Source of the DNA: a virus
Lineage: Duplodnaviria; Heunggongvirae; Uroviricota; Caudoviricetes
IMG/VR virus record: IMGVR_UViG_2718218172_000010
DNA length: 64,000 nt
Direction: 5' to 3' (one strand)
Both the position numbers and the translations under genes were made by a program. Of the stretch, positions 1 to 64,000 are shown in pieces. The number at the start of each line of letters is the position of its first letter. Positions within the stretch are counted from its first letter, which is position 1. The notes under the pieces were generated by a model, which worked only from the letters and a program-made list of their open reading frames with translations, ran no database searches and was not told where the DNA came from.

Positions 1-1145
1 ATATCCACGATTTCCGGATCAGGGTTGGCATGATCGGTTTCAGTCAGTACTTTGTTCAGATATTCAGTGACGTGCGCGGGGATGACCTCGATCCCAATTG
101 GTGCTTCTTTCACGGACGCAACCACGATGGCGCGTGAATAATCCAGCCCGCCAGGCATGGTGATGAATTTGTCGCGGAAAACAGAAAAGGGCGGTTTATT
201 TTCAGCGATAATTTCCTCAATGCGTTTAGCGTGTGCCGGATGAAGGTTATAGATGTCCACGTCCATTGAACGGGCCAGTACGCCAGTGGCTACATCGCGC
301 GCCAGTGACGTCAGATTGTGGACGAAACCTTCGCCGCGATCGGTGAGGTTCCCGCCGCCAGCATTAGCACCGGAAGCCGTGCGAGTGATGCGTGAAACAC
401 GATTCCCACTTCGCCATTCTTTTGTCAGAAGACCGCGATCAATGTGTTCGGTATCCAGCCAGGCTGAAATGAAATTCTTAAATTCATAGGGCTGATGTTT
501 TTTCGTGATAGAGAAAACTGCCTTAATTGCATCAGTCAGGCGGAGCAGGGCGGCATTATCCAGAGTTGTCGGTTCTGCCATGCCGCGTATGGCCAACAGC
601 AGATTCTGGACATAGCTGTTTTCCTGATCCATCTCAAGAGCAGTAATGTGTTCGCGTTGTTCTCGGGTGGCATGATGCAGGTATTTCCGATCCCCGGCCG
701 CATAGGTAAAAATGTGCAGAAGACGCTGTGTGAACCGCAAAGTAGATACAGATACTTCGCAATCCTGGCAATCCCCGTGAGCGTCTGCCCGTGTGTTTTC
801 TTCCTGGCCTTCCGCCGGTTCTTCGGTCTTCGGTGCATTCTCCTGATGGTGAACGTCGTCTGGCGCTGCTCCCGGTTTTAGTTCCCAGGTCATGGAGTCT
901 TTGCTGAGTTGATAGCGTTCACTCCAGGTAAAATCGATCTCACCTTCAGGGGGAAGGTCATTAACGACAGGAAAATTCGTGGCAACAGGTTTAAAATAGC
1001 TGCTCAGTTTTTTACCTGACTTAACGAGCAGGTAGTCCAGAGTGGCACAGGTCGATTCAAAATCGTCGCTTGCCCACAGGACGACGTCAGGTTCACCGGA
1101 TGATTTTTTCGCTTTCCGTAACAGGAAGAGTGGTTTTGTGCTCAT
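1..1145 (-). CDS. recE: RecE-like exodeoxyribonuclease VIII, N-terminal part; the gene runs off the window start
   Basis: Reverse-strand ATG at 1143-1145 with GAGG SD; translation begins [26 protein letters not shown]..., matching recalled Rac RecE N-terminus; reading frame open to position 1. Confidence 0.7.
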
Positions 1146-1246
1146 TGTTTTTTAACCTCAACTCAGATTAAAATTCGTTTTGTTCAGTGAATGATCTTGC
1201 CGGATACACACTGTTCATAGCCTGCGCCATACGCAGGCTATTTCTT

Positions 1247-1522
1247 TCAGATTTCACCGTTTAATTTCATTGCAATCAGAGTTGCCAGAAATCCGGCTTT
1301 TTTTTCTGCGGGCAGATTCTTTCCGATGTGAACCAGGCACATTTTTGTGACACCTTCATCAAGTGTTTTTACGTTGCCTGATGGACCGTCGATATCAACC
1401 ACAGTGAATGGGGTTTCTTTATTTTCTGTTTTAATCACGTAGCCAATACGCTTTCCTTCCAGATTAACCTCGTGAACAATGTCATCGGTAGTTACAACAG
1501 TGGCTTCATAATTGGTAATCAT
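1247..1522 (-). CDS. racC: RacC-like small protein (91 aa)
   Basis: ATG preceded by AAGGAG; MITNYEATVVTTDDIVHEVNLEG...; sits immediately upstream of recE as in Rac. Confidence 0.6.
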   Translation of the reverse strand: MITNYEATVVTTDDIVHEVNLEGKRIGYVIKTENKETPFTVVDIDGPSGNVKTLDEGVTKMCLVHIGKNLPAEKKAGFLATLIAMKLNGEI

Positions 1523-1596
1523 GTTTTTCTCCTTAATTAAGGTTGAGCGAATCCCTGCCATTGCTGGCATAAATTCAGTTTCGAATAGTCAGTTAA

Positions 1597-1761
1597 TTAA
1601 AGTTCGTGTGCCATCTGGTCTTTTTCGGCACAATTTTCACTACAATATTTTTTCATTTCCGTCGTTGGGATAACTCCACGCATGAAATGAAGTGGTCTTT
1701 TAATGGTTTTGCTTTCTTCAACGTCTTTATTGCAAAGGTGGTAACCACATTTTATTTTCAT
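1597..1761 (-). CDS. YdaE-like Cys/His-rich small protein (54 aa)
   Basis: ATG with AGGAG SD; MKIKCGYHLCNKD...CSENCAEKDQ metal-binding-like pattern. Confidence 0.5.
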   Translation of the reverse strand: MKIKCGYHLCNKDVEESKTIKRPLHFMRGVIPTTEMKKYCSENCAEKDQMAHEL

Positions 1762-1963
1762 GATTTTCTCCTGTGAGGCCTGCGGGAATTTCTTCATCTA
1801 CAGGCCGGATAAATTTCTCAACAGGGAAACATTCACCAGCTACTTTTTGCTCAATAGCTGCGGCCTTGCATTCAGATTCGGAGTTATAAATTCCGGTAAC
1901 AACATCCTGAGTTTCGCCTGATGTCAGAAAAACGGTCATGACAAGAGCGAACAAAGTGTTCAT
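1727..1963 (-). CDS. hypothetical small exported protein
   Basis: ORF with N-terminal hydrophobic signal-like segment MNTLFALVMTVFLTSG; overlaps neighbours, start uncertain. Confidence 0.3.
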   Translation of the reverse strand: MNTLFALVMTVFLTSGETQDVVTGIYNSESECKAAAIEQKVAGECFPVEKFIRPVDEEIPAGLTGENHENKMWLPPLQ

Positions 1964-2093
1964 TTATTTTACTCCCGGTCGCAATTGCAAACTGAATAAT
2001 GGCCTGCTCAAACATTTCTTCATCCTGTAAAAATACAGCGATGGCGAATTTACTCTGTGCGGCACTGATAGCTGTTAGATGATTACGTTCCAT
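1884..2093 (-). CDS. hypothetical early-left operon protein (Kil-like position)
   Basis: ATG with AGGTGG SD 5 nt upstream; 69 aa; overlaps 1727-1963 ORF in another frame. Confidence 0.35.
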   Translation of the reverse strand: MERNHLTAISAAQSKFAIAVFLQDEEMFEQAIIQFAIATGSKINEHFVRSCHDRFSDIRRNSGCCYRNL

Positions 2094-2111
2094 AACGCCA
2101 CCTGAGCTACT

Positions 2112-2384
2112 TTATTCCTCGGTAACTTTATAACCATTAATTTCCAGAAATGTAGCGATATCCTGATATGAAAATTTTTCCAGAAGCTCATGAAGACGCC
2201 CCTCTGTTGAAAAGTATTCTGCTATTTCTTCGGCTCCAACCATTTCAATAATAGCGTCGTTATCTTCAACTGAATCAATCAGGTCTGATAACTTCACGCC
2301 ATTGACTTCAATACATAATTTTTGATTGTAATCGGGCTTAACCTGTACATCTTTTGCTGTTATTTCAAAACTTATCTCTTGCAT
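2112..2384 (-). CDS. hypothetical acidic protein (90 aa)
   Basis: Track ORF begins with TTG; first ATG at 2384 gives MQEISFEITAKDVQ... Confidence 0.4.
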   Translation of the reverse strand: MQEISFEITAKDVQVKPDYNQKLCIEVNGVKLSDLIDSVEDNDAIIEMVGAEEIAEYFSTEGRLHELLEKFSYQDIATFLEINGYKVTEE

Positions 2385-2557
2385 ATAATTCTCTTCTTGG
2401 TTACTAAGTGAATTTTGTGATGCGGTGCCTGGTGCCTCCAGGTGACTGCAACCAGTTAACAATTACAGTCGGCTTTCCCACCCAAACCAATAAGGACTAA
2501 CATGACTTTTAACTGTGCCGCGTGCGCTTAGCCGCATTCACCGCATCACAAAATTCA

Positions 2558-2640
2558 CTTTAAAAAGGGCGGACATCAGCCGAACTTCAAGAAAAAACTG
2601 ATGCCGCCAAGACTACACACAGCAATGTCGTTATTTACAA
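2558..2640 (-). ncRNA. dicF: DicF-like sRNA candidate with 3' terminator hairpin
   Basis: Minus strand reads ...GGCGGCAUCAGUUUUUUCUUGAAGUUCGGCUGAUGUCCGCCCUUUUUAAAGUGAAUUUUGUGAUG...; hairpin 2569-2608 then U-run; resembles recalled DicF 3' region; lies in the leftward early operon. Confidence 0.4.
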
Positions 2641-2806
2641 CCGGAGGCGCACTCCCACCATTTAAATTTAACAGACAAAACCGACTCTTTATGGATATCG
2701 GAAATGCGCCTTCGTGTTGCGCCCGGTTTTATTTCACCACCTCCGGGCTTTGGTGGCCTCGGCTATACCCCTACAGCGAGAATATTGAATTAATCCAAAT
2801 AATGGA

Positions 2807-2959
2807 TTAGCAAGTATTTCTGGCAAGCCAGCGACGTGCGCCCGTTTCAGTTTTGAATGTCTTGCTTTTGGTATAAGTCATGGCGGTGAACGTTCCATCC
2901 TGGTTGGGGAACACGCCACACACTAGGGATTCGTTGTTGCCGAGGTCGATTTTTTGCAT
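2807..2959 (-). CDS. YdfA-like small protein (DUF1391-like, 50 aa)
   Basis: Internal ATG at 2959; MQKIDLGNNESLVCGVFPNQDGTFTAMTYTK... Confidence 0.45.
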   Translation of the reverse strand: MQKIDLGNNESLVCGVFPNQDGTFTAMTYTKSKTFKTETGARRWLARNTC

Positions 2960-3340
2960 TTTGGAAACCCTCACATCTTGTTGTTGCGGATAGAGGCTTC
3001 TGCCTGCCAGAGATCCCAGTCGTTGCTGCGTAGAGCCTGTACAGCCTGGCTGTAAGTGATGTCGTAACAATCCATCAAATACTGAACTACTTCGTAATGC
3101 ACCATTTTATCTCTCCCTTTAACGCCGGGTGGCGGAACTAAAACCTACAGCGCCGTGCTGCTTCTGCAATAATATTAGTTATATTCATATAAGTGATCAA
3201 CACAAATATGCATTTTATTGATAAAAATGTACTATCGTAATGAAATTTTTAGTGTTTTTTTTGATAAAAAAGAAAGGTGAGGGTGCAGAGGGGACAAAAA
3301 AACCGCCAAAAATGGCGGTTTAGTTACGAGGTTACGGGAG

Positions 3341-3805
3341 CTATTTCTTCATGCGTTTCTGAGCTGCCAGCATCTTTTCAAACGCTTCTTTGTAGAGTTC
3401 ATTCTGACCTTTAAGCCTTTCGATTAGTTTTGCTTTTTCTGATTCGGGTAGGATTTCAAAAAGATCCAGTAAATCAGCTTGTTGCTTGTTAACCATCCGC
3501 CAACCTTCGCCTTCGAAACTTTCGTCATAAGTTCCTGAGGAACGGACGTAATTCATCAGATCAGCTAAATCAGGCCTCAACTCTTCAGGCTTAACTCTTA
3601 GTAATACAGCGAATTTTAATGCTGCATCAGTGTTTAGTGGAGCCTTTCCGTTGAGATAGTGGCTAACTGTGGATTGAGTCTCAAAGCCCATTAGCTCAGC
3701 AGCAAGCTCCTGAGTCAGTTTGAGCTCTCTTTTTTTGGCATCCCAGACTGCGCGCAGACGCTGCGTAGCTTCTGGCGATGCGATTTCTTCGCGTTTTCTT
3801 CTCAT
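3341..3805 (-). CDS. prophage repressor, HTH XRE-type (RacR/cI-like)
   Basis: 154 aa with helix-turn-helix LTQELAAELMGFETQSTVSHYLNGK; divergent from Cro-like gene. Confidence 0.7.
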   Translation of the reverse strand: MRRKREEIASPEATQRLRAVWDAKKRELKLTQELAAELMGFETQSTVSHYLNGKAPLNTDAALKFAVLLRVKPEELRPDLADLMNYVRSSGTYDESFEGEGWRMVNKQQADLLDLFEILPESEKAKLIERLKGQNELYKEAFEKMLAAQKRMKK

Positions 3806-3909
3806 ACCACCATCTTATGAACACAACTCATAATCTCAAACTGATATAGGTATTGATCATTTAAATTAATATAGTTAATATTTTGACAGGCATTACTAAG
3901 GTGACCCTT
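3806..3909. promoter_or_regulatory. immunity-region divergent promoter/operator region
   Basis: 104-bp AT-rich gap between divergent repressor and Cro-like genes; TTGACA at about 3885. Confidence 0.4.
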
Positions 3910-4185
3910 ATGACATTAGATGAATATTTGAAAAAAAATCGTGTACGACAGTCTTGTTTGGCTGCACTCGCTGGTTGTTCGCAATCAATGATTAGCCTCG
4001 TAGCTACTGGCCGTAGTCAGTTAAGCCCCGAAAAGGTATTGCGTATCGCGGAGGCTACGAATTTCGAGGTTACACCTCATGAACTTCGGCCTGATATCTA
4101 CCCGAATCCGACCGATGGTTTACCTGTTGGATGTAAAGCTAACACACAAAATGCACAGGAGTTGATTCATGAAAATCAGGCATGA
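3910..4185 (+). CDS. Cro/YdaS-like HTH protein
   Basis: ATG with AAGGTGA SD; HTH RQSCLAALAGCSQSMISLVATGR. Confidence 0.6.
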   Translation: MTLDEYLKKNRVRQSCLAALAGCSQSMISLVATGRSQLSPEKVLRIAEATNFEVTPHELRPDIYPNPTDGLPVGCKANTQNAQELIHENQA

Positions 4186-4591
4186 GCACATTGAATCAGT
4201 GCTGTTAGCCCTGGCCGCTGAAAAAGGGCAGGCATGGGTAGCCAATGCAATTACTGAAGAATATCTGCGCCAGGGGGACGGCGAATTGCCCTTGGTACCA
4301 GGCAGGGACTGGAACAATCAGCAGAATATCTATCATCGTTGGTTAAAAGGTGAAACGGAAGCGCAAAGGGAAAAAATTCAGAAGCTGATCCCAGCAATTC
4401 TGGCAATCCTTCCGCGGGAGCTGCGTCACCGACTCTGCATCTTCGATACCCTGGAACGCCGTGCATTACTGGCGGCGCAGGAAGCGTTGAGTACGGCAAT
4501 TGATGCGCATGATGACGCAGTCCAGGCCGTTTACCGTAAAGCGCATTTCGGCGGTGGTGGAGCGTCCGACGATTCTGTTGTAGTGCATTGA
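4169..4591 (+). CDS. YdaT-like regulatory protein (cII position)
   Basis: 140 aa, overlaps stop of Cro-like gene; MKIRHEHIESVLLALAAEKGQAW... Confidence 0.55.
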   Translation: MKIRHEHIESVLLALAAEKGQAWVANAITEEYLRQGDGELPLVPGRDWNNQQNIYHRWLKGETEAQREKIQKLIPAILAILPRELRHRLCIFDTLERRALLAAQEALSTAIDAHDDAVQAVYRKAHFGGGGASDDSVVVH

Positions 4592-4668
4592 TTGAAATTA
4601 ATCGTGCCGGATTGTTTTGTTCGGTATCAGTTAAATGTAACGCTGCGAGCGTTACAAGGTGAAAACAA

Positions 4669-5799
4669 ATGGCTTCAAACTGGATAAAGCTCGAGGTTAT
4701 TACGCCGGATAAGCCGGAAATATTCAGGCTTGCTGAGATTCTGAATATTGATCCAGATGCCGCATTAGGGAAGGTTATTCGCTTCTGGGCATGGGCGGAT
4801 CAACAAATGATAGACGGTAATGCAGATTGTAACGCTCGCGGCGTTACAAAAAGTGCAATAGATCGCATCACTTTTATGGCTGGTTTTGCTGATGCGTTAA
4901 TTCAGGTTGGATGGCTGGTCGAAAATGACGGTGGGCTTTCTCTACCTAACTTTGAACGTCATAACGGGAAAAGCTCTAAAAAACGGGCGGTTACAAACGA
5001 GCGAGTTACAAAAATACGCGAACTGAAACGAAAGGGTAACGCTGCCAGCGTTACACAAACGGATCAAAAAGCGTTACCAGAGGAAGAGGAAGAGGAAGAT
5101 ATAAATACTGATCTAACCCATCCCAAACCCTTCCCTTCCGGAAGGGAGTTCCGGGATTTTGTGGCTGGAGTGCTTGAGGGGAGATTATCTGGCGGTACTG
5201 CAGCGGAATTTTGTAATTCTGCGGTGGTTGCGTTGCAGGCTGCTGGCCTGGATGTCTGTCGTGAGTATCCGGTGCCAGAGCGTGGTGACGGCTGCGGAGG
5301 GCGGATTGATATCGTCGTGACTGACAGGAACGGTGTCCGGTGTGGGATCGAGCTTGACCGAAATTCTCCGCGACAGAAATCACTGCTCAAAATCGGTGCT
5401 GTTGAAACCGGGATATGTGTCTTGCGGCGCAGTGATATCGCAAGGCACACCGAGCAGGGAATTCTGGTTATCGGTGGGGCTGTTCGCCAGAAAAAATTTG
5501 ACCCGTTGTCTGTTGATCTGCCCGACTGGTTGCCGGAAACACTCTGGCATGAGTGGGTCCGGTTCAGACAGGCATTGCGAAAACCGATTCGAACGGAGCA
5601 GGGCGCTAACGGGGCGATACGGGAACTGGAAAAATTCCGTCAGCAGGGTTTTACACCTGAGCAGGTGATTCGACACAGCATCGCCAATGAATACCAGGGC
5701 CTGTTCGCGCCGAAAGGTGTTCGGCCAGAGACGTTGCTCCGACAGATTAACACCGTCTCGTTTCCGGACAGTGCGATCCCGCCAGGCTTCAGGGGGTAA
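4669..5799 (+). CDS. replication initiation / replisome organizer protein (O-like)
   Basis: 376 aa immediately upstream of DnaC-like loader; MASNWIKLEV... N-terminus. Confidence 0.55.
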   Translation: MASNWIKLEVITPDKPEIFRLAEILNIDPDAALGKVIRFWAWADQQMIDGNADCNARGVTKSAIDRITFMAGFADALIQVGWLVENDGGLSLPNFERHNGKSSKKRAVTNERVTKIRELKRKGNAASVTQTDQKALPEEEEEEDINTDLTHPKPFPSGREFRDFVAGVLEGRLSGGTAAEFCNSAVVALQAAGLDVCREYPVPERGDGCGGRIDIVVTDRNGVRCGIELDRNSPRQKSLLKIGAVETGICVLRRSDIARHTEQGILVIGGAVRQKKFDPLSVDLPDWLPETLWHEWVRFRQALRKPIRTEQGANGAIRELEKFRQQGFTPEQVIRHSIANEYQGLFAPKGVRPETLLRQINTVSFPDSAIPPGFRG

Positions 5800-5805
5800 C
5801 AGACC

Positions 5806-6552
5806 ATGAAAAATATTGCGACAGGCGGCGTTCTGGAACGTATCCGCAGACTGGCCCCGCCACATGTAACCGCGCCATTCAGGACGGTGGCGGAGTGGCG
5901 CGAGTGGCAACTTGCAGAAGGCCAGAAACGTTGTGAGGAGATCAACCGTCAGAATCGTCAGTTGCGGGTGGAAAAAATCCTGAATCGTTCCGGCATCCAG
6001 CCGTTGCACCGCAAATGCTCGTTTGCGAATTACCAGGTGCAGAACGACGGCCAGCGATACGCGTTGAGCCAGGCGAAATCCATCGCCGATGAACTGATGA
6101 CCGGATGCACAAATTTCGCATTCAGCGGAAAACCTGGTACCGGGAAAAACCACTTAGCGGCGGCTATCGGAAATCGCCTGCTGAAAGATGGCCAGACAGT
6201 GATTGTGGTTACCGTGGCTGATGTTATGAGTGCTCTACACGCCAGCTATGACGACGGGCAATCAGGCGAAAAATTTTTGCGGGAACTGTGCGAAGTGGAT
6301 CTGCTGGTTCTTGATGAAATTGGCATTCAGCGCGAGACGAAAAACGAGCAGGTGGTACTGCACCAGATTGTTGATCGCCGGACAGCGTCGATGCGCAGCG
6401 TGGGAATGCTGACAAACCTAAACTATGAGGCCATGAAAACGCTGCTCGGCGAGCGGATTATGGATCGCATGACCATGAACGGCGGGCGCTGGGTGAATTT
6501 TAACTGGGAGAGCTGGCGCCCGAATGTTGGTCAGCCAGGTATTGAAAAGTAA
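5806..6552 (+). CDS. DnaC-like helicase loader (AAA+)
   Basis: Walker [18 protein letters not shown] and Walker B LLVLDEIG; 248 aa. Confidence 0.8.
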
Positions 6553-6572
6553 TTTTTACCGGGAGGAAATTT

Positions 6573-7316
6573 ATGGAGACTGTTTTTGACGCACTGAAAG
6601 CGATGGGAAAAGCCACGTCGGTAGAGCTGGCTGCGCGACTTGATATCAGTCGTGAAGAAGTACTGAACGAGCTGTGGGAACTGAAAAAGGCTGGCTTCGT
6701 TGATAAAAGCGTATACACCTGGCGTGTGGCTGATAACAACGTTCAGCAGGAACAGCCAGCGCCAGAAGAACAGCCGGAAGAAACCACCACGGCGACAGTA
6801 GCGAAAATCTCAGAGTGCGATTTAACCGCGACGATTGAACAACGCGGACCACAAACGGCGGATGAACTGGCTACGCTGTTCGGTACAACATCCCGCAAAG
6901 TGGCTTCAACGCTGGCAATGGCAATCAGCAAAGGTCGTCTGATTCGTGTTAATCAGAACGGTAAATTTCGTTACTGCATGCCGGGCGGTAATTTACCAGC
7001 AGAGCCGAAAGCGGCATCGGTAGCGGAAACTGATGGTAAAGCCTTTCCTCAGCCTGCATGTGTTGCGTTACCAGTACAGGAGGCTGCAACACAGGAAGAT
7101 ATTAAAACAGAAACTGTGGCAGACATTGTGCAGCCGCTTGAGAAGCGAGTGGATAATCTGGTTCTGCCATCGCTGCGACAGGCAAACCGCGAACTGCGTC
7201 GGGCGAAAAGTGATATCCGGAAATGGGAGCGAGTCTGCGCCGCGCTGCGGGAGCTGAATAAATATCGCGATATTGTCGCCCAGCTTTGCCAGGAGGCAAC
7301 CAGTGAGCAAGATTGA
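6573..7316 (+). CDS. hypothetical phage protein
   Basis: 247 aa ORF with GGGAGG SD. Confidence 0.5.
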
Positions 7317-7803
7317 CTATCAGGCACTGCGTGGGGCGGCAGAAGCAATAAAAATAGCAGCCACACCACAAAAATTGCTGGCATTTCGTATGAAAGTCAC
7401 ACCTCAGGTTGTGCTGGAACTGCTGGATGAACTGGAAATTAAAAGCAAACGAATTAACGAGTTAATCAAGGGTGGTGAAAACGCCAAATACGTGACTGAA
7501 ATTTTCCGACTTGAGAAAGAACGCATGGCGCTGGCAGCGGAGAATGCGGCGCTTAAACAGTCGGAGAAGGAATTTAATAACTTCTGTCGTCAGGAGTACT
7601 ACGGTTGGGAGGACAACTTCACGGAAACCCCAGCCACCGATGCTTTCCTGGCTGAAGTACGGGCGGTGGCGTTTGACGAACTTCGCGCGGCGTTTGTCAG
7701 GCACGTAAAAGTTGCAGGACTGGATGAGGCCGATACCGTAACGCTTAAGGAAGTGACAGAAGCATTGTTGCATTGTGCGGAACAGATTCGCGCGCCTGAA
7801 TAA
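7303..7803 (+). CDS. hypothetical phage protein (GTG start)
   Basis: GTG at 7303 preceded by AGGAGG; overlaps upstream stop. Confidence 0.45.
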
Positions 7804-7898
7804 TTAAATTTAGTGTTGTAAATAAAATTTAATCCTTAACCGGAGGGATTTCTGCACCCTCAGAACATCAGGAGGCCGCCCGAAAGGGCGGTAATGAA

Positions 7899-8072
7899 AT
7901 GCGAAAGTTCAAAATAATTATTGAAACGGGAATAGCTGGTGGAGATTTTGAGGATGTATTCGAAGTGGATGATGATGCGACACCAGATGAAATACAGGAC
8001 GAAGCAAAAGAAATTTTCTTTAACTACTGCAATTACTCATATCACGAAATAAAAGACGAGGAGGAAGAATAA
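7899..8072 (+). CDS. small acidic hypothetical protein (57 aa)
   Basis: Short ORF below track threshold; abuts next small ORF. Confidence 0.3.
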   Translation: MRKFKIIIETGIAGGDFEDVFEVDDDATPDEIQDEAKEIFFNYCNYSYHEIKDEEEE

Positions 8073-8073
8073 A

Positions 8074-8250
8074 ATGGCTGATTTTGGTTCAACTAAATAC
8101 AACGTCAGTTTTGAAGAATGGCATGAACTGTTAATGGACTATGCAGAGTTACGCGGTGGAAGTGCCGCTGATGCTGAAGCATGGCGTGATGACTACGAAG
8201 CAGGAAAAACTCCGGTCGAAGCATATTGTGATGAGTGGGGCGATGAATGA
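8074..8250 (+). CDS. small hypothetical protein (58 aa)
   Basis: ATG 2 nt after previous stop; its stop overlaps the next start (ATGA). Confidence 0.3.
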   Translation: MADFGSTKYNVSFEEWHELLMDYAELRGGSAADAEAWRDDYEAGKTPVEAYCDEWGDE

Positions 8251-8606
8251 GCGAGATTAATTATCAGGAAGGACATGAAACGGCAGGGCAGGCAAAACCA
8301 GTTGCATGGCGATATCGCTACGTGAAAAAAGGCGTTACGGACTCTCAGGGGGAGCCGTGGGTTGGTGACTGGAAATATGTACCGACAAAAGAGGATTGCA
8401 ACGACAGGCCGAGCTATGAAATTCAGGCGTTATTCACTGCCCCGCCTGTGCCACTGACACCAGAAGGATTGATTAAAGCAGTGCGCTTCTATGAACAGGT
8501 AAAGTGTGAGAATCCGCCAGCTGAAACCGGAGCATGGAAGGACGCTATTGACTGGGTACTCAAGGAGGCCTGCCTGGTTGTAAACACTGGCATCAAAGGA
8601 GGCTGA
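8247..8606 (+). CDS. hypothetical phage protein
   Basis: 119 aa; translationally coupled to upstream small ORF. Confidence 0.45.
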   Translation: MSEINYQEGHETAGQAKPVAWRYRYVKKGVTDSQGEPWVGDWKYVPTKEDCNDRPSYEIQALFTAPPVPLTPEGLIKAVRFYEQVKCENPPAETGAWKDAIDWVLKEACLVVNTGIKGG

Positions 8607-8822
8607 ATGGGTATTGCTGCAAGTTACACCATGCATCTCTACTGTGATTGTCGCCAGTGTACGGATGGCAAATATCAGTCGCCAGACTTTGGTGAGTATA
8701 TCGGTACGTCATGGGCTGGCTGTGCAAAAGAGGCACGTAAAGATGGGTGGCGAATAAGCGCCGACAAAACGCGTGCTTTTGCGCCAGGGCATAAAATTTT
8801 GAGGAGCAACAAAGGAGAGTGA
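8607..8822 (+). CDS. hypothetical Cys-rich small protein
   Basis: AAGGAGG SD; 71 aa. Confidence 0.4.
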   Translation: MGIAASYTMHLYCDCRQCTDGKYQSPDFGEYIGTSWAGCAKEARKDGWRISADKTRAFAPGHKILRSNKGE

Positions 8823-8823
8823 T

Positions 8824-9042
8824 ATGCCTACATTATTCAGAAAAGAATATCCGCGAAAAAGTAGAGCGACAGAATTTTTGTTTCTCATTCTGTTTATCGT
8901 GTTGATGATACCGATATCCCCGCTATTACTGGCCTGGATAATCGGAAAAGTAATTGAGCCAGTTATTGAATTGTATAACGACGTGGTATGGGCCTCGTTC
9001 AACACACTGCACAATAAAATTAATCCGTATAAGGAAAACTGA
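8824..9042 (+). CDS. small membrane protein
   Basis: AAGGAG SD; hydrophobic core FLFLILFIVLMIPISPLLLAWIIG. Confidence 0.4.
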   Translation: MPTLFRKEYPRKSRATEFLFLILFIVLMIPISPLLLAWIIGKVIEPVIELYNDVVWASFNTLHNKINPYKEN

Positions 9043-9043
9043 A

Positions 9044-9589
9044 ATGACTTTTACCGAAAAAGAAATGATTAAAGAAATCAAAGAGCGCATAGGCAGCCTG
9101 GACGTGCGAGACAATATTGAGCGCCGGGCTTATGAAATTGCTCTGGCATCGCTGGAAGCAGAGCCGGTGCTTTATATGAATCGATTTACCGGAAAGACAT
9201 TCTCACTGGAAGGGCAACCAGGAGCAGACAAGGAACCGGAAATATACGTGCCGCTATACGCTGCTCCGCCAGCGCCGGTAGTGCCGGAATTTGAAACATG
9301 GTTTAACAGCCAGGAGTCAGGGAGGAGTATATGCAGCACACAGATTCGTCGCTCCCTTCAGGAAATCTCATGGAACGCCTGCTGCGCCGCCATGCTTCAG
9401 GGGAAAGGCGATGGTATCCTCACCAATGAGGATACCAAAGGGGACGTTCAGGTACGGGAATTAACAATGCTGATTAAACAACTGGCTAGCCAATTGAGGA
9501 AAGTGAAGCCGAACTGCAAATTACCGGATAAGGCGATGAGTTATCTGGAGCGGAACGGACTGATAAGCGTGGAGGATATTTTACGATGA
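9044..9589 (+). CDS. hypothetical phage protein
   Basis: ATG at 9044 after AAGGA; 181 aa. Confidence 0.5.
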   Translation: MTFTEKEMIKEIKERIGSLDVRDNIERRAYEIALASLEAEPVLYMNRFTGKTFSLEGQPGADKEPEIYVPLYAAPPAPVVPEFETWFNSQESGRSICSTQIRRSLQEISWNACCAAMLQGKGDGILTNEDTKGDVQVRELTMLIKQLASQLRKVKPNCKLPDKAMSYLERNGLISVEDILR

Positions 9590-9669
9590 CCTGGCCTGAA
9601 GCATTCACAACGGTAGGAATTGCGATGGCGGTGGCGCTGGTGGTGTATTCGATTTGCCGATGGGGATAA
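9586..9669 (+). CDS. 27-aa hydrophobic peptide
   Basis: ATG overlapping upstream stop, GGAGGA SD; MTWPEAFTTVGIAMAVALVVYSICRWG. Confidence 0.3.
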   Translation: MTWPEAFTTVGIAMAVALVVYSICRWG

Positions 9670-9880
9670 AAACGGTTTGCGGGAAAAGGAGAGTTAAGTA
9701 GAATTGCTGCGGGTGCTTGAGGCTATCTGCCTCAGGCATGAACACCAAAAGGCAGATAGAGAAAAGCCCCAGTTAACATTACGCGTCCTGCAAGACGCTT
9801 AACATTAATCTGAGGCCCAATCTATGTCTCACAAATGTAGGTTAGCCTCTTACGTGCCGAAAGGCAAGGAGAAGCAGGCT

Positions 9881-10036
9881 ATGAAGCAGCAAAAGGCGAT
9901 GTTAATCGCCCTGATCGTCATCTGTTTAACCGTCATAGTGACGGCACTGGTAACGAGGAAAGACCTCTGCGAGGTACGAATCCGAACCGGCCAGACGGAG
10001 GTCGCTGTCTTCACAGCTTACGAACCTGAGGAGTAA
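9881..10036 (+). CDS. hokD: Hok-family type I toxin (HokD/RelF-like, 51 aa), with overlapping mok-like frame from 9824
   Basis: MKQQKAMLIALIVICLTVIVTALVTRKDLCEVRIRTGQTEVAVFTAYEPEE; upstream fold-back elements resemble the plasmid hok locus at 61123-61422. Confidence 0.75.
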   Translation: MKQQKAMLIALIVICLTVIVTALVTRKDLCEVRIRTGQTEVAVFTAYEPEE

Positions 10037-10104
10037 GAGACCCGGCGGGGGAGAAATCCCTCGCCACCTCTGATGTGTCAGGCATCCTCAACGCACCCGC
10101 ACTT

Positions 10105-10136
10105 AACCCGCTTCGGCGGGTTTTTTGTTTTTTTTC
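10105..10136 (+). terminator. rho-independent terminator
   Basis: CCCGCTTCGGCGGG hairpin followed by T-run. Confidence 0.5.
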
Positions 10137-10316
10137 AGTGAGTTTGTTCCGTCTGCCTGTACTGGTGTGGGGGGGGCTAATTTTGTTATTCAGGTGGCTT
10201 ATTGCTGTTGATCGGTATGTCTTCACGGCTAGAATCGAGGCTCTTAAGTAGCGCGCAGGGATAAGAGGGATGGACCCTGAGAAGGGGAGAGCTATTTATC
10301 TGGAAGGATTCTGAAG

Positions 10317-20654: not shown

Positions 20655-21432
20655 GGTTCTGACGGATGCCGTTAACTACTACGTAAATCACGGGTGGGAT
20701 AGCGAAAAATCATTGCTCGAATGGTGCCGGAAACTCCGTGTAGCCGCTCAGCGAGAAACCCCTGATGATACCGTAGCCAGAAAACACCTCACCGCTATCT
20801 ACAGCCGTCTTGTCATCGACGGCGGGGCATTACGGGATCAGCCTCCTGACGGCCCTAAAAAAATCACTGTTGAAAAACTGAAACCTGAGTTTCGCAAGGA
20901 ACTAGACAGGCGAATTTTCGCCAGTGCCAACCTGATAAAACTCAACCGCGAACAGGCTATCGAGAAAACCATACAGCGTTTTCAGGGATGGGTTACGTCC
21001 ATTCCGCCTGACGGGGTGAGCGAAATTGATCGCCGGGAAGTGAAGTCCGGTTTTCAGAAGTCCGTGAAGGATATGGATTTTATCAGTCGCCGGGTGGCAA
21101 TTGACCAGGGACATAAGCTGGCGAGCAACGTTAAGTATCTGCTGGCTGTTCAGAGTGGTGCGATTGCTCTGCGCTGGCATTCTAACTGGCGGCGTCCGGG
21201 CTACAAATACCGACAGGACCACAAAGAGCGCGACGAGAAAATTTATCTCCTCCGCGATTCGTGGGCGCTGGAGCAGGGGCTTATTAAGCCCGTATATGGT
21301 TTTTATGACGAAATCACTGCTGCCGGGGAGGAGGTTTATTGCAGTTGCGATGCTCTGCCGATCTACGCCCCTCAGAAACTACCCGACGAATTTTTAACGG
21401 AGAAGGGCAAACGTGAGTTTAACCGAGCTTGA
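20599..21432 (+). CDS. head morphogenesis / minor head protein (positional)
   Basis: ATG at 20599 with AGGAG SD; overlaps portal 3' end by 56 nt. Confidence 0.4.
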   Translation: MAISSRAVREKKRIRTLYEVLTDAVNYYVNHGWDSEKSLLEWCRKLRVAAQRETPDDTVARKHLTAIYSRLVIDGGALRDQPPDGPKKITVEKLKPEFRKELDRRIFASANLIKLNREQAIEKTIQRFQGWVTSIPPDGVSEIDRREVKSGFQKSVKDMDFISRRVAIDQGHKLASNVKYLLAVQSGAIALRWHSNWRRPGYKYRQDHKERDEKIYLLRDSWALEQGLIKPVYGFYDEITAAGEEVYCSCDALPIYAPQKLPDEFLTEKGKREFNRA

Positions 21433-22735
21433 AGTGGCAGAACGCATCAGGGACGGAACCGTACCGTCTCCGGTGAAATTCTCCAACATGTGGTTGGTGA
21501 ATTTGCGCATAACCGGAACCGGGCTTGCCTATCGCGCCGGGCTGAAAGAGCACGTCTGGCGTGATCCAAAGCTCTATCTGAACGAGGAGTTTTTAAGGCG
21601 ATGCAATGGCCTTCCGGTTATCACAAACCATCCTGACGACGCAGTTCTGACGGAGGAGGATTTTAAATCGCGGATCGTCGGTAGCGTCATGTTGCCGTAT
21701 ATCCGGGGTGATGAGGTATGGGCGGTGTGCCGCGTTTACCTCCAGAGCATTGTTGAAGAAATCACTGAGGGGGATGTTTCGACAAGTCCGTCGGTGGTGT
21801 TCAACAGCACATCAGGAAATGTGGAAGTACAGGAAGGTGACACCAATTTTTTAATCGAGGGCGTTCCTTTCCTGGTTGATCACATCGCCCTGGTGACGAA
21901 AGCCCACGGCTCGCTGGGCGTGTGGGATAAAGACCGGATCCCCGCAGGGGTTGAAGTGACAAACACAGGTGAAATCGAGATGGAAAAAGAAGAACTCCAG
22001 GCCCTGTTACAGGGGGTTGTGAGCGATGCCCTGCAAGGCATTAATCAGAAAATCGATGGTGTCGTTACGCGCATGGACTCACTGGAACAGCGGGACAAAG
22101 CGCGGGCGGATGCCGAAGAGCAGGCGAAAAAAGAGACCGAAGAAAAGGCCAAAGCCGATGAAGCCGCAGAGGAACAGCGTAAAGCTGATGAAGCTGCGGC
22201 AAAGGAGGCGGAAGAAAAAGCCAAAGCTGATGAGGCGGCAGCTAAAGACGCTGAGGAGAAAGCAAAGGCTGATTCCGAAGCAGAAGAACAGCGTAAGGCC
22301 GACGAGGAGGCAGAAAAAGAACGCAATGATTCTGCCCTGGCAGAAGCGCAGGCAAAAGCCGACTCCGCATTCAGTGCCTGCGGTAAAAACGCGCCAGCAC
22401 CGTTTTCTGGTGAAAATGCGCTGGACTACCGCAAGCGTGCGCTTATCGCTATGCAGAAACACTCTCCGGCACATAAGGACGTCAATATTCGCGCGATTGC
22501 GGATTCTGCAACGCTGGCTGTGCTTGAAGACGCAATTTTCAGTGCCGCCCGTCAGTCCATCGAAAAAGAAATGATGAGTACGCAGGGGCAACTGCATAAA
22601 CGCATCCGCAACGACGAAGCCGGGCGTCGCATTACTGAATATCAGGGCGATCCGAACGTCTGGCTGAGTGCCTTCAAAATTCCGGGGCGTCGTCTGGCAA
22701 AAATTAACACTCAAGGGAGCCTGAACAATGGCTGA
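21413..22735 (+). CDS. scaffold / prohead-protease-like protein with internal Ala/Glu/Lys repeat
   Basis: GTG start; 440 aa; tandem AKADEAAAKEAEEKAKADEAA repeats. Confidence 0.45.
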   Translation: MSLTELEVAERIRDGTVPSPVKFSNMWLVNLRITGTGLAYRAGLKEHVWRDPKLYLNEEFLRRCNGLPVITNHPDDAVLTEEDFKSRIVGSVMLPYIRGDEVWAVCRVYLQSIVEEITEGDVSTSPSVVFNSTSGNVEVQEGDTNFLIEGVPFLVDHIALVTKAHGSLGVWDKDRIPAGVEVTNTGEIEMEKEELQALLQGVVSDALQGINQKIDGVVTRMDSLEQRDKARADAEEQAKKETEEKAKADEAAEEQRKADEAAAKEAEEKAKADEAAAKDAEEKAKADSEAEEQRKADEEAEKERNDSALAEAQAKADSAFSACGKNAPAPFSGENALDYRKRALIAMQKHSPAHKDVNIRAIADSATLAVLEDAIFSAARQSIEKEMMSTQGQLHKRIRNDEAGRRITEYQGDPNVWLSAFKIPGRRLAKINTQGSLNNG

Positions 22736-23345
22736 TATTAACTTTCATCCGTTTAAAAACCGTGGGGCATTTGGTGGCCTTTTTAACGTCGAATCCCGTG
22801 GGCTGATGCAGGGGGATGCGCAGGATGATCCGGCAATTCGTCTGCAACTTTGCTCCGGACGACTGGACAGCAAAATCACTGAACCGGTATGGGGTGGTGT
22901 CGGTGTTATCGAGTGCATCGCTCCCGCGAAAGACAGCGTTAACGGGGCGGTTATCAAGCAGGCCACGACGGACGCCTGTAACGCATTTACAGTCTTTAAT
23001 CAGGCATTTCATGGCATTACCACGCCGGATAATCCGGTGCCGTTATATCTCGCGGGTGGCTTTGTTCACTATTACCGCGTTGGCTCAGGCGCCCGCATTC
23101 CTCTCCCGGTCAGTGCAGAAGTTGTTGCGTTGGCTGATGGCAATAACACCGTTGCTGCCAGTGGTTTTGTGTGGGATCTGACGAAAAACGTGGTTGATGT
23201 TTATTCGGGAACGCCCGGAGCTAACCCGAAAGTGGACATTAAGTTGCTGATGGTTTCAGTTGACGGAAACCTGACGGTGAAAAAAGAGGACGGCGGTAAC
23301 GTTGTCTGGGAAATCGGTAAGCCGTGCGGCCTGTTTTTAATTTAA
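22728..23345 (+). CDS. head structural protein
   Basis: 205 aa between scaffold-like and capsid genes; AAGGGAG SD. Confidence 0.4.
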   Translation: MADINFHPFKNRGAFGGLFNVESRGLMQGDAQDDPAIRLQLCSGRLDSKITEPVWGGVGVIECIAPAKDSVNGAVIKQATTDACNAFTVFNQAFHGITTPDNPVPLYLAGGFVHYYRVGSGARIPLPVSAEVVALADGNNTVAASGFVWDLTKNVVDVYSGTPGANPKVDIKLLMVSVDGNLTVKKEDGGNVVWEIGKPCGLFLI

Positions 23346-23359
23346 GGGGATATTAATTA

Positions 23360-24388
23360 ATGAGCGCATTTACTCCTGCGACTACTATTGTGTCGCCGTC
23401 AATGGTGCTGCCGGAAATGATCGTGCAACAGAGCATGGCTTCCGGTGCGTTTGAAGTCCTGGCTGGCGGTGCTCCAGCGGTAAAAATCAGTTCCAGTGAT
23501 TTGATGGTCTATCAGAAATATCTGCGCATGACCTCGCAGGCGCAGGTCAGCCAGTCTCTGCCGGGTCAGTTACCGTCTTCCAGTATCTCTGGCGGCTATG
23601 ACGGAATGATGACTTACCGAATTTCTTCCCGCTCGCAATACAGCTATCTCGACACTGATGCAGCAGATCGCTGGGGCTATTCTCTGATTGAAGGCCTGCG
23701 CCTGGCTAACCGTCAGGGACACGCTCAAATGTTGCGTAATATGCTGCTGTATGGCGTGAATGCAGCTAATAACGAGGGGATCACCAACTCACCTAACGCA
23801 GTGACGTTGAATCTGGGCAACGACAGCAAAGGCAATGATTCTTACACCACCTGGGATTCCGGTGAGATGGCTAAATTTATGCTTGGCCTGATTGCTGACC
23901 AGAAAACCCGCATGTTGCTGCTGGGGCAGCCATTAACGACTGTTATTCTGAGCCCACAGCGATTCATGAAGGCGCTGGAGTGGACAGGAATTGTTGAGCT
24001 GACCAGTTACCAGCGTCCTGGTGGTGGTACCGGAACGGTGGGAACGATGGTTAAAGACGTCGCCGATAAGGCGACAGGCGACGACATCATTTTCTGCCAG
24101 GACGATACGCTGATCGGTAAAGGCGCTGGTGGTAATGACCTGATCATCGTTACGAACCCGACGATTGAGGTTCCGGAAGCGCGTCATACCATTAACACCA
24201 ATATTTTCTCCACGCTGGTTCCGAACCAGCAGGCCGTTAACGTGATGTTCTGCGACATGGCAGCGCCGACGGAAATCCCGTCCCCTATGCCGGATGGCGG
24301 CCTGACCACGTTGTATACCATGCGCGCGACGCCGGGCTGGAACTTCCGCCCGGAGGGGATCACCCTGTTGTCTGCCAAATACGCATAA
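23360..24388 (+). CDS. major capsid protein (positional)
   Basis: 342 aa, AAGGGGA SD, followed by a strong terminator. Confidence 0.55.
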   Translation: MSAFTPATTIVSPSMVLPEMIVQQSMASGAFEVLAGGAPAVKISSSDLMVYQKYLRMTSQAQVSQSLPGQLPSSSISGGYDGMMTYRISSRSQYSYLDTDAADRWGYSLIEGLRLANRQGHAQMLRNMLLYGVNAANNEGITNSPNAVTLNLGNDSKGNDSYTTWDSGEMAKFMLGLIADQKTRMLLLGQPLTTVILSPQRFMKALEWTGIVELTSYQRPGGGTGTVGTMVKDVADKATGDDIIFCQDDTLIGKGAGGNDLIIVTNPTIEVPEARHTINTNIFSTLVPNQQAVNVMFCDMAAPTEIPSPMPDGGLTTLYTMRATPGWNFRPEGITLLSAKYA

Positions 24389-24405
24389 ACGTTCAATCTG
24401 ATAAC

Positions 24406-24432
24406 GCGGGGAGCTAAATGCTCCCCTTTTTT
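24406..24432 (+). terminator. rho-independent terminator
   Basis: GGGGAGC...CTCCCC hairpin plus T-run. Confidence 0.5.
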
Positions 24433-24445
24433 GTGGGAAAAATTT

Positions 24446-24916
24446 ATGAAGCTCTACATCGCTAACTGCTCACGTCAGCCGCACACGTTCAACTACAAAC
24501 TCCCCGAAAAAACGCAGTCGTTCGGTGTGACAATTCCGTCCGGACGTCAGCATATGATCGAAAATCAGCCCGATATTATCGACCACATCATCCGACAGCA
24601 TGAGCCTTACGGATTCCAGCGTTGTGACAAGGTGGACAAGAATTTTTCCGGTATCTGCTATTCCATCGATAAACCTGTGAGCGTCGGTCGCATTGAGGAT
24701 TGCGCGGAGCAGAAAACGGAAAATCTGGAATCCATGTCAGAGGAAATTCTCGCGGCCAGCGCCGTATCGCTGAATAACGCAGTGGATCAGGCGGTGATTC
24801 AGAGCGGCGAAAAACCTCAACCGGGGGGTATTGAAATGGAAATTACCGGGGAAGCGGTTAACACCGAACAGGAAAATCCGCCCAGCACAAAGCGAAATAT
24901 TAAGGTTAAAAAATAA
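24446..24916 (+). CDS. hypothetical head/neck protein
   Basis: ATG at 24446; 156 aa. Confidence 0.4.
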   Translation: MKLYIANCSRQPHTFNYKLPEKTQSFGVTIPSGRQHMIENQPDIIDHIIRQHEPYGFQRCDKVDKNFSGICYSIDKPVSVGRIEDCAEQKTENLESMSEEILAASAVSLNNAVDQAVIQSGEKPQPGGIEMEITGEAVNTEQENPPSTKRNIKVKK

Positions 24917-25356
24917 TGACCCTGCGTCCGTCACTGGAGGGGTTTATTCGCTTTGTTCGTGACGACATGAAAGTACCGGTTCACGCTATTGCTGACGATG
25001 ATCCGACGCTGGAATGTTGCTTTCAGTCTGCGATGGAGCTAATCCCTCATGATCAGGGGCTGGAGCGTTTACCCATCATCTATGTGCGAACGGTTTATAA
25101 CGCTGCCGCCTCATTTCTCCTGAATTTCGCTCCCGGCTCGTGGTTTGCCGACCTGAGAAAAAAACTCAACCTTGGGAAACTGGCTACCGGGCTTGTCAGC
25201 GCGGCAGCAGACCAGGGGACATCGGGTTCGATCACCATCAGCGACGCGCTGAGTAATCTGTCTTTGCTGGATTTGCAGATGTTACAGGATCCGTATGGAC
25301 GACAGGTTGTTGCGGTGCTGATGCAGATGGGCACGGTATGGGGGTACACGCCATGA
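24916..25356 (+). CDS. hypothetical head-tail joining protein
   Basis: 146 aa, coupled to neighbours. Confidence 0.4.
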   Translation: MTLRPSLEGFIRFVRDDMKVPVHAIADDDPTLECCFQSAMELIPHDQGLERLPIIYVRTVYNAAASFLLNFAPGSWFADLRKKLNLGKLATGLVSAAADQGTSGSITISDALSNLSLLDLQMLQDPYGRQVVAVLMQMGTVWGYTP

Positions 25357-25793
25357 AACTTTGTTTTGGTGTTGTTGACCAGCCGTATGACTACGGTGAC
25401 GAACCGGGAAAAACCACGTTCGACGTGGCCTGTGACCTCGAGGAGCGATACGAAATTTTTACGCACTTCTGGGAAATGCATAAGGACGAGATTATCCAGG
25501 AGGCAGGTACTGAACTGGCGTACCAGTTGGTCAATCACTTCAAGTATAAGGCTCCGCTACCTGGCGAGCATTTTCTGGAAGGGACCGGGAAGATTTTCCA
25601 TATTTTTCTTGAAACTGAAGAAATGGCCGGGATGACGATTAACGGAAACCCTGTGCCAACTCAGGCCGCGCTACTGGGCGTTAACTCCAGGCTTAAGGAT
25701 AAATATACCGGAGAGCGGCGTCCGTCATTCATAGACGGCGGCCTGTTTAAGGGCAGCTTTATAGCGTGGATAGATAATAATGCCGAGTCTTGA
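25353..25793 (+). CDS. hypothetical tail completion protein
   Basis: ATG at 25353. Confidence 0.4.
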   Translation: MKLCFGVVDQPYDYGDEPGKTTFDVACDLEERYEIFTHFWEMHKDEIIQEAGTELAYQLVNHFKYKAPLPGEHFLEGTGKIFHIFLETEEMAGMTINGNPVPTQAALLGVNSRLKDKYTGERRPSFIDGGLFKGSFIAWIDNNAES

Positions 25794-26724
25794 GGAATTA
25801 GCCGAACAGCACAGTTCGCAGCTCTCGTCCGTTCTTAAATCCGCAGTTGAAACCATCTCGTCAGACCAGGAAATCACGTTCAGGCTCTATGTCCGGCAGG
25901 TTCTGCCGCTGGATGGCTTTGTCTATTGGGTTAATGCGGAAATCATCAGTTGCGATGAACTGTGTCGCCTGAATATTGAGTCACCAACTCGTCTGAAAAT
26001 CAAAGGCAGCCTGCATCGTCAGGTTATTGCGATTCAGGACGAGTCTGTCTCGAAGGATGTGAACAACATTATTTTCACGCCTGTTCAGCAGGTTGATGAT
26101 TTTAATGTGGAAAATCCCGACGTGATCTATCTCGGTGAGTACGGCGGCGTCCAGTTCGCTTTTTCTCGAATGGAGAGCCGCTATCAGCAGTCGGGTATTT
26201 TTCATTATCGCGGCATGGCGATTTTGCCAACCATGCGTTCCCAGATTATCGACTGCGAGGAGGATATCAGCGACGAGCAGATCATATCCAACAGCATCCC
26301 GATCTGGCTGCAAATGAAAGATGCCGCGACCGTGTATCCGTCTTACCTGGTACCGCAGAACCTTCGCCCTCCGTATATCGCGGTGGATGTTCGCAACAGT
26401 ATTCCTTTGCAGGTGGCTCCCGTTGTTTTCGGTGGTGAGCGATTCCAGCTCGTCCAGGATTCGGTTCGCCTGACGCTTTACGGATTCAGCAACAAAATGG
26501 CGCTGGATCTTATCGACTCGGTGGTGAACAGGGCGCTGGAGGAGGAAAAGTTTGGTGTAACCAATATTCCGGTGGTTCAGGACGCAAAGTCGGGACAGGT
26601 TGAAATCAACGCTCTGGCGAAGAAAAAAATTGTCGATTTTGACGTGAATTACTACCAGAGCACCACCCGGGAAATATCCCGGCAGTTGATTGAAAAAGTT
26701 ATTTGTAAATATGAGGTTAAATAA
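25780..26724 (+). CDS. hypothetical structural protein
   Basis: 314 aa. Confidence 0.4.
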   Translation: MPSLEELAEQHSSQLSSVLKSAVETISSDQEITFRLYVRQVLPLDGFVYWVNAEIISCDELCRLNIESPTRLKIKGSLHRQVIAIQDESVSKDVNNIIFTPVQQVDDFNVENPDVIYLGEYGGVQFAFSRMESRYQQSGIFHYRGMAILPTMRSQIIDCEEDISDEQIISNSIPIWLQMKDAATVYPSYLVPQNLRPPYIAVDVRNSIPLQVAPVVFGGERFQLVQDSVRLTLYGFSNKMALDLIDSVVNRALEEEKFGVTNIPVVQDAKSGQVEINALAKKKIVDFDVNYYQSTTREISRQLIEKVICKYEVK

Positions 26725-28061
26725 TGGGATTTAATATCGTCACGGTGAATGTGTCCCAGACCATCGGGGCCATACCCTCGAATCTGCAACAGATGGCTGC
26801 GATTCTCTCGTTTGGTTCCACGACTCATGAGCCGGGAAAGCCTGTATTACTCACCCGTAATCAGGATATTAACGATCTGGTTAAAAATCCGATTGCTGCG
26901 TTGTCGGCGGCTGCCGCAGGAAAATCTGCGGCAAACGTCACCGTTACGATGACGCTTCCGGAAGGGAGTAACATCCGACGCGAAAACAGTTCTGAGGTGA
27001 AAATTGTGGTGTCCGGGTGTTCGCCCGACGCGTGGAATGGCGAATATACTGCTACCGTCACGGATGAAAAAACACTGACCTGGACGATTGCTGATTCTCA
27101 GCTTTCCGGTTCGCCAGTGACACTGGGGCAGTTTTCCATTGTCGGCAGTGAAAATCTGGTGACGGCAGTAAACACGTTTTTTGCCCAGGGAAATTCAGTC
27201 GGGATTTACCTGCTGGAGCTGGGAGTACAGAAAGGCGGGGTCAGTAAGGAAATCGCTGCACTGAAAGCTTATATGGAAGATCCGCTCCTGCGTTTTTATG
27301 CGTATCTGGTGCCGCAGCCGTGGGATGGTGACGCAGAATTTATCAGTCTGGCAAAACTCCACACCGCCAACGAAGCGATGCAGTATTTCTTCGTGCTGAC
27401 GAAAACGCCGGACGACACGAATTACGTTTCGCCTTATGCCGGTATTAAGTCGGTTATTGTAACGGCGGATGATACGTACCCGGCGACAAACGCGGCAGCA
27501 GCCGTAATGTGGAACTATGTTTCCGCATCACCTTCAGAAATCAACAAGGTGCCGCCGATGGCATTTCGCTATCTGCAGGCGGTAAACGCCCACAAGGGCA
27601 AAAATTCCATTCTGGCCACGATGACAAAGCAGAATATTAACTACGTCGATACGGGTGCTGAGGGTGGAATTTCCAACACGATTCTGGTGAAAGGCGTTAC
27701 CAGTGACGGTAACGATATGACGTACTGGTATTCCGTAGACTGGGTGCAGATTAACGTCGATATGCAGCTCGCCAACACGGTGATCAACGGCAGCAATAAC
27801 CCAATTAACCCGCTTTACTACAACCAGGACGGAATCGACCGTCTACAGCAGGTCGCACAGGCGGTGTTCAATACGGGCGTATCTTACGGCCTTGTCAACG
27901 GCCAGCCTGTCGTCGATGCAGTGCCTTTCCGCCAGTATATCAACACTAATCCGAATGATTACGGTATCGGGCGTTATGCAGGCCTTTCGGCCTCCTATAC
28001 GCCGATGCGCGGATTTGTCGAAATCATTTTTAACATCAATGTGACAATGCAGCTTTCGTGA
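26724..28061 (+). CDS. tail sheath protein (positional)
   Basis: 445 aa directly upstream of tube-sized gene and chaperone/tape-measure pair. Confidence 0.5.
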   Translation: MGFNIVTVNVSQTIGAIPSNLQQMAAILSFGSTTHEPGKPVLLTRNQDINDLVKNPIAALSAAAAGKSAANVTVTMTLPEGSNIRRENSSEVKIVVSGCSPDAWNGEYTATVTDEKTLTWTIADSQLSGSPVTLGQFSIVGSENLVTAVNTFFAQGNSVGIYLLELGVQKGGVSKEIAALKAYMEDPLLRFYAYLVPQPWDGDAEFISLAKLHTANEAMQYFFVLTKTPDDTNYVSPYAGIKSVIVTADDTYPATNAAAAVMWNYVSASPSEINKVPPMAFRYLQAVNAHKGKNSILATMTKQNINYVDTGAEGGISNTILVKGVTSDGNDMTYWYSVDWVQINVDMQLANTVINGSNNPINPLYYNQDGIDRLQQVAQAVFNTGVSYGLVNGQPVVDAVPFRQYINTNPNDYGIGRYAGLSASYTPMRGFVEIIFNINVTMQLS

Positions 28062-28072
28062 GGGACTGAACC

Positions 28073-28516
28073 GTGCCTAATCCAATGATCCCCGTTGGCA
28101 CCCTTAACCGGGTTCGCGCCAGCGTTAAATTCACCTCTCATTCCGAACTGAATGTGTCCGCCTCATTTCTGGCAAAAGAAGGCGTCGAATTGTCCTTTCA
28201 GGGCAATATCACGGAGTTTTTACCCGCTATGACGGGAGCCGTGCAGTCGCCGCAGCCATACATGATTTTACAGGCGCGTGTTCATCTGTTGCGTAGCCAG
28301 GCGCTGGGAAAACAATTCAAGGCGCAATGGGAAAAGAATGCCACGATCGGCGACGCAAAAGTGTATAGCGACAGCACGGTATTCGGTGACTTCGATATCT
28401 ATAACACGGCGATCACCAACGTGCAGGATATGACCTTCGCCGGGGGCGAGCCGGGTGTGGCCATCACCATTACCGGTACGTATTACATCAACTCTGAAAT
28501 GTGGGATTTGGTATGA
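28073..28516 (+). CDS. tail tube protein (positional)
   Basis: GTG start with GAGGGA SD; 147 aa. Confidence 0.5.
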   Translation: MPNPMIPVGTLNRVRASVKFTSHSELNVSASFLAKEGVELSFQGNITEFLPAMTGAVQSPQPYMILQARVHLLRSQALGKQFKAQWEKNATIGDAKVYSDSTVFGDFDIYNTAITNVQDMTFAGGEPGVAITITGTYYINSEMWDLV

Positions 28517-29130
28517 AAATCGCGCGAAATTTAAACCTGATTATTCCTGTCCAGACCGAGAAAGGTAAAGCCTGGATTCACGCCACGCCGATCAGCAAAG
28601 AGGTGTTTAAAGAGCATTTCTTCATTCTGAGTAAAACTTTTTCTGCCATTTTCTCCGAAGGTCTTGGCGTCGTTGCCGGGCCGCGCGTTGCTTTTCTGAT
28701 GCTGGAGCGGATCTCGCGTGATTCCGGTATCTGGGACGATGATAAGGGAGTTCGTAATACGCTGGTGAACGAAATAATTCGCCTGGCAAACCTTGTTTAT
28801 CCGGTGGAGGGCAAAGGTTACGACACAATCCCTCTTGATATGGCGCTGGAGCGTGAAATCGTTGAGCTGGATGATGTTGCGGGTGAACTCGTTTTTTTTA
28901 CATGCGTCTCGTCGATAAACACACCGGAGCAGACGGAACAGATGATGCTGGTAGTCAGTGGAATGTGGAACAGTCGCACTTCATCCTTGAGTCTTACGGA
29001 CTGGATTGCTTCCTTGCCGACATTGAAGTCTGCCGCCAGTTCTGGCGCGACGGTGAACACATCATCAGCGACATCCTCGACTACTCAGCCGGAGCCGGAT
29101 TCAGAGACATCTGTGCAGATTCCGGTTTGA
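28513..29130 (+). CDS. tail assembly chaperone, upstream frame
   Basis: ORF immediately upstream of tape measure; contains the T8 slippery run. Confidence 0.5.
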   Translation: MKIARNLNLIIPVQTEKGKAWIHATPISKEVFKEHFFILSKTFSAIFSEGLGVVAGPRVAFLMLERISRDSGIWDDDKGVRNTLVNEIIRLANLVYPVEGKGYDTIPLDMALEREIVELDDVAGELVFFTCVSSINTPEQTEQMMLVVSGMWNSRTSSLSLTDWIASLPTLKSAASSGATVNTSSATSSTTQPEPDSETSVQIPV

Positions 29131-29195
29131 ATGTAAAAACAGCAGCTCAGTTTCGTGAGCTGCTCAAACTCAAAAATCCCGCAGGAGTATTGTGA
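28902..29195 (+). CDS. tail assembly chaperone -1 frame extension
   Basis: -1 frame opens at 28887 right after an in-frame TGA (28884-28886); T-run 28892-28899; ends at tape-measure start. Confidence 0.45.
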   Translation: MRLVDKHTGADGTDDAGSQWNVEQSHFILESYGLDCFLADIEVCRQFWRDGEHIISDILDYSAGAGFRDICADSGLNVKTAAQFRELLKLKNPAGVL

Positions 29196-31255
29196 TGGCT
29201 GGTAACCAGATGCCAGTTCTGACGCTGGACGTTAATGAAGAACACCTCAAGCGGCTTGAGGCGATATTTGAAAAGTATCGCAACGGACTGATGATTGGCC
29301 CTGCCGGGACACCGCTTAAAATGCCTTCAAATACAGGTCAGGGAGGTGGCGCCCGGCAGACAACCACAGGCGGAGAAGCCAATCAGGCTCCCAGGAAACC
29401 ATCTTCACCTGCGCCCACCGATGGACGTTTAATGGATGAAAAAGGGCGCTTTGTCGGTAGCGGAAAAACACCTGATTCGCTGGTGAGCAACTATAAAGGT
29501 CGCGGCGAAACGATGTTTGATAAGTATCTCAGTAGTCTGGGTAAAAACGCCAAACAGACGCTGAAAACTTACAAGCAGATCAATTCTACGCTACGGACGA
29601 CCACTTCGAGATTAAACAACCTGTTTAAAACCACCGTATCGTGGGGGACAAAACTTGCGGTTATGGGCGTTGCCGGGCCGTTCGGCTTTGGCATGATGTC
29701 CCGTAGTGTTGTAGAGAAACAGAAAAATGCTGATGAATTGCAGGCAACGCCAGGAGAGTTAAAGGCGGCAGAAAGCACTTATTCGCCTTATTTTTCCGGT
29801 GTTGGCAATGTGCTCAATACACTGGCAGCAGCACAAAATGATATATCGCATCCTGCCCGCGTCGGCCTACTTAATCTGGGGCTAAATCCTGATAAAAACG
29901 CGACTGAAAACCTGCCTGTATTCCTGAAAAAGGTTGCAGCGCTGGCAAAGGAATATCAGGGAACTGGTCTTACCCAGAGCAATTTCAGAGGAATGGGGCT
30001 TGGATGGGTAAATTTTGGTCTTACTAACCAGTTAGTCAAATATCAGGACAAAATACCTGAACTGAACAAAGAGTTTTCGTTACGTGCAGCACAAAATGAT
30101 TCGTTACTGACCTCTGCACATACAAGTAAATATCAGAATCTTACCAGTAACTTAGAAAATAACTGGGATCGACTTACCAGTGGGTTTCAGGGAGCGATGT
30201 CGGGTAATTCTGAACAACTGATTGGAATATCTAATGGCGTCACGAATGCTGCCCTGAATTTCATGAACGGTGAGAACTTTAAAAGGATTCTGACAGATGT
30301 AGAAACGGGGCTGGATAAACTTGGTAAGTACGTTAATGGCCCGGATTTTAATAACGACCTGAACAATTTTGCCGAAAACGTTGCAAAGGTCACCAAAGCT
30401 CTTGGCGGATTTGTTGGCTTTGCGGTTGAACATCCCTGGCTTTTTGGGGCCGCAGTGCTTGCCGGGCCATCAAGAGTTGGTGCTGTGGCAGCTACAACAA
30501 CCGGAGTTGCCGCCCGTGTTGTAGGCGGAAGCCTTCTAGGGGCTACAGCTGGAACAGTAGCAGGATTGGCTATTCCTACGAATAACACACCTACCACCAG
30601 TGAGGAAATGAAAGGGCTGGAAGGCCGTTTTAATTTTGAATATTTTAATGAAGTGCAGGAGTGGCAAAAAAACAATCCTGGCAAGGTCTGGCCTGGAGGA
30701 TTGCAGAAATATTCGAACAATGTAAACAGATCAACATATTTATCCAGAGGGATCAGGAATAACAATCCCGGAAACCTTAATTTCGCAGGACAAAAAGGGG
30801 CTACTCTGGAATCAGGGCCAAATGCCCGTTTTGCCAGCTTCCCGACGATGCTGGAAGGTATCGCCGCCTTAGATCGGCAGGTCATGCTATACCTGAAACG
30901 AGGCAAAAATACGATTGATCAGATTATTGATATTTATGCCCCTTCATCTGATGGAAATAACACATCGTCCTATAAAAGCTATCTCTCTCAGTACACTGGA
31001 TTAGGTGTTAAGGAGAAAATCGATGGTTCTAATTTTGAGCTAATGAGAAAGCTAATTCAGGGCATTATTAACCATGAAAATGGGGCCGCCGCTCGTGCTG
31101 TAAGTGGCGATGATGTGATGCGGGCGCTGGCAATGAACCGGGGGAACGTATATTCACCAAATAATGCTTCTCAGGTAATCAGGCTCGAAGTTCAACAAAA
31201 ACCAGGTTCAGATATACTGGCACAACTCGCCGGAATGCAACAAATACCGGGGTAA
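29195..31255 (+). CDS. tail tape measure protein
   Basis: 686 aa with Gly/Ala-rich hydrophobic segment, downstream of frameshift chaperone pair; AGGAG SD. Confidence 0.65.
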   Translation: MAGNQMPVLTLDVNEEHLKRLEAIFEKYRNGLMIGPAGTPLKMPSNTGQGGGARQTTTGGEANQAPRKPSSPAPTDGRLMDEKGRFVGSGKTPDSLVSNYKGRGETMFDKYLSSLGKNAKQTLKTYKQINSTLRTTTSRLNNLFKTTVSWGTKLAVMGVAGPFGFGMMSRSVVEKQKNADELQATPGELKAAESTYSPYFSGVGNVLNTLAAAQNDISHPARVGLLNLGLNPDKNATENLPVFLKKVAALAKEYQGTGLTQSNFRGMGLGWVNFGLTNQLVKYQDKIPELNKEFSLRAAQNDSLLTSAHTSKYQNLTSNLENNWDRLTSGFQGAMSGNSEQLIGISNGVTNAALNFMNGENFKRILTDVETGLDKLGKYVNGPDFNNDLNNFAENVAKVTKALGGFVGFAVEHPWLFGAAVLAGPSRVGAVAATTTGVAARVVGGSLLGATAGTVAGLAIPTNNTPTTSEEMKGLEGRFNFEYFNEVQEWQKNNPGKVWPGGLQKYSNNVNRSTYLSRGIRNNNPGNLNFAGQKGATLESGPNARFASFPTMLEGIAALDRQVMLYLKRGKNTIDQIIDIYAPSSDGNNTSSYKSYLSQYTGLGVKEKIDGSNFELMRKLIQGIINHENGAAARAVSGDDVMRALAMNRGNVYSPNNASQVIRLEVQQKPGSDILAQLAGMQQIPG

Positions 31256-31258
31256 ACC

Positions 31259-31927
31259 ATGTCACTTAATTACTTTGGACAAGCTTTCAAACTGGCGTTT
31301 GAAGTATCGCCCATTCTTTTAGTTGATGGCATAGCGTCGAAAATTCCCGGCGGGGTGATGCCGATTGCTGTTTTGACCGAAGGCCTAAGCATTGCGAATG
31401 GTCTGCTGCATGGCGAGATACGCACACGCTTGATGGCGGCATTTACCCCGATGGCGGGGACAACGTTAGTCCAGCAGGATATTTGCAACCTGAATTTCTA
31501 TAACCAGGTAACGGCAGCGAATGCGACCGTCAGGAAGCCTAACCGGGTAGTCATGCAGATGATCCGTCCGGCATCAACGGAGGACGGTGGCTACACCACG
31601 AAGGGAATGACGTTCACGGCGCTGAAAATGGCGCTTGATATGCATAATCAGTATGGCGGTTGTTACACCGTTCTGACTCCGTCGTTTATCTATACGCGTT
31701 GCCTGATGCGGTCGTTTATCGATACATCCGGTTTCTCTGAGCAGAACAAGCAAGTGCAGCATACCTGGCAGATTGAATTTGAGCAACCATTGTCATCTGT
31801 CGAACAAACAGTAAAGACGCTGGCGAGCGTTCTGGATAAATTTGATAAAGGGATGCAGTCAGACGGGCCGCTATCGTGGTCAGGTATTAAGAACCAGGTC
31901 GTGCAGGAGTTTGGTATTGGCTTATGA
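31259..31927 (+). CDS. tail/baseplate protein
   Basis: 222 aa. Confidence 0.4.
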   Translation: MSLNYFGQAFKLAFEVSPILLVDGIASKIPGGVMPIAVLTEGLSIANGLLHGEIRTRLMAAFTPMAGTTLVQQDICNLNFYNQVTAANATVRKPNRVVMQMIRPASTEDGGYTTKGMTFTALKMALDMHNQYGGCYTVLTPSFIYTRCLMRSFIDTSGFSEQNKQVQHTWQIEFEQPLSSVEQTVKTLASVLDKFDKGMQSDGPLSWSGIKNQVVQEFGIGL

Positions 31928-32190
31928 CAACGTTAATTCCTTTCAAACCGGACGGGCGAGGTCCGTTTCAGTTCACGGCCAGAATTGGAGAATATGAAAC
32001 ATTCGCCCGCGTTCCGTTTAATCTGTATGCAAATCGTTACTACCTGGAACTGAAAGACAGTTCTGGCGACGTGATTGTGTACATGCCGTTGATCGCGTCA
32101 CCTGACAATTACGACATCAATCTGGCGCTGCCTTGTTCACCGGGGAAACTTGTTTTTCGCGAAAGTACGAATCAGTTTGAGGTTTCGTAA
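31924..32190 (+). CDS. small tail protein
   Basis: 88 aa. Confidence 0.4.
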   Translation: MTTLIPFKPDGRGPFQFTARIGEYETFARVPFNLYANRYYLELKDSSGDVIVYMPLIASPDNYDINLALPCSPGKLVFRESTNQFEVS

Positions 32191-33197
32191 TGCGTTATTA
32201 CCGACTGGAAATTATTAATCCTAAAACAGGCAAGCCGCCTGTGGATAGCAATGGAAAACCCATTGGACCTTTTGATACCAGTGAAACACCAGGATGTGGA
32301 TTGCATGTCGAATTTGACTTTGAAGTAACTGGTTTGGATGTAGTCTGTTCGGGTACGATGCTGACGATCTATGGATTACCAATTGACATGCTGAAGCAAA
32401 GCGTGAGTTTGCAGGGTTGTCTGGTCCGTATGAAAGCAGGCTTTGTTCAGGGATTACCACTGGCAAATAAGGATCAACAGGGGGAGGTAATCTATGGTGA
32501 AATTTATCTGGCCTATGCCAACTGGATCGGTACGAACCAGACTTTGAACCTGGTAATAAATCCAAGCATACGCAAAACCGATGACGGTAAACCTTTTTCA
32601 ATTGAGGGGCAGGGGGAAGCAGGGGAAAGGGTAGGCGATGTTTTAGTCCGCGCTTTGCAAAAAGCATATCCCAATAAATTGATTGATTGCACAGTCAGCG
32701 ACAACCTGGTTTTGCCAGAGCCGTGGACGGGAAAATATACGGAGATTGGTTCTCTGGCTATGGTCGTAAAAAACGCCTCTATTGCGATGATGCGTAATGA
32801 AAGGTATAGCGGAATCGCCATCAGTATTCTTTCCGACAGAATACGAATTTACGATAACGCGTCAGCAAAGTGGGGTGAGCCAAAAACAATTCATGCCCAT
32901 GAACTGGTCGGGCAGCCGACATGGATAGCACCGTTTACCGTCAGTTTCAAATGTCCTATGAGAGGCGATATCAGATGTGGTGATGTGGTTAAACTGCCGG
33001 AGGGGCTATATTCTGGCGCTGCGTCGATTGTGATGGCTAATACAACGGCACCCAGCGTTATCGCAAAAAATTCGACCACGTTCACCGGGAAATTTCTTGT
33101 GAAATCGGTCAGACACATTGGTTCGTATCTGACAGCTGATGGCGATGCCTGGGTGACGGTATTTGAGGCATATGCTGAGAACTGGGCGAGGGTGTAA
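32190..33197 (+). CDS. baseplate hub-like protein
   Basis: 335 aa. Confidence 0.4.
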   Translation: MRYYRLEIINPKTGKPPVDSNGKPIGPFDTSETPGCGLHVEFDFEVTGLDVVCSGTMLTIYGLPIDMLKQSVSLQGCLVRMKAGFVQGLPLANKDQQGEVIYGEIYLAYANWIGTNQTLNLVINPSIRKTDDGKPFSIEGQGEAGERVGDVLVRALQKAYPNKLIDCTVSDNLVLPEPWTGKYTEIGSLAMVVKNASIAMMRNERYSGIAISILSDRIRIYDNASAKWGEPKTIHAHELVGQPTWIAPFTVSFKCPMRGDIRCGDVVKLPEGLYSGAASIVMANTTAPSVIAKNSTTFTGKFLVKSVRHIGSYLTADGDAWVTVFEAYAENWARV

Positions 33198-33910
33198 TGT
33201 CAAACGCTCAAAAATTACCGTTTCTCCGAACGCTGTCGGAGATGATGACCAGTTCTGGCAACCAGCAAGCCGAGCTTAAAGGACGCGAATTGCCCTGCCA
33301 TGTTGTCGATGTCAGTGGGCAGATAGTGACCGTTCAGTTTGATATGTTGCCAGAGGGGATCAACTTTCCGCAGATAACAATCCCTGTCGCCACATTCCCG
33401 TATATTCGTTACCCGATACAGCCGGGCGATCGAGGAGTAACAATTGCCGCAGATGTATCACTGCGCGGTGTGTCCGGATTGGGAACCGGTATGGCGACGC
33501 TCTCTTACTCGATGTCACTCACTCCACTGTTTTTCGTGCCACTGGCAAACAAGGACTGGTCCGACGAAGATCCGCAAAAAATCGTTTTGTACGGTCCGGA
33601 TGGCGCGATCCTCAAAACAGAGGACGGCAGTAGCTCGGTAACGGTGGCACCGGAAGAAATCAGGCTAAATTCGAAAGCTGTTTACCTCGAGGCCGAAGAT
33701 ATTTTCCTGAACGGGAAAATTCACCTCAACGGTCCAATCGTCCAGGACAAAGCCCAGATGAAGGATACAACAGCTTCGCTGATTGGCCCTCTCAAGGTCG
33801 AGAAGGATGCAGTTATCAACGGTGTGAGCGCCAGCGGCCACAGCCATGATGTGACCGGCGTTCAAAGCGGCAACAGCACGATCACGTCGAAGAAACCAAA
33901 TCCGGGTTAA
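33197..33910 (+). CDS. baseplate spike (gpV-like) protein
   Basis: 237 aa; followed by a terminator. Confidence 0.4.
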   Translation: MSNAQKLPFLRTLSEMMTSSGNQQAELKGRELPCHVVDVSGQIVTVQFDMLPEGINFPQITIPVATFPYIRYPIQPGDRGVTIAADVSLRGVSGLGTGMATLSYSMSLTPLFFVPLANKDWSDEDPQKIVLYGPDGAILKTEDGSSSVTVAPEEIRLNSKAVYLEAEDIFLNGKIHLNGPIVQDKAQMKDTTASLIGPLKVEKDAVINGVSASGHSHDVTGVQSGNSTITSKKPNPG

Positions 33911-33950
33911 TACCGGTTCATTTCACTTTAAATTCTATCCATAAAGCGAA

Positions 33951-33985
33951 AGCCCCGAACTGTTGCAGCAGTCGGGGCTTTTTGT
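33951..33985 (+). terminator. rho-independent terminator
   Basis: AGCCCCGA...TCGGGGCT 8-bp stem plus T-run. Confidence 0.45.
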
Positions 33986-34015
33986 TTCTGACCTTGAATA
34001 AGGCAAGGAGAAGTC

Positions 34016-34153
34016 GTGTTTGATTTTAGCAAACTGATTCGGGAGATTCGAGTTATGGCTGAAAAATTATCCACCTGGAAGTTTTTGCTTATTTGGTTGG
34101 TCTTTCTGATTCTGGCGTCTGGTTATTTTGTTGGCCAGATCCGATGGTGGTGA
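34016..34153 (+). CDS. 45-aa hydrophobic peptide (GTG start)
   Basis: AAGGAG SD then GTG; ...WKFLLIWLVFLILASGYFVGQIRWW. Confidence 0.25.
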   Translation: MFDFSKLIREIRVMAEKLSTWKFLLIWLVFLILASGYFVGQIRWW

Positions 34154-34160
34154 GGGCACG

Positions 34161-34508
34161 ATGAGAACATGGGGCCGCGTCACTGACGCGAACGGCAACA
34201 AAAAATGGGTTGCAGTAGAATCTGACACCAGCGGTGATTTCTCCTACGGCTGGCTGACGACGCTCATTCAGACGTTAAAGCTGGGGTTGGGGGAGTCGCC
34301 GTTTTACGCGAATTACGGCATTCCTGCGCAGCAGTGCATCGTGCAGCAGATTTACCCGGACTACTATGTGAACATGGTTCAGCAACAGTTTGCCGGGTAT
34401 TTTGCATCGCTGGCAATTTCAAAGGTAGATGGGGCAGAGAACCCCACCTATAACATCGATGTTGTGTTTTTTAACGGAACCAGTTACCGGACGCAGGTTC
34501 CGGTTTGA
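34161..34508 (+). CDS. hypothetical phage protein
   Basis: ATG at 34161 with GTGAGGG SD; 115 aa. Confidence 0.4.
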   Translation: MRTWGRVTDANGNKKWVAVESDTSGDFSYGWLTTLIQTLKLGLGESPFYANYGIPAQQCIVQQIYPDYYVNMVQQQFAGYFASLAISKVDGAENPTYNIDVVFFNGTSYRTQVPV

Positions 34509-35044
34509 GGCAAGTTTTCGGGTATCAATTGGGCCAGTGGCGTATTAAGAAGTTCATCGCGTGGCATGACAATCCATCCACTTTTGCGTAGTAAGTGAAT
34601 TGCCCATTCTGTGGTTATAACTGAGCCTGATTTGTGGTGCTCAATGTGGGTAACCGATCCGTTTCTGACGCGCATGATGATGTCAACATTCAGAGGGGGT
34701 TGTGTGCTGGTAGTTTCTTCGCGTAGTTTCTTCTCGCACTCGATGAAGTATCGGCGGATCTGGCGGCCTTTTTCGTTGCGTTCGACCATAGCCAGCTCTT
34801 TGGCGGTGTCCAGGGTGAGATGGTAGTCTTTGGCTGGTCTGCCTCTACCGATTTTTTCCCGATTTTGGGAAATAATCAAAAAGTCCTGATTTTCTACGAA
34901 TTCATACTCGCTGATTCGTTCGGTAATCCAAGTGGCAAAGCGTTTACCTACTTCGAGAAAGGCATGCAGATCGCGAGCGTTGCATAGAAGGATGGTTTCG
35001 TTCGAAATGGTTCCGTTGAACACGGTGATGAGTTGGGTGGTCAT
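34484..35044 (-). CDS. antirepressor-like protein on opposite strand (moron)
   Basis: ATG at 35042-35044 with AGAGG SD; MTTQLITVFNGTISNETILLCNARDLHAFLEVGKRFATWI...; inverted relative to tail genes. Confidence 0.5.
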   Translation of the reverse strand: MTTQLITVFNGTISNETILLCNARDLHAFLEVGKRFATWITERISEYEFVENQDFLIISQNREKIGRGRPAKDYHLTLDTAKELAMVERNEKGRQIRRYFIECEKKLREETTSTQPPLNVDIIMRVRNGSVTHIEHHKSGSVITTEWAIHLLRKSGWIVMPRDELLNTPLAQLIPENLPQTGTCVR

Positions 35045-35380
35045 AGTAACCTCTTTTGGCTTTTTTCGAATTGCCACTAACGTAGTGGCGCCGGGAGGTT
35101 CGAAACGGCCCAAAAGATACCGCGGACTTATTCCCCTTTCGGGTGTTGTATTCGTCGCCCTCCCGACATTGATCGGGGTTGTGATCGCACATATTGCCAT
35201 CACAAAAAAAGGCATAAAAAAACCAACACATTGTAGGGTGCTGGGTAATCAGCTTTTGGGGGAGGTTTCGACGCCTCATGCGTCCAATCATACTCAACTG
35301 GGCGCGGTTGTAAAGTATGAACTTGAACAGACATTAAGAATGGGTAAAATTTGTCCTCCTGTTTTATAAGGAGATTAAGG

Positions 35381-36127
35381 ATGTCTAAGTTAAAATTATT
35401 TGTAGTGTTTACCTTTTTATTACAAATAGGAACTGCGAATGCAGTATCTTTTGATTGCTCGAAAGCTAAATCATATTCTGAAAAGTTAATTTGCAACAAC
35501 AGTGAATTATCTGAACTTGATGATAAATTAAATTCTTTATATCAAAAAGTAAAGTTAGAGAGCACTGATAAGAAAGCTTTTAGAAAAATTGTTTCAGACT
35601 TGTGGAATGAAAGAGAGAAGTGCAAAACAGAATCATGTGTTCGACAATGGTATTCTAATGCATTCAGGGAATATTCATCTTTAAATGAAATTAATGAGAA
35701 CATAATCAATGAATCAGAGAATTACGCTGAATGGTATATTGATGGTGCGCTGATAATATTACCTCCATTGGAAGGTGTTAGTAAAAATAGATTCCTGATG
35801 TATGGCGATGATGGAACAATAGCTATTTTTATTGCTTCAAAATCTAAAGGTAATGGATTTTGCGATAATTCAGTGCAAATTGATGGCCCATTAGAATATC
35901 CACCAATTTTGATTAATGGTGAATATTATAAAACTTATAAATCATGCTTGTATGGAAATGGTTTTATAGTGCCAAAAACTGAAATTGGTAAAGCAGTTCT
36001 GAAAGAGTTGGTTATGAAAATGAAGCCTATAAAAATTTCTTTTGGAGACGGCGATGAATTTAACTATCCTCCATCAAATGTAAAAAGAATGCTTGAGAGG
36101 GTGGAAAAAATGAAACAGGCAAAATAA
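35381..36127 (+). CDS. secreted DUF1311 (LprI-like N-domain) protein, moron
   Basis: AAGGAG SD; signal peptide MSKLKLFVVFTFLLQIGTANA; Cys pattern FDCSKAKSYSEKLICNN...CKTESCVRQWY; low GC. Confidence 0.5.
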   Translation: MSKLKLFVVFTFLLQIGTANAVSFDCSKAKSYSEKLICNNSELSELDDKLNSLYQKVKLESTDKKAFRKIVSDLWNEREKCKTESCVRQWYSNAFREYSSLNEINENIINESENYAEWYIDGALIILPPLEGVSKNRFLMYGDDGTIAIFIASKSKGNGFCDNSVQIDGPLEYPPILINGEYYKTYKSCLYGNGFIVPKTEIGKAVLKELVMKMKPIKISFGDGDEFNYPPSNVKRMLERVEKMKQAK

Positions 36128-36135
36128 GTTAACTT

Positions 36136-36157
36136 AAAACCGCTTCGGCGGTTTTTA
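36136..36157 (+). terminator. rho-independent terminator
   Basis: CCGCTTCGGCGG hairpin plus T-run. Confidence 0.5.
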
Positions 36158-36169
36158 TATAGGGGATAT

Positions 36170-37396
36170 ATGTCAGAAATACCAATTACTATGACCAGTG
36201 CGGGTGCGCAGCCTACGCCACCCAATGATTTGCTCGCGAATCTTATCACCAGAGTTGCTGAAAAAGTACCTGGATATACAGCCAACCTTCCGGCAGGACT
36301 TATTACAGACCTTGCCAGCACGGCAGTAGGGGCGCTGGCATTAATAGACCAGGCGCGGGTGGACCTTATTAACTCTGTAAGCCCATACGGCGCGAATATT
36401 CCGTTACTGATGCAACTCGGAAACATATATGGAGCACAGAAGGGATTAAGTACAAATACGGCGGTATACGTGGTGTTTGAGGCGTTACCGGGGTTTGGTA
36501 TCCCTAAAGGATTTGTGGTTGGTGACGGTAACTACCAGTATGCAGTTTCCCGCGATACGGTGGTTCCGGAAAGTGGGCAGACTGAACCAGTCTACTGTGT
36601 GGCCACTACGTCAGGCTCATGGGCTGTACCGGAAGGGACCGTGACGCAGGTCATTACATCAGTACCAAAAGACCAGCCTGTAAAATGCACGAACCTAACC
36701 GCAGGGATGCCAGGTCAGGAGGCGCAAACGTGGGCATCTTACCGCGCCGAAGTCATGGAGTCCGGCATGTTTGGTGTGCAGGGAACACCGGATTGCTTTA
36801 AAGCGATGCTCAAATCAGTAAACGGTGTGCGAGAAAACCTGATTTCTTTTCGGCAGTCGTCGCTGGGGAAATGGGTTGCGGTTGTTGGTGGCGGTGATCC
36901 GTATGATGTGGCTTATGCGATTTACAAATCTGTACCGGATATTTCGAAACTGACCAACGATGTAAGCAATCCATCCGGTGCGGCAGTGGAAAAACGCACG
37001 GTTTCAATAACCGTTTCGCCGGACGTTTATCAGGTGCCGTTCGTTATCCCGTCATCACAAAACGTCATGGTGCTAATCACCTGGAACACGGTGTCTGATG
37101 ATTATGTTGATCCGGCGGGTATTGCTATGGCTGTGCAGCAAAACGTTGCTGATTACATCAATTCAATTGAAGTCGGACACCCGATAAATCTTCTGCGTAT
37201 CCAGGATATTTTTACCAGTTCCGTCAGGTTGCTGGTTGATGCGACGTTGATCTCAACAATCAGTGTGAGTATTGGTATTAACGGCCATATTGTTCTTCCG
37301 GCGAAAGACACAAGCCTGGTTTATGGCGATACCTATTCCTATTTTTCAACGGTGGCATCACAGGTTCAGGTCAACAAGCATGCAATATCTGACTGA
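36170..37396 (+). CDS. baseplate J-like protein
   Basis: 408 aa; AGGGGA SD. Confidence 0.5.
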   Translation: MSEIPITMTSAGAQPTPPNDLLANLITRVAEKVPGYTANLPAGLITDLASTAVGALALIDQARVDLINSVSPYGANIPLLMQLGNIYGAQKGLSTNTAVYVVFEALPGFGIPKGFVVGDGNYQYAVSRDTVVPESGQTEPVYCVATTSGSWAVPEGTVTQVITSVPKDQPVKCTNLTAGMPGQEAQTWASYRAEVMESGMFGVQGTPDCFKAMLKSVNGVRENLISFRQSSLGKWVAVVGGGDPYDVAYAIYKSVPDISKLTNDVSNPSGAAVEKRTVSITVSPDVYQVPFVIPSSQNVMVLITWNTVSDDYVDPAGIAMAVQQNVADYINSIEVGHPINLLRIQDIFTSSVRLLVDATLISTISVSIGINGHIVLPAKDTSLVYGDTYSYFSTVASQVQVNKHAISD

Positions 37397-38006
37397 GAAA
37401 ATTCTCCCTGCTTATCCATTTGCGCAGTACAGAGATGATCCGAATGTTGTTGCGTTCTTTGATGCATACAATGAAATTGCTCAGGAATACCTCGATTCAC
37501 TCAACAATCTGGCATTGCCATGCTGGACATCGGAATCAATAACCGGGCAATTACTGGACTGGATTGCACTCGGGATTTATGGCGTTGAAAGGCCTTTACT
37601 ACAGGTTTCCGAGGAGGCTATTGCACGCGGCGCATACGATACCATTGAATACAATACGATCCCGTATGCAGCAATGCGGAATTACGTTCCAGGGCAGGCA
37701 TCGTATGTCCCTGATGATTATTTCAAACGAATATTAACTTGGAATTTTTATAAGGCTGACGGTTCGCATTTCTGCATTGATTGGTTAAAGCGCCGTGTGG
37801 CACGGTTCATTCATGGGAAAAACGGAATAGACCCGCCATTGCAGCATACTTTTGATGTGAGTGTGACTGTATCGGACAGTGTTTTTTCTATTCAGATACC
37901 AGAGTATGGCGATGGCATAGGCTATTTTCTTAAAGATGCCATTGACCAGAAATATGTAAAACTCCCTTTTATTTATTCCTATGCAACAACGGTGATTCAA
38001 AAATGA
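37380..38006 (+). CDS. tail protein (P2 gpI-like position)
   Basis: ATG at 37380 (track start is TTG); MQYLTEKILPAYPFAQY... Confidence 0.45.
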   Translation: MQYLTEKILPAYPFAQYRDDPNVVAFFDAYNEIAQEYLDSLNNLALPCWTSESITGQLLDWIALGIYGVERPLLQVSEEAIARGAYDTIEYNTIPYAAMRNYVPGQASYVPDDYFKRILTWNFYKADGSHFCIDWLKRRVARFIHGKNGIDPPLQHTFDVSVTVSDSVFSIQIPEYGDGIGYFLKDAIDQKYVKLPFIYSYATTVIQK

Positions 38007-39089
38007 TTCTTGGATTTGGCAATAACGTTGTTTCAGCACTGGCTGGCGATATCACGACGATTCAGACTGATATTCCGGTGATGCCGGGCACGGGAGCTAA
38101 ATTTGCAAAATTGCTTTCTGCCGATTTTGAAAATAAATCGAACGGGCAACGCGTCTATGCAAAAATTACGCTTACCGATAATAAAGAGTCTGCATTTGAG
38201 ATTTGTCACCTGGTATCGGTAAGCGGTGATGTGTTGAAAGTCATTCGTGGGCAGGAAGGAACAACCGCGAAAGGTTGGTCCCTTAATGACGTTGTGGCTA
38301 ACTTTGCCACGCGTGGTTCGGAAAACCATTTCGTACAGATAGCGCAGCTTCAGAGTGGTCATTATATTGCGGGAGTTGCTGGCGGCACTGCAAACGCGCT
38401 GACTCTGGAGCTTCCCGCGACGTTTTTTGTTAATGGAGGTACAGACTGGACGCTACGAACCCCGATTATCGTTTTCCCCGTTCAGAACAATACCAATGCC
38501 GCGACACTTCAATTAACACTGGGCGGAAAGGTTCTTGGTACGTTCCCGCTTTATAAGGGGAACAAGTCCGAGCTGGTAGCGAACGATATCATTAAAGGCA
38601 TTCCCTTAATTTGTCTTCTTGATAGCGAGAAAAGCTATTTCAGCGTGATAAACCCTGGCAATATCTATTCAGATTTTGATCTGCGATATGTAAAAAAATC
38701 TGGTGATTTGATGACCGGAGAACTAAAAATCCGTGGTGTTAATGCACTGAGGATTTTCAACGAAGCTTTTGGCCTGATTTTTCGTCGTTCGGAAGAGTGC
38801 CTGCACTTTATTCCAACACAGGAAAACCAGGGTGAAAATGGCAATATTGGTCCACTTCGACCGTTCACTATTAATCTGCGGACGGGTGAAATATCCATGT
38901 CGCATAAAGTGTCTGTTGGCGGCGGTTCTCAGGTCAATGGTGCGCTGGGTATCGGTGTTCAGAACGCGCTGGGCGGTAACTCAATTGCTTTCGGGGATAA
39001 CGATACCGGCCTGAAACAGAATGGTGACGGCCTGCTGGATGTTTATGCCAATGGTCAGCACGTATTCCGTTTTCAGAATGGCGCGTTAC
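38003..39089 (+). CDS. tail fibre protein, 3' end lost in gap
   Basis: ORF open into the N-run at 39090; Gly-rich repeats. Confidence 0.5.
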
Positions 39090-39189
39090 NNNNNNNNNNN
39101 NNNNNNNNNNNNNNNNNNNNNNNNNNNNNNNNNNNNNNNNNNNNNNNNNNNNNNNNNNNNNNNNNNNNNNNNNNNNNNNNNNNNNNNNN
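39090..39189. other. assembly gap (100 N)
   Basis: Exactly 100 consecutive N. Confidence 0.95.
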
Positions 39190-39476
39190 ATTATCAGGCG
39201 CAACTGAAGCGGCATAATCTGCGTGGAAGTATGAGCGCAAAAGGTTGCTGCTACGATAATGCCTGCGTGGAAAGCTTCTTTCATTCGCTGAAAGTGGAAT
39301 GTATCCATGGAGAACACTTTATCAGCCGGGAAATAATGCGGGCAACGGTGTTTAATTATATCGAATGTGATTACAATCGGTGGCGGCGGCACAGTTGGTG
39401 TGGCGGCCTCAGTCCGGAACAATTTGAAAACAAGAACCTCGCTTAGGCCTGTGTCCATATTACGTGGGTAGGATCA
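39190..39476 (+). mobile_element. IS3-family transposase 3' end and right inverted repeat (fragment)
   Basis: Translation ...[21 protein letters not shown]...[22 protein letters not shown] to stop at 39446; terminal GTGGGTAGGATCA ending at 39476. Confidence 0.65.
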
Positions 39477-39596
39477 CATAACCTGAAATGGCACTAATGG
39501 CCAGAGCTTACTAATACATAATCCCTACAGGATGTAGCCACCAGTTTTGTTCATCCGGTATTCTGATTTGGTAACATGCTCCAGAAAGGAAGAAAT

Positions 39597-40829
39597 ATGT
39601 ACTGCAATGAATTAAAAGAATTTGCGCAAGAGCAGGAACAAAAACTTATCAGTGCGCTTGCTGATACCAGAGAGCACCCGTCCCCCGATGGTGAAACAAG
39701 AAGCCGGGATAATTATCAACGGGATTACGCGCGTATTCTGTATTCATCATCATTTCGCAGGCTGCAGGGAAAGATGCAACTTTTTGAAATTGATCCTGAA
39801 AAATTCAACAGAAACAGATTAACGCACAGTCTTGAGGTTGCTCAGATCGCCCGAAGTATCGCGTCAGACCTCAAACTGATTAACCCGGTGGTGGTTGAAC
39901 TGGCAGCGCTGGCGCATGACATCGGAAATCCTCCTTTCGGTCATTCCGGTGAAAAACTGCTTAATGAACTGTCTGAAGAAATCGGCGGCTATGAAGGTAA
40001 TGCACAGGCGCTACGTATCCTGAGAAAACTGGAGAAGAAATTTTCATACTGCAACGGATTAAATCTGACTCACCGTAGTTTACTTTCGGTTGTTAAGTAT
40101 CCCATCCCCCGCGCTGCAGCTACTGCCGGCAAGTTCATTTATGATGATGATTACTATTTTTACATTAACCTGCTTGCTGAAAATCAGCTCGATCTGAATC
40201 CCGGAGAGAAAACGATTGATGCGCAGATAATGGATCTCGCGGATGAGATTGCCTACGCCGCGCATGACCTGGAAGATGCCCTTAGCAGGAACATGGTCAC
40301 GATTGAAGATATTGAATATGAGTTTCAGATTTCTGACGAATTCCGGGGAGCGAGGGAACAGTTCAGGGAAATCGTTACTCAGTCGAGAAACACCGCTTTT
40401 CAGGCTAACTTACTGAAAACCTCAGAAGAATTTGCCATCATATTCCGCAAGGAGTTAACTTCAAATATTGTCAATCGCCTCGTTGCAGATATTTCTGTAG
40501 TAACGAACCTGAATGGTTTTCAGGAACTGGGGTTCGGGAAACTGAATGCGTTATCCGAAGGACTCAAAAAACTTCTCTTTAAAGTCATCATGCGAAAACG
40601 TAATATCCTCACCTATGAGTTCAGGGGAAATAAAATAATCAGGGATTTATATGACTTTTACAATGAAGGAGAGAATTATAAATTTCTGCCTCCTGAACTT
40701 AAATTCACCTTACCCCAACCAGATTCCTGTATATTTGAAATCAGCAAAAAACGAGCAGTGGTTGACTATATTTCAGGTATGATGGATACATTTGCAGTCA
40801 AGGAATGGGAAACTCACTGTCTGAAGTAA
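39597..40829 (+). CDS. HD-domain dGTP triphosphohydrolase-like protein (Dgt family)
   Basis: RLTHSLEVAQIARS, LAALAHDIGNPPFGHSGE, DLADEIAYAAHDLEDA; ATG with AGGAAG SD. Confidence 0.7.
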   Translation: MYCNELKEFAQEQEQKLISALADTREHPSPDGETRSRDNYQRDYARILYSSSFRRLQGKMQLFEIDPEKFNRNRLTHSLEVAQIARSIASDLKLINPVVVELAALAHDIGNPPFGHSGEKLLNELSEEIGGYEGNAQALRILRKLEKKFSYCNGLNLTHRSLLSVVKYPIPRAAATAGKFIYDDDYYFYINLLAENQLDLNPGEKTIDAQIMDLADEIAYAAHDLEDALSRNMVTIEDIEYEFQISDEFRGAREQFREIVTQSRNTAFQANLLKTSEEFAIIFRKELTSNIVNRLVADISVVTNLNGFQELGFGKLNALSEGLKKLLFKVIMRKRNILTYEFRGNKIIRDLYDFYNEGENYKFLPPELKFTLPQPDSCIFEISKKRAVVDYISGMMDTFAVKEWETHCLK

Positions 40830-40928
40830 CACTGCCGATTACCAGAGGCGCATATTTTCCCGTTATGGTTATTGCGCCTTTATTCCGTTTCGGTGACAGG
40901 TTATTTTAAATATTCTGGAAATGCGTTG

Positions 40929-41498
40929 ATGGGCAAGAACAATTACCCTGAAAATAAATACAGGAAATGGTTTTCCACAGCAATAACATATCTTATTACA
41001 GGTGGTTTGTGCTGGTATATGTTGTGGGCATCCGCTATATCTCATTATACTGTTTTACAAAATACGGTACCTGAATGGACAACATATTTTTGCACCGGTA
41101 TAATCACCGGATCTCTTTCTTTTATTTATGCATTTTATATCCGCACCTTTAACAGAACATTAAAGTCTTTATTAAATGCATTCACGGGGGGATTTTGTCT
41201 TGGATTTATACTGAGTCTGAACTGTTACGATGTCTGTGTTTATCTTTTTCCGGATAAGGTTATTAGCTATGAATCTGAATATGATGTTGTTTTTCCGGGA
41301 CCATCAAGAGGAAAGTATGGACATTGTGAAGCGGGACTCTGGTTGAAAGATCAAAACACTTCCAGATGGATACAACTTTGTACAAATAAAGAGTTCCTGC
41401 GCAGTCACCATAAGCAGGGGATGACAGGTGTATGGGTAACAGCTCGTGTTAATAAAATTGGGTCGTATATCGTGAAATATGAATTTATCTATATGTAG
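40929..41498 (+). CDS. multi-pass membrane protein, unknown function
   Basis: Three or more hydrophobic helices; low GC; 43 nt after dGTPase-like gene. Confidence 0.4.
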   Translation: MGKNNYPENKYRKWFSTAITYLITGGLCWYMLWASAISHYTVLQNTVPEWTTYFCTGIITGSLSFIYAFYIRTFNRTLKSLLNAFTGGFCLGFILSLNCYDVCVYLFPDKVISYESEYDVVFPGPSRGKYGHCEAGLWLKDQNTSRWIQLCTNKEFLRSHHKQGMTGVWVTARVNKIGSYIVKYEFIYM

Positions 41499-41914
41499 GT
41501 AAAAGCTGACATGTTTACCATGGATGAGTTGCTATATTTTTGCGCATACAGGAGTAATCGATTACTGGCTATACTAAAAATACAGAGAAAAGCTATCCCG
41601 GGATAAAGATTACCAACTCACAGAGACAAGCCTTGCCTTATAAACAGATAAATATCATCAACACAGATTCAGAAGCTGAAGCAGTAAGCCATGGTTAACT
41701 GCCTGCTGCCAGTACAGATAAAACAATCAGTCTCGCTGACTGGCTCTTATCACTATCGTTATTTCATAACTCTACAGTATAACTCATTTATCTTTATTGC
41801 CATATATTAGCATGAAGTCAGGCATTTTCATTCCCTGTCGATAATATATCAACTCCGGAGAAGTGCTTGCTATATATTCCTTGATATTAATACAAATTCA
41901 AATATATATTGCTG

Positions 41915-42349
41915 TTATTCATAATCAGGACCAGATGATACTTCCTGAGATATAAGAAAATCATCAAGAGAACCTCCGGCTTTTATAGCCTCTGCTATGG
42001 CCTTAGGCCGACGTCCTTGCCCATTCCAGTACATTCTTTTACCGTTATCGTCATACTCGTATTTATGCCCTCCTGACACACTTTTTCTGCCTGCCTGTGA
42101 TTTTTTGCCAAATTCACGACAAAAATCTTCCAGAGATATACCATGTTCATCCATGAGTGATTTGATAGCTTTCATATTTTCCTTTCGCTCATCACGTTGC
42201 TGAATAGCTATGTCAAAGTTTTCCTTAACCTTATTTAAATCTTCATCAGACATTTCTGTGACCAGTTTTTTAACAAAGTCAATACTCAGAAGTAATGCCC
42301 GGTAAGTAATGAACTCTTCATTTTCAACAGAAATTTTCTTCTTACTCAT
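41915..42349 (-). CDS. H-NS family nucleoid protein paralog
   Basis: C-terminal GKRMYWNGQGRRPKAIAEAIKAGGSLDDFLISQ, matching H-NS DNA-binding motif. Confidence 0.75.
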   Translation of the reverse strand: MSKKKISVENEEFITYRALLLSIDFVKKLVTEMSDEDLNKVKENFDIAIQQRDERKENMKAIKSLMDEHGISLEDFCREFGKKSQAGRKSVSGGHKYEYDDNGKRMYWNGQGRRPKAIAEAIKAGGSLDDFLISQEVSSGPDYE

Positions 42350-43241
42350 TTATTAACACTCAGCTTTTCATTCATTTATGGCAAATCCTATCAGGTGATT
42401 TGCCATAAAAATAATATATGTATCACATTTTTCGACACTTAATCGTCACTTCCTTTCCGAAGGAAAGGCCATCGCAGAAAGTAAGAGAACGTTCTTTGTA
42501 TTTGATACTTAGCGAAATTGCGCCGGTCACTACTTGTCTGAGTCCATTCACTTTCGTTAATGTTAATGAGAAAACCCGCAGTATGATGCGTAATTTCATC
42601 AAACTGATGAAATTCGGTAGCAATCATATATCTGGTGTAGCCTGCATATTCGCAGGAAAATGAATATCGATTATACTAATGGACTAACAATCTCCAGCCT
42701 CTTCAAGAAGATGTTATAAATACACACAGATACTGATTCTCATCCCTTTCAGGCCTGGAACACTATTTCTGCTTTTTAGCATCATCTGGTAGCGATACTT
42801 TCCAGGTATGTCGCCCCATTTTTGTTCGTCTCCATTTTTTTAAGAATTGTGCAAGTAAAAAACTTTTTACCTCTCCTGGAACTGTCGTATTTGCTGATAT
42901 TGTTCGTTTGTCTAAAGAACCTGCTGGTCTTGTCATTAATATTACCTGCTGATTGCTTCACACCCGGGCTCCTCGCACTGCGCGCGGGTTATTGTTTCGT
43001 TTTCAGCCCCGGGGTCGCCAAGGCTCTGGATGGGGTACTACTTCCATTGACAGCATGAGGTAACAATACTGATGGTAACGCTGACCATTAACCGTAAACC
43101 ACAGGGCATTTTCAGTAAATCACCGGCAACGCCGCTGCAGGATAAAATGAACACTGCACACAACGTGAAGGCCAGGGAACGGATACCACAGTTGAACGAT
43201 AAACAGAGCCCTGCTCTGCTGAAAAAACACCGTGGCGGCAT

Positions 43242-43586
43242 ATGACAAAACGCCAGCGTAAAAACCGTAAGCGTATTAATCGTCTTGTGGAACACTGGCC
43301 TGAGTTATTCAACCGGGAAAAACCCCAACCGCGTAAAGTTGAGATACCTGACGACCTGATACAGGATATCGCCATCAGAGAACTGGCGTTTAGCGCAGGT
43401 GCATTACGCGCGGCAGTAGCGTCTTATGTGCAGTCTCCGCGCTATTACCGTGCGTTAATGGCTGGCGGCGCCCGTTACGACCTGAAGGGGCAGCCGTGCG
43501 GGGAAGTGACTCCACAGGAACAGAAAGAGGCAGAGACCCGGCTAATGGTGCTGAATGACCGACAAAAAGCCAGAAAACCTCGTTGA
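43242..43586 (+). CDS. ProQ/FinO-domain RNA-binding protein
   Basis: LRAAVASYVQSPRYYRALMAGGARYDLKGQPCGEVT resembles ProQ RSALRLYTSSWRYLYG...RVDLDGNPCGEL. Confidence 0.6.
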   Translation: MTKRQRKNRKRINRLVEHWPELFNREKPQPRKVEIPDDLIQDIAIRELAFSAGALRAAVASYVQSPRYYRALMAGGARYDLKGQPCGEVTPQEQKEAETRLMVLNDRQKARKPR

Positions 43587-43604
43587 CTACACAACTGCGC
43601 TGAT

Positions 43605-44153
43605 TCACTGAGCTGTAATCAATGTACAGCGCTGTACCGGACGATGGGTAATGGCGGTCACAACCGGTAACCCCAGAGACAATGCGACGGTTTTTAACGC
43701 TACATACTGACCGGATGTATCACCCCGGGCAACCCGAAAACACCTTTCAACCTGGCATTGTCCGCCAGCGCTTATCACCTTCCAGGTCTGTTGCAATAAA
43801 TCCACCCGTTGCGAACATTCTTCATCAACCGTGGCACTGGCCCGCGGATGGCAAATGCTCGTCTGGCTGAGCAGCAACAGGCATCGTATTGTTGCTCCTC
43901 CATGTTGTTCCCGCAACCAGCGTAATACCACCGGCGAGGATGGACAGGCAGTGTGATTACGCTCAGTAATACGTTCGTGCACCTGTCGGTAAAAGGAAGT
44001 ACAGAATGCCTGAATCTGTTGCCCGTTGATGTTTCCTTCAGCCGAATGGAGCGTGAAGTGGACTGCCAGCAGACGCGGCCAGTGGTCCACCGCCTGCTGA
44101 ACAAAACGCCGGATGTCTCCCGGCTCTGAAATTAAGGCTTCGGTTATTTGCAC
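43605..44153 (-). CDS. hypothetical protein (GTG start)
   Basis: 182 aa; AAGGA SD before GTG. Confidence 0.35.
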   Translation of the reverse strand: MQITEALISEPGDIRRFVQQAVDHWPRLLAVHFTLHSAEGNINGQQIQAFCTSFYRQVHERITERNHTACPSSPVVLRWLREQHGGATIRCLLLLSQTSICHPRASATVDEECSQRVDLLQQTWKVISAGGQCQVERCFRVARGDTSGQYVALKTVALSLGLPVVTAITHRPVQRCTLITAQ

Positions 44154-44421
44154 GAAATGTTCCTTTTCAAACCCTGTTGAATTTTGTTAAGCCGGTGCAG
44201 ACACACGGGAAGGTGCGCATCAACACCGGTGTAATGCCAGTTATAAACAATGTGAATGGAATGACGAATCAGTCAGGAAAGAGCTACAACCTGCTGGCTG
44301 ACCGGAGAGGGTCAGCAGGAAAATGAACGGTAATGTCGCCAGCACCAGGGACAGGGCTGATTTCCGCAATACCAGCGCCGGCATTTTGCACATTGCCAGC
44401 GTACCGGCATCACAACACGTT

Positions 44422-44658
44422 TCATGCTGCTGCTCCTCGTGATTCCTCAATTCGCTGCTGCATCCACTGCTCCACTTCACTTTTGTACCAGCGGCTGCTG
44501 CGGCCCAGCTTGATGGGTTTCGGGAAATGGCCTTCACTGATCAGCTTGTAAAACCATTTATCGGTCATGCCGGTGAAACTGGTGATGTAGTTCATGTCGA
44601 TCAGGGGATCCTCGGCACGCAGCAATACACTGTCGTGGCCTGTTATTGAGGTCAACAT
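44422..44658 (-). CDS. AlpA-like excisionase/regulator
   Basis: ...FTGMTDKWFYKLISEGHFPKPIKLGRSSRWYKSEVEQWM, resembling AlpA. Confidence 0.55.
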   Translation of the reverse strand: MLTSITGHDSVLLRAEDPLIDMNYITSFTGMTDKWFYKLISEGHFPKPIKLGRSSRWYKSEVEQWMQQRIEESRGAAA

Positions 44659-44726
44659 AGTCAGAATATCCTCTGTGAGATTTATGAAGGTTGGGCAAAT
44701 GCGGGTGAATCTGCTGAACTGAGCTT

Positions 44727-45431
44727 TCAGAGCTGGCCTGCTACGGGATACCAGGGATTGCCGGCAAGGCAACGGGCTTCCGGATCGCACACTCCACGGC
44801 GATCGCGGGCGAAATCACTGAACGCCCTGATAAGGTCCTTAAACAGGGCTTCGCAGTCCGGTGACCGGCGATCCAGTACCACATCCCGGGTGATCTGCTT
44901 CTGGTACGGCTTTGCTTCACCTGGTGACGCGAACCCCAGCACATTACTCCAGGCATCCAGTATCAACCGATCCAGTTCGGTGCCGTCGAAATACTCCTGT
45001 CTGACGCACAGCACCACGTGGTATTCCGGCTTTTCCGGATGACGGGTCAGGAGCCAGCAAAGGTCGCGTCCGGGTTTCGCATTCATCAGCGCACTGACGG
45101 TTTCGATAAAATCCATACCAAACCAGGTCTGTCTGCTGTTGAAGGCGTTGTCATGTTCCCACGGCAGACGAAGCAGGATCCGCCGTATCCGTGAGCCGGA
45201 CTGCTCACGCAGCGCACGCTCAAGGACGCCGATGACTTTGTTCTGATAAGATGGCCAGAAGGGTGCCAGGCTATAGTCGAAATAAGGAATAGCATTCATA
45301 AGATATGTTCCGTTATGCGCAGCCCACAATGCGTCCTGCCCGTGAATGAGCTGACGTGTTATGGCTTGCGGATGAGATTGATGGAATAAGTGAAGAACTG
45401 AAGCAGAACGGGAAGATAAGGGACAGAACAC
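44727..45431 (-). CDS. YfjJ/YagK-family HUH-like protein (start uncertain: GTG 45431 or ATG 45299)
   Basis: HUH-like YHVVLCV motif; conserved upstream leader shared with 50314-50370. Confidence 0.45.
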   Translation of the reverse strand: MFCPLSSRSASVLHLFHQSHPQAITRQLIHGQDALWAAHNGTYLMNAIPYFDYSLAPFWPSYQNKVIGVLERALREQSGSRIRRILLRLPWEHDNAFNSRQTWFGMDFIETVSALMNAKPGRDLCWLLTRHPEKPEYHVVLCVRQEYFDGTELDRLILDAWSNVLGFASPGEAKPYQKQITRDVVLDRRSPDCEALFKDLIRAFSDFARDRRGVCDPEARCLAGNPWYPVAGQL

Positions 45432-45545
45432 CGGATTCAGGTTCAGGATGAATGATCTCCGTTGACTTCAGTTCACATCATTAATCAATGCGGTAAGTTT
45501 TTACCGACGGAGTGTTTCCAGGAGCGGAGGCTCAGGCCTTAAGCT

Positions 45546-46112
45546 TCAGAAGTGAGGCTTACGAGGACGCCCTGCAGCAGGACGTTCAGGAACTTCATTG
45601 CAGCCGTAGGCACACAGCCCGTCTTTTTGCTCTTCTTTCGCCAGATAATGCAGGGCACCGCGAATATTATCGATGCTTTCAGGATCATTGTGGCGCACAG
45701 GAATGTTGATGTTGTATGTATAATGCGGCTGATATGTACAGCGGTGTGCCGAACCGCTGTTATGCGTAATAGACCGCCAGCATTCCGTAATCCGCTCCGC
45801 AAAGGGATATATTTTTTTAACCCTCTGACGATCGATCCAGAAAACCGCATGCGCATGAAAACCATGATCAACCGTCCATTCAATCACCCAGAAGAAGCCA
45901 ACGATATTTTCAAATTGTTCCACCTGCTCCAGCAGCATACGCAACTGCAATTCAAGCCAGCGATGATCAGGTTGTAAGAAATCAGGCGTATCTTTCCTGT
46001 AGAAGAAATCCATGCGTAAGGCCCGCAGGCAGGAATAGCGTGCCATCATTTGATTGATGTGATTGTCAAGTAAAGCGGTAAAAAACCAGTTTGGTGTGTA
46101 AGATTTAGGCAT
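45546..46112 (-). CDS. YfjJ/YagK-family HUH-like protein
   Basis: AGGAG SD; HAHAVFWI motif; 188 aa. Confidence 0.5.
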   Translation of the reverse strand: MPKSYTPNWFFTALLDNHINQMMARYSCLRALRMDFFYRKDTPDFLQPDHRWLELQLRMLLEQVEQFENIVGFFWVIEWTVDHGFHAHAVFWIDRQRVKKIYPFAERITECWRSITHNSGSAHRCTYQPHYTYNINIPVRHNDPESIDNIRGALHYLAKEEQKDGLCAYGCNEVPERPAAGRPRKPHF

Positions 46113-47650
46113 GTTGATGACTCCTGAAAGTTAATGATGTTTTAAGCTCTGTGAGCGAATTAATGCTTTCGCTCATAATCAGATCTAAAACGGTAATAAC
46201 TTACAGATGGTATTTATCAGGCATGCTGTAGCAGAATGAATACGACGGGTTATTAACGATACGCAGCATTATGCAGAAAGAAATGGATTATCTGATGGTA
46301 TTAGCTAAAGAGATGAGATAAACGAGGAGTAAAGAAAATACAGACTCAATAAAACATCACGAAATACTGCAAAATACGCGATAAAACACCACGTCCAGAA
46401 GGTTAAGAAACATATTGCGACCAATCAATCATAAACTACAAACTTGCTCTCAGTGGTTGTAAAAACTGTGTACAAGGCCAATGCAATAAACTTATATGCG
46501 CTCATTCAATCTGTTCTTAAGGACATGAACATTCACGGCTCACGATAGCAGAATAAAAAATACCACTGACATGATTTTCATCCTGCATCTTAGATAATAC
46601 AACCCAGAACAAACATAATCAGGAATCTCTCCTGTCAATTCCATTGTTTATCCAGCTCTGTTAATCGTTACAGAATCATGGATACCTTATCAAAAAGTAA
46701 ACATTCGGTTAATCAGTAATGACAAAAGAATTGATGTTCATCAGAATAGTTAAAACACTTCAGATAAACAACCATTGTTAAGAAAATACAGCTCATGATG
46801 GATAAGATTAAAATTAATTGCTGTTTCAGTGAAAATGAGAACAGATGAATATCATCAGTAGAATGGTAGAGAATAACTTACCTGAACATCATATGAGTTA
46901 CAGTAAATATGATTGAGGGATGGAATGAATACGATAACAAGAGTAATACTAATGGAATGTGTAACGATAGAGTGAATATAATCGTAAAGATAGAGAGTGA
47001 GTAAAGACAGGAAGTAAATAACAATAGAGATTGTATGAAAAAGGGAGTGAGTATAATAATAGTAATAAACCTAAATTAAAATTATCCATGTTTAATGAAT
47101 GGAAATGAGAAATCCGCCGTTCTGAACATATTCCGGACAGTTCCATTCCCTTACAAAAAAATATCAAATTAATTTTCTTCAACCCTCTATTAAAACATGA
47201 ATCGCATCCCTTATCAGTAACAGACGAATAATAATTTGTTATTCAGAAAGAGAGCGACATCGTCATATACCCCAGCACTCATCACGGCAAGAATCAAACA
47301 AACTTATATATATAAACTCACACAATATGGTTAATGATTAGCTTTAATCCATGTTTAAAACAATCTTTCGATTACCTTTCGTTATATCTGAAACGAAAAC
47401 CACTCTTCCACCAGTGCGCACATCCCAGCATTCAATCAGCTCTGACAGCAGGTCATTATGAAAACAAAACCAAATCACAGATGTAGTGTATGTGCTGCTA
47501 CTGTTGCTACCATAGCGATTTTTTCAGAGAAATTTTCATTCACACCCAATAATTGGTGAATATTTGCACATGTGCAGGATATGCAACACACCTTATCATC
47601 AACCTTCATTCGAAGGATTATGATTTTCGTTTTCTACTCGCAAAATTGTT

Positions 47651-49255
47651 TTAAAATAAGGTGTAAGCTGAGGAATCAGGTGTAAATGACTGAATTAATG
47701 CCGGTGGAATAACAACGGAATATGTTTTCGCATTATGGTTATACTGGGGTGGAACAATATCAAACGGTTCGTAAGACATTGCGCCGAAAGGAAGGATGTA
47801 ACCATTATTATCAAGAGCAGAAACATAAAGTGCCTGATGCGATCGCATCTTGATGATACGGAAATAATTCTGAGCGATTAACTGATTGAGTACAGGTGTA
47901 AGTTTTTCTGCTCTTCTCAGACGATTGGGACCATATCTTTCAATGTCTGTTTTCCTGATAGCACGCCAATTATTCTGCCTTATTCGGGTCATAATCCATG
48001 CATACAGTTCACAGGCATCCTGTTCAAACTGGCATCGTGCAGACATGGGATAAAATATTGTGCTCGCCTCCTCCAGATACCAGTCCATGAGATGCATAGC
48101 TTTAAAAAGCGCAATTGATTCAATTTCCTCAGCATCTTTATAGCAATAGCAGGTGAATATTCCAGCTATCCTCAGTATATTAGAACCTGCTTTCAGAACA
48201 ATATCTCTGATGTGTTCCCACTCCCCTCCTGCAAGCGCTTTTCTTTCAATCTTAATCTGGTTTTCCTGCCACTCCCCCAACGCTTTCTTTGCAAGTTTTA
48301 ATGTTTTCCTTTCGGTGCTCATACCGGGGGAATTAATGTTATGGCTTAACAGAAATCCGTTAATCTTTTTATGAAACTTCTCCAGGGTTGGTTTTGTTCT
48401 GAACTCGCCTCTCGTATAATCCCGTACCCGGGAAGGACTTCCGGTCTGACTGAACAGAAACCGGGAAAGAAATCCGCTTCCCCACGCCAGTACGTCATTT
48501 TTATTTATATAATTCGTAAAGACATCCGGCTGGGACATTAACGAAAATGTCAGACGTGGCGTGATATGGTATTTCTCGTCAGCCCGTCCAAAATCAAACG
48601 GTTGTCCACTCCATGCTTTATTCAACAGGCCCGGATAATTTTTCAGATAGCTTCTGAAAAAAGTGACCGCCTCGTCAGAAATAACCCCTGCCTCAGGATG
48701 TTCATTGAGCCCTTCCACAAGCGCTTTAAGCGAAACATCTTCATAGATAAAATTCGGTCGAACCGGACGTGTCGGTTTATTTCTTTCGTGATTACGCAGC
48801 GCCTCTTCTTCCTGTTCCCCCGGATACCCCCGGTTAACAGTCTTTCTTAAATTGGCAGCAAGCGCTTTCTGCCGGGTATTCCAGATCTGTAGTTCAGTCT
48901 TATAATCTTTGTTTCTCTCTTCGTATTGTTGAATGAGTCGATCGGCAAATTCGTAACAGGGGTTCATCACCAGTCTGTTTATCGTTGTTTTTCCCGCGCC
49001 TGGCTCTGCGATTGCCAACAGATAAAGTGAGCAGGGTTCCGGCATGTTGGTGTGAGGATGAACAACGTCAACCAGTGACTGACAGGAGAGTGAGAGCGTT
49101 GCCAGTACAGTATTAAAAATGAGCTCCAGCGGAAGTTGGGTACTTTCATATAAGTCGTCAATGAGATATGCAAGCTCACTAGGAAATAATCTGTAGGTTA
49201 AATCAGCTGGGAAGTGGTGGGATGTCTGCAAGGATTGCATATAAGCGGAATTCAT
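47651..49255 (-). CDS. P-loop NTPase, DUF3987/YfjI-like
   Basis: 534 aa; Walker A AEPGAGKTT. Confidence 0.5.
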   Translation of the reverse strand: MNSAYMQSLQTSHHFPADLTYRLFPSELAYLIDDLYESTQLPLELIFNTVLATLSLSCQSLVDVVHPHTNMPEPCSLYLLAIAEPGAGKTTINRLVMNPCYEFADRLIQQYEERNKDYKTELQIWNTRQKALAANLRKTVNRGYPGEQEEEALRNHERNKPTRPVRPNFIYEDVSLKALVEGLNEHPEAGVISDEAVTFFRSYLKNYPGLLNKAWSGQPFDFGRADEKYHITPRLTFSLMSQPDVFTNYINKNDVLAWGSGFLSRFLFSQTGSPSRVRDYTRGEFRTKPTLEKFHKKINGFLLSHNINSPGMSTERKTLKLAKKALGEWQENQIKIERKALAGGEWEHIRDIVLKAGSNILRIAGIFTCYCYKDAEEIESIALFKAMHLMDWYLEEASTIFYPMSARCQFEQDACELYAWIMTRIRQNNWRAIRKTDIERYGPNRLRRAEKLTPVLNQLIAQNYFRIIKMRSHQALYVSALDNNGYILPFGAMSYEPFDIVPPQYNHNAKTYSVVIPPALIQSFTPDSSAYTLF

Positions 49256-49581
49256 TGTAACGGACCTCCTTCACATACTGTAATCAGCGCAAAACTTATT
49301 GTTCAGTTCAGGAACATACCGGCATGGTGAGTATGTTCGCTGACGTCGATAATAAAATGGCTTATCTCCATTCACCAGTCCCGGCGCATTTATGATGCTG
49401 ACAAAAGTAAAACAACATGTGTGCATCCAGAAGTCTGGCATCGCAGCGACAAATGATGGATGCATGAAAACCAGGAAACATTGCATGACTTCAGGACGAC
49501 TTTTTCAGAAAACGAGCTAAGGGCGTCAACCACGCCCTTACTGTGACATATACTCTGGCACCGGATGCCGTTTTACAGGGT

Positions 49582-50313
49582 TCACCTGCCATCCAGTAGA
49601 CGCCCCGCTCCACGGCTGCAACCATAATTACGTTGACCAGAACCGTCATGCTGCTTCGTCTCATACTTCACGAGATAACGGGCTCTCTCCATGGCTTTCT
49701 GCATCGCTTCCACATCACCACGCTTGATCCAGAGAACAGCGGCTTCACCCGGCTTTTTGTCTGAAGCCTTCCTGGTTTCAGAACATCCACCCGACAAAGG
49801 CGTATCATCGGAAGAAGGGCGAGCATCAGATGATGCCGGTTTACGGAAAGGCGTCCGCCTGGAAAAATGAACCAGTCCATTACCCTGCCAGGGCTCAAGA
49901 TGCAGAGCGCTACACCATGCCAGTTGGATCAGCGTCGCCAGCGAAGAAGGAACGGTGAAATCCCCTGGCGAGCACCAGGTATCTTTGTTGAGCAGTAATA
50001 TCACGTGATAATGTTTCCTGCCTTTTTCCTTGCCAAACTCCCGACACCAGAAATAATGCAGGGTGGTTGCACGCACACGCTTGTTGGTACGTCGTTTTTT
50101 CCGCTGGTAAGCCTGAATTTTGGCTTTCAGGGATTCGAAAAAACGAGAAATCACCGCTGAATCCGGATCGGGATCCATGATGGTGACAGGCATATGCTCA
50201 GGGAAACGTAAATCCACCCGGATTAACGAGACGGCACGGTGTTGCACCAGGGCACTGTTGAGAATACTTTCAAAACGGGATAACCAGTAATCATTGTGTA
50301 TTGGTTGATTCAT
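49582..50313 (-). CDS. YfjJ/YagK-family HUH-like protein
   Basis: HYHVILLL motif; ATG with GGAGA SD. Confidence 0.5.
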   Translation of the reverse strand: MNQPIHNDYWLSRFESILNSALVQHRAVSLIRVDLRFPEHMPVTIMDPDPDSAVISRFFESLKAKIQAYQRKKRRTNKRVRATTLHYFWCREFGKEKGRKHYHVILLLNKDTWCSPGDFTVPSSLATLIQLAWCSALHLEPWQGNGLVHFSRRTPFRKPASSDARPSSDDTPLSGGCSETRKASDKKPGEAAVLWIKRGDVEAMQKAMERARYLVKYETKQHDGSGQRNYGCSRGAGRLLDGR

Positions 50314-50982
50314 GATGAGAGATCTCCGTTGATTTGGATTGACTTCACATCATTAATCGCCGCGGTAAAACTTTACGGCATCCCACCAATGAGCAACGCC
50401 AATAGCTCATGATTAAAACGGAATGAATCGTCCCGTAACGAAAAGATAATCCTGCACACGACAGCAAAACGTAAAACAACAGCATGAATGAGCTAAATGT
50501 CTAAAGAAAAACTGCCTTTTCACATTATTTTTCAGCGAGTAATCATACCAGCATCCCTAACATACGAAATCGCATCGTGATCGATCGCTGATTCGCCGAA
50601 CAACTGATCGAATACACCGGAATCTGCACTAACATCCTGATGGGTAACGGAAGACTAAAAAACCAGTGTTCTATTGATTGCACGGAATGCCTGTGCGCTG
50701 GCCTGACCAGTAAGCACAATTCTACGAGTAGTAAGATATCTACTCCAAAACCATGCGCAGTAGCCACCATATGTTGCCAGGGTGAAAAATAAGCTCAGAG
50801 CTATAGGGGAGTAATTCCCGTTAATGTCATCGCCGTACCTCAATCAGCTCACAAACTGGCTGAAACGTTAAGCTGAGGCCTTTATTCTTCAGATGTATTT
50901 TCCGGTTTACCTGTAAATTATCTTCTGATATTTATCACATTAGTAATTGTGCTGATTATCTACATACTTCAAGGTCTGAAAT

Positions 50983-51513
50983 ATGAAGCTAACAGAAGAA
51001 AGTCTGAATCTAGTCATTGACATCCTGAATGATTTGATCTGTGAAGGAAAAATGCTGAACGATGTGGAGCGCAGATCTCTGCTCAATGCAGTTATGGCAA
51101 TTACAGCGGTAAAAGAACGTTCTGTCGTATCTGTATCATCCCGAAAAGAGCAAAGTAAGAAGGAGAAGAAGGAAAGAGAGATCGATCCTCGTTTCCCAAA
51201 TGCTGGTGTGGCATGGAATGAGGCAGACGAGAGTTTATTGCGAGATGTTCTGGAGGATGTACCGGACGATGAAATTGGTAAACACCTTTTCTGGCTGGCA
51301 GAGAAACTAGGGCGAACCCCGTACAGTGTAGCCTGTAAAGTCAGACAAATTAAGAAATTACCTGCAGAATGGAAGGATCAATTTCGTAAAATCTCTGACA
51401 GGATCCGTAGTTCTGGAATGTCAGTCAGTGAATATCTACAACGCCAGGGACTGTTAAGCCCAGAGTCAGGGGAAGAAAACAATCCTGTCAGTCATAACAA
51501 CAATGTAGCTTAA
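50983..51513 (+). CDS. hypothetical protein (orphan cargo)
   Basis: 176 aa; acidic and Lys-rich segments. Confidence 0.45.
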   Translation: MKLTEESLNLVIDILNDLICEGKMLNDVERRSLLNAVMAITAVKERSVVSVSSRKEQSKKEKKEREIDPRFPNAGVAWNEADESLLRDVLEDVPDDEIGKHLFWLAEKLGRTPYSVACKVRQIKKLPAEWKDQFRKISDRIRSSGMSVSEYLQRQGLLSPESGEENNPVSHNNNVA

Positions 51514-52029
51514 TCCTGAAGAAGATGAACAGTTTATACTCTTTAAACTGTTCCCTTAATTTTAGAAAAACAGTTTGTGTAAGTGCATGCTCCAACATTC
51601 TGAAGGCGTTATTTCTTACAATACATCATAATCATTGGCAGATCCTCATCTGAATCAAAACACCACAACCAATCATCACACTTTTTCTGAAAAGAGTCTT
51701 ATGATGAAGATAATCACCTTACGCTGAGAAAAAACACCAGGGCCAGTTAATCACCTTATCAATCTCGCCGTTACAAAATCATCCATAAGCCATTTAACAG
51801 TGTTATCGCAAACTCACAGTAAATCGCATCAGGTTACCTCAATCGGATTTGAGTTAATTCACTGGGCTTTACGTAAAGATACTTTTCTCAAGCTAACGTC
51901 GAAACTCGAAATCTAAGGAAAGGTTAAACGTAACATCAGTAAAATCGAATAGCAGATTGATTGCTTAAACAGAAAGGTTTTACAGCAGCATTAAACTGAT
52001 TTAGTTAACGTAAAGATTTACTAAACTGG

Positions 52030-52180
52030 ATGTGTATAGCAATGCTTAACGAAAACACTTGTAGAAGTGTTTATGAAAATACGTGTATGTCTGGTAAAAC
52101 ACTTAGTAGAAAATACGTGTATAACACTTACTGAAATGCTTAGTAAAAATACTTAGTAAAATACGTGTATATAGTATCAT
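52030..52180. repeat. cluster of short direct and inverted repeats
   Basis: AAAATACGTGTAT three times, CTTAGTA three times, palindrome AACACTTGTAGAAGTGTT. Confidence 0.45.
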
Positions 52181-52676
52181 ACCGACATTCTCAACATCTT
52201 CAGACTTCCATACATACTGGGTGTTAATTTTTCACTTTTACAGCCAGCATGGAGTTTTCTGTCCTAAAAACAGAGCAGATTTACTCTGGAGTTATTTTCC
52301 TGTTCACGTATTCAGTACAGCAGAAATCCCGTGATAACGAGACAGTAAACCATCGTAATCAGCGTCTGTAACTCCATCGCTTTACCCCAGAAAAGTTAAG
52401 CCATATAATGTGAGGGATATAAGTCGTCGTATCCGGTAAGTACAGATAACCACAACATAAGCTCATTCAGTAAATTTTATCTCTGAACAAACGACTATGG
52501 CATGCTCATTTATACTATTCATAAGAAAGTGTGATTATCTGTAAGCATTAACCATCAAATCATATAACCATACTAAACTGGCGGATCATCAGCACCATTA
52601 GCAGGTAACTTATTGAAATTTTATTATGTGTTTTTTGTTGATAATTAATATGCAATATGAATTTGCTATTTTAGAA

Positions 52677-53900
52677 TCATGAACACCATTTAAAATTACC
52701 ATCATTAATATCATATAAAAATATATTTTTACTAAAACATGAATTGTATATATTTATTAGCTCAGGAAAATTATCAGGGTTCACCTTCAAATTAACCTGA
52801 ATGTTATGCTTAATTTCACCCAGTAGTTCTTCATGTGTGGATTTTATTATCCCATTATTATAATCGATAAATGCACACATGTTTTTTATGAATTCAAAAC
52901 CTTTTCCTGTATACAGTTTAATGAATGCCACCAGAGCAAACATTTCAAGATGTAGCCATAATGCTACGTTAGTTTTTTGCAAAGTATAAAAAATTGAATT
53001 CGCCACTTTTTTACTTATTGCTCTTTTATACTGTGATCGAGCAAGATTCAGTAGCGGAAGCTCTCGTTCAATAAATGAATGTGAAAAGACTGGATAAATT
53101 GATGTCGGAAACCTTTCAGGCCTTATGATATTTTCTATTTCCACCATAAATCTATCCATAGAAAGAAAGTCACTTTCTTTTTTTATTCTGGTATAGAGAC
53201 CGCCTTTATTCCTTTCTGAGGTTTGTTTTCGTGCTATCCCCCCTAACAATTTCTCTAATTGTTTATTTATCTTCGTATAATTAAATACAACCATTCTTCT
53301 TATCATCCTCGGAAGGATAATAATATCAGTGCTTGAATCACTTGAACGGCAATTATTATTTATCCATGCAACTTCAAGTTGCAGTATCGGAACATTAACT
53401 TTTCTGGGGTGAATATCACTCTGATATCGTTTTTTGTATGCGTTTTCATTAAGATATTCTCTGCTGTAGAGAAACTTATAGCAATATAATCTGATAATAT
53501 CTTTTATGTAAAATTTAAATAGTTCACCTGTAACAGATATATGTTTTCTGCTCAGTAACTCCTGTGTATTAAGCCATTCCCGTGACCGAAGCACACCCTT
53601 GTGAAAACTTTTTCTTACTTGCTTTGAGGCACGGCATTGATGTAATATTTTTGCGTCCTCAATAATTCTCTTTCCCGTTTTATTTTTTGCAGCATCTCTT
53701 ACTCCATAAAATATCTCCCGGCCCAGACTTTTGTCATATTTACTGATTATACGACAAATATTCCTGACCCGACGATTCTCTTTATTTCGCTTCCATAGCT
53801 TATAATGATCATCGCATAACCTTAAGGCATTTGCCTCATCAAATTCTGAAACAGGATTACTGCATTTTTTATTCCGACAAATACCTTTGTTTTTAGCCAT
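52677..53900 (-). CDS. AT-rich orphan protein with N-terminal Cys cluster, unknown function
   Basis: 407 aa, very low GC, Lys/Arg-rich; N-terminus CRNKKCSNPVSEFDEANALRLCDDHY; divergent from GTPase gene. Confidence 0.5.
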   Translation of the reverse strand: MAKNKGICRNKKCSNPVSEFDEANALRLCDDHYKLWKRNKENRRVRNICRIISKYDKSLGREIFYGVRDAAKNKTGKRIIEDAKILHQCRASKQVRKSFHKGVLRSREWLNTQELLSRKHISVTGELFKFYIKDIIRLYCYKFLYSREYLNENAYKKRYQSDIHPRKVNVPILQLEVAWINNNCRSSDSSTDIIILPRMIRRMVVFNYTKINKQLEKLLGGIARKQTSERNKGGLYTRIKKESDFLSMDRFMVEIENIIRPERFPTSIYPVFSHSFIERELPLLNLARSQYKRAISKKVANSIFYTLQKTNVALWLHLEMFALVAFIKLYTGKGFEFIKNMCAFIDYNNGIIKSTHEELLGEIKHNIQVNLKVNPDNFPELINIYNSCFSKNIFLYDINDGNFKWCS

Positions 53901-54000
53901 ACTCTTCTTCCCGTCAATGGAAAAATTTTCACACCCATATTACCTGAATGATAAACCGGATTAGTGTGATCCGGTTCAGTGAAATCAACAGGATAACGGT

Positions 54001-54885
54001 ATGTCATTCAGCCATTCTTCCCTCTCCGCACAAGTGAAATCATATCTGACGTTTCTTCCTGAAGAAATTCGCCAGAAAATCCTTGAACATCTCCACGGTG
54101 TTATTCATTACGAACCCGTGATTGGCATGATGGGTAAAAGCGGCACCGGCAAAAGCAGTCTGTGTAATGCCATTTTTCAGTCCCGTATCTGTGCCACGCA
54201 TCCCCTGAACGGCTGCACCCGCCAGGCTCATCGTCTTACCCTGCAGCTCGGTGAACGCAGAATGACGCTGGTCGATCTGCCCGGCATTGGTGAAACACCG
54301 CAGCATGATCAGGAATACCGAGCGCTTTATCGTCAGTTACTGCCGGAACTGGATCTGATTATCTGGATCCTGCGGAGTGATGAACGTGCGTATGCTGCCG
54401 ATATTGCCATGCATCAGTTTTTACTGAATGAGGGCGCAGATCCCTCGCGCTTTCTGTTTGTTCTCAGCCATGCCGATCGCATGTTTCCTGCTGAAGAATG
54501 GAATGCCACAGAAAAATGCCCGTCCCGTCACCAGGAACTCTCACTGGCGACAGTAACAGCCCGGGTGGCCACCCTGTTCCCTTCATCATTTCCGGTACTC
54601 CCTGTAGCCGCACCTGCAGGCTGGAACCTTCCAGCGCTGGTGTCACTGATGATCCACGCGCTGCCACCACAGGCAACCAGCGCAGTTTATTCACATATCA
54701 GGGGGGAAAACCGCTCTGAACAGGCCCGGAAACACGCACAACAGACTTTTGGTGATGCCATCGGGAAAAGTTTTGACGACGCCGTTGCCCGGTTCAGTTT
54801 TCCGGCCTGGATGTTACAGCTTCTGCGTAAAGCCCGGGACCGCATTATCCACCTGCTGATCACACTGTGGGAGCGTCTGTTCTGA
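54001..54885 (+). CDS. YfjP/YkfA/YeeP-family GTPase
   Basis: G1 GMMGKSGTGKSSLCN, G3 LVDLPGIGET; 294 aa. Confidence 0.75.
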   Translation: MSFSHSSLSAQVKSYLTFLPEEIRQKILEHLHGVIHYEPVIGMMGKSGTGKSSLCNAIFQSRICATHPLNGCTRQAHRLTLQLGERRMTLVDLPGIGETPQHDQEYRALYRQLLPELDLIIWILRSDERAYAADIAMHQFLLNEGADPSRFLFVLSHADRMFPAEEWNATEKCPSRHQELSLATVTARVATLFPSSFPVLPVAAPAGWNLPALVSLMIHALPPQATSAVYSHIRGENRSEQARKHAQQTFGDAIGKSFDDAVARFSFPAWMLQLLRKARDRIIHLLITLWERLF

Positions 54886-55087
54886 CACACTCACGCCGAC
54901 AGGATGTGTCGCTGGATTAACGAGCATTCTTCTTTTTATGAAATCATGCTTAAAAATCAGATAATTAAAAGAATATTTTTTCTGCTGCATTTTATTCCTG
55001 ATTATCCGGATGCGACACATCCTTTCAACATCATGATGCATAATAACATCATGAAATAAAAGATGTTTTCTTACGGAGTGCACATCT

Positions 55088-55768
55088 ATGTCTGATAATC
55101 GTTCCCGGCATGATCGCCTGGCGGTTCGCTTATCACTCATTATCAGCCGACTGATGGCCGGAGAATCTCTGTCACTAAAAACACTGTCAGATGAATTTGG
55201 CGTTACAGAACGTACTTTACAGCGCGATTTTCATCAGCGTCTGGTTCACCTGGATTTAGAGTACAGAAATGGCAGGTACAGCCTCAGACGACAGAGCAGC
55301 CCGGGTGCGATCCCTGAAATGCTTTCTTTTATACAGAATACCGGGATCGCACGGATACTTCCGCTCCGGAACGGACGACTGATAACCTGTCTTACCGACA
55401 ACCAGGAGCCCTCTCCCTGCCTTATCTGGCTACCGGCGCCGGATATCACTGCAACGTTCCCCGAGTGTTTCTCGCAACTCATCCTGGCAATAAGACAGTG
55501 TATCCACATATCTCTGATGACTGAGCGATGGTATCCGTCACTGGAACCCTGCCGGCTCATTTATTACAGCGGAAGCTGGTATCTGATCGCGTTACAGAAG
55601 GGAAAACTGCGGGTCTTTCCCCTGGCAGACATCAAATCGGTCAGCCTGACATCAGAACGGTTTGAACGGAGAGACCACATCCACAGTCTGGTCGCTGAAG
55701 AGCGTTTTATCTCCGCTCTGCCACATTTCCCTTTCATCCATAAACTTATCAACACCTTTAACCTGTGA
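55088..55768 (+). CDS. YfjR-like transcriptional regulator
   Basis: N-terminal HTH LKTLSDEFGVTERTLQRDF; follows GTPase as in CP4-57. Confidence 0.55.
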   Translation: MSDNRSRHDRLAVRLSLIISRLMAGESLSLKTLSDEFGVTERTLQRDFHQRLVHLDLEYRNGRYSLRRQSSPGAIPEMLSFIQNTGIARILPLRNGRLITCLTDNQEPSPCLIWLPAPDITATFPECFSQLILAIRQCIHISLMTERWYPSLEPCRLIYYSGSWYLIALQKGKLRVFPLADIKSVSLTSERFERRDHIHSLVAEERFISALPHFPFIHKLINTFNL

Positions 55769-55988
55769 TCGCCGGCCTGCCAAAGCCGTCCCGACAGGTA
55801 TGGAGACAATATGTTGAACAGAAAACTAAATATACGGCTACGTCATTCCCTGAACAGTCACTGCATACCTTCCATCATTATCAATAACACCGTACGTTCA
55901 TTTGTAACCGTCTCATTTAAACCGTCTTTCGCCTCCCTTTCCTGTTTCCGATACTAATGTCCATTTTCGCAGTAAAGGGACATTTAAG

Positions 55989-56189
55989 ATGAATGCACGA
56001 AAAGCGGTACTGGCAGACAATCCGGAATTGATCCTGCGTGTGCTACAGCTGAGATTTGACGAGTCACTGTCGTACCCGCGCATTTCTGCGCAGACCGGTG
56101 TCAGCAAAACCGCCATTTTTTCTCTGGTGAGGCGATTTCACCAGGTATTCACTGACTGGCCTCTTTCCGGTGAATATTCCTGCGGGCAA
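55989..56189 (+). CDS. hypothetical protein, truncated by gap
   Basis: ATG with AAGGGA SD; ORF runs into N-run. Confidence 0.35.
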
Positions 56190-56289
56190 NNNNNNNNNNN
56201 NNNNNNNNNNNNNNNNNNNNNNNNNNNNNNNNNNNNNNNNNNNNNNNNNNNNNNNNNNNNNNNNNNNNNNNNNNNNNNNNNNNNNNNNN
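56190..56289. other. assembly gap (100 N)
   Basis: Exactly 100 consecutive N. Confidence 0.95.
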
Positions 56290-56520
56290 GTTCATGCTAC
56301 TGCTACTGTTCTTCTTTTTTCTGCTGCTCTGATTACTGTCTGTTTTGTTGTTCTCCTGCTTATGCCTTTTCCGGGCGTCCCCCTGGCGGGGCGGGCTGTC
56401 GTGAACGGAGCCAGCGGAGCTGTCTCCGCCCTGGCGGGCTTCCATCCCTGACGCGAAACCCCGGGCTTGCAGCGACCGTTCCGGTCGCGCCGCCTCTGTC
56501 GCGCCGTGGCCTGCGCTCCC
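56290..56520 (+). repeat. leading-region repeated element, copy 1 (5' end lost in gap)
   Basis: About 200 bp nearly identical to 61700-61915, including hairpin GCGACCG-TTC-CGGTCGC. Confidence 0.55.
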
Positions 56521-56927
56521 GGCATCCCGGCAAAAGGCCGCCGGGATGTGAGGGGCAACGCCGTTTCGCAAACCGCGCTTCACGTCGTTGCGGCGGGTCC
56601 CTGCCCGTTGTTGTGTCCGGTGCCATTCACCTGTTTAAGCCCCTGTCGCCGGGGGCTGATACAGCCACAACCGTCTCCGCCAGTCCAGGGGTGAAATGTA
56701 CATCCCGCAAAACTTTTTGCCCAAAAGCAGGCAAAAACTTTTGCGGTCTGCCCCCGGACAGTCGTTTCCGGCCGTGGCAGTGATGCCCCTTGCGGCGAAG
56801 GTTCTCAAAAAGGTGATGGTGAATACCGGAGGGAACAAAAGGCAGGTCCCCGCAAAACGTCAAAACCGCGGCTCCCGAAACTCAAAAGATGATGGGGGCT
56901 GAAAACATCAACAGAAGGAGATACATC

Positions 56928-57762
<835 letters not shown>

Positions 57763-57825
57763 GAGAGGTGCCGGACGGGAACGCGTCCGGCAGACATACA
57801 ACCATCCCGGTCAAAGGAGAAATAT

Positions 57826-59784
57826 ATGTCAGTTACAGAGTCTAAGACAAAAACGGAGCGTAAATCCAGCCGTAAACCGTCAAAAGAGCAGGAGACTGCC
57901 CTGTCTGCCCTGCTGGCGCAGACGGAGGAAGTGAGCGTGCCGCTGACCTCACTGATTAAGTCACCGCTGAATGTGCGCACGGTGCCGTATTCTGCGGAGT
58001 CCGTCAGCGAACTGGCGGACTCCATTAAAGGTGTCGGCCTGTTACAGAATCTGGTTGTTCATGCCCTGCCAGGTGACCGACACGGTGTCGCCGCAGGTGG
58101 TCGCCGACTGGCAGCACTCAACATGCTGGCAGAGCGTGGCATCATTCCGGCTGACTGGCCTGTCCGTGTGAAGGTCATTCCGCAGGAACTGGCGACTGCC
58201 GCATCAATGACTGAAAACGGTCATCGTCGGGATATGCACCCTGCCGAACAGATTGCCGGATTCCGCGCAATGGCGCAGGAAGGCAAAACACCTGCACAAA
58301 TCGGTGATTTGCTGGGCTATTCACCCCGCCACGTTCAGCGAATGCTGAAACTGGCTGACCTTGCGCCTGTCATCCTCGATGCGCTGGCAGAAGACCGCAT
58401 CACCACAGAGCACTGTCAGGCGCTGGCGCTGGAGAACGACACCGCACGTCAGGTACAGGTGTTTGAAGCTGCCTGTCAGTCGGGATGGGGCGGAAAACCG
58501 GAAGTACAGACCATTCGTCGTCTGGTGACCGAAAGTGAAGTGGCGGTGGCGGGGAACAGTAAATTCCGCTTCGTGGGGGCTGATGCCTTCTCGCCAGATG
58601 AACTGCGCACCGATTTGTTCAGCGACAACGAGGGTGGCTATGTGGACTGCGTGGCGCTCGATGCCGCCCTGCTGGAAAAACTCCAGGCTGTTGCAGAGTC
58701 CCTTCGGGAAGCCGAAGGCTGGGAATGGTGCGCCGGGCGCATGGAGCCTGTCGGTGAGTGCCGTGAGGATGCCGGAACATACCGCTGTCTGCCGGAGCCG
58801 GAAGCGGTGCTGACGGAGGCGGAAGAAGAACGCCTGAACGAACTGATGACGCGTTACGACGCGCTGGAAAACCAGTGTGAGGAATCCGACCTGCTGGAAG
58901 CAGAAATGAAGCTGATGCGCTGCATGGCGAAGGTCAGGGCGTGGACGCCGGAGATGCGTGCCGGAAGCGGTGTTGTGGTGTCCTGGCGTTACGGCAATGT
59001 GTGTGTCCAGCGTGGTGTGCAGTTGCGCAGTGAGGATGACGTGACTGACGACGCTGACCGCACGGAACAGGTGCAGGAAAAAGCGTCAGTGGAGGAAATC
59101 AGTCTGCCACTGCTGACGAAAATGTCTTCCGAACGCACGCTGGCAGTCCAGGCAGCACTGATGCAGCAACCGGACAAATCTCTGGCACTGCTGGCATGGA
59201 CGCTCTGCCTGAATGTGTTTGGCAGCGGGGCGTACAGTAGTCCCGCCAGAATTTACCTGGAATGTGGGCATTACTCACTGACCAGCGCTGCGCCGTCAGG
59301 GAAGGAAGGTACCGCATTCATGGCGCTGATGGCAGAGCACTTTCGCCTTGCTGCCCTGCTGCCGGATGAATGGGAACGGGACATGACGACGTTCCTGTCA
59401 CTCAGCCAGGAGGTTCTGTTATCCCTGCTCAGTTTCTGCACTGCGTGCAGCATCCACGGTGTTCAGACCCGTGAGTATGGTCACACGTCACGCAGTCCGC
59501 TGGATTCGCTGGAAAGCGCCATCGGCTTTCACATGCGCGACTGGTGGCAGCCGACAAAAGCAAACTTCTTCGGACACCTGAAAAAGCCGCAGATTATCGC
59601 AGCCCTGAATGAGGCAGGACTGTCCGGTGCTGCACGGGACGCGGAGAAGATGAAGAAAGGCGATGCGGCTGAACATGCAGAGTTCCACATGAAAGACAAC
59701 CGCTGGGTGCCTGGCTGGATGTGTGCACCACGCCCACAGACGGATGCCACTGAACGCACCGATAACCTGGCTGATGCCGCCTGA
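57826..59784 (+). CDS. ParB-like nuclease domain protein (652 aa)
   Basis: N-terminal ParB-like region; position between ssb and psiB as in IncF leading regions. Confidence 0.65.
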   Translation: MSVTESKTKTERKSSRKPSKEQETALSALLAQTEEVSVPLTSLIKSPLNVRTVPYSAESVSELADSIKGVGLLQNLVVHALPGDRHGVAAGGRRLAALNMLAERGIIPADWPVRVKVIPQELATAASMTENGHRRDMHPAEQIAGFRAMAQEGKTPAQIGDLLGYSPRHVQRMLKLADLAPVILDALAEDRITTEHCQALALENDTARQVQVFEAACQSGWGGKPEVQTIRRLVTESEVAVAGNSKFRFVGADAFSPDELRTDLFSDNEGGYVDCVALDAALLEKLQAVAESLREAEGWEWCAGRMEPVGECREDAGTYRCLPEPEAVLTEAEEERLNELMTRYDALENQCEESDLLEAEMKLMRCMAKVRAWTPEMRAGSGVVVSWRYGNVCVQRGVQLRSEDDVTDDADRTEQVQEKASVEEISLPLLTKMSSERTLAVQAALMQQPDKSLALLAWTLCLNVFGSGAYSSPARIYLECGHYSLTSAAPSGKEGTAFMALMAEHFRLAALLPDEWERDMTTFLSLSQEVLLSLLSFCTACSIHGVQTREYGHTSRSPLDSLESAIGFHMRDWWQPTKANFFGHLKKPQIIAALNEAGLSGAARDAEKMKKGDAAEHAEFHMKDNRWVPGWMCAPRPQTDATERTDNLADAA

Positions 59785-59838
59785 TGAACAACCACACCGC
59801 CCCGCCGGAGACGGGGCGGCAGCAAGGGAGATACCGTG

Positions 59839-60273
59839 ATGAAAACTGAACTGACCCTGAATGTATTACAGACCATGAACGCACAGGAATATGAAGATAT
59901 CCGGGCTGCCGGAAGTGATGAACGCCGTGAGCTGACTCACGCCGTGATGCGGGAGCTGGATGCGCCGGATAAGTGGACGATGAACGGCGAGTACGGCAGC
60001 GAGTTTGGCGGCTTTTTCCCCGTCCAGGTCCGTTTCACGCCTGCCCACGAACGTTTTCACCTGGCGTTATGTTCACCGGGCGATGTCTCTCAGGTCTGGG
60101 GGCTGGTTCTGGTGAATGCCGGTGGTGAGCCGTTTGCGGTGGTTCAGGTACAGCGGCGGTTTGCACCGGAAGCCGTCAGCCATTCACTGGCACTGGCGGC
60201 GTCACTGGATATGCAGGGGTACAGCGTTAACGACATCATCCATATCCTGATGGCGGAAGGAGGTCAGGTATGA
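59839..60273 (+). CDS. psiB: plasmid SOS inhibition protein B
   Basis: [40 protein letters not shown]..., matching recalled PsiB; 144 aa. Confidence 0.85.
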
Positions 60274-60989
60274 GCGTACGTTCACAGGCACTGGTTCCCC
60301 TCAGCACAGAGCAACAGGCCGCATGGCGGGCGGTGGCGGAGACAGAAAAACGCCGCCATCAGGGTAACACGCTGGCGGAATATCCGTATGCGGGGGCGTT
60401 TTTCCGCTGTCTGAACGGAAGCCGCAGGATATCGCTGTCTGACCTGCGATTTTTCATGCCGTCCCTGACCGCAGAAGAACTGCACGGCAACCGTCTTCAG
60501 TGGCTGTATGCCATCGATGTGCTGATTGAAACACAGGGCGAGGTCTGCCTCCTTCCCCTTCCCGGTGATGCAGCAGAGCGGTTGTTTCCGTCGGTGCGGT
60601 TTCGTGTCAGGGAGCGCAGTCGCCATAAATCCGCGCTGGTCATGCAGAAGTACAGCCGCCAGCAGGCACGGGAGGCAGAGCAGAAAGCCCGTGCGTACCA
60701 GGCGCTGGTCGCTCAGGCTGAAATCGAACTGGCATTCCATTCGCCGGAAACAGTCGGAAGCTGGCATGCACGCTGGAGTGACCGGGTGGCAGAGCATGAC
60801 CTGGAAACCCTGTTCTGGCAGTGGGGCGAGCGTTTTCCGTCACTGGCCGGAATGGAACGCTGGCAGTGGCAGGATATGCCGTTCTGGCAGGTTATTGCGG
60901 AAGCCAGTCTTGCAGCAAGAGAGGCCGGTCACGCTGTCCGTGAGATGGAGCGGTGGATGGTGCCGAACAAACTCCGGGAGGCAGCGTGA
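60270..60989 (+). CDS. psiA: plasmid SOS inhibition protein A
   Basis: 239 aa immediately after psiB with overlapping ATGA. Confidence 0.75.
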
Positions 60990-61263
60990 TGCGGCAACAA
61001 TCATACAGATTACCCGTAAACAGCCTGAATGAGCGGGTTATTTTCAGGAAAAGTGAGTGTGGTCAGCGTGCAGGGATATGGGCTATGATGTGCCCGGCGC
61101 TTGAGGCTTTCTGCCTCATGACGTGAAGGTGGTTTGTTGCCGTGTTGTGTGGCAGAAGGACAAAAGCCCCGTAGTTAATTTTTCATTAACCCACGAGGCC
61201 CCTGCATGCTTAGACAACATCAGGATAGCCTCTTACCGCGCTTTGCGCAAGGAGAAGAAGGCC

Positions 61264-61422
61264 ATGAAACTACCACGCAGCTCTCTTGTCTGGTGTGTGT
61301 TGATCGTGTGTCTCACACTGTTGATATTCACTTATCTGACACGAAAATCGCTGTGCGAGATTCGTTACAGAGACGGATACAGGGAGGTGGCGGCTTTCAT
61401 GGCTTACGAATCCGGTAAGTAG
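61264..61422 (+). CDS. hok: Hok toxin (52 aa) with overlapping mok-like frame from 61123
   Basis: [52 protein letters not shown]. Confidence 0.85.
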
Positions 61423-61431
61423 CAACCTGGA

Positions 61432-61453
61432 GGCGGGCGCAGGCCCGCCTTTT
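61432..61453 (+). terminator. rho-independent terminator
   Basis: GGCGGGC-GCAG-GCCCGCC hairpin plus T-run. Confidence 0.5.
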
Positions 61454-61689
61454 CAGGGCTGATGCTGGTCTGACTGCACTGAAGCGCCTTTATAAAGGGG
61501 CTGCTGGTTCGCCGGTAGCCCCTTTCTCCTTGCTGGCATTGTACGGGCATGAACAACCAGACTGCCAGGAAGGCCGTTTCCCTCCGGGAACGGGGATGAA
61601 CGTGCGCATGCGGCGCCCGTTCTTTTCCCCCGCCTTCTCTGTTTATGACCTGTCAGAAATCACATCACCTTCCCTTTGATTATTTTCTT

Positions 61690-61960
61690 TTTCCTCCTGT
61701 TCTGACTCTGATTACTGCTGCCCTGATTATTGTCTGTTTTGTTGTTCTCCTGCTTATGCCTTTTCCGGGCGTCCCCCTGGCGGGGCGGGCTGTCGTGAAC
61801 GGAGCCAGCGAAGCTGTCTCCGCCCTGGCGGGCTTCCATCCCTGACGCGAAACCCCGGGTTTGCAGCGACCGGAACGGTCGCGCCACCCTTGTCGCGCTG
61901 TGGCCTGCGGCGGCTCCCGAAACTCAACCGATGATGGGGGCTGAAAACCAGAGAGAGGAG
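61690..61960 (+). repeat. leading-region repeated element, copy 2
   Basis: Near-identical to 56330-56520 plus shared leader CGGCTCCCGAAACTCAA..GATGATGGGGGCTGAAAAC before the next gene. Confidence 0.55.
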
Positions 61961-61968
61961 AAAGCAGG

Positions 61969-64000: not shown

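Follow-up and report, generated by a model that had tools for sequence, protein, structure and literature searches.

An H-NS-family gene and a frameshifted FinO-family gene probably meet at a seam between two modules of an Escherichia coli genomic island

We analysed a window of 64,000 nucleotides of DNA (IMG/VR record IMGVR_UViG_2718218172_000010), in which an H-NS-like gene and a ProQ/FinO-domain gene are transcribed divergently. The region that holds them is likely the seam at which two modules of separate inheritance meet in a chromosomal E. coli island, and the FinO gene carried here is most likely inactive. On this reading, the two genes stand back to back only because a swappable cargo block abuts a conserved backbone. 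Both ORFs had been assigned to their families in the initial annotation, and Pfam family matches confirmed the assignments, as the strands of the ORFs did the divergent orientation. The features on which the argument rests are the following:

39576-40829, plus strand: anti-phage-type dGTPase, 417 aa (PADLOC dGTPase, E 1.5e-109; TIGR01353, 316 bits against a cutoff of 152)
40872-41498, plus strand: 208-aa ORF of no family, convergent with the H-NS-like gene (189 aa from 40929 in PGAP)
41915-42349, minus strand: H-NS-family gene, 144 aa, intact, with an N-terminal H-NS-type domain and a C-terminal DNA-binding domain
42350-42455, minus strand: conserved 5′ region of the H-NS-like gene, presumed promoter and 5′ UTR, aligned with a 75%-identical homolog
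42375-42409: perfect 13-bp inverted repeat, TTTATGGCAAATC-N9-GATTTGCCATAAA, 25 nt upstream of the H-NS-like ATG
42449-42470: 7-bp hairpin CCTTTCC-GAA-GGAAAGG where the conserved promoter region ends
42456-42793: AT-rich non-coding stretch seen solely together with this H-NS-like cargo block
42794-43028: FinO-side non-coding segments; nested homology breakpoints lie at 42794 and ~42901-42903
43029-43071, plus strand: the only upstream stretch common to all FinO-gene alleles examined, with a GAGG Shine-Dalgarno sequence at 43057-43060
43072-43245, plus strand: 5′ fragment of the FinO-family gene, a 57-aa ORF encoding the conserved N-terminal peptide MVTLTINRKPQGIF
43211-43220, plus strand: tandem CTGCT-CTGCT, a 5-nt insertion in alignments with the intact alleles of related loci L007 and L008
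43242-43586, plus strand: FinO-domain ORF, 114 aa, whose start codon corresponds to Met56 of the intact protein
43605-44153, minus strand: backbone gene of the UCP030791 family, 182 aa, convergent and 18 bp past the FinO-gene stop (PF27752 in a precomputed annotation)

The window DNA matches an E. coli genomic island that is integrated at tRNA-Phe in strain cq9, where a 100%-identical stretch and its flanks are found. The cq9 island has the make-up of tRNA-integrated CP4-like islands, with an integrase beside the tRNA gene and AlpA, YfjI, Gp2/YagK-like (YagK/YfjJ) and CbtA/CbeA genes, and also carries KlcA antirestriction and RadC genes; this context upholds the horizontal origin first proposed for the region. 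The same gene set characterizes CP4-57/CP4-6-like islands and the pheU/pheV/selC islands of STEC, from which the island of the window differs in nothing essential; a 'ProQ/FINO family protein' and a 'dNTP triphosphohydrolase' are both among the entries of an earlier survey of STEC pheV islands (PMC6174562). The contig at 39190-56189 (17 kb) represents the middle of the island only, and in the cq9 annotation the ends of this fragment adjoin IS3-type and IS66-type elements. Colinearity of the whole window with cq9 was ruled out by BLAST and by runs of N, the window being a scaffold of three contigs.

In the arrangement that we propose, the backbone to the right of the seam would run from the FinO-family gene through the convergent UCP030791 gene, an AlpA-like regulator and Gp2/YagK-like genes to YfjI, and to its left would lie a cargo slot holding strain-specific, mostly defence-related gene blocks. 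The block found here would comprise the anti-phage dGTPase, the 208-aa ORF, which gave nothing above threshold in Pfam, NCBIfam, PADLOC or PHROGs, and the diverged H-NS-family gene, which brings an AT-rich promoter region of its own. None of the PADLOC models covers the H-NS-like, FinO-like or UCP030791 protein. Of 5426 complete E. coli genomes, 1102 (~20%) contain homologs of the FinO gene, on chromosomes only and at up to 8 places per genome, and the UCP030791 gene adjoins the FinO gene in every related locus that possesses one. The H-NS-like gene lies beside the FinO gene in only ~200 genomes (201-206 with the full arrangement); at the same position elsewhere we found Dnd genes (L004, L007, L014), IS66 (L008-L010), AAA/MarR genes (L002) or IS1 with sul2 (L003), and in L011, L013 and L015 Kiwa genes take the place of the FinO gene itself. 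This distribution does not bear out a functional pairing of the two genes. The dGTPase belongs to the same cargo block as the H-NS-like gene and again stands beside the 144-aa gene in L012, where the arrangement recurs at 97.9% identity. The H-NS-like subfamily also recurs as island cargo in another slot ~4 kb off, L012 holding both copies, and a related 146-aa H-NS-like gene occupies a different slot from the 144-aa gene. Among GTDB representative genomes, a search for related loci with one protein found none, and a search with the alignment found Escherichia ruysiae only.

The 144-aa protein of the cargo block is matched by PF00816 over all 38 profile positions (E 2.2e-12, 46.9 bits against a cutoff of 25.6) and by PF22470 over residues 19-76 (E 6.8e-8, 32.7 bits against a cutoff of 24.5). 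Its place in the H-NS family is marked by the Q/R-G-R minor-groove motif of the C-terminal DNA-binding domain, and its C-terminal motif YWNGQGRRP aligns to TWTGQGRTP of StpA and H-NS. PDB matches were obtained to the C-terminal domains of StpA (E 8e-8) and H-NS (E 2e-6), StpA is colinear with the protein across residues 21-133, and the representative of a 572-member cluster is 99% identical to it. The scores lie below the NCBIfam equivalog cutoffs for both StpA (62.7 against 202 bits) and H-NS (34.4 against 211 bits). The AlphaFold model has four helices, then a beta-hairpin and two further helices, at a mean pLDDT of only 51. Like Hfp/HNS2 (serU/asnW and EARL islands), HlpC and the plasmid proteins Sfh/Hpp, this is an H-NS-family protein on a genomic island in AT-rich surroundings, and like horizontally acquired H-NS homologs it keeps the QGR motif, which is retained in nearly all described H-NS homolog clades (PMC7544231). 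Hfp, however, has 134 aa and shares 57.7% identity with H-NS along the whole chain (PMC2814080), whereas only the 55 C-terminal residues of the island protein align to H-NS in BLASTP, at 47% identity; the length (~134 aa) and full-length identity to H-NS (~58%) of the Hfp/HNS2 clade are thus not those of the 144-aa protein. Judged by its sequence, the H-NS-like gene is highly diverged yet intact.

On the backbone side, the 114-aa ORF contains a complete FinO domain (PF04352, E 7.8e-22, 77.8 bits against a cutoff of 27, positions 4-107 of 109, that is 104/109). ProQ, FinO and RocC were matched in the PDB at E 1e-10 to 1e-8, NMB1681 was a further PDB match, and the NCBIfam FinO subfamily was matched at E 1.8e-17; the protein scores below the NCBIfam cutoffs for FinO (63.7 against 136 bits) and ProQ (45.3 against 127 bits), and its AlphaFold model has a pLDDT of 56.5. 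With FinO of F-like plasmids, which is associated with FinP antisense RNA and traJ and has FopA and PcnR as relatives, the island protein shares the FinO domain (PDB 1dvo, E 1.7e-10), carriage by a mobile element and a basic N-terminal extension before the domain that is predicted to be disordered in a low-confidence model. Unlike plasmid FinO, to which it is ~31% identical and whose cutoff it does not reach, it is encoded only on chromosomes, in islands, and its allele in the window is frameshifted. The same FinO-type domain stands at the N terminus of ProQ, which serves E. coli and Salmonella as a chromosomally encoded global RNA chaperone (PDB 5nb9, E 8.5e-11); ProQ Lys35, Arg58, Tyr70, Arg80 and Asp82 are matched by residues of the island protein in the alignment, the equivalents of Tyr70 and Arg80, conserved residues that bind RNA 3′ ends, lying in SP(H/R)YY and ARYDL (5nb9 alignment with the L002 allele; the residues are the same in the window allele). 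In contrast to ProQ, the island protein lacks a linker with a Tudor-like C-terminal domain, falls below the ProQ equivalog cutoff and is accessory, its gene being present in ~20% of genomes.

Intact alleles of the FinO gene encode 158-185 aa, their start being the ATG at 43072 behind a GAGG. The 57-aa ORF of the window, which RefSeq annotates as a hypothetical protein, has a start and an N-terminus identical to those of the intact 158-169-aa alleles. The CTGCT duplication shifts the frame and splits the gene into the 57-aa and 114-aa ORFs, which overlap in ATGA; a single uninterrupted frame for the N-terminal peptide (MxxLTINRKPxGI) and the FinO domain, the mark of the island FinO subfamily, is absent from the window, and both lie on one chain in the 22 full-length homologs selected for alignment. 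Because the peptide is conserved in full-length homologs of 59-91% identity, the full-length form appears to be the selected one. Two near-invariant positions are changed as well in the window allele, by L86R, which places an Arg at the hallmark Leu of the PLK(V/I)GI motif, and by G106S, and split alleles have 1-7 residues never found in the 22 full-length homologs. The pN/pS ratio of the window allele against the closest intact allele is 0.93 (6 non-synonymous and 2 synonymous substitutions) and that between intact alleles is 0.28, values that point to relaxed constraint but rest on small substitution counts and phylogenetically non-independent sequences. The CTGCT lesion recurs in L004, L012 and L014, with an additional internal stop in L004; L003 carries two other frameshifts, and the alleles P0267 and P0268 contain indels. 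Given the 5-nt duplication, the near-invariant substitutions and the absence of a 218-bp upstream segment, we regard the FinO gene of the window as most likely inactive. Pseudogenised proteins had been named as grounds for abandoning the proposed pair, and half of this is seen: the FinO gene is frameshifted but the H-NS-like gene is intact.

A functional split gene, in which the 57-aa ORF is translated from the GAGG and reinitiation at ATGA yields a minimal 114-aa RNA-binding protein, is conceivable but unlikely. Such a product would resemble the minimal homologs NMB1681 and Lpp1663, the whole domain is open with the ProQ Tyr70/Arg80 equivalents kept, and the ATGA stop/start overlap is a layout compatible with translational coupling, but no Shine-Dalgarno sequence precedes 43242. 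The presence of the N-terminal peptide in all full-length homologs implies a requirement for it in cis. Split alleles of this kind are common, an 80-mer spanning the duplication matching 318 of the 5426 complete E. coli genomes at 99% identity or more; a second, independent frameshift (−2) just upstream of the same Met56 is about as common (roughly 300 complete genomes), and the intact long-linker version occurs in only 2-3 complete genomes (2 at 99% identity or more). This commonness could mean tolerance or even selection instead of decay, and in L014 the duplication coexists with a FinO domain identical to that of the intact L008 allele. However, the recurrence at Met56 is partly an artefact of ORF calling, since any disruption within the first 55 codons gives the same Met56 ORF, and split alleles have decayed further, through the L004 stop, the second frameshift of L003 and the P0267/P0268 indels as well as L86R and G106S in the window allele. 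A truncated FinO domain made by translational reinitiation at the ATGA overlap would be, at best, the output. We are more doubtful still of a broader proposal, that the island protein constitutes a third class of enterobacterial FinO-domain RNA chaperone whose splitting upstream of Met56 is selected rather than a sign of decay and yields a minimal FinO domain or the N-terminal peptide alone; its product could then target RNAs of the island or of the host, perhaps in concert with island H-NS-like silencers.

The H-NS-like and FinO-domain ORFs are 892 bp apart, in agreement with the 900-bp intergenic region first described, but the final 170 bp (43072-43241) already belong to the coding sequence of the FinO gene, at its 5′ end, and the non-coding gap is therefore 42350-43071, 722 bp. 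The AT-richness ascribed to the whole spacer holds for its left part (37.3% GC, 42350-42794) but not for its right part (45.1%, 42795-43071). The gap is a mosaic with homology breakpoints at 42794, ~42902 and 43028. The segment 42456-42793 is present only in the ~206 genomes that have the whole block, its ORFs being without a family match, and at 43028/43029 the 218-bp segment of other alleles is absent from the window; the shared stretch 43029-43071 was delimited by alignment and BLAST breakpoints. A RefSeq-annotated minus-strand ORF at 42763-42936 loses its frame in L002 because of a 1-nt indel. We checked spacer ORFs of at least 20 aa; the seven largest, including the 57-aa FinO fragment, gave no Pfam match at E≤1, and two that were run against NCBIfam gave none. 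As part of the seam, the gap is probably left-over junction DNA of cargo exchange and not a dedicated regulatory or sRNA locus.

It had been suggested instead that the spacer holds an sRNA partner of the FinO-like protein. A search of 38000-48000 against Rfam at E≤1 returned only a chance snoRNA match outside the region. Promoter and terminator scans of 41400-44300 stood at shuffle expectation (5 against 5.2 and 5 against 2.7±1.7, respectively), those of 43500-48200 were at or below it, and 42940-43075, folded on both strands, had z-scores of -0.01 and -0.11. On the plus strand we noted a promoter-like site at 42649-42677 and a sole, weak terminator-like hairpin of 5 bp at 42972-42988; neither a conserved promoter with an intrinsic terminator and U-tail nor a known RNA family was found in the spacer. 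Covariation analysis is powerless here because the ~200 genomes with the arrangement are nearly identical. At the sequence level, a spacer sRNA is unsupported, being without an Rfam match, a conserved ORF, a conserved hairpin or an above-chance promoter or terminator signal, and an unstructured or strain-specific transcript may exist. A co-evolved divergent regulatory pair, with the spacer encoding an sRNA or sites for the FinO-like protein, is very improbable. The divergent genes, the long gap, the recurrence in L012 and the dedicated RNA partner that FinO-family proteins of mobile elements usually have (PMC9977716) would fit it, as would the plus-strand promoter-like site and hairpin; but the supposed transcript would span the breakpoints at 42794 and ~42902, the hairpin is disrupted in L002, and the FinO gene is frameshifted. 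Moreover, only ~200 of the 1102 genomes carrying the FinO gene show the adjacency, and the related 146-aa H-NS-like gene is located in another slot.

Within the cargo block, homology to the 75%-identical H-NS-like homolog of other islands ends at 42455 upstream and at 41919 on the other side. The perfect 13-bp inverted repeat in this conserved region is the sole candidate regulatory site and may be an operator or a 5′ UTR stem-loop: its fold z-score is -3.0 on the minus strand and -5.5 on the plus strand, its core AAATC-N9-GATTT is unchanged in the diverged homolog, where the outer arms are only partly complementary, and a search for further copies of the palindrome found none, leaving one copy in the window. 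The 7-bp hairpin at 42449-42470 has no T-run on either strand and is therefore not an intrinsic terminator; in L012 its loop is TTC in place of GAA and the stem is intact. That the H-NS-like gene and its flanks form a small mobile or invertible cassette bounded by a 13-nt inverted repeat (41930-41942/42778-42790) can practically be dismissed, for although 12 of 13 nt are complementary and the right arm ends 4 nt from the 42794 breakpoint, one such match is estimated to be about chance in 2.3 kb, the left arm lies inside coding sequence, homology to the related cassette ends at 41919 and 42455 and not at the arms, and no recombinase gene is adjacent.

The H-NS-like protein would bind AT-rich DNA through its QGR motif and, by co-oligomerising with H-NS/StpA or working alone, would damp or retune expression of island DNA, and its own control would most likely reside in the 13-bp inverted repeat that precedes its start codon. 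In intact islands, the FinO-family protein would be expected to bind terminator-type hairpins of some island RNA.

The finding is one of ordinary island architecture, and its significance is small as it stands: a striking gene pair has come about as a by-product when cargo was exchanged in a common E. coli island. Both the FinO subfamily of the islands and the H-NS-like subfamily of 144/146 aa are widespread, and no study of either was found in the literature searched. For annotators, many RefSeq pairs of a 57-aa 'hypothetical' and a 114-aa 'ProQ/FINO' protein are halves of one frameshifted gene. Immediately ahead of the FinO gene lies a cargo slot in which defence systems (dGTPase, Dnd and Kiwa) accumulate, together with other cargo such as IS elements and sul2.

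In the window, the H-NS-like and FinO-family genes lie where the backbone of a common E. coli island meets an exchangeable block of cargo. The ORF list and the Pfam scan agree with the initial annotation on two divergent ORFs with H-NS and ProQ/FinO domains, and the main features are as follows.

39576-40829, left neighbour in the cargo block: anti-phage-type dGTPase (PADLOC, E 1.5e-109)
41915-42349, minus strand: H-NS-like gene, 144 aa; Pfam PF00816 (C-terminal domain, E 2.2e-12) and PF22470 (N-terminal domain, E 6.8e-8)
43211-43220, plus strand: tandem CTGCT-CTGCT, adjoining an AA-to-GC change (alignment with L007 and L008)
43242-43586, plus strand: FinO-domain ORF, 114 aa; Pfam ProQ/FinO PF04352 (E 7.8e-22, profile positions 4-107 of 109)

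Chromosomes of E. coli cq9, U90, ETEC4085, O111:H8 99.1145 and others contain the 2.2-kb region at 100% identity. The cq9 copy lies inside an island integrated at tRNA-Phe, beside yqgA, and this setting bears out the proposed horizontal carriage. A survey of STEC pheU/pheV/selC islands lists 'ProQ/FINO family protein', 'dNTP triphosphohydrolase', 'YfjI', 'Inovirus Gp2' and 'KlcA' (PMC6174562). The cq9 island contains:

integrase, type I restriction-modification system, thymidylate synthase, dGTPase, H-NS-like gene, FinO-family gene
UCP030791-family gene, AlpA-like regulator, Gp2/YagK-like genes, YfjI, GTPase
DUF932, antirestriction protein, RadC, CbeA/CbtA

Runs of exactly 100 N at 39090-39189 and 56190-56289 mark the window as a scaffold built from three contigs; the H-NS-like/FinO region falls within the 17-kb middle (island) contig. 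A prophage from a different chromosomal location makes up the left contig, which in cq9 lies approximately 1.9 Mb from the middle contig; across 18000-39089 the cq9 annotation of this prophage has an anti-CBASS Acb1-family protein, baseplate J/gp47 and the terminase large subunit. The middle contig opens with a remnant of an IS3-family transposase (39190-39446), and the dGTPase gene comes directly after it. A GC-rich terminator-like hairpin, GCCGGGAGACATCCGGC then GTTTTGTT (44108-44124, minus strand), sits downstream of the AlpA-like gene and 30 nt within the annotated start of the UCP030791 gene; either the true start of that gene is further downstream (170-aa variants exist) or the hairpin is an attenuator. 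The AlpA-like regulator (44422-44790, minus strand) is a mechanical ORF of 122 aa from GTG that overlaps the upstream ORF 44727-45431, and RefSeq gives 78 aa (44422-44658). The approximately 1.5 kb (46113-47650) that separate the Gp2-like gene (45546-46112) from the YfjI gene hold no annotated gene, at about 30-41% GC in the first 900 bp profiled; the matching slot in the related island loci L012-L016 holds an Mrr-like endonuclease and a 146-aa H-NS-like homolog.

Of 5426 complete E. coli genomes, 1102 carry FinO-gene homologs, always on the chromosome and in up to eight places per genome; plasmids and phages are essentially devoid of them, distant FinO relatives excepted. The H-NS-like gene, spacer and FinO gene are found together in only 201-206 genomes against those 1102, which leaves the suggested functional link between the two genes unsupported. 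The related loci carry other cargo directly upstream of the FinO gene:

L004, L007, L014: dndB-E genes
L008-L010: IS66
L002: AAA protein and MarR
L003: IS1 and sul2

Three loci (L011, L013 and L015) have no FinO gene and carry KwaA/KwaB (Kiwa defence) after the UCP030791 gene (approximately 14400-16030); the backbone can therefore do without the FinO gene, which in L016 is reduced to a 3′ remnant. With a dGTPase here and Dnd and Kiwa at the equivalent position elsewhere, the position upstream of the FinO gene is a cargo slot in which defence genes are common.

The H-NS-family gene is intact but uncharacterised. In a solved-structure search the C-terminus of its product matched the StpA and H-NS DNA-binding domains, with YWNGQGRRP aligned to TWTGQGRTP of StpA/H-NS. 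StpA is colinear with the protein, which scores far under the StpA and H-NS equivalog cutoffs; against H-NS itself, only the last 55 residues align (BLAST, 47% identity). Hfp, the known island-borne E. coli H-NS homolog, is 134 aa long and 57.7% identical to H-NS throughout (PMC2814080), and because both its size and its full-length identity differ, we rejected this assignment for the 144-aa protein. The AlphaFold model is of low confidence (pLDDT 51) and gives just the expected secondary-structure order. The protein is one of an Escherichia-centred subfamily whose members are 144 or 146 aa long; the 146-aa member, 61% identical to the 144-aa protein, is the commoner (4925 collection blocks). 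Because the 146-aa homolog occupies another slot of the same island family, approximately 4 kb away between Gp2-like genes, and L012 carries both copies, H-NS-like genes are recurrent cargo in these islands without a fixed relation to the FinO gene.

The approximately 900-bp AT-rich intergenic region initially described corresponds to an ORF-to-ORF distance of 892 bp, but its right end is FinO-gene 5′ coding sequence, and GC content is 37% over 42350-42794 and 45% over 42795-43071. The remaining spacer is a patchwork. Its left 445 bp (42350-42794) are found only alongside this H-NS-like cassette, and of these only the approximately 105 bp nearest the H-NS-like start codon, as far as 42455, are shared with a 75%-identical homolog. 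The right part, which travels with the FinO gene, has nested breakpoints at 42794 and approximately 42901-42903 and a 218-bp difference at 43028/43029; the approximately 43 nt upstream of 43072 are the only stretch common to all FinO-gene alleles examined. Differences from L012 are evenly scattered, with one 16-bp indel and no extra-conserved island. This indel (42816-42831), between the near-repeats CCATTTTTGTTCGTCT and CCATTTTTTT, looks like replication slippage in junction DNA. A 7-bp hairpin, CCTTTCC-GAA-GGAAAGG, has an unchanged stem in L012 and the reverse-complemented loop TTC (42459-42461), a signature of hairpin-mediated inversion or template switch.

No part of the spacer looks like an RNA gene, and the sRNA partner once envisaged there found no support. 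The spacer has no Rfam match, the frequency of promoter-like and terminator-like sites does not exceed that in shuffled sequence, and folding of 42940-43075 gave z-scores of -0.01 and -0.11. The sole plus-strand terminator-like hairpin, at 42972-42988, has 5 bp, among them a G-T pair; two of these pairs are lost in L002, where the annotated minus-strand ORF 42763-42936 is also out of frame; small spacer ORFs have no family match. A single element stands out: 25 nt upstream of the H-NS-like ATG, a perfect 13-bp inverted repeat (42375-42409) accounts for the low fold energy across 42350-42470 (z -5.5 and -3.0). Its core, AAATC-N9-GATTT, is identical in a diverged homolog and its outer arms retain only one of three changed pairs, a pattern that would be somewhat more in keeping with a protein-binding site than with an RNA stem.

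The RefSeq annotation of other genomes shows, across the right end of the supposed spacer, either a pseudogene marked 'frameshifted' or a ProQ/FINO protein of greater length. Intact alleles encode 158-169 aa (distant full-length homologs, 158-185 aa) from an ATG equivalent to 43072 and preceded by GAGG. DNA alignment with the intact 169-aa alleles of L007 and L008 revealed 5 extra nt in the window at 43211-43220, so that the frame is shifted and the FinO domain becomes an ORF of its own, 114 aa long. The first 57 codons stop at a TGA overlapping the Met56 ATG (ATGA, 43242-45), and RefSeq names the halves 'hypothetical protein' and 'ProQ/FINO family protein'. Across 22 aligned full-length homologs (59-91% identical), an N-terminal peptide, M-x-x-LTINRKPxGI, and a block, TPWRHMTKRQRKNR, are conserved, indicating from sequence conservation that the joined protein is the form under selection. 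Solved-structure matches of the FinO-domain protein are ProQ, FinO, RocC and NMB1681; plasmid FinO (approximately 31% identity) and the ProQ N-terminal domain are nearest, with scores under both curated cutoffs. Its AlphaFold model is of low confidence (pLDDT 56.5), with the N-terminal 49 residues disordered and otherwise the expected secondary-structure order.

Pseudogenization therefore concerns one of the two genes: the H-NS-like gene is intact, whereas the FinO-family gene is frameshifted and probably inactive. L004 carries the same duplication plus an internal stop in the FinO domain, the L003 gene has two other frameshifts, and other 111-114-aa database entries have indels or scrambled stretches within the domain. 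The window allele bears L86R, in the PLKVGI motif common to ProQ and RocC, and G106S, which occur in none of the 22 full-length homologs; against the closest intact allele it has 6 non-synonymous and 2 synonymous differences (pN/pS 0.93, versus 0.28 between intact alleles). Inspection found no Shine-Dalgarno sequence ahead of 43242, and according to a review of the family, chromosomally integrated FinO-like genes often erode (PMC9977716). The absence at 43028/43029 of the 218-bp upstream segment of L003, L004 and L007-L010 is weak evidence because the intact L002 allele also lacks it. However, the 114-aa ORF is open and retains the residues aligning to ProQ Tyr70 and Arg80, and the ATGA overlap would allow reinitiation. 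Of 5426 complete genomes, 318 have an 80-mer bearing the duplication at ≥99% identity; a different lesion, a -2 frameshift 4 nt ahead of the Met56 ATG, is about equally common, and the intact long-linker sequence reaches ≥99% identity in only 2. Recurrence at Met56 is partly an artefact, since any lesion within the first 55 codons gives the same ORF call. Weighing both sides, we regard inactivity of the split allele as likely.

The +5 (CTGCT duplication) and -2 frameshifts are independent and lie within approximately 30 nt upstream of Met56 (window 43211-43245; L003 6389-6897); each occurs in approximately 300 complete E. coli genomes, and RefSeq treats the +5 allele as two genes. What novelty remains in the locus lies with its two protein subfamilies, both uncharacterised, and with how unusually often the FinO gene is split; other strains offer the better study material.

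Follow-up and report, generated by a model that had tools for sequence, protein, structure and literature searches.

A 1.5-kb gene-free stretch of a pheV-inserted Escherichia coli island consists of two joined intergenic pieces

The locus between gp2s and yfjI

The window analysed here is a 64,000-nucleotide stretch of DNA that is 100% identical to E. coli cq9. Its genomic island has a tRNA-Phe gene and an integrase at one end (a pheV insertion) and yghD at the other, and it codes for an H-NS paralogue of its own and for a ProQ/FinO protein. The gap under study, 46113-47650, lies between the Rep-like gene gp2s and yfjI, both on the minus strand (Table 1), and the boundaries given for it in the first-pass annotation were exact, as both ends abut these flanking genes. 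The DUF3987 domain of yfjI was backed by Pfam (E 5e-74), and the 188-aa gp2s product had weak Pfam matches to REP_ORF2-G2P and YagK_YfjJ_C. No match to the gap was found in phage genomes or viral contigs, and a phage or viral origin for it was not supported.

Table 1. Features in and beside the gap, with positions in the 64-kb window.
Feature	Position	Strand	Remarks
gp2s (inovirus-Gp2/YfjJ-type, Rep-like, 188 aa)	45546-46112	-	46113 adjoins the start codon
Predicted gp2s-orf190-alpA leader/promoter-proximal region	46113-46250	-	Constrained; hairpin reads as minus-strand RNA
Invariant leader blocks	46120-46137, 46193-46207, 46209-46230	-	Unchanged in 67 unique alleles
Shine-Dalgarno AGGAG	46121-46125	-	In the gp2s leader
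Leader hairpin	46152-46159 with 46168-46175	-	G-C to G.U changes
Neutral-rate spacer (~650 bp)	46251-46900		Free of ORFs, repeats and conserved structure
Hypervariable, purine-rich, C-poor degenerate minisatellite	46901-47058		Units such as GAGTGARTAWAAT and GGAGAAGGT
Invariant 22-mer ATAGTAATAAACCTAAATTAAA	47059-47080		Edge of the gp2s backbone unit
Semi-conserved tail and junction	47081-47125		ATTATCCATGTTTrATG...AAATrA; backbone/cargo homology ends
Poorly conserved yfjI-cassette spacer	47098-47425		Only where yfjI is present
Putative promoter-like element, TTCAAT - 17 bp - CATTAT	47431-47459	+	TATTAT in one allele
Candidate small RNA (~60 or ~170 nt)	47466-47640	+	Convergent with yfjI
Internal hairpin and U6	47503-47524	+	Within the candidate small RNA
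Intrinsic terminator	Stem 47599-47607 with 47612-47620, U-rich tail to 47638	+	3' end of the candidate RNA
yfjI (DUF3987)	47651-49255	-	47650 adjoins the stop codon
Divergent yfjI 3' end	47651-47850	-	Same old allele block as the spacer

The gap had been described as AT-rich with a strong purine bias. Its GC content is indeed low: 34.1% against 47.4% for the whole window, at the 2nd percentile among windows of 1538 bp, with per-kb values that go as low as 32%. Of its letters, 38% are A. The purine bias proved to be local: the gap as a whole is unexceptional (54.6% purine, rank 24% of windows), and only ~46750-47090 is purine-rich (65-69%), with C as low as 4.7%, the lowest value of any real 150-bp window in the 64 kb. 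Two windows that appeared more extreme in purine/pyrimidine content, 38997-39271 and 56081-56421, were rejected as runs of N (39090-39189 and 56191-56290). We attribute the bias to the degenerate, slippage-prone minisatellite that lies beside the 22-mer. Two further sequence features were noticed post hoc: four of the 11 copies of TTCCACC in the window fall in 45918-47754, and a 17-nt inverted repeat flanks the gap on both sides. TTCCACC presumably resembles the P4 alpha iteron TGTTCACC.

As an AT-rich tract far under the genome GC, the gap has the composition of an H-NS target, and coating and silencing of the whole gap by H-NS, as the first-pass annotation had suggested, is plausible, judged from its AT content. 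The Rep/AlpA module may be kept silent in this way, as the island encodes its own H-NS paralogue. Matches to the H-NS high-affinity motif (TCGATAAATT-like, at most two mismatches) were not enriched, however, with three in the gap compared with a median of two per 1.5 kb, and the window maximum of 10 per 1.5 kb lies elsewhere.

The claim that the gap is non-coding was borne out. Stop-free stretches in the six frames reach at most 97 aa, compared with 80 +/- 17 aa in shuffles of the same composition, and among the RefSeq matches listed (E. coli genomes, plasmids and phages) no annotated feature underlies the gap homologues. None of ~120 alleles has an intact ORF beyond trivial ones of 20-33 aa. 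A number of short ORFs (16-33 aa) are uninterrupted in most or all alleles, and three of them were considered and rejected. A 23-aa uORF overlapping the gp2s start was uninformative, being in near-invariant DNA and having no Shine-Dalgarno sequence, and a 20-aa ORF at 46719 has many residue changes and likewise no Shine-Dalgarno sequence. The third, a 33-aa ORF at 47458 that overlaps the candidate small RNA, does not look coding: its variable sites are distributed 10/7/7 by codon position, without an excess at third positions, and two alleles interrupt it, one by a premature stop (L019) and one by a frameshift (L089).

A decayed gene had also been proposed, and no pseudogene remnant was found. 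That the gap derives from at least one ancient gene eroded past recognition appears improbable to us. Such a history would fit the presence of ~1 kb without genes at a place where, in most distant relatives of gp2s, alpA or an ORF of 197-207 aa lies immediately upstream, and would fit the neutral evolution of most of the spacer, like dead DNA. However, the 32 fragments of 28 aa or more that run from stop to stop in the six frames gave no protein-family signal against Pfam, NCBIfam and PHROGs (best E 0.046), and tblastn with the ORFs upstream of distant gp2s homologues matched nothing in the gap. The stop-free length is that expected at random, no intact ORF survives in the ~120 alleles, and the indels between gap alleles (1, 2, 4, 13 and 14 nt) are not in multiples of three. 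The gap GC (31-36%) is also far under that of the neighbouring genes.

Two units that meet at a cargo junction

Comparison of ~120 alleles revealed two evolutionary units that meet at about 47097-47125. The absence of genes over 1.5 kb is real, but two intergenic pieces are joined here and the gap is not one feature; the first-pass annotation had correctly seen a stretch without genes and had overlooked that two unrelated units meet in it at a cargo junction. Where yfjI is missing, the left ~1 kb remains beside gp2s and abuts unrelated cargo, while 47098-47650 was found only alongside yfjI, in 333 genomes and at full length in all of them. Of 5426 complete E. coli genomes, 1572 contain part of the element, and 331 contain it at full length. 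The right-hand flanks of the left unit formed 17 clusters, five of them single sequences, and all diverge inside 47081-47125; their contexts include yfjI, a TIR-domain gene, an nSTAND NTPase, an H-NS paralogue, a sugar kinase and IS. The right-hand edge of this cargo slot is near 49479, at the terminator of gp2L, the second Rep-like gene.

The ancestry of the region is mosaic. Identity is 97.7% in gp2s and ~97-98% in the yfjI core, and falls to 77-82% in the spacer and ~81% in the yfjI tail. Relative to strain CDF6, yfjI carries 38 differences in its final 200 nt, compared with 40 in the other 1400 nt.

The explanation we favor, and regard as probable, is that the gap is the junction of two intergenic pieces in the backbone of a pheV-inserted E. 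coli island, mostly neutral and with a few embedded signals. The left piece (46113 to ~47097) would be the long region upstream of the Rep-like gp2s-orf-alpA operon, in which the functional sequence would be the ~140 bp nearest gp2s, as an mRNA leader, with the 22-bp motif at the far end also constrained. The right piece (47098-47650) would be the 3' flank of the yfjI cassette, which would fill the cargo slot between the 22-mer junction and the gp2L terminator.

The long gap is confined to a gp2s clade of >88% identity, and in most gp2s relatives at about 50-60% amino acid identity, alpA or an ORF lies immediately upstream. As the distant relatives mostly do not have the long gap, we consider the spacer to be lineage-specific baggage and not a requirement of the family. 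A Budvicia gp2s homologue with 37% amino acid identity (L016) has a 1.3-kb stretch without an ORF of at least 90 aa. A fragment of the gap (q641-983) on IncI, IncK and IncF plasmids was rejected as an independent element, being an IS-truncated remnant that travels with ireA.

The gp2s side: leader, spacer, minisatellite and 22-mer

In the ~140 bp nearest gp2s, 78% of columns are invariant (16 alleles), compared with 45-68% at the 4-fold degenerate sites of the adjacent genes. In 18-19 of 67 alleles, two G-C pairs of the hairpin in this region have become G.U on the minus strand, and the hairpin reads as minus-strand RNA because these G.U pairs would be A.C on the plus strand. The fold has a z-score of about -3 and the minus-strand consensus a predicted energy of -19.2 kcal/mol (alifold). 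A scan of the minus strand for a sigma-70 consensus promoter of gp2s gave no match. From the conservation and the fold, we infer that this region is a candidate leader of the Rep-like/AlpA operon, conserved, unannotated and presumably expressed.

The adjacent ~650 bp behaves very differently from the constrained leader, its substitution rate being about that of neutral sites. Its invariant fraction is 0.49-0.65, against 0.45-0.68 at 4-fold sites, and its mean majority 0.86-0.93, against 0.86-0.94. The consensus RNA energy of this spacer is about 0, and ~330 bp of it (roughly 46240-46570) is gone from the three shortest of the 67 unique alleles (~700 nt). TRF returned no rows, so there are no tandem repeats or iterons by that measure, and the repeat search found only short families of two or three copies.

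These properties bear on the earlier suggestion of a long non-coding RNA, which was not upheld for the bulk of the gap; only the short ~170-nt candidate at 47466-47640, described below, could be proposed. The gap is large, present at full length in 331 genomes and never annotated, and one structured RNA over its whole length would account for this, but we consider such an RNA extremely unlikely. A search of Rfam 15 at a permissive E-value, with 6.5 kb and the candidate RNA as queries, gave best scores of 17-25 bits against cut-offs of 45-80, to irrelevant families. Single-sequence fold z-scores in the gap are near 0, and the consensus of 35 diverse alleles over 46260-47100 reached just 0 to -6 kcal/mol on both strands. 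In addition, the substitution rate is neutral, the two halves are distributed separately (1572 versus 333 genomes) and the 330-bp deletion exists in nature.

Next to the spacer lies a minisatellite, which is hypervariable in both sequence and length, with 47 variants among the 67 unique alleles (65-223 nt), 16% of columns invariant and from one to seven tandem copies of GGAGAAGGT depending on the allele. Its composition is constant, however, with 3-6% C in all variants. The RNA is predicted to be nearly unstructured (-4 to -7 kcal/mol per 120 nt), and as minus-strand RNA the tract has 24-36% C and 3-6% G. At least 80 nt of poorly structured RNA with C exceeding G is the composition of a rut site. 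The tract could therefore be proposed as a Rho-dependent terminator or insulator that blocks read-through from yfjI or other cargo into the gp2s-alpA operon, a reading that we think unlikely. It would agree with the C-over-G composition in 47 of 47 variants, with the weak folding (-4 to -9 kcal/mol per 120 nt) and with the position of the tract, as no other zone between yfjI and gp2s has more C than G on the minus strand. In addition, yfjI lacks a canonical same-strand intrinsic terminator, the hairpin at 47599-47620 having its U-tract on the other strand, and a sequence that varies while its composition is kept is what rut sites tolerate. On the other hand, the upkeep of composition may be trivial, as the variants are duplications and deletions of units that were already purine-rich. 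In many alleles, moreover, the adjoining cargo is IS or is transcribed away from the tract, and protection against read-through would consequently not be a general need. A rut function is compatible with the junction of two intergenic pieces and does not exclude it.

The 22-mer at the edge of the unit is unchanged among 16 E. coli alleles that were picked without reference to it and whose identity to one another is otherwise 66-96%. The motif occurs once in the 64-kb window, where 0 copies are expected, and was absent from the viral contigs searched. In metagenome contigs there were 102 exact matches, and all but two of those with a testable left flank adjoin the gp2s upstream region; these alleles add nothing on the invariance of the motif because they were found via the exact 22-mer. 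An invariant 22 bp and a purine tract of conserved composition exceed what a pure spacer model predicts.

A role for these elements in the action of HUH Rep-like proteins was also considered, with the 22-mer as a nick or recognition site and the GAGTGA-type repeats as iteron-like sequences, together forming an origin from which the excised island would replicate by the rolling-circle (RCR) mode, or a cargo-capture site. The gp2s translation has an HUH-like HAHAVF and a YxxK motif (YLAK) and is weakly similar to REP_ORF2-G2P, the 22-mer lies exactly where many different cargo cassettes join, and GAGTGA occurs three times in the 160-nt tract, against ~0.15 expected from composition. We also counted in favor of this reading two resemblances, that of TAATAGT on the plus strand of the 22-mer to the f1 gpII nick region, CTTT/AATAGT, and that of TATTAC on its minus strand to CRESS Rep nonanucleotides.

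Most of the observations weigh against such a site, and we hold it to be rather improbable. These resemblances to f1 and CRESS sequences are short and AT-rich, the gp2s matches are under the Pfam cut-offs, and the motif lies in no conserved hairpin (47059-47097, with a consensus folding energy of about 0 kcal/mol); a local AT hairpin is lost between allele classes. The GAGTGA-type repeats are irregularly spaced, were not reported by TRF and vary freely in copy number, as with slippage; regularly spaced direct repeats of 17-22 bp, of the kind in an iteron-type theta origin, were looked for with TRF and not found. In addition, 950 bp of neutrally drifting DNA separates the site from the rep-like gene, distant homologues mostly have no such region, and the breakpoints are spread over ~45 bp and include IS insertions, unlike a site-specific event. 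The chance that the 22-mer and the iteron-like purine minisatellite jointly serve the small HUH Rep-like proteins of the island as their cis site seems slim indeed. If this speculation were correct, nicking or replication start by Rep would explain how unrelated cargo, such as TIR and NTPase defence genes, came to join within ~45 bp, and the gap would hold a site at which Rep drives cargo capture or island replication, in an E. coli island family that is very common.

The yfjI side and comparison with known systems

Under the favored reading, that of two joined intergenic pieces, the right piece belongs to the yfjI cassette. Its first part, 47098-47425, is 67-80% identical between allele classes, apart from 47301-47360, which is better conserved. 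Conservation in the cassette spacer is highest at 47426-47465 (78% invariant, six lineages), a block that contains the promoter-like element; the latter agrees with the consensus at 7 of 12 positions, is under the threshold of the promoter scan and might be active on the plus strand.

The body of the candidate small RNA downstream of this block is 82-92% identical between allele classes, whereas the adjacent yfjI 3' end is just 73-76% identical. The terminator sequence is 60-71% identical, yet pairing is kept in 88% of stem cells, a level that was matched by none of 500 shuffles. Two of its pairs have changed on both sides, one from C-G to U-A in six of 12 and the other occurring as C-G, U-G and U-A, in a covariation that rests on about five lineages. 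The stem-loop and U-tract typical of an intrinsic terminator are kept across alleles; the terminator was called by the scan in the window and is stronger in one other allele (L004). Consensus folding of the candidate RNA against column shuffles gave z-scores of -3.4 and -3.7 on the two strands and did not discriminate between them, so the strand was assigned from the U-tract, which is on the plus strand only, and from some wobble changes. The Rfam search of the candidate RNA returned no family. These features suggest that the right piece probably carries the gene for a small RNA, on the plus strand and convergent with yfjI, that would end at a canonical intrinsic terminator.

The conspicuous 1.5-kb gap of a widespread E. 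coli island is mostly neutral spacer, and not a hidden gene or a large RNA. Its study yielded as by-products an unannotated conserved leader, predicted for the Rep-like/AlpA operon, and a candidate island-borne sRNA convergent with yfjI. The junction at the 22-mer and minisatellite marks a slot that exchanges defence-type genes, making it a possible landmark for cargo mining, and raises the question of what holds the 22-mer fixed.

Among known systems, rolling-circle double-strand origins and iteron origins likewise have a short conserved motif and degenerate direct repeats near HUH-type Rep-like genes, but the present locus differs from them in having no hairpin at the nick site, irregular spacing, a distance of 950 bp from the gene and a free repeat number. 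The likeness to rut sites is that the minisatellite on the minus strand is at least 80 nt long, C-rich, G-poor and unstructured, with a conserved composition and a free sequence. Like the intergenic DNA of islands targeted by H-NS, the gap has 34% GC against ~50% in the host, exceeds 1 kb, belongs to a tRNA-inserted island with an H-NS paralogue of its own and lies upstream of mobility and regulatory genes. Unlike such DNA, it has no motif enrichment and is mostly unconstrained, and a putative silencing platform here would rest on composition.

The candidate small RNA resembles island and prophage sRNAs of the Esr41 type in being a short intergenic unit that ends in a stem-loop and poly-U, and differs from them in having no sequence family match and in being putative, from sequence. 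Esr41 of OI-43 in pathogenic E. coli is ~70 nt long and located between z1181 and z1182 (PMC8565820). It was considered since related islands carry the module and was then rejected, as it sits at z1181/z1182 with a GC-rich terminator and no link was found.

The closest likeness in gene content is to CP4-57/P4-like and AlpA-Gp2-type islands, with AlpA, DUF3987 and two YagK/YfjJ Rep-like genes present here. In CP4-57 of K-12 MG1655 the order is alpA-yfjI-yfjJ, with short gaps, unlike the order gp2L-[slot: yfjI]-1.5 kb-gp2s-orf-alpA of the present island. In the tmRNA islands of Pseudomonas, Gp2-like and AlpA genes are core genes beside variable, defence-rich cargo (PMC12595487). The gap described here is, as a whole, unremarkable intergenic DNA of an island and contains a few new, unannotated elements.

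Composition and coding potential of the gap

The window is derived from Escherichia coli, with the gap between the minus-strand Rep-like gene gp2s and the minus-strand DUF3987 gene yfjI being 100% identical to that of strain cq9 (NZ_CP031546). The gap lies within a 59-kb genomic island that has inserted at tRNA-Phe (pheV). Among its cargo are a type I restriction system, an H-NS paralogue and a ProQ/FinO protein, and the island has a right-hand module of the usual kind (GTPase, DUF932, antirestriction, JAB/RadC and CbeA/CbtA), ending at yghD. Two phosphoethanolamine transferase genes annotated in the cargo, 8510-10006 and 13780-15441 (minus), each adjoin an outer-membrane protein gene. The minus-strand gene order is gp2L (a second Rep-like gene), yfjI, the gap, gp2s, a 190-aa ORF and an AlpA-family gene. 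The 68 bp immediately 5' of gp2L (50309-50376) had 75% identity to the segment that precedes the 190-aa ORF (45442-45504), which hints that the two Rep-like modules share a duplicated regulatory segment.

The first-pass annotation had marked 46113-47650 as AT-rich, purine-biased and free of ORFs, and its limits coincided exactly with the gap. The GC content was 34.1% versus 47.4% for the window (2nd percentile among same-size windows), and the longest six-frame stop-free stretch was 97 aa versus 80 ± 17 aa in shuffled sequences, so the absence of ORFs is real, yet as predicted by composition. The purine bias had been overstated: it was not found across the whole gap (54.6% purine, rank 24% of windows) and held only locally, at about 46750-47090 (65-69% purine, with C falling to 4.7%). 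Two stretches of 100 masked bases each (N; 39090-39189 and 56191-56290) generate false extremes in sliding-window statistics, seemingly beyond those of the gap. The high-affinity H-NS motif was not enriched in the gap. The gap is AT-rich and its island encodes an H-NS paralogue; from what is established on xenogeneic silencing, coating of the gap by H-NS would be likely.

The earlier proposal of a decayed gene was not borne out by profile scans, tblastn, indel sizes or annotated homologues. When every stop-to-stop fragment of 28 aa or more (32 in all) was searched against Pfam, NCBIfam and PHROGs, the best E-value was 0.046, which is at chance level for 32 queries. In Citrobacter, Enterobacter, Salmonella, Mixta and Klebsiella, distant relatives of gp2s (37-54% aa identity) are immediately preceded by an ordinary ORF; a Budvicia relative (L016) is the exception. 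tblastn of these ORFs found no trace of them in the gap. An E. coli relative at 60% identity has alpA directly upstream. Indels between alleles of the gap were 1, 2, 4, 13 and 14 nt, and no displayed megablast or blastn match (5426 complete E. coli genomes, 72,556 plasmids and 50,697 phages) had an annotated feature under the gap. The suggested long non-coding RNA fared similarly, as no large structured RNA was detectable; the neutral middle (46251-46900) had no repeats and a consensus structure of only 0 to -6 kcal/mol on either strand in 35 alleles. The gap is real and non-coding; no pseudogene was detectable in it, and it is not a large structured RNA.

Features of the gap and its surroundings (window coordinates), with identity to strain CDF6
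Feature	Position	Strand	Identity to CDF6	Remarks
tRNA-Phe	2899-2974
Integrase	3172-4434
gp2s	45546-46112	minus	97.7%	188 aa, inovirus-type Gp2 / YagK-YfjJ protein
Constrained part	46113-46250			78% invariant columns
Invariant blocks	46120-46137, 46193-46207, 46209-46230			within constrained part
Leader hairpin	46152-46159 with 46168-46175
Neutral part	46251-46900		77% (46361-46900)	49-65% invariant columns
Hypervariable part	46901-47050			16% invariant columns
22-mer ATAGTAATAAACCTAAATTAAA	47059-47080			100% invariant columns; directly after minisatellite
Right unit	47098-47650		82%
Right unit, first part	47098-47300			67-80% identity, window versus other lineages
Right unit, conserved part	47426-47595			mostly 82-92%; 72-80% in decaying copy L019
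Internal hairpin and U6	47503-47524
Right unit, last part	47596-47640			60-71%
Terminator stem-loop	47599-47607 with 47612-47620			U-rich tail on plus only
yfjI	47651-49255	minus	about 97% (first 1400 nt); 81%, 38 differences (last 200 nt)	534 aa, YfjI/DUF3987 protein
yfjI 3' end	47651-47750			73-81%
gp2L	49582-50313		95.4%	second Rep-like gene

Two units meeting at a cargo slot

Some part of the gap was present in 1572 of the 5426 E. coli genomes and the full length in only 331. The common partial class spanned 46113-47097 (positions 1 to about 985 of the gap), a segment always found upstream of gp2s, with or without yfjI; in copies lacking yfjI it was followed by H-NS-family remnants, a TIR-domain gene, an nSTAND NTPase, a sugar kinase or IS elements. 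The remaining 553 bp (47098-47650) occurred in 333 genomes, always at full length, and adjoined yfjI in every locus examined. Homology with a strain having the TIR gene in place of yfjI restarted close behind the gp2L terminator, at about 49479. Hence yfjI and its 3' flank form one cassette in a cargo slot that extends from about 47097-47125 to the gp2L terminator. Approximately 17-45 nt past the 22-mer, the right-hand flanks diverge into 17 clusters (five of single sequences).

The slot (47098-49478), which runs from the 22-mer junction to the gp2L terminator within the island backbone, was occupied in different strains by yfjI, a TIR-domain protein, an nSTAND1 NTPase, H-NS-family genes or remnants, an acyltransferase or IS elements (loci L027 (4000-5700), L029, L005/L028, L024 and L025/L026), and has the appearance of a hotspot for defence or accessory genes. 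A 323-bp piece (46753-47095) comprising the minisatellite and the 22-mer was also found on several IncI/IncK/IncF conjugative plasmids (L020, H135-H142) beside ISEc8 and ireA; it appears to be an IS-truncated island remnant that came along with this siderophore-receptor gene.

The comparison with strain CDF6 (Table) revealed young flanks and an old middle, a pattern of recombinational mosaicism rather than of one single history. Between alleles, the last 200 nt of yfjI (47651-47850) were approximately 19% divergent and the other 1400 nt approximately 3%. Over the whole gene 43 of 535 residues differed versus 9 of 196 4-fold sites, which suggests a recombined or fast-evolving C-terminus.

Short elements of the left unit

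The left unit, which travels with gp2s, was aligned from 17 E. coli alleles (mutual identity 47-96%) and, with metagenome contigs added, from 67 unique alleles. The neutral yardstick was the 4-fold degenerate sites of gp2s, the 190-aa ORF and alpA from the same strains (45-68% invariant). The constrained part contains a Shine-Dalgarno AGGAG 8 nt 5' of the gp2s ATG, and two pairs of its hairpin were altered in 18-19 of the 67 alleles, a change under which G.U pairing persists in minus-strand RNA but not in plus-strand RNA. We interpret this part as the probable gp2s mRNA leader. A consensus scan of the minus strand found no promoter for gp2s. A 23-codon upstream ORF (MSESINSLTELKTSLTFRSHQHA; 46105-46176, minus) spans the hairpin and overlaps gp2s at ATGCCTAA, its end lying 4 nt past the start codon of that gene. 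It was open in all seven alleles checked, but the DNA there is near-invariant and no Shine-Dalgarno precedes it; its translation may be coupled to that of gp2s, or the ORF may be meaningless.

Approximately 330 bp of the neutral middle is naturally missing in the three shortest of the 67 alleles. Of the 11 copies of TTCCACC across the 64 kb, four are grouped about the gap (45918 and 47406, plus; 47703 and 47748, minus), and a 17-nt inverted repeat (88% complementary; 45908-45924 in gp2s with 47748-47764 in yfjI) brackets it. Both were spotted post hoc; the motif resembles the P4 alpha-protein iteron, TGTTCACC.

The source of the purine bias was a degenerate minisatellite (46901-47058) with units such as GAGTGARTAWAAT and GGAGAAGGT. 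It had 47 variants in the 67 alleles, varying in length from 65 to 223 nt and in tandem copies of GGAGAAGGT from 1 to 7, with 3-6% C in every variant. The 22-mer beside it was invariant among alleles picked without reference to it, occurred once in the window and was absent from viral contigs; metagenome contigs gave 102 exact matches to it, and those with a testable flank lay, with two exceptions, beside the gp2s upstream region. Twenty-two invariant columns beside the fastest-changing segment are not what a pure spacer would predict. Two rival and less likely readings are compatible with these data. The minisatellite may be a rut-like tract, its minus-strand RNA being C-rich, G-poor and unstructured. 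Beside HUH-type Rep-like genes, it also has a superficial likeness to iterons with a nick motif, although the motif has no hairpin, the repeat spacing is irregular and the tract is 950 bp away from the gene.

The right unit and its candidate small RNA

Conservation across the right unit, which travels with yfjI, was uneven between the window and five other allele lineages. A second well-conserved block in this variable spacer (47301-47360; 84-92% between most allele classes, 72% in L019) had no assignable ORF, promoter or terminator. The terminator stem-loop cannot serve yfjI, as that gene is on the opposite strand. Its stem cells were paired in 88% of cases, matched by none of 500 shuffles, and in two pairs both partners had changed (C-G to U-A in half of the sequences; C-G/U-G/U-A at the other), this covariation being carried by about five lineages only. 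The stem-loop was called by a terminator scan of the window and also, with a stem of 8 bp, in allele L004. Approximately 170 nt 5' of it is the best-conserved block (78% invariant), which is promoter-like (TTCAAT-17 bp-CATTAT; TATTAT in one allele) and matches only 7 of 12 consensus positions. An overlapping 33-aa ORF is not coding-like (10/7/7 variable sites by codon position and a premature stop in L019). No Rfam family matched, and alifold z-scores were -3.4 and -3.7, values that do not separate the strands. Given the partial promoter match, the equal strand z-scores and the few covarying lineages, we grade this possible small RNA as a candidate.

The best explanation of these data is that the gap is composite intergenic DNA, located at a junction with cargo and drifting neutrally over most of its length. 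Four short elements in it are constrained or behave in a special way: the gp2s leader, the minisatellite, the 22-mer and the possible small RNA. Islands in Pseudomonas have an integrase at one end, an inovirus-Gp2-like gene and alpA at the other, and variable, defence-rich cargo, and one of them is transduced as a phage satellite (PMC12595487). A comparable non-coding region was not described in that report; the E. coli module is the same broad kind of element as these Gp2-like/alpA islands.

Follow-up and report, generated by a model that had tools for sequence, protein, structure and literature searches.

Results

Two convergent genes lie between a YfjJ-like gene and a YfjP-like GTPase gene

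The window, by which we mean the whole 64,000-nucleotide stretch of DNA that was analyzed, carries an island in which a YfjJ/YagK-like gene and a gene for a YfjP-like GTPase delimit an interval with two convergent genes 1163 bp apart (Table 1). Both open reading frames are as the first-pass annotation had described them, one encoding a protein of 176 aa and the other a protein of 407 aa, and both are real genes: each has homologues, and the 407-aa gene has a dN/dS of 0.26–0.37. As also described there, the 407-aa gene is very AT-rich (GC content of 32.6% compared with 47.6% for the window), and its product is rich in Lys and Arg (18% Lys+Arg, pI 9.8) with an N-terminal cluster of Cys at residues 8, 13, and 29. 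Searches of Pfam, NCBIfam, PHROGs, and PADLOC yielded no match above the curated cutoffs for either protein.

The gene at the left border matches the Pfam families YagK_YfjJ_C (E = 1.8e-36) and REP_ORF2-G2P (E = 4.4e-09), and an HUH motif (H101-Y-H-VIL) and a Tyr motif (Y213-LVK) can be read from its translation. The GTPase, which has a weak match to LeoBC (Eleos) in PADLOC (E = 1.1e-07), begins a conserved right arm in the order GTPase, WYL regulator, DUF932, antirestriction protein, RadC, and CbeA/CbtA. The conserved 75 bp in front of it contain a perfect inverted repeat, AACCGGAT-N7-ATCCGGTT, at 53954–53976.

Table 1. Features of the interval and its borders, in window coordinates
Feature	Position	Strand	Basis or remark
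YfjJ/YagK-like "inovirus Gp2 family" gene	49582–50313	-	Left border of the interval
Conserved backbone stretch adjoining the YfjJ-like gene	50314–50490		82–96% identity in 9 of 9 compared E. coli islands
Optional cassette with the 176-aa gene	50491–51643	+	Pairwise alignment with EcPF40; local BLAST against L007–L010
Gene for 176-aa acidic protein, putative stand-alone DNA-binding	50983–51513	+	AlphaFold2 model, pLDDT 77
Terminator-like hairpin, 10-bp stem then T-run	51527–51553		Just 3' of the 176-aa stop codon
Unannotated non-coding backbone block, ∼670 bp, mid-spacer	51644–52315		Conserved between islands
Iteron-like repeat array	52040–52170		Three exact AAAATACGTGTAT copies interleaved with NNCTTAGTA units
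Short hairpin with T-runs on both strands, terminator-like both ways	52271–52288		Near the block's right edge; largely conserved
AT-rich spacer 3' of the 407-aa gene	52316–52676	-	Specific to 407-type islands
Gene for 407-aa basic protein, apparent E. coli allele of a fast-evolving, position-fixed island family	52677–53900	-	Homologues, alignment, synteny, dN/dS
Putative degenerate HNH core LQLEVAW...TDIIILPRMIRRMV, codons 173–219	53244–53384	-	Alignment with sister clade
Putative zinc finger C8, C13, C29, H32 (CxxxxC...RLCxxHY), codons 8–32	53805–53879	-	Invariant or near-invariant in 30 members
Conserved 75 bp 5' of the GTPase gene	53926–54000		95–97% identity whichever allele sits opposite
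Gene for YfjP-like GTPase, first of the conserved right arm	54001–54885	+	Pfam MMR_HSR1, E = 2.3e-14

The 176-aa gene assorts independently of the 407-aa gene

At the site of the optional cassette, other islands carry ∼290–470 bp of unrelated DNA. In the predicted structure of the 176-aa protein, a helical hairpin at the N terminus is joined by a disordered, Lys-rich linker to a C-terminal domain of five helices. Its homologues are labeled "DNA-binding protein" by NCBI, and its likeness to NikA-like relaxosome accessory proteins consists of weak Pfam NikA-like matches at residues ∼132–157 in 9 of the 21 family members (best E = 0.0048); PDB sequences matched the family profile at noise level only. 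Of the 671 E. coli genomes with the gene, 670 carry it at ≥99% identity.

The first-pass annotation had proposed the two genes as partners in a defense or abortive-infection module. The 407-aa gene was found in 976 of the 5426 complete E. coli genomes (∼18%), the 176-aa gene in 671, and both in 543, where "both" means that a single locus matches ≥80% of the entire interval. The 407-aa gene occurs alone in islands L007 and L016, and in L039, the 176-aa gene is accompanied by another cassette. Further, none of the distant 407-aa homologues that we examined has a 176-aa neighbor, and the Klebsiella 176-aa homologues that we examined lie in unrelated contexts with no 407-aa neighbor. Because each gene is found without the other and the pair is not conserved, the two-gene module does not hold. 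The suggested search with a defense-system classifier was likewise silent: at E ≤ 0.1, PADLOC-DB v2.0.0 (2023 library) contained no family matching the 407-aa protein, the 176-aa protein, nine relatives, or the alternative cassettes. Overall, the 176-aa gene is unrelated to the 407-aa gene and assorts independently of it; it would be a separate, stand-alone putative DNA-binding gene that has spread recently and was probably inserted next door by chance.

The 407-aa gene appears to belong to the island backbone

The family of the 407-aa protein comprises 16 clusters in a set of 5.8 billion proteins, and only 43 representative clusters were recovered at E ≤ 0.001 from a set of 1.84 billion; it is thus a small family. 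Every member with a named organism comes from the Enterobacterales. A phage or plasmid origin was rejected, as there was no match among 50,697 phage records and one match among 72,556 plasmids. An intact open reading frame with ≥90% identity is present in 968 genomes, and full-length homologues at 32–37% identity keep 79 invariant residues. Literature searches by protein accession or gene names found nothing on the family.

The 407-aa gene and the GTPase gene stand head-to-head, and the gap between them is 94–105 bp in the window, in Citrobacter (L002), in Klebsiella (L003), and in loci L005, L008, L040, and L043; in L009, the family gene is head-to-head with the GTPase gene at a distance of 184 bp. 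AlpA and/or YfjJ-like genes come after the family gene in these loci. The same arrangement was present in every window-clade relative examined, in Escherichia, Citrobacter, Klebsiella, and unassigned contigs.

These findings bear on the earlier description of the 407-aa gene as orphan cargo in an exchangeable slot. The yfjJ–yfjP interval does vary among E. coli islands, and, as had been stated for CP4-57, it does hold anti-phage genes there: the K-12 interval contains abpB/abpA ("anti-bacteriophage protein") and the rnlA/rnlB toxin-antitoxin pair. The 407-aa gene, however, is not swappable. When the same slot was compared between related islands, the 376-aa and 316-aa genes found there proved to be distant homologues of the 407-aa family (hhalign 99.9%, E = 3e-32, over the full length of the 376-aa variant; 95.5%, E = 1.4e-08, for the 316-aa variant). 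Unrelated genes in the same position, as in exchangeable cargo, were encountered only with the optional 176-aa cassette and in K-12 CP4-57, and clearly variable cargo (restriction-modification, TIR, McrBC, and TerB) lies elsewhere in related islands. The GTPase is retained in K-12 CP4-57, where the 407-aa family has no member, and the family is therefore not essential to that arm. In the compared E. coli islands, the GTPase sequence did not co-vary with allele type, and YfjI is absent from some islands with a 407-type allele. Judged from homologues and synteny, the 407-aa gene is a position-fixed, fast-evolving gene of the island backbone, an allele of a family that keeps a constant position beside the GTPase arm in several genera, rather than orphan cargo.

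The 407-aa protein appears to descend from an HNH nuclease

The profile and structure comparisons that the first-pass annotation had recommended gave no whole-chain structural match to the 407-aa protein, and PDB sequences matched the profile of the full family at noise level only, but they pointed to an HNH ancestry via a sister clade. The window clade aligns with this HNH-motif clade over 365 columns (hhalign 99.8%, E = 9.6e-30). All ten PDB matches of the sister-motif profile are HNH nucleases, for example McrA (YLEVHHVIPLSSGGADTTDN), each of them weak (E = 0.16–1.3), and the sister-clade pattern E-x-x-H-x-x-P-x-S-x-G-G-x-N...N...N-R-x-x-K aligns with the active-site segment of McrA (PDB 6ghc). 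Weak Pfam HNH_4 and HNH_5 matches occur among family members, with no Pfam HNH model above threshold, and one member is named "HNH endonuclease" by NCBI. The sister-clade genes lie in the order AlpA, YfjI, HNH protein, and then DUF932, Antirestrict, RadC, CbeA, and CbtA.

The sister-clade sequence aligned to the core of the window protein is L.LE.CH.YPNS.GG.N...N.IIAP..INR, and the alignment pairs LEVaW/F with LELCH and IRRM with INRM. Accordingly placed, the catalytic His of the sister clade corresponds to Trp179 in the window protein and to W, F, Y, or K across its clade; the last Asn of the motif, a metal ligand, corresponds to Arg201 in the window clade; and the PNSxGG loop is missing. The window protein is homologous to the sister clade along its full length, and the structure model predicts a strand-strand-helix at the same place (strands at 175–179 and 193–197, helix at 198–219). 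The window protein differs from HNH nucleases also in its N-terminal CCCH finger, modeled with a pLDDT of ∼90, and its ∼190-residue helical C-terminal domain, which have no described counterpart among them. No helix-turn-helix and no similarity to a repressor fold was found in the 407-aa protein.

Taken at the level of alignments and models, the 407-aa family is descended from an HNH (His-Me finger) nuclease whose motif residues were lost in the window clade. Because neither the catalytic His nor the metal-binding Asn is retained, we infer that the window-clade protein does not cut; its DNA binding and its biological role are likewise inferred. A defense gene would also be consistent with the hypervariability at one fixed position, the AT-richness, and the descent from a nuclease.

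An identity as a reverse transcriptase or retron, raised by the UniRef name of one relative (P0016), was rejected: no RVT family was among the 25 Pfam families most often matched when all 30 members were scanned at E ≤ 1, PADLOC gave no match to a retron or defense-associated reverse transcriptase model, and Rfam gave no match.

The spacer holds a conserved block with a repeat array

The spacer had been regarded as part of the cassette and as dense in repeats. It is mostly island backbone common to many islands, and its repeats amount to one clear array and a few conserved two-copy repeats, so that the earlier wording was overstated. The non-coding block is present in 1863 of the 5426 complete E. 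coli genomes (34%), in up to 7 places per genome, and no annotated feature lies under it among the matches listed. It is common to islands of every allele type, contains sharply conserved sub-blocks, and is 73–87% identical between islands with different right-hand alleles, compared with 90–99% for the flanking genes; K-12 CP4-57 lacks it. The adjoining AT-rich spacer is absent from islands with a 316- or 376-type allele and is 71–72% identical in other 407-type islands.

The repeat array occurs once in the window. Its AAAATACGTGTAT copies start 34 and 48 nt apart among approximately six NNCTTAGTA units (TRF period 13, score 53), and the number of units differs among islands by insertions and deletions of whole units in the island alignment. 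The same units are found in islands whose alleles share only ∼20% identity, and they are therefore unlikely to be specific sites of the 407-aa protein. An iteron-type replication origin would have three or more phased direct repeats beside an AT-rich region, DnaA boxes, and its own initiator. The array has three exact 13-mers and shorter units beside AT-rich DNA, at an irregular 34/48-nt spacing; a theta-type replication origin was rejected because no DnaA box lies nearby. Like plasmid iterons and the accessory arrays of oriT, the spacer array consists of clustered direct repeats of varying number beside AT-rich DNA, and it has an HUH-type gene on one side and, on the other, an arm that includes SSB, ParB-like, and antirestriction genes. 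It differs from them in the irregular placing of its 13–14-nt units and in having neither a DnaA box nor a recognizable nick site.

Three further candidates in the spacer were discarded. A structured RNA was rejected because RNAalifold gave −32.8 kcal/mol over 875 columns of the block with a covariation term of +0.99, which is no support, and because Rfam had no match at E ≤ 1 in 50.3–54.0 kb. A remnant of alpA was expected, given that the gene is followed by AlpA in other genera, and this too was rejected, as tblastn places alpA only at ∼44431–44655. A 19-nt stretch in which the 3' spacer is complementary to the interior of the 407-aa gene was set aside, as it is not conserved in other islands.

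Discussion

The reading that we favor, and which we regard as having about an even chance of being right, is that the interval is a mosaic junction of island backbone, not two-gene cargo, and that the 407-aa protein is a zinc-finger DNA-binding protein that does not cut and serves the island itself. The protein would have three parts, namely an N-terminal CCCH zinc finger, an HNH-derived core, and a helical C-terminal domain, and its gene lies at the meeting point of the AlpA/YfjJ/YfjI arm and the GTPase arm. With the W179 and R201 replacements, it would no longer cleave DNA, and its zinc finger may bind DNA for the regulation, replication, or transfer of the island. The simplest target would be the ∼100-bp promoter region common to the 407-aa gene and the GTPase operon. 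Because the alleles of different islands are extremely divergent, the data suggest that the recognized target differs from island to island. The block with its repeats is probably a cis-acting site for a conserved island or host protein.

It is possible, if unlikely, that the 407-aa protein acts, by itself or together with the YfjP-like GTPase, in an anti-phage or abortive-infection system that has yet to be described and that its alleles reflect an arms race with phage proteins. Extreme allele divergence between conserved flanks, the low GC content of the gene, its HNH ancestry, and the weak LeoBC match of the GTPase would fit such a role, as would the adjacency of the degenerate clade to the GTPase arm in all examined contexts. 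The K-12 counterpart adds to this, as the AbpAB and RnlAB genes of CP4-57 occupy the same interval, bordered by a YfjJ-type gene and the gene for the YfjP GTPase; they have, however, no sequence relationship to the window genes, and the position of the window gene is constant from genus to genus, as for a backbone gene. The loss of catalytic residues, the absence of PADLOC matches to the protein, to nine relatives, and to the alternative cassettes, the presence of clearly variable cargo elsewhere in the islands, and a GTPase that does not co-vary with allele type also speak against it. In a related form, to which we give similarly little credence, the zinc-finger protein with its dead HNH core would be an allele-specific recognition module, acting either as partner of the GTPase in an anti-phage system or as a sensor for the island arm. 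If that were so, the sensor would couple a phage or plasmid cue to an arm resembling a leading region, and the hypervariability would be the record of an arms race.

Stl master repressors of SaPI/PICI are encoded divergently from the main operon and vary strongly between otherwise similar islands. The window gene is likewise divergent from the main conserved operon, ∼100 bp away, and its alleles are very different between islands at a fixed position. By analogy, the 407-aa protein might be an island-specific sensor/repressor that keeps the divergently transcribed GTPase operon silent until it encounters a phage or plasmid protein specific to its allele, and a basic protein with a zinc finger and a conserved palindrome at hand in the common region could serve this purpose. 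We consider this improbable, because the comparison is one of analogy alone: the 407-aa protein has no sequence or fold similarity to Stl-type repressors and no helix-turn-helix, and neither an inducer nor a helper element is known. Moreover, the palindrome is conserved over all alleles and is therefore more likely to be the site of a conserved regulator, for example, the WYL protein.

Less probable still is that the protein is an active site-specific nuclease or nickase that starts island replication or transfer at the neighboring repeat block. An intact HNH motif in the sister clade, within an AlpA–YfjI operon, and the array and AT-rich DNA 3' of the gene are consistent with this, but the window clade has W, F, Y, or K in place of the His and R in place of the Asn, the repeats are unchanged in islands with unrelated alleles, and an array without a DnaA box, with spacings of 34 and 48 nt, is not set in multiples of the ∼10.5-bp helical turn. 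Finally, that both genes are passengers in decay or without a function, and that the block is neutral junk kept only by recent common descent, is very improbable, for although the block is less conserved than the flanking genes, RNA structure is not supported, and the islands are heavily mosaic, the dN/dS, the intact open reading frames, the invariant residues of distant homologues, the sharply conserved sub-blocks, and the whole-unit changes in the repeats all argue against it.

Islands with a similar core are known from Pseudomonas, where IntY, AlpA, a Gp2-like protein, and RadC form the core, a variable region lies between intY and the shared region, and most islands carry recognizable phage-defense systems (bioRxiv 10.1101/2024.08.29.610337). 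The window island has in common with them the integrase, AlpA, the inovirus Gp2-like protein, and RadC, and differs in genus and integration site; neither a 407-aa family member nor the term "HNH" is present in the text describing them (bioRxiv 10.1101/2024.08.29.610337).

The 407-aa gene, carried by ∼18% of complete E. coli genomes, and the block, carried by about one-third, have so far been labeled only "hypothetical" or not at all. The separation of backbone from cargo made here matters for surveys of defense hotspots that use the yfjJ–yfjP interval as a cargo slot. The sister clade, which retains the HNH motif, and the window clade, which has lost it, form a natural pair that offers material on the transition from nuclease to binding protein, and the repeat block is a candidate cis-acting site in these islands. 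Should the 407-aa protein be hypervariable because it recognizes factors of phages or plasmids, its locus would represent a new class of sensor.

Locus and position of the 407-aa gene

The window is E. coli chromosome; over 50314-54000 it matches strain cq9 and seven further complete genomes at 100% identity. The island adjoins tRNA-Phe, with yqgA on one side and gsp/yghD genes on the other. As the first-pass annotation had described, the interval carries two convergent ORFs (gap of 1163 bp), of which the 407-aa ORF is AT-rich (32.6% GC vs 47.6% for the window) and encodes a Lys/Arg-rich protein (18% Lys+Arg, pI 9.8). Neither protein was matched in any curated library searched. Two runs of 100 N lie in the window (39090-39189 and 56190-56289), the second of which breaks ORFs immediately to the right of WYL, approximately where cq9 has an IS66 element.

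Features of the interval and of compared loci (window coordinates unless a locus is named)
Feature	Position	Strand	Basis or setting
YagK/YfjJ-type 'inovirus Gp2 family' gene, left neighbour	49582-50313		Pfam
Cassette with 176-aa gene, ~1.15 kb	50491-51643		unrelated DNA in its place in other islands
176-aa ORF	50983-51513	+	ORF call
Backbone non-coding block, ~670 bp	51644-52315		presence across complete genomes
Repeat array	52040-52170		inside the block
19-nt inverted repeat, 18/19 complementary	52381-52399 and 53395-53413		arms in spacer 3' of, and inside, 407-aa gene
407-aa ORF	52677-53900	-	ORF call
Perfect 8-bp inverted repeat, AACCGGAT-N7-ATCCGGTT	53954-53976		25 bp upstream of GTPase start codon
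MMR_HSR1 GTPase, YfjP type, then WYL regulator; right neighbour	54001-54885 (GTPase)		Pfam
SSB gene	56889-57467		right of GTPase and WYL genes
ParB-like gene, 652 aa	57826-59784		right of GTPase and WYL genes
Alternative cassette, locus L008	4692-6427		same position
Alternative cassette, locus L010	4751-6489		same position
Alternative cassette, locus L039	6651-8464		same position

Among 5.8 billion proteins searched by word index, the 407-aa family made up 16 clusters, all enterobacterial wherever the source organism was named; full-length relatives at 32-37% identity formed six clusters. Only 43 clusters at E <= 0.001 came from a profile search over 1.84 billion representatives. The family had no match in 50,697 phage records and one among 72,556 plasmids. 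A Klebsiella michiganensis relative (P0016) bears the UniRef label 'Reverse transcriptase', which looks wrong, since models for RVT, retrons and defence-associated reverse transcriptases match none of the members.

Within the clade that includes the 407-aa protein (window clade), the gene stands head-to-head with the YfjP-like GTPase arm in every relative with readable context. It stands 94-105 bp from the GTPase gene in Citrobacter (L002), Klebsiella (L003) and three contigs (L005, L040, L043). A GTPase call is missing from L041 and L042, where the closest gene on this side is the one for WYL. All window-clade contexts read (L002, L003, L005 and L040-L043) have AlpA and/or a YfjJ-like gene after the family gene. 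Because this position is fixed across relatives, the 407-aa gene behaves as island backbone and not as cargo. The allele is present at >= 90% identity in 976 of 5426 complete E. coli genomes, and its dN/dS (0.26-0.37) places it under purifying selection.

The 176-aa gene belongs to a separate cassette

The 176-aa gene was found in 671 complete E. coli genomes, and 543 genomes had >= 80% of the full interval at a single site, taken here to mean that both genes are present; set against the 976 genomes with the 407-aa gene, this leaves > 400 with the 407-aa gene alone. Klebsiella homologues of the 176-aa protein (51-64% identity) occur in two unrelated contexts, one being a fixed chromosomal site where an islet of two genes stands, sometimes next to a prophage, and the other the vicinity of a KfrA-like gene on contigs of ~57-155 kb; neither has a 407-aa relative nearby. 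At least one family member (P0049) is plasmid-borne by its NCBI label. The paired module of the first-pass annotation is therefore not upheld, and the two genes are not partners. Because the 176-aa gene is >= 99% identical in 670 of the 671 genomes although flanking DNA differs by 8-27%, its distribution suggests a recent spread, by a sweep or by repeated transfer of a small cassette.

Divergent alleles occupy the slot

In other E. coli islands the same spot holds a 376-aa gene (loci L009 and L017) or, in L008, L010, L013, L015 and L039, a gene of 310-320 aa that overlaps a convergent partner of 262-284 aa; L039 combines this alternative cassette with the 176-aa gene. The 376-aa protein aligned as a full-length family homologue (hhalign 99.9%, E 3e-32), and a 316-aa protein aligned to the central 178 family columns (95.5%, E 1.4e-08). 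The flanks are conserved between islands, at 90-95% (YfjJ-like gene) and 93-99% (GTPase) nucleotide identity. By these alignments, the 'variable slot' in E. coli is mostly one gene as very divergent alleles. The two genes of the alternative cassette overlap tail to tail by 4 bp. The 310-320-aa protein is distantly related to the 407-aa protein and retains a Cys-His where the HNH motif has its His. Pfam gave no match for the L008 pair, nor did PADLOC for the L008 or the L039 pair.

The family appears to derive from an HNH nuclease

A sister clade, found in Enterobacter, Citrobacter, Kosakonia, Providencia, Yersinia and others, carries the motif L.LE.CH.YPNS.GG.N...N.IIAP..INR..KD. Its motif-segment profile had ten matches in the PDB, individually weak (E 0.16-1.3) and all to HNH nucleases, including McrA (aligned segment YLEVHHVIPLSSGGADTTDN), Cas8f-HNH, Cas9 and an 'HNH endonuclease'. 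Pfam HNH_4 and HNH_5 each matched two family members weakly, and one member is named 'HNH endonuclease' by NCBI. The window and sister clades are clearly homologous by profile comparison (hhalign 99.8%, E 9.6e-30, 365 columns). There, the His is replaced in the window clade by Trp/Phe, the middle Asn by Asp and the last Asn by Arg, leaving the degenerate core LEVAW...TDIIILPRMIRRMV. The N-terminal C8, C13, C29, H32 motif (CxxxxC...RLCxxHY) varies hardly at all in either clade. These alignments indicate descent of the family from an HNH nuclease and show that the window clade has lost the catalytic residues. We infer that the 407-aa protein is a zinc-finger DNA-binding protein that would no longer cleave DNA.

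In Enterobacter, the motif-intact gene follows AlpA and YfjI (DUF3987) and precedes two small ORFs, DUF932, an antirestriction protein, RadC, CbeA and CbtA; in Providencia and Kosakonia it lies between an AlpA-like gene and a WYL regulator, which in Providencia L032 is followed by antirestriction and DUF932 genes. Evident cargo (TerB, MmeI-type and type I restriction-modification, TIR, McrBC) sits at other places in these islands. In L011 (contig LR733917.1, 5130 bp), which may be a small plasmid or plasmid fragment, a motif-intact member has an AlpA-like gene on one side and a gene for a ParM/StbA-type partition ATPase on the other. A study of Pseudomonas islands of related type (bioRxiv 10.1101/2024.08.29.610337) takes integrase, AlpA, Gp2-like protein and RadC to be core, and puts the variable region between intY and the part that is shared.

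A conserved block in the spacer is a candidate cis-acting site

The non-coding block was found in 1863 of 5426 complete E. coli genomes (34%), which carry as many as 7 copies each; none of the matches listed coincides with an annotated feature. It is common to islands with every allele type (73-87% identity). Its array, which occurs once in the window, comprises three exact AAAATACGTGTAT copies and about six NNCTTAGTA units, and unit number varies between islands. A structured RNA in the block was unsupported, and no DnaA box was found at the block or array. Because the units are alike whichever allele adjoins, a conserved protein would be a likelier binder than the 407-aa protein.

The block lies between the HUH-type YfjJ-like gene, whose product has the motifs H101-Y-H-VIL and Y213-LVK, and an arm with Pfam-confirmed SSB, ParB-like and antirestriction genes. 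The two proteins of the 'inovirus Gp2 family' (49582-50313 and 45546-46112) each show HUH (HYHVIL, HAHAVF) and Y-x-x-K (YLVK, YLAK) motifs, as expected of rolling-circle initiators or relaxases. The SSB and ParB-like genes, with DUF932, antirestriction and RadC of related loci, are like a conjugative-plasmid leading region, and block and flanks together resemble the relaxase, oriT and leading-region layout of conjugative plasmids. That the block mirrors this layout is an idea only, and on this resemblance we regard it as a candidate cis-acting site.

The palindrome before the GTPase gene lies within 75 bp kept at 95-97% identity whichever allele is opposite, and looks like an operator or a 5' untranslated-region hairpin. 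The 19-nt inverted repeat is, by a rough estimate, unlikely by chance; its spacer arm is absent from four other 407-type islands.

Interpretation of the locus

The first-pass annotation had put the interval forward as a candidate anti-phage cargo module. Its premise on CP4-57 was fair, since the yfjJ-yfjP interval of that K-12 island holds abpB/abpA, yfjM and rnlA/rnlB; the 407-aa/176-aa pairing and the 407-aa gene as cargo did not stand. Neither a 407-aa family member nor the block was found in K-12. The explanation we prefer, at about even chances, makes the 407-aa protein an HNH-derived zinc-finger protein that lacks catalytic activity and belongs to the island backbone; its neighbours would be an optional, unrelated gene for a putative DNA-binding protein and the conserved candidate cis-acting block. 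Hypervariability at a fixed locus fits a defence role for the protein, which we consider unlikely. A sensor or repressor role, which the same hypervariability fits, seems quite improbable. The 407-aa family is uncharacterised, and its domain arrangement is new.

Follow-up and report, generated by a model that had tools for sequence, protein, structure and literature searches.

The repeated element upstream of ssb in the window (the whole 64,000-nt stretch of DNA that was analysed) can be assigned with high confidence to an F-type Frpo unit, and its second copy to an Frpo1 unit that has suffered the deletion of its hairpin. Specifically, the 350-bp stretch that the original prediction had regarded as a structured insert is, together with the leader that follows it, an F-type Frpo by its sequence, that is, a class 1 ssDNA promoter (ssp1). 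The flank shared by both copies constitutes a separate module, in which we found a four-helix cloverleaf. This cloverleaf is the most conserved part of the ssDNA-promoter units and its conservation reaches wider than that of the hairpins. The Frpo element reportedly goes back to Masai and Arai.

We first delimited the two copies. BLAST within the 64-kb window aligned 56313-56515 with 61707-61909 over 203 nt without gaps (93% identity, E 3e-85; 65% G+C in copy 1), while a third copy was absent. Both modules are assigned to the minus strand. Further on, the copies shared a leader of 39 nt with 95% identity (56868-56906 and 61910-61948), past which they diverge, each having a Shine-Dalgarno region of its own ahead of the start codon of ssb (56928) or of the ygeA homologue (61969). 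The extra segment specific to copy 1 occupied 56516-56867 (352 bp), and its 15-nt inverted repeat (56707-56721 and 56730-56744) was complementary at 14 of 15 positions. The original prediction was thus accurate in its outline: two nearly identical stretches of about 200 bp (placed at 56330-56520 and 61700-61915), the same leader ending both copies ahead of the next start codon, an additional 350 bp in copy 1 (placed at 56520-56868) and a near-perfect 15-nt inverted repeat inside it. The left limit that it had set for the feature, 56290, is not biological and reflects the end of a run of 100 Ns (56190-56289; a gap or masked stretch). An ORF resembling the N-terminal part of an IS66-type TnpA lies to the left of this run (55989-56189). 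Upstream of unit 1 lies a pyrimidine-rich tract (56290-56360, plus strand; purine-rich on the transferred strand), whose length and sequence differ from plasmid to plasmid.

The gene context agreed with the leading region of F. The plus strand encodes, in this order, ssb, a DUF905 gene (yfjA), a ParB-like gene (yfjB/herB), psiB, psiA, hok/sok, ygeA and a DUF932 gene, the sok RNA being recognised by its Rfam model with 92.6 bits. Plasmid ssb (56928-57467, plus strand, 179 aa) is the first gene served by unit 1, behind a plus-strand stretch (56868-56927) that comprises the right direct repeat GCGGCTCCCG (56868-56877), the shared 39-nt leader and the Shine-Dalgarno region of ssb. In the second copy, the shared leader and a ygeA-specific Shine-Dalgarno region (61910-61968, plus strand) precede the ygeA homologue (61969-62256, plus strand, 95 aa), which is followed by the DUF932 gene ygeB ending at 63195. 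The plus-strand genes head towards ygeA, ygeB and the oriT side. Leading genes are oriented towards oriT, from which the transferred strand enters with its 5′ end first; the minus strand of the window is therefore both the strand transferred and the one that templates these genes. More than 5,000 PLSDB plasmids matched the region, mainly from Escherichia, Klebsiella, Salmonella and Shigella.

Comparison with F showed that both of its sites consist of the 203-nt left module, a segment of ~352 nt and the leader, Frpo2 lying before ssb and Frpo1 before ygeA. The 352-bp segment of the window was 96.9% identical to that of F Frpo1 and 88.7% identical to that of F Frpo2, and it also aligned with ssi1-3 of ColIb-P9. 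The F ssiD sequence (D90178), given as a known Frpo/ssi by Samuel et al., corresponded to the minus strand of the 352-bp segment plus part of the leader, spanning ~56536-56898. Consequently, the expectation of an IncF leading-region single-strand promoter or ssi system held, with the roles of the parts reversed: the experimentally defined ssi/Frpo corresponds to the 352-bp segment with the leader, and not the shared 200 bp.

Folding of the single strand pointed in the same direction. For region 56290-56930, the minus strand reached -161.7 kcal/mol (z -6.8) and the plus strand -148.9, a difference of 12.8. The main Frpo (class 1/ssp1) stem-loop of the transferred strand was an imperfect hairpin of ~320 nt (56563-56881, minus strand) in which 56563 paired with 56881, the apex loop lay at 56722-56729 and the arms of the 15-nt inverted repeat (56707-56721 and 56730-56744) formed only the tip. 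A small hairpin A (CATCCCGG...CCGGGATG; 56523-56548, minus strand) was found at its foot. The main stem contained 8 G:T pairs, which are A:C mismatches on the opposite strand. In an alignment of nine sequences (the window, F Frpo1 and Frpo2, ColIb-P9 ssi1-3, one from Serratia and two from an insect metagenome), 16 of the 44 consensus pairs showed compensatory changes and 94.8% of cells were paired, compared to 44-48% when the pairing was slid by 1-3 columns. In IncF, IncI and other plasmids alike, compensatory changes have thus preserved the pairing of the hairpin. A stable ssDNA hairpin, whose absence would have counted against the original prediction, is therefore predicted to form.

On scanning the duplex unit sequence, we found no sigma-70 consensus promoter on either strand, as expected if the promoter arises only once the single strand has folded. 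Within the hairpin, we noted one weak box candidate in the 3′ arm (TGGACT-N18-TGTATC, with bulged bases and a TATCAG hexamer 2 nt further) and another in the 5′ arm (TTGAGA-N17-CATCAC). A -35/-10 scan of the nine aligned homologues gave several candidates with 7-8 of 12 matches, none common to the F-type and ColIb-type copies. Judging by where the published Frpo2 cassette begins and ends, the 3′-arm candidate is the better one, although its spacing (18-20 nt, depending on the hexamer) is poor. For the F elements, the literature reports transcription and priming that depend on RNA polymerase and occur in the single-stranded form only, places Frpo1 and Frpo2 among the class 1 ssDNA promoters and describes both as required for early expression of ygeA, ssb and yfjA. 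Given an identity of ~97%, we infer that the unit 1 copy of the window would share this promoter activity.

Copy 2 had a different history from the one first proposed, in which the extra 350 bp had been inserted into copy 1. Apart from the absence of the hairpin, the stretch from hok to ygeA followed F collinearly and with almost the same sequence. Since the hairpin is present at both sites in F and most relatives, copy 2 represents an Frpo1 site, the one before ygeA, from which the hairpin has been deleted. Unit 2 (61707-61968) contained the flank and the leader only, lacking both ssiD homology and the long stem-loop, and copy 2 alone folded no better than shuffled sequences (z -1.5). The deletion junction lies at 61909-61910, between GTGGCCTGCG and GCGGCTCCCGAAACTC. 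In complete units the segment is bounded by imperfect direct repeats of 9-10 bp, GCGCTCCCG (56513-56521 in unit 1, plus strand) and GCGGCTCCCG. Direct repeats flanking a palindrome favour slipped-strand deletion. The junction retains three extra bases, indicating that the event was not a simple one.

These same repeats, which resemble a target-site duplication, and the fact that different hairpin types stand beside the same cloverleaf module in different plasmid groups, would also be expected if the 352-bp hairpin were a small mobile palindromic element that had inserted into unit 1 and copy 2 were the ancestral empty site. Allele frequencies and distribution rule against such an origin, which we regard as very improbable. 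A 40-nt probe spanning the junction matched 109 PLSDB plasmids, a nearly uniform set found exclusively in E. coli, whereas the intact hairpin-ygeA arrangement, as in F, was found in at most 2,720 records (those with at least 80% coverage of a probe that joins the ygeA leader to the end of the hairpin; some of these are other arrangements, which makes the figure an upper bound) and in ~2,300 as estimated by ranking. The hairpin-less Frpo1 is thus a minority allele. Moreover, the left flank of copy 2 belongs to an allele in which the loop of hairpin B (61866-61882, minus strand) is reverse-complemented (GGAAC vs GTTCC), accompanied by a few substitutions. This common IncFII allele was present in 1,374 further records, and in some plasmids, such as pT224A (before ssb), the hairpin beside it is intact. 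In distant relatives (ColIb-P9, Serratia and an insect metagenome), too, the hairpin still adjoins the same flank, and neither a precise excision nor an undisturbed empty site would account for the three extra bases at the junction.

Long palindromes can collapse during assembly or sequencing, and the window comes from a draft with two runs of 100 Ns. That the missing hairpin is such an artefact is nonetheless scarcely credible, as the identical junction was present in 109 finished plasmid records of varied sizes and sources, including one that is 100% identical to the window across unit 1. Copy 2 is a derived deletion allele of Frpo1, neither an empty site nor an artefact. With moderate confidence, we predict that unit 2 no longer acts as an ssDNA promoter. 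The ygeA and ygeB genes could still be expressed through read-through from unit 1 or from another start site. In F, deletion of the Frpo1 unit abolished early YgeA expression and reduced transconjugants from ~93% to ~25%, about four-fold. Couturier et al. deleted the ~600-bp Frpo1 and Frpo2 regions whole, and the oligonucleotides used (OL476/OL477 and OL473/OL474) removed the left module, the hairpin and the leader altogether.

We then characterised the 203 nt shared by both copies. A four-helix cloverleaf of ~95 nt was located inside them, at 56365-56459 in copy 1 and at 61759-61853 in copy 2, both on the minus strand. Its helices P0-P3 are arranged around the invariant stretches GGGATGGAA and GGCTCCGTTCACGACAGCC, the reverse complement of the latter lying at 56394-56412. 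The pattern comprises the closing helix P0, AGGGATGGAA, hairpin P1, helix P2 (GGAGAC, a variable hairpin and GGCTCC), GTTCACGACAGCC, hairpin P3 and the return strand of P0. Next to it, hairpin B (GCGACCG-TTC-CGGTCGC; 56472-56488, minus strand) has a stem that covaries in the Raoultella, Enterobacter and K. grimontii homologues. When the left module was compared with these plasmid homologues (Raoultella, Enterobacter and Klebsiella grimontii, ~85% identical), blocks of it were invariant at the nucleotide level and its stems showed the compensations GACCG/CGGTC, CTCCG/CGGAG, ATCCT/AGGAT and AGCCG/CGGCT.

In a MAFFT alignment of 33 sequences, 11 of the 21 cloverleaf pairs were compensatory and 84.8% of cells were paired, compared to 36-52% after sliding. 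A covariance model (R1) built from this alignment scored 89.5 bits for copy 1, whose pairs covary, and 89.8 bits for copy 2. Fitting the matches to the model raised these values to 16 of 21 compensatory pairs and 91% paired cells (38-48% slid), an alignment that leans towards the model, whereas the MAFFT alignment is independent of it. R1 found exactly two copies in the window, two in the examined 16-kb stretch of F and three in a close relative. Over 64 sources it gave 80 matches, often several per contig and on the same strand, about 6 of which (24-29 bits) look like chance occurrences of the 19-mer. At the cloverleaf, Rfam 15 yielded no match in the window (E<=5), in 16 loci (gathering score) or in L034 (E<=10). 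In addition, a full-text literature search with the invariant sequences retrieved nothing relevant, and the motif was not described in the recent ssDNA-promoter papers searched.

The original prediction had also remarked that a small ORF reads through each copy. Open frames were indeed present, with candidates at 56170-56451 and 61645-61845 on the plus strand; their conservation as protein was not borne out. It is highly improbable that a small encoded protein accounts for the retention of the repeat. Such a reading could draw on open frames on both strands and on the hypothetical proteins that RefSeq annotates in the region, among them a candidate 68-aa ORF inside the hairpin (56696-56902; RefSeq/PGAP) and a candidate minus-strand ORF, beginning in the left module at 56445, that is annotated in F as a 118-aa protein. 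Against it, no frame survives the 1-nt indels seen in the homologues from F (Frpo1 and Frpo2), Enterobacter and K. grimontii, yet the nucleotide blocks are invariant, and the paired positions covary. The length of the element varies in steps that are not multiples of three, indicating that it is not coding. The small ORFs had zero Pfam hits, and a coding role was rejected on the frame-breaking indels and the lack of a Pfam match.

The cloverleaf was not restricted to Enterobacterales. A scan with one genome per species for the exact 19-mer GGCTCCGTTCACGACAGCC (in the transferred-strand orientation) identified 59 loci, mostly outside this order, and nearly all of them presented the larger cloverleaf pattern around it. 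The hosts included Bradyrhizobium, Hyphomicrobium, Stappia, Rhodovulum, Devosia and Methylocapsa as well as Isosphaeraceae, Singulisphaera, Fimbriiglobus and Wenzhouxiangella. The groups in which the cloverleaf recurs are Alphaproteobacteria, Planctomycetes and Enterobacterales. When a 90-nt copy from Bradyrhizobium served as BLAST query, 3,937 PLSDB plasmids were matched, including plasmids from Yersinia, Burkholderia and Methylocystis. Several hits bearing the labels Streptomyces, Collinsella, Oscillibacter or Ferruginibacter were identical to enterobacterial plasmid sequence and are probably due to contamination or mis-binning. The labels of the hits in Selenomonas and Veillonellaceae metagenome-assembled genomes are uncertain.

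Regarding its position, the cloverleaf was always upstream of and antisense to the next gene. The downstream genes encoded ArdC (two confirmed by Pfam and two by obvious similarity), two ParB-like proteins, ArdA and a ResIII/DEAD helicase. It preceded ssb in Erwinia (L020), and both ssb and ygeA in the window. The same cloverleaf was paired with different hairpin types in different plasmid groups.

We infer that the cloverleaf is an accessory structure of the single-stranded transferred strand in ssDNA-promoter units, although our confidence in any specific function is low. The invariance of its unpaired bases hints at a conserved factor that recognises it. A role as the promoter itself is improbable. 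In the work of Samuel et al., an Frpo2-acrIIA4 cassette devoid of both the module and the lower stem gave ~225-fold protection in the leading region of Frpo2-deleted F, which suggests that promoter output does not depend on the module when E. coli are mated in the laboratory; nor is the cloverleaf part of the ssiD fragment by which Frpo is defined. A sigma-70 promoter or open-complex mimic was discarded as the primary reading, as there were no consistently placed -10/-35-like hexamers and the published cassette works without the cloverleaf. A primase or primosome site was judged unlikely, with no conserved CTG start motif and no such element among the listed F ssi signals; early complementary-strand initiation near ssp1 is sensitive to rifampicin according to the F literature, which also makes a primase site improbable. 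We likewise judged a replication roadblock unlikely, since the one reported in F is due to ssp2 and not to the ssp1 units. A HerB/ParB (YfjB) site also seems unlikely on indirect evidence: published ChIP-seq shows no HerB enrichment on F, and the GTTCACG motif resembles only half a parS site.

The structure could alternatively act as RNA. According to this reading, the cloverleaf and the left module would terminate or insulate the transcripts of the upstream operon at their 3′ ends, or would give rise to a small antisense RNA. Covariation would fit an RNA equally well, and the wobble counts in the MAFFT alignment (26 G:T vs 28 A:C) do not tell the strands apart. At many loci, the coding strand has a pyrimidine-rich tract ahead of the module, and an insulator before each ssDNA promoter would be functionally sensible. 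As to the terminator option, it would require the sense orientation, in which the preceding C/U-rich tract could load Rho. As the wobble counts were uninformative, we compared folding energies between strands. The antisense, transferred-strand orientation was the more stable in 26 of the 33 sequences (a small mean difference of 2.2 kcal/mol, Wilcoxon p 6e-6), which speaks against an RNA, as do the failure to find a promoter-like site for an antisense RNA within the unit and the lack of an Rfam match. Furthermore, a plain terminator would need no 19 invariant unpaired bases across phyla. We consider an RNA function unlikely, and a ssDNA role on the transferred strand the more likely of the two.

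A broader and tentative proposal, doubtful at present, is that the four-helix element represents a previously unrecognised functional element of the transferred strand, as ancient and widespread as conjugative leading regions themselves. From Enterobacterales to Alphaproteobacteria and Planctomycetes, it would mark the ssDNA-promoter units that precede operons for anti-defence and establishment, and it would be read by a universally conserved host factor. If so, the hairpin-less allele of the window would be a natural separation-of-function mutant, in which the element is kept and the promoter hairpin is gone.

Taking the single-stranded reading of both parts, the following model can be proposed. 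Unit 1 (56313-56927) is complete, and unit 2 (61707-61968) is the Frpo1 site whose 352-bp hairpin was lost at the 9-10-bp direct repeats. When the minus strand enters as single strand, 56563-56881 would fold into the long imperfect hairpin, which, by homology with F Frpo/ssiD, may mimic duplex promoter DNA. Host RNA polymerase could then transcribe ssb-yfjA-yfjB-psiB-psiA ahead of complementary-strand synthesis, and the transcript started at the hairpin could also prime the complementary strand. Second-strand synthesis would remove the hairpin and switch the promoter off. Promoter activity, single-strand dependence and priming are taken here from the literature and not from window data. The shared 203 nt, with small covarying hairpins and the cloverleaf, is a separate upstream module, 3′ of the hairpin on the transferred strand, where a conserved host factor might, for instance, use the cloverleaf as a docking or insulating structure.

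Frpo-type promoters allow anti-SOS and anti-restriction genes to be expressed within minutes of entry and thereby affect the spread of resistance plasmids. The lineage of 109 plasmids has lost the Frpo1 hairpin alone and thus separates the hairpin from the flank, which engineered deletions removed together. If functional, the cloverleaf would provide a sequence-and-structure marker for leading regions and early anti-defence genes where BLAST with Frpo finds nothing, and it would point to a shared host interaction. The Frpo units of an F-like plasmid are known biology, to which the window adds one natural deletion variant. As far as checked, two additions are new: the natural hairpin-only deletion of Frpo1 and the cross-phylum structured motif in the shared flank.

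The closest known systems are F Frpo/ssiD (Frpo1 = ssp1a, Frpo2 = ssp1b) and the class 1 ssDNA promoters, which include ColIb-P9 ssi1-3. The window resembles F in having sites before ssb and ygeA, the same strand logic, a hairpin identity of 89-97%, the same stem-loop and the same leader. It differs from F in that its ssb-proximal hairpin is of the Frpo1 sequence type and not Frpo2, and in that its ygeA-proximal unit lacks the hairpin. Unlike the published F deletions, which removed the whole ~600-bp unit, the natural allele loses the hairpin only. In the minus-strand origin of M13/f1, ssDNA hairpins mimic a promoter for host RNA polymerase and the product serves as a primer. That element makes a short primer only, with no gene expression, and its likeness to Frpo is one of description. 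STAXI and other Rfam motifs with a suspected ssDNA role are conserved structures beside ssb, antirestriction and other mobile-element genes. Unlike STAXI, the cloverleaf is a four-helix junction and not a series of repeated pseudoknots, and it had no Rfam 15 match in the window and the 17 other loci. Finally, in the IncI plasmids pO111-CRL115 and pO26-CRL125, recombination between Frpo repeats has been reported to account for the loss of a 9.7-kb module. As in that case, Frpo repeats appear here as substrates for rearrangements that remove leading-region DNA; in contrast to it, only the 352-bp palindrome inside one repeat was lost and all the genes were kept.

Compared with the F plasmid, the ssb-proximal hairpin of the window plasmid (window 56516-56867) was 96.9% identical to that of Frpo1 and 88.7% identical to that of Frpo2. 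Judged by sequence, this hairpin is of the F Frpo1 type rather than the Frpo2 type. An Frpo1-type hairpin at the ssb site suggests that the two Frpo units underwent gene conversion or exchange in the very lineage in which the ygeA-proximal hairpin was lost. The two units also differed in hairpin B, a small hairpin of the left module located at 61866-61882 and 56472-56488, whose loops were mutual reverse complements (GGAAC versus GTTCC, respectively). Such a reverse-complemented loop is the hallmark of a template switch inside a quasi-palindrome, and the flipped hairpin B was a common allele, found in about 1,480 plasmids. Beyond the second unit, an inverted repeat of 27 nt (93% complementary, 1-nt loop) was located at 63192-63246, directly after the DUF932 gene ygeB. 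It is probably a terminator, and the corresponding F sequence is covered by oligo OL514 of Couturier et al.

Contigs assigned to Streptomyces morookaense, Oscillibacter, Collinsella, Oscillospiraceae and Ferruginibacter (L022, L062, L015, L029, L041 and L055) also carried stretches that match the Frpo flanks of enterobacterial IncF plasmids exactly or almost exactly, and contamination or mis-binning of these assemblies is the most likely cause. Three alphaproteobacterial loci, from Stappia (L019), Tropicimonas (L027) and a Rhodovulum MAG (L034), carried a hairpin of about 120 nt between ardC and the cloverleaf, in transferred-strand orientation, with a conserved CTTGACGG at the end of its 3′ arm; two small GC hairpins come next. 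The arrangement may be an alphaproteobacterial counterpart of an ssDNA promoter. In the Rhodovulum MAG, the Rfam Whalefall-1 RNA was matched below threshold (5626-5685, minus strand; 21.1 bits against a gathering score of 37, E 0.004) within the long hairpin separating the cloverleaf from ardC. Whalefall-1, an orphan motif, may belong to a leading-region hairpin of this kind.

The window contained two runs of exactly 100 N, at 39090-39189 and 56190-56289, which mark gaps in the scaffold or masked sequence. The second run lies between an IS66-type TnpA-like N-terminus (55989-56189) and the Frpo unit, and because it parts the two sides, their contiguity is not certain. Two genes adjoin the IS fragment on its left, a GTPase-like ORF of the MMR_HSR1/dynamin type (54001-54885) and one for a WYL-HTH regulator (55088-55768). 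Both are atypical for a leading region and may constitute a defence-type or cargo module brought beside the truncated leading region. In addition, an AT-rich stretch at 52045-52170 held a 44-nt direct repeat (82-nt spacing, 70% identity) that could represent iterons or binding sites.

In close relatives, the place taken in the window by the IS66-type TnpA-like fragment was occupied by a methyltransferase operon. One of them, NZ_CP031548.1 (L002), presented a third cloverleaf copy at 3814-3908, upstream of a DUF3560/methyltransferase operon, and this part of its leading region was absent or displaced in the window.
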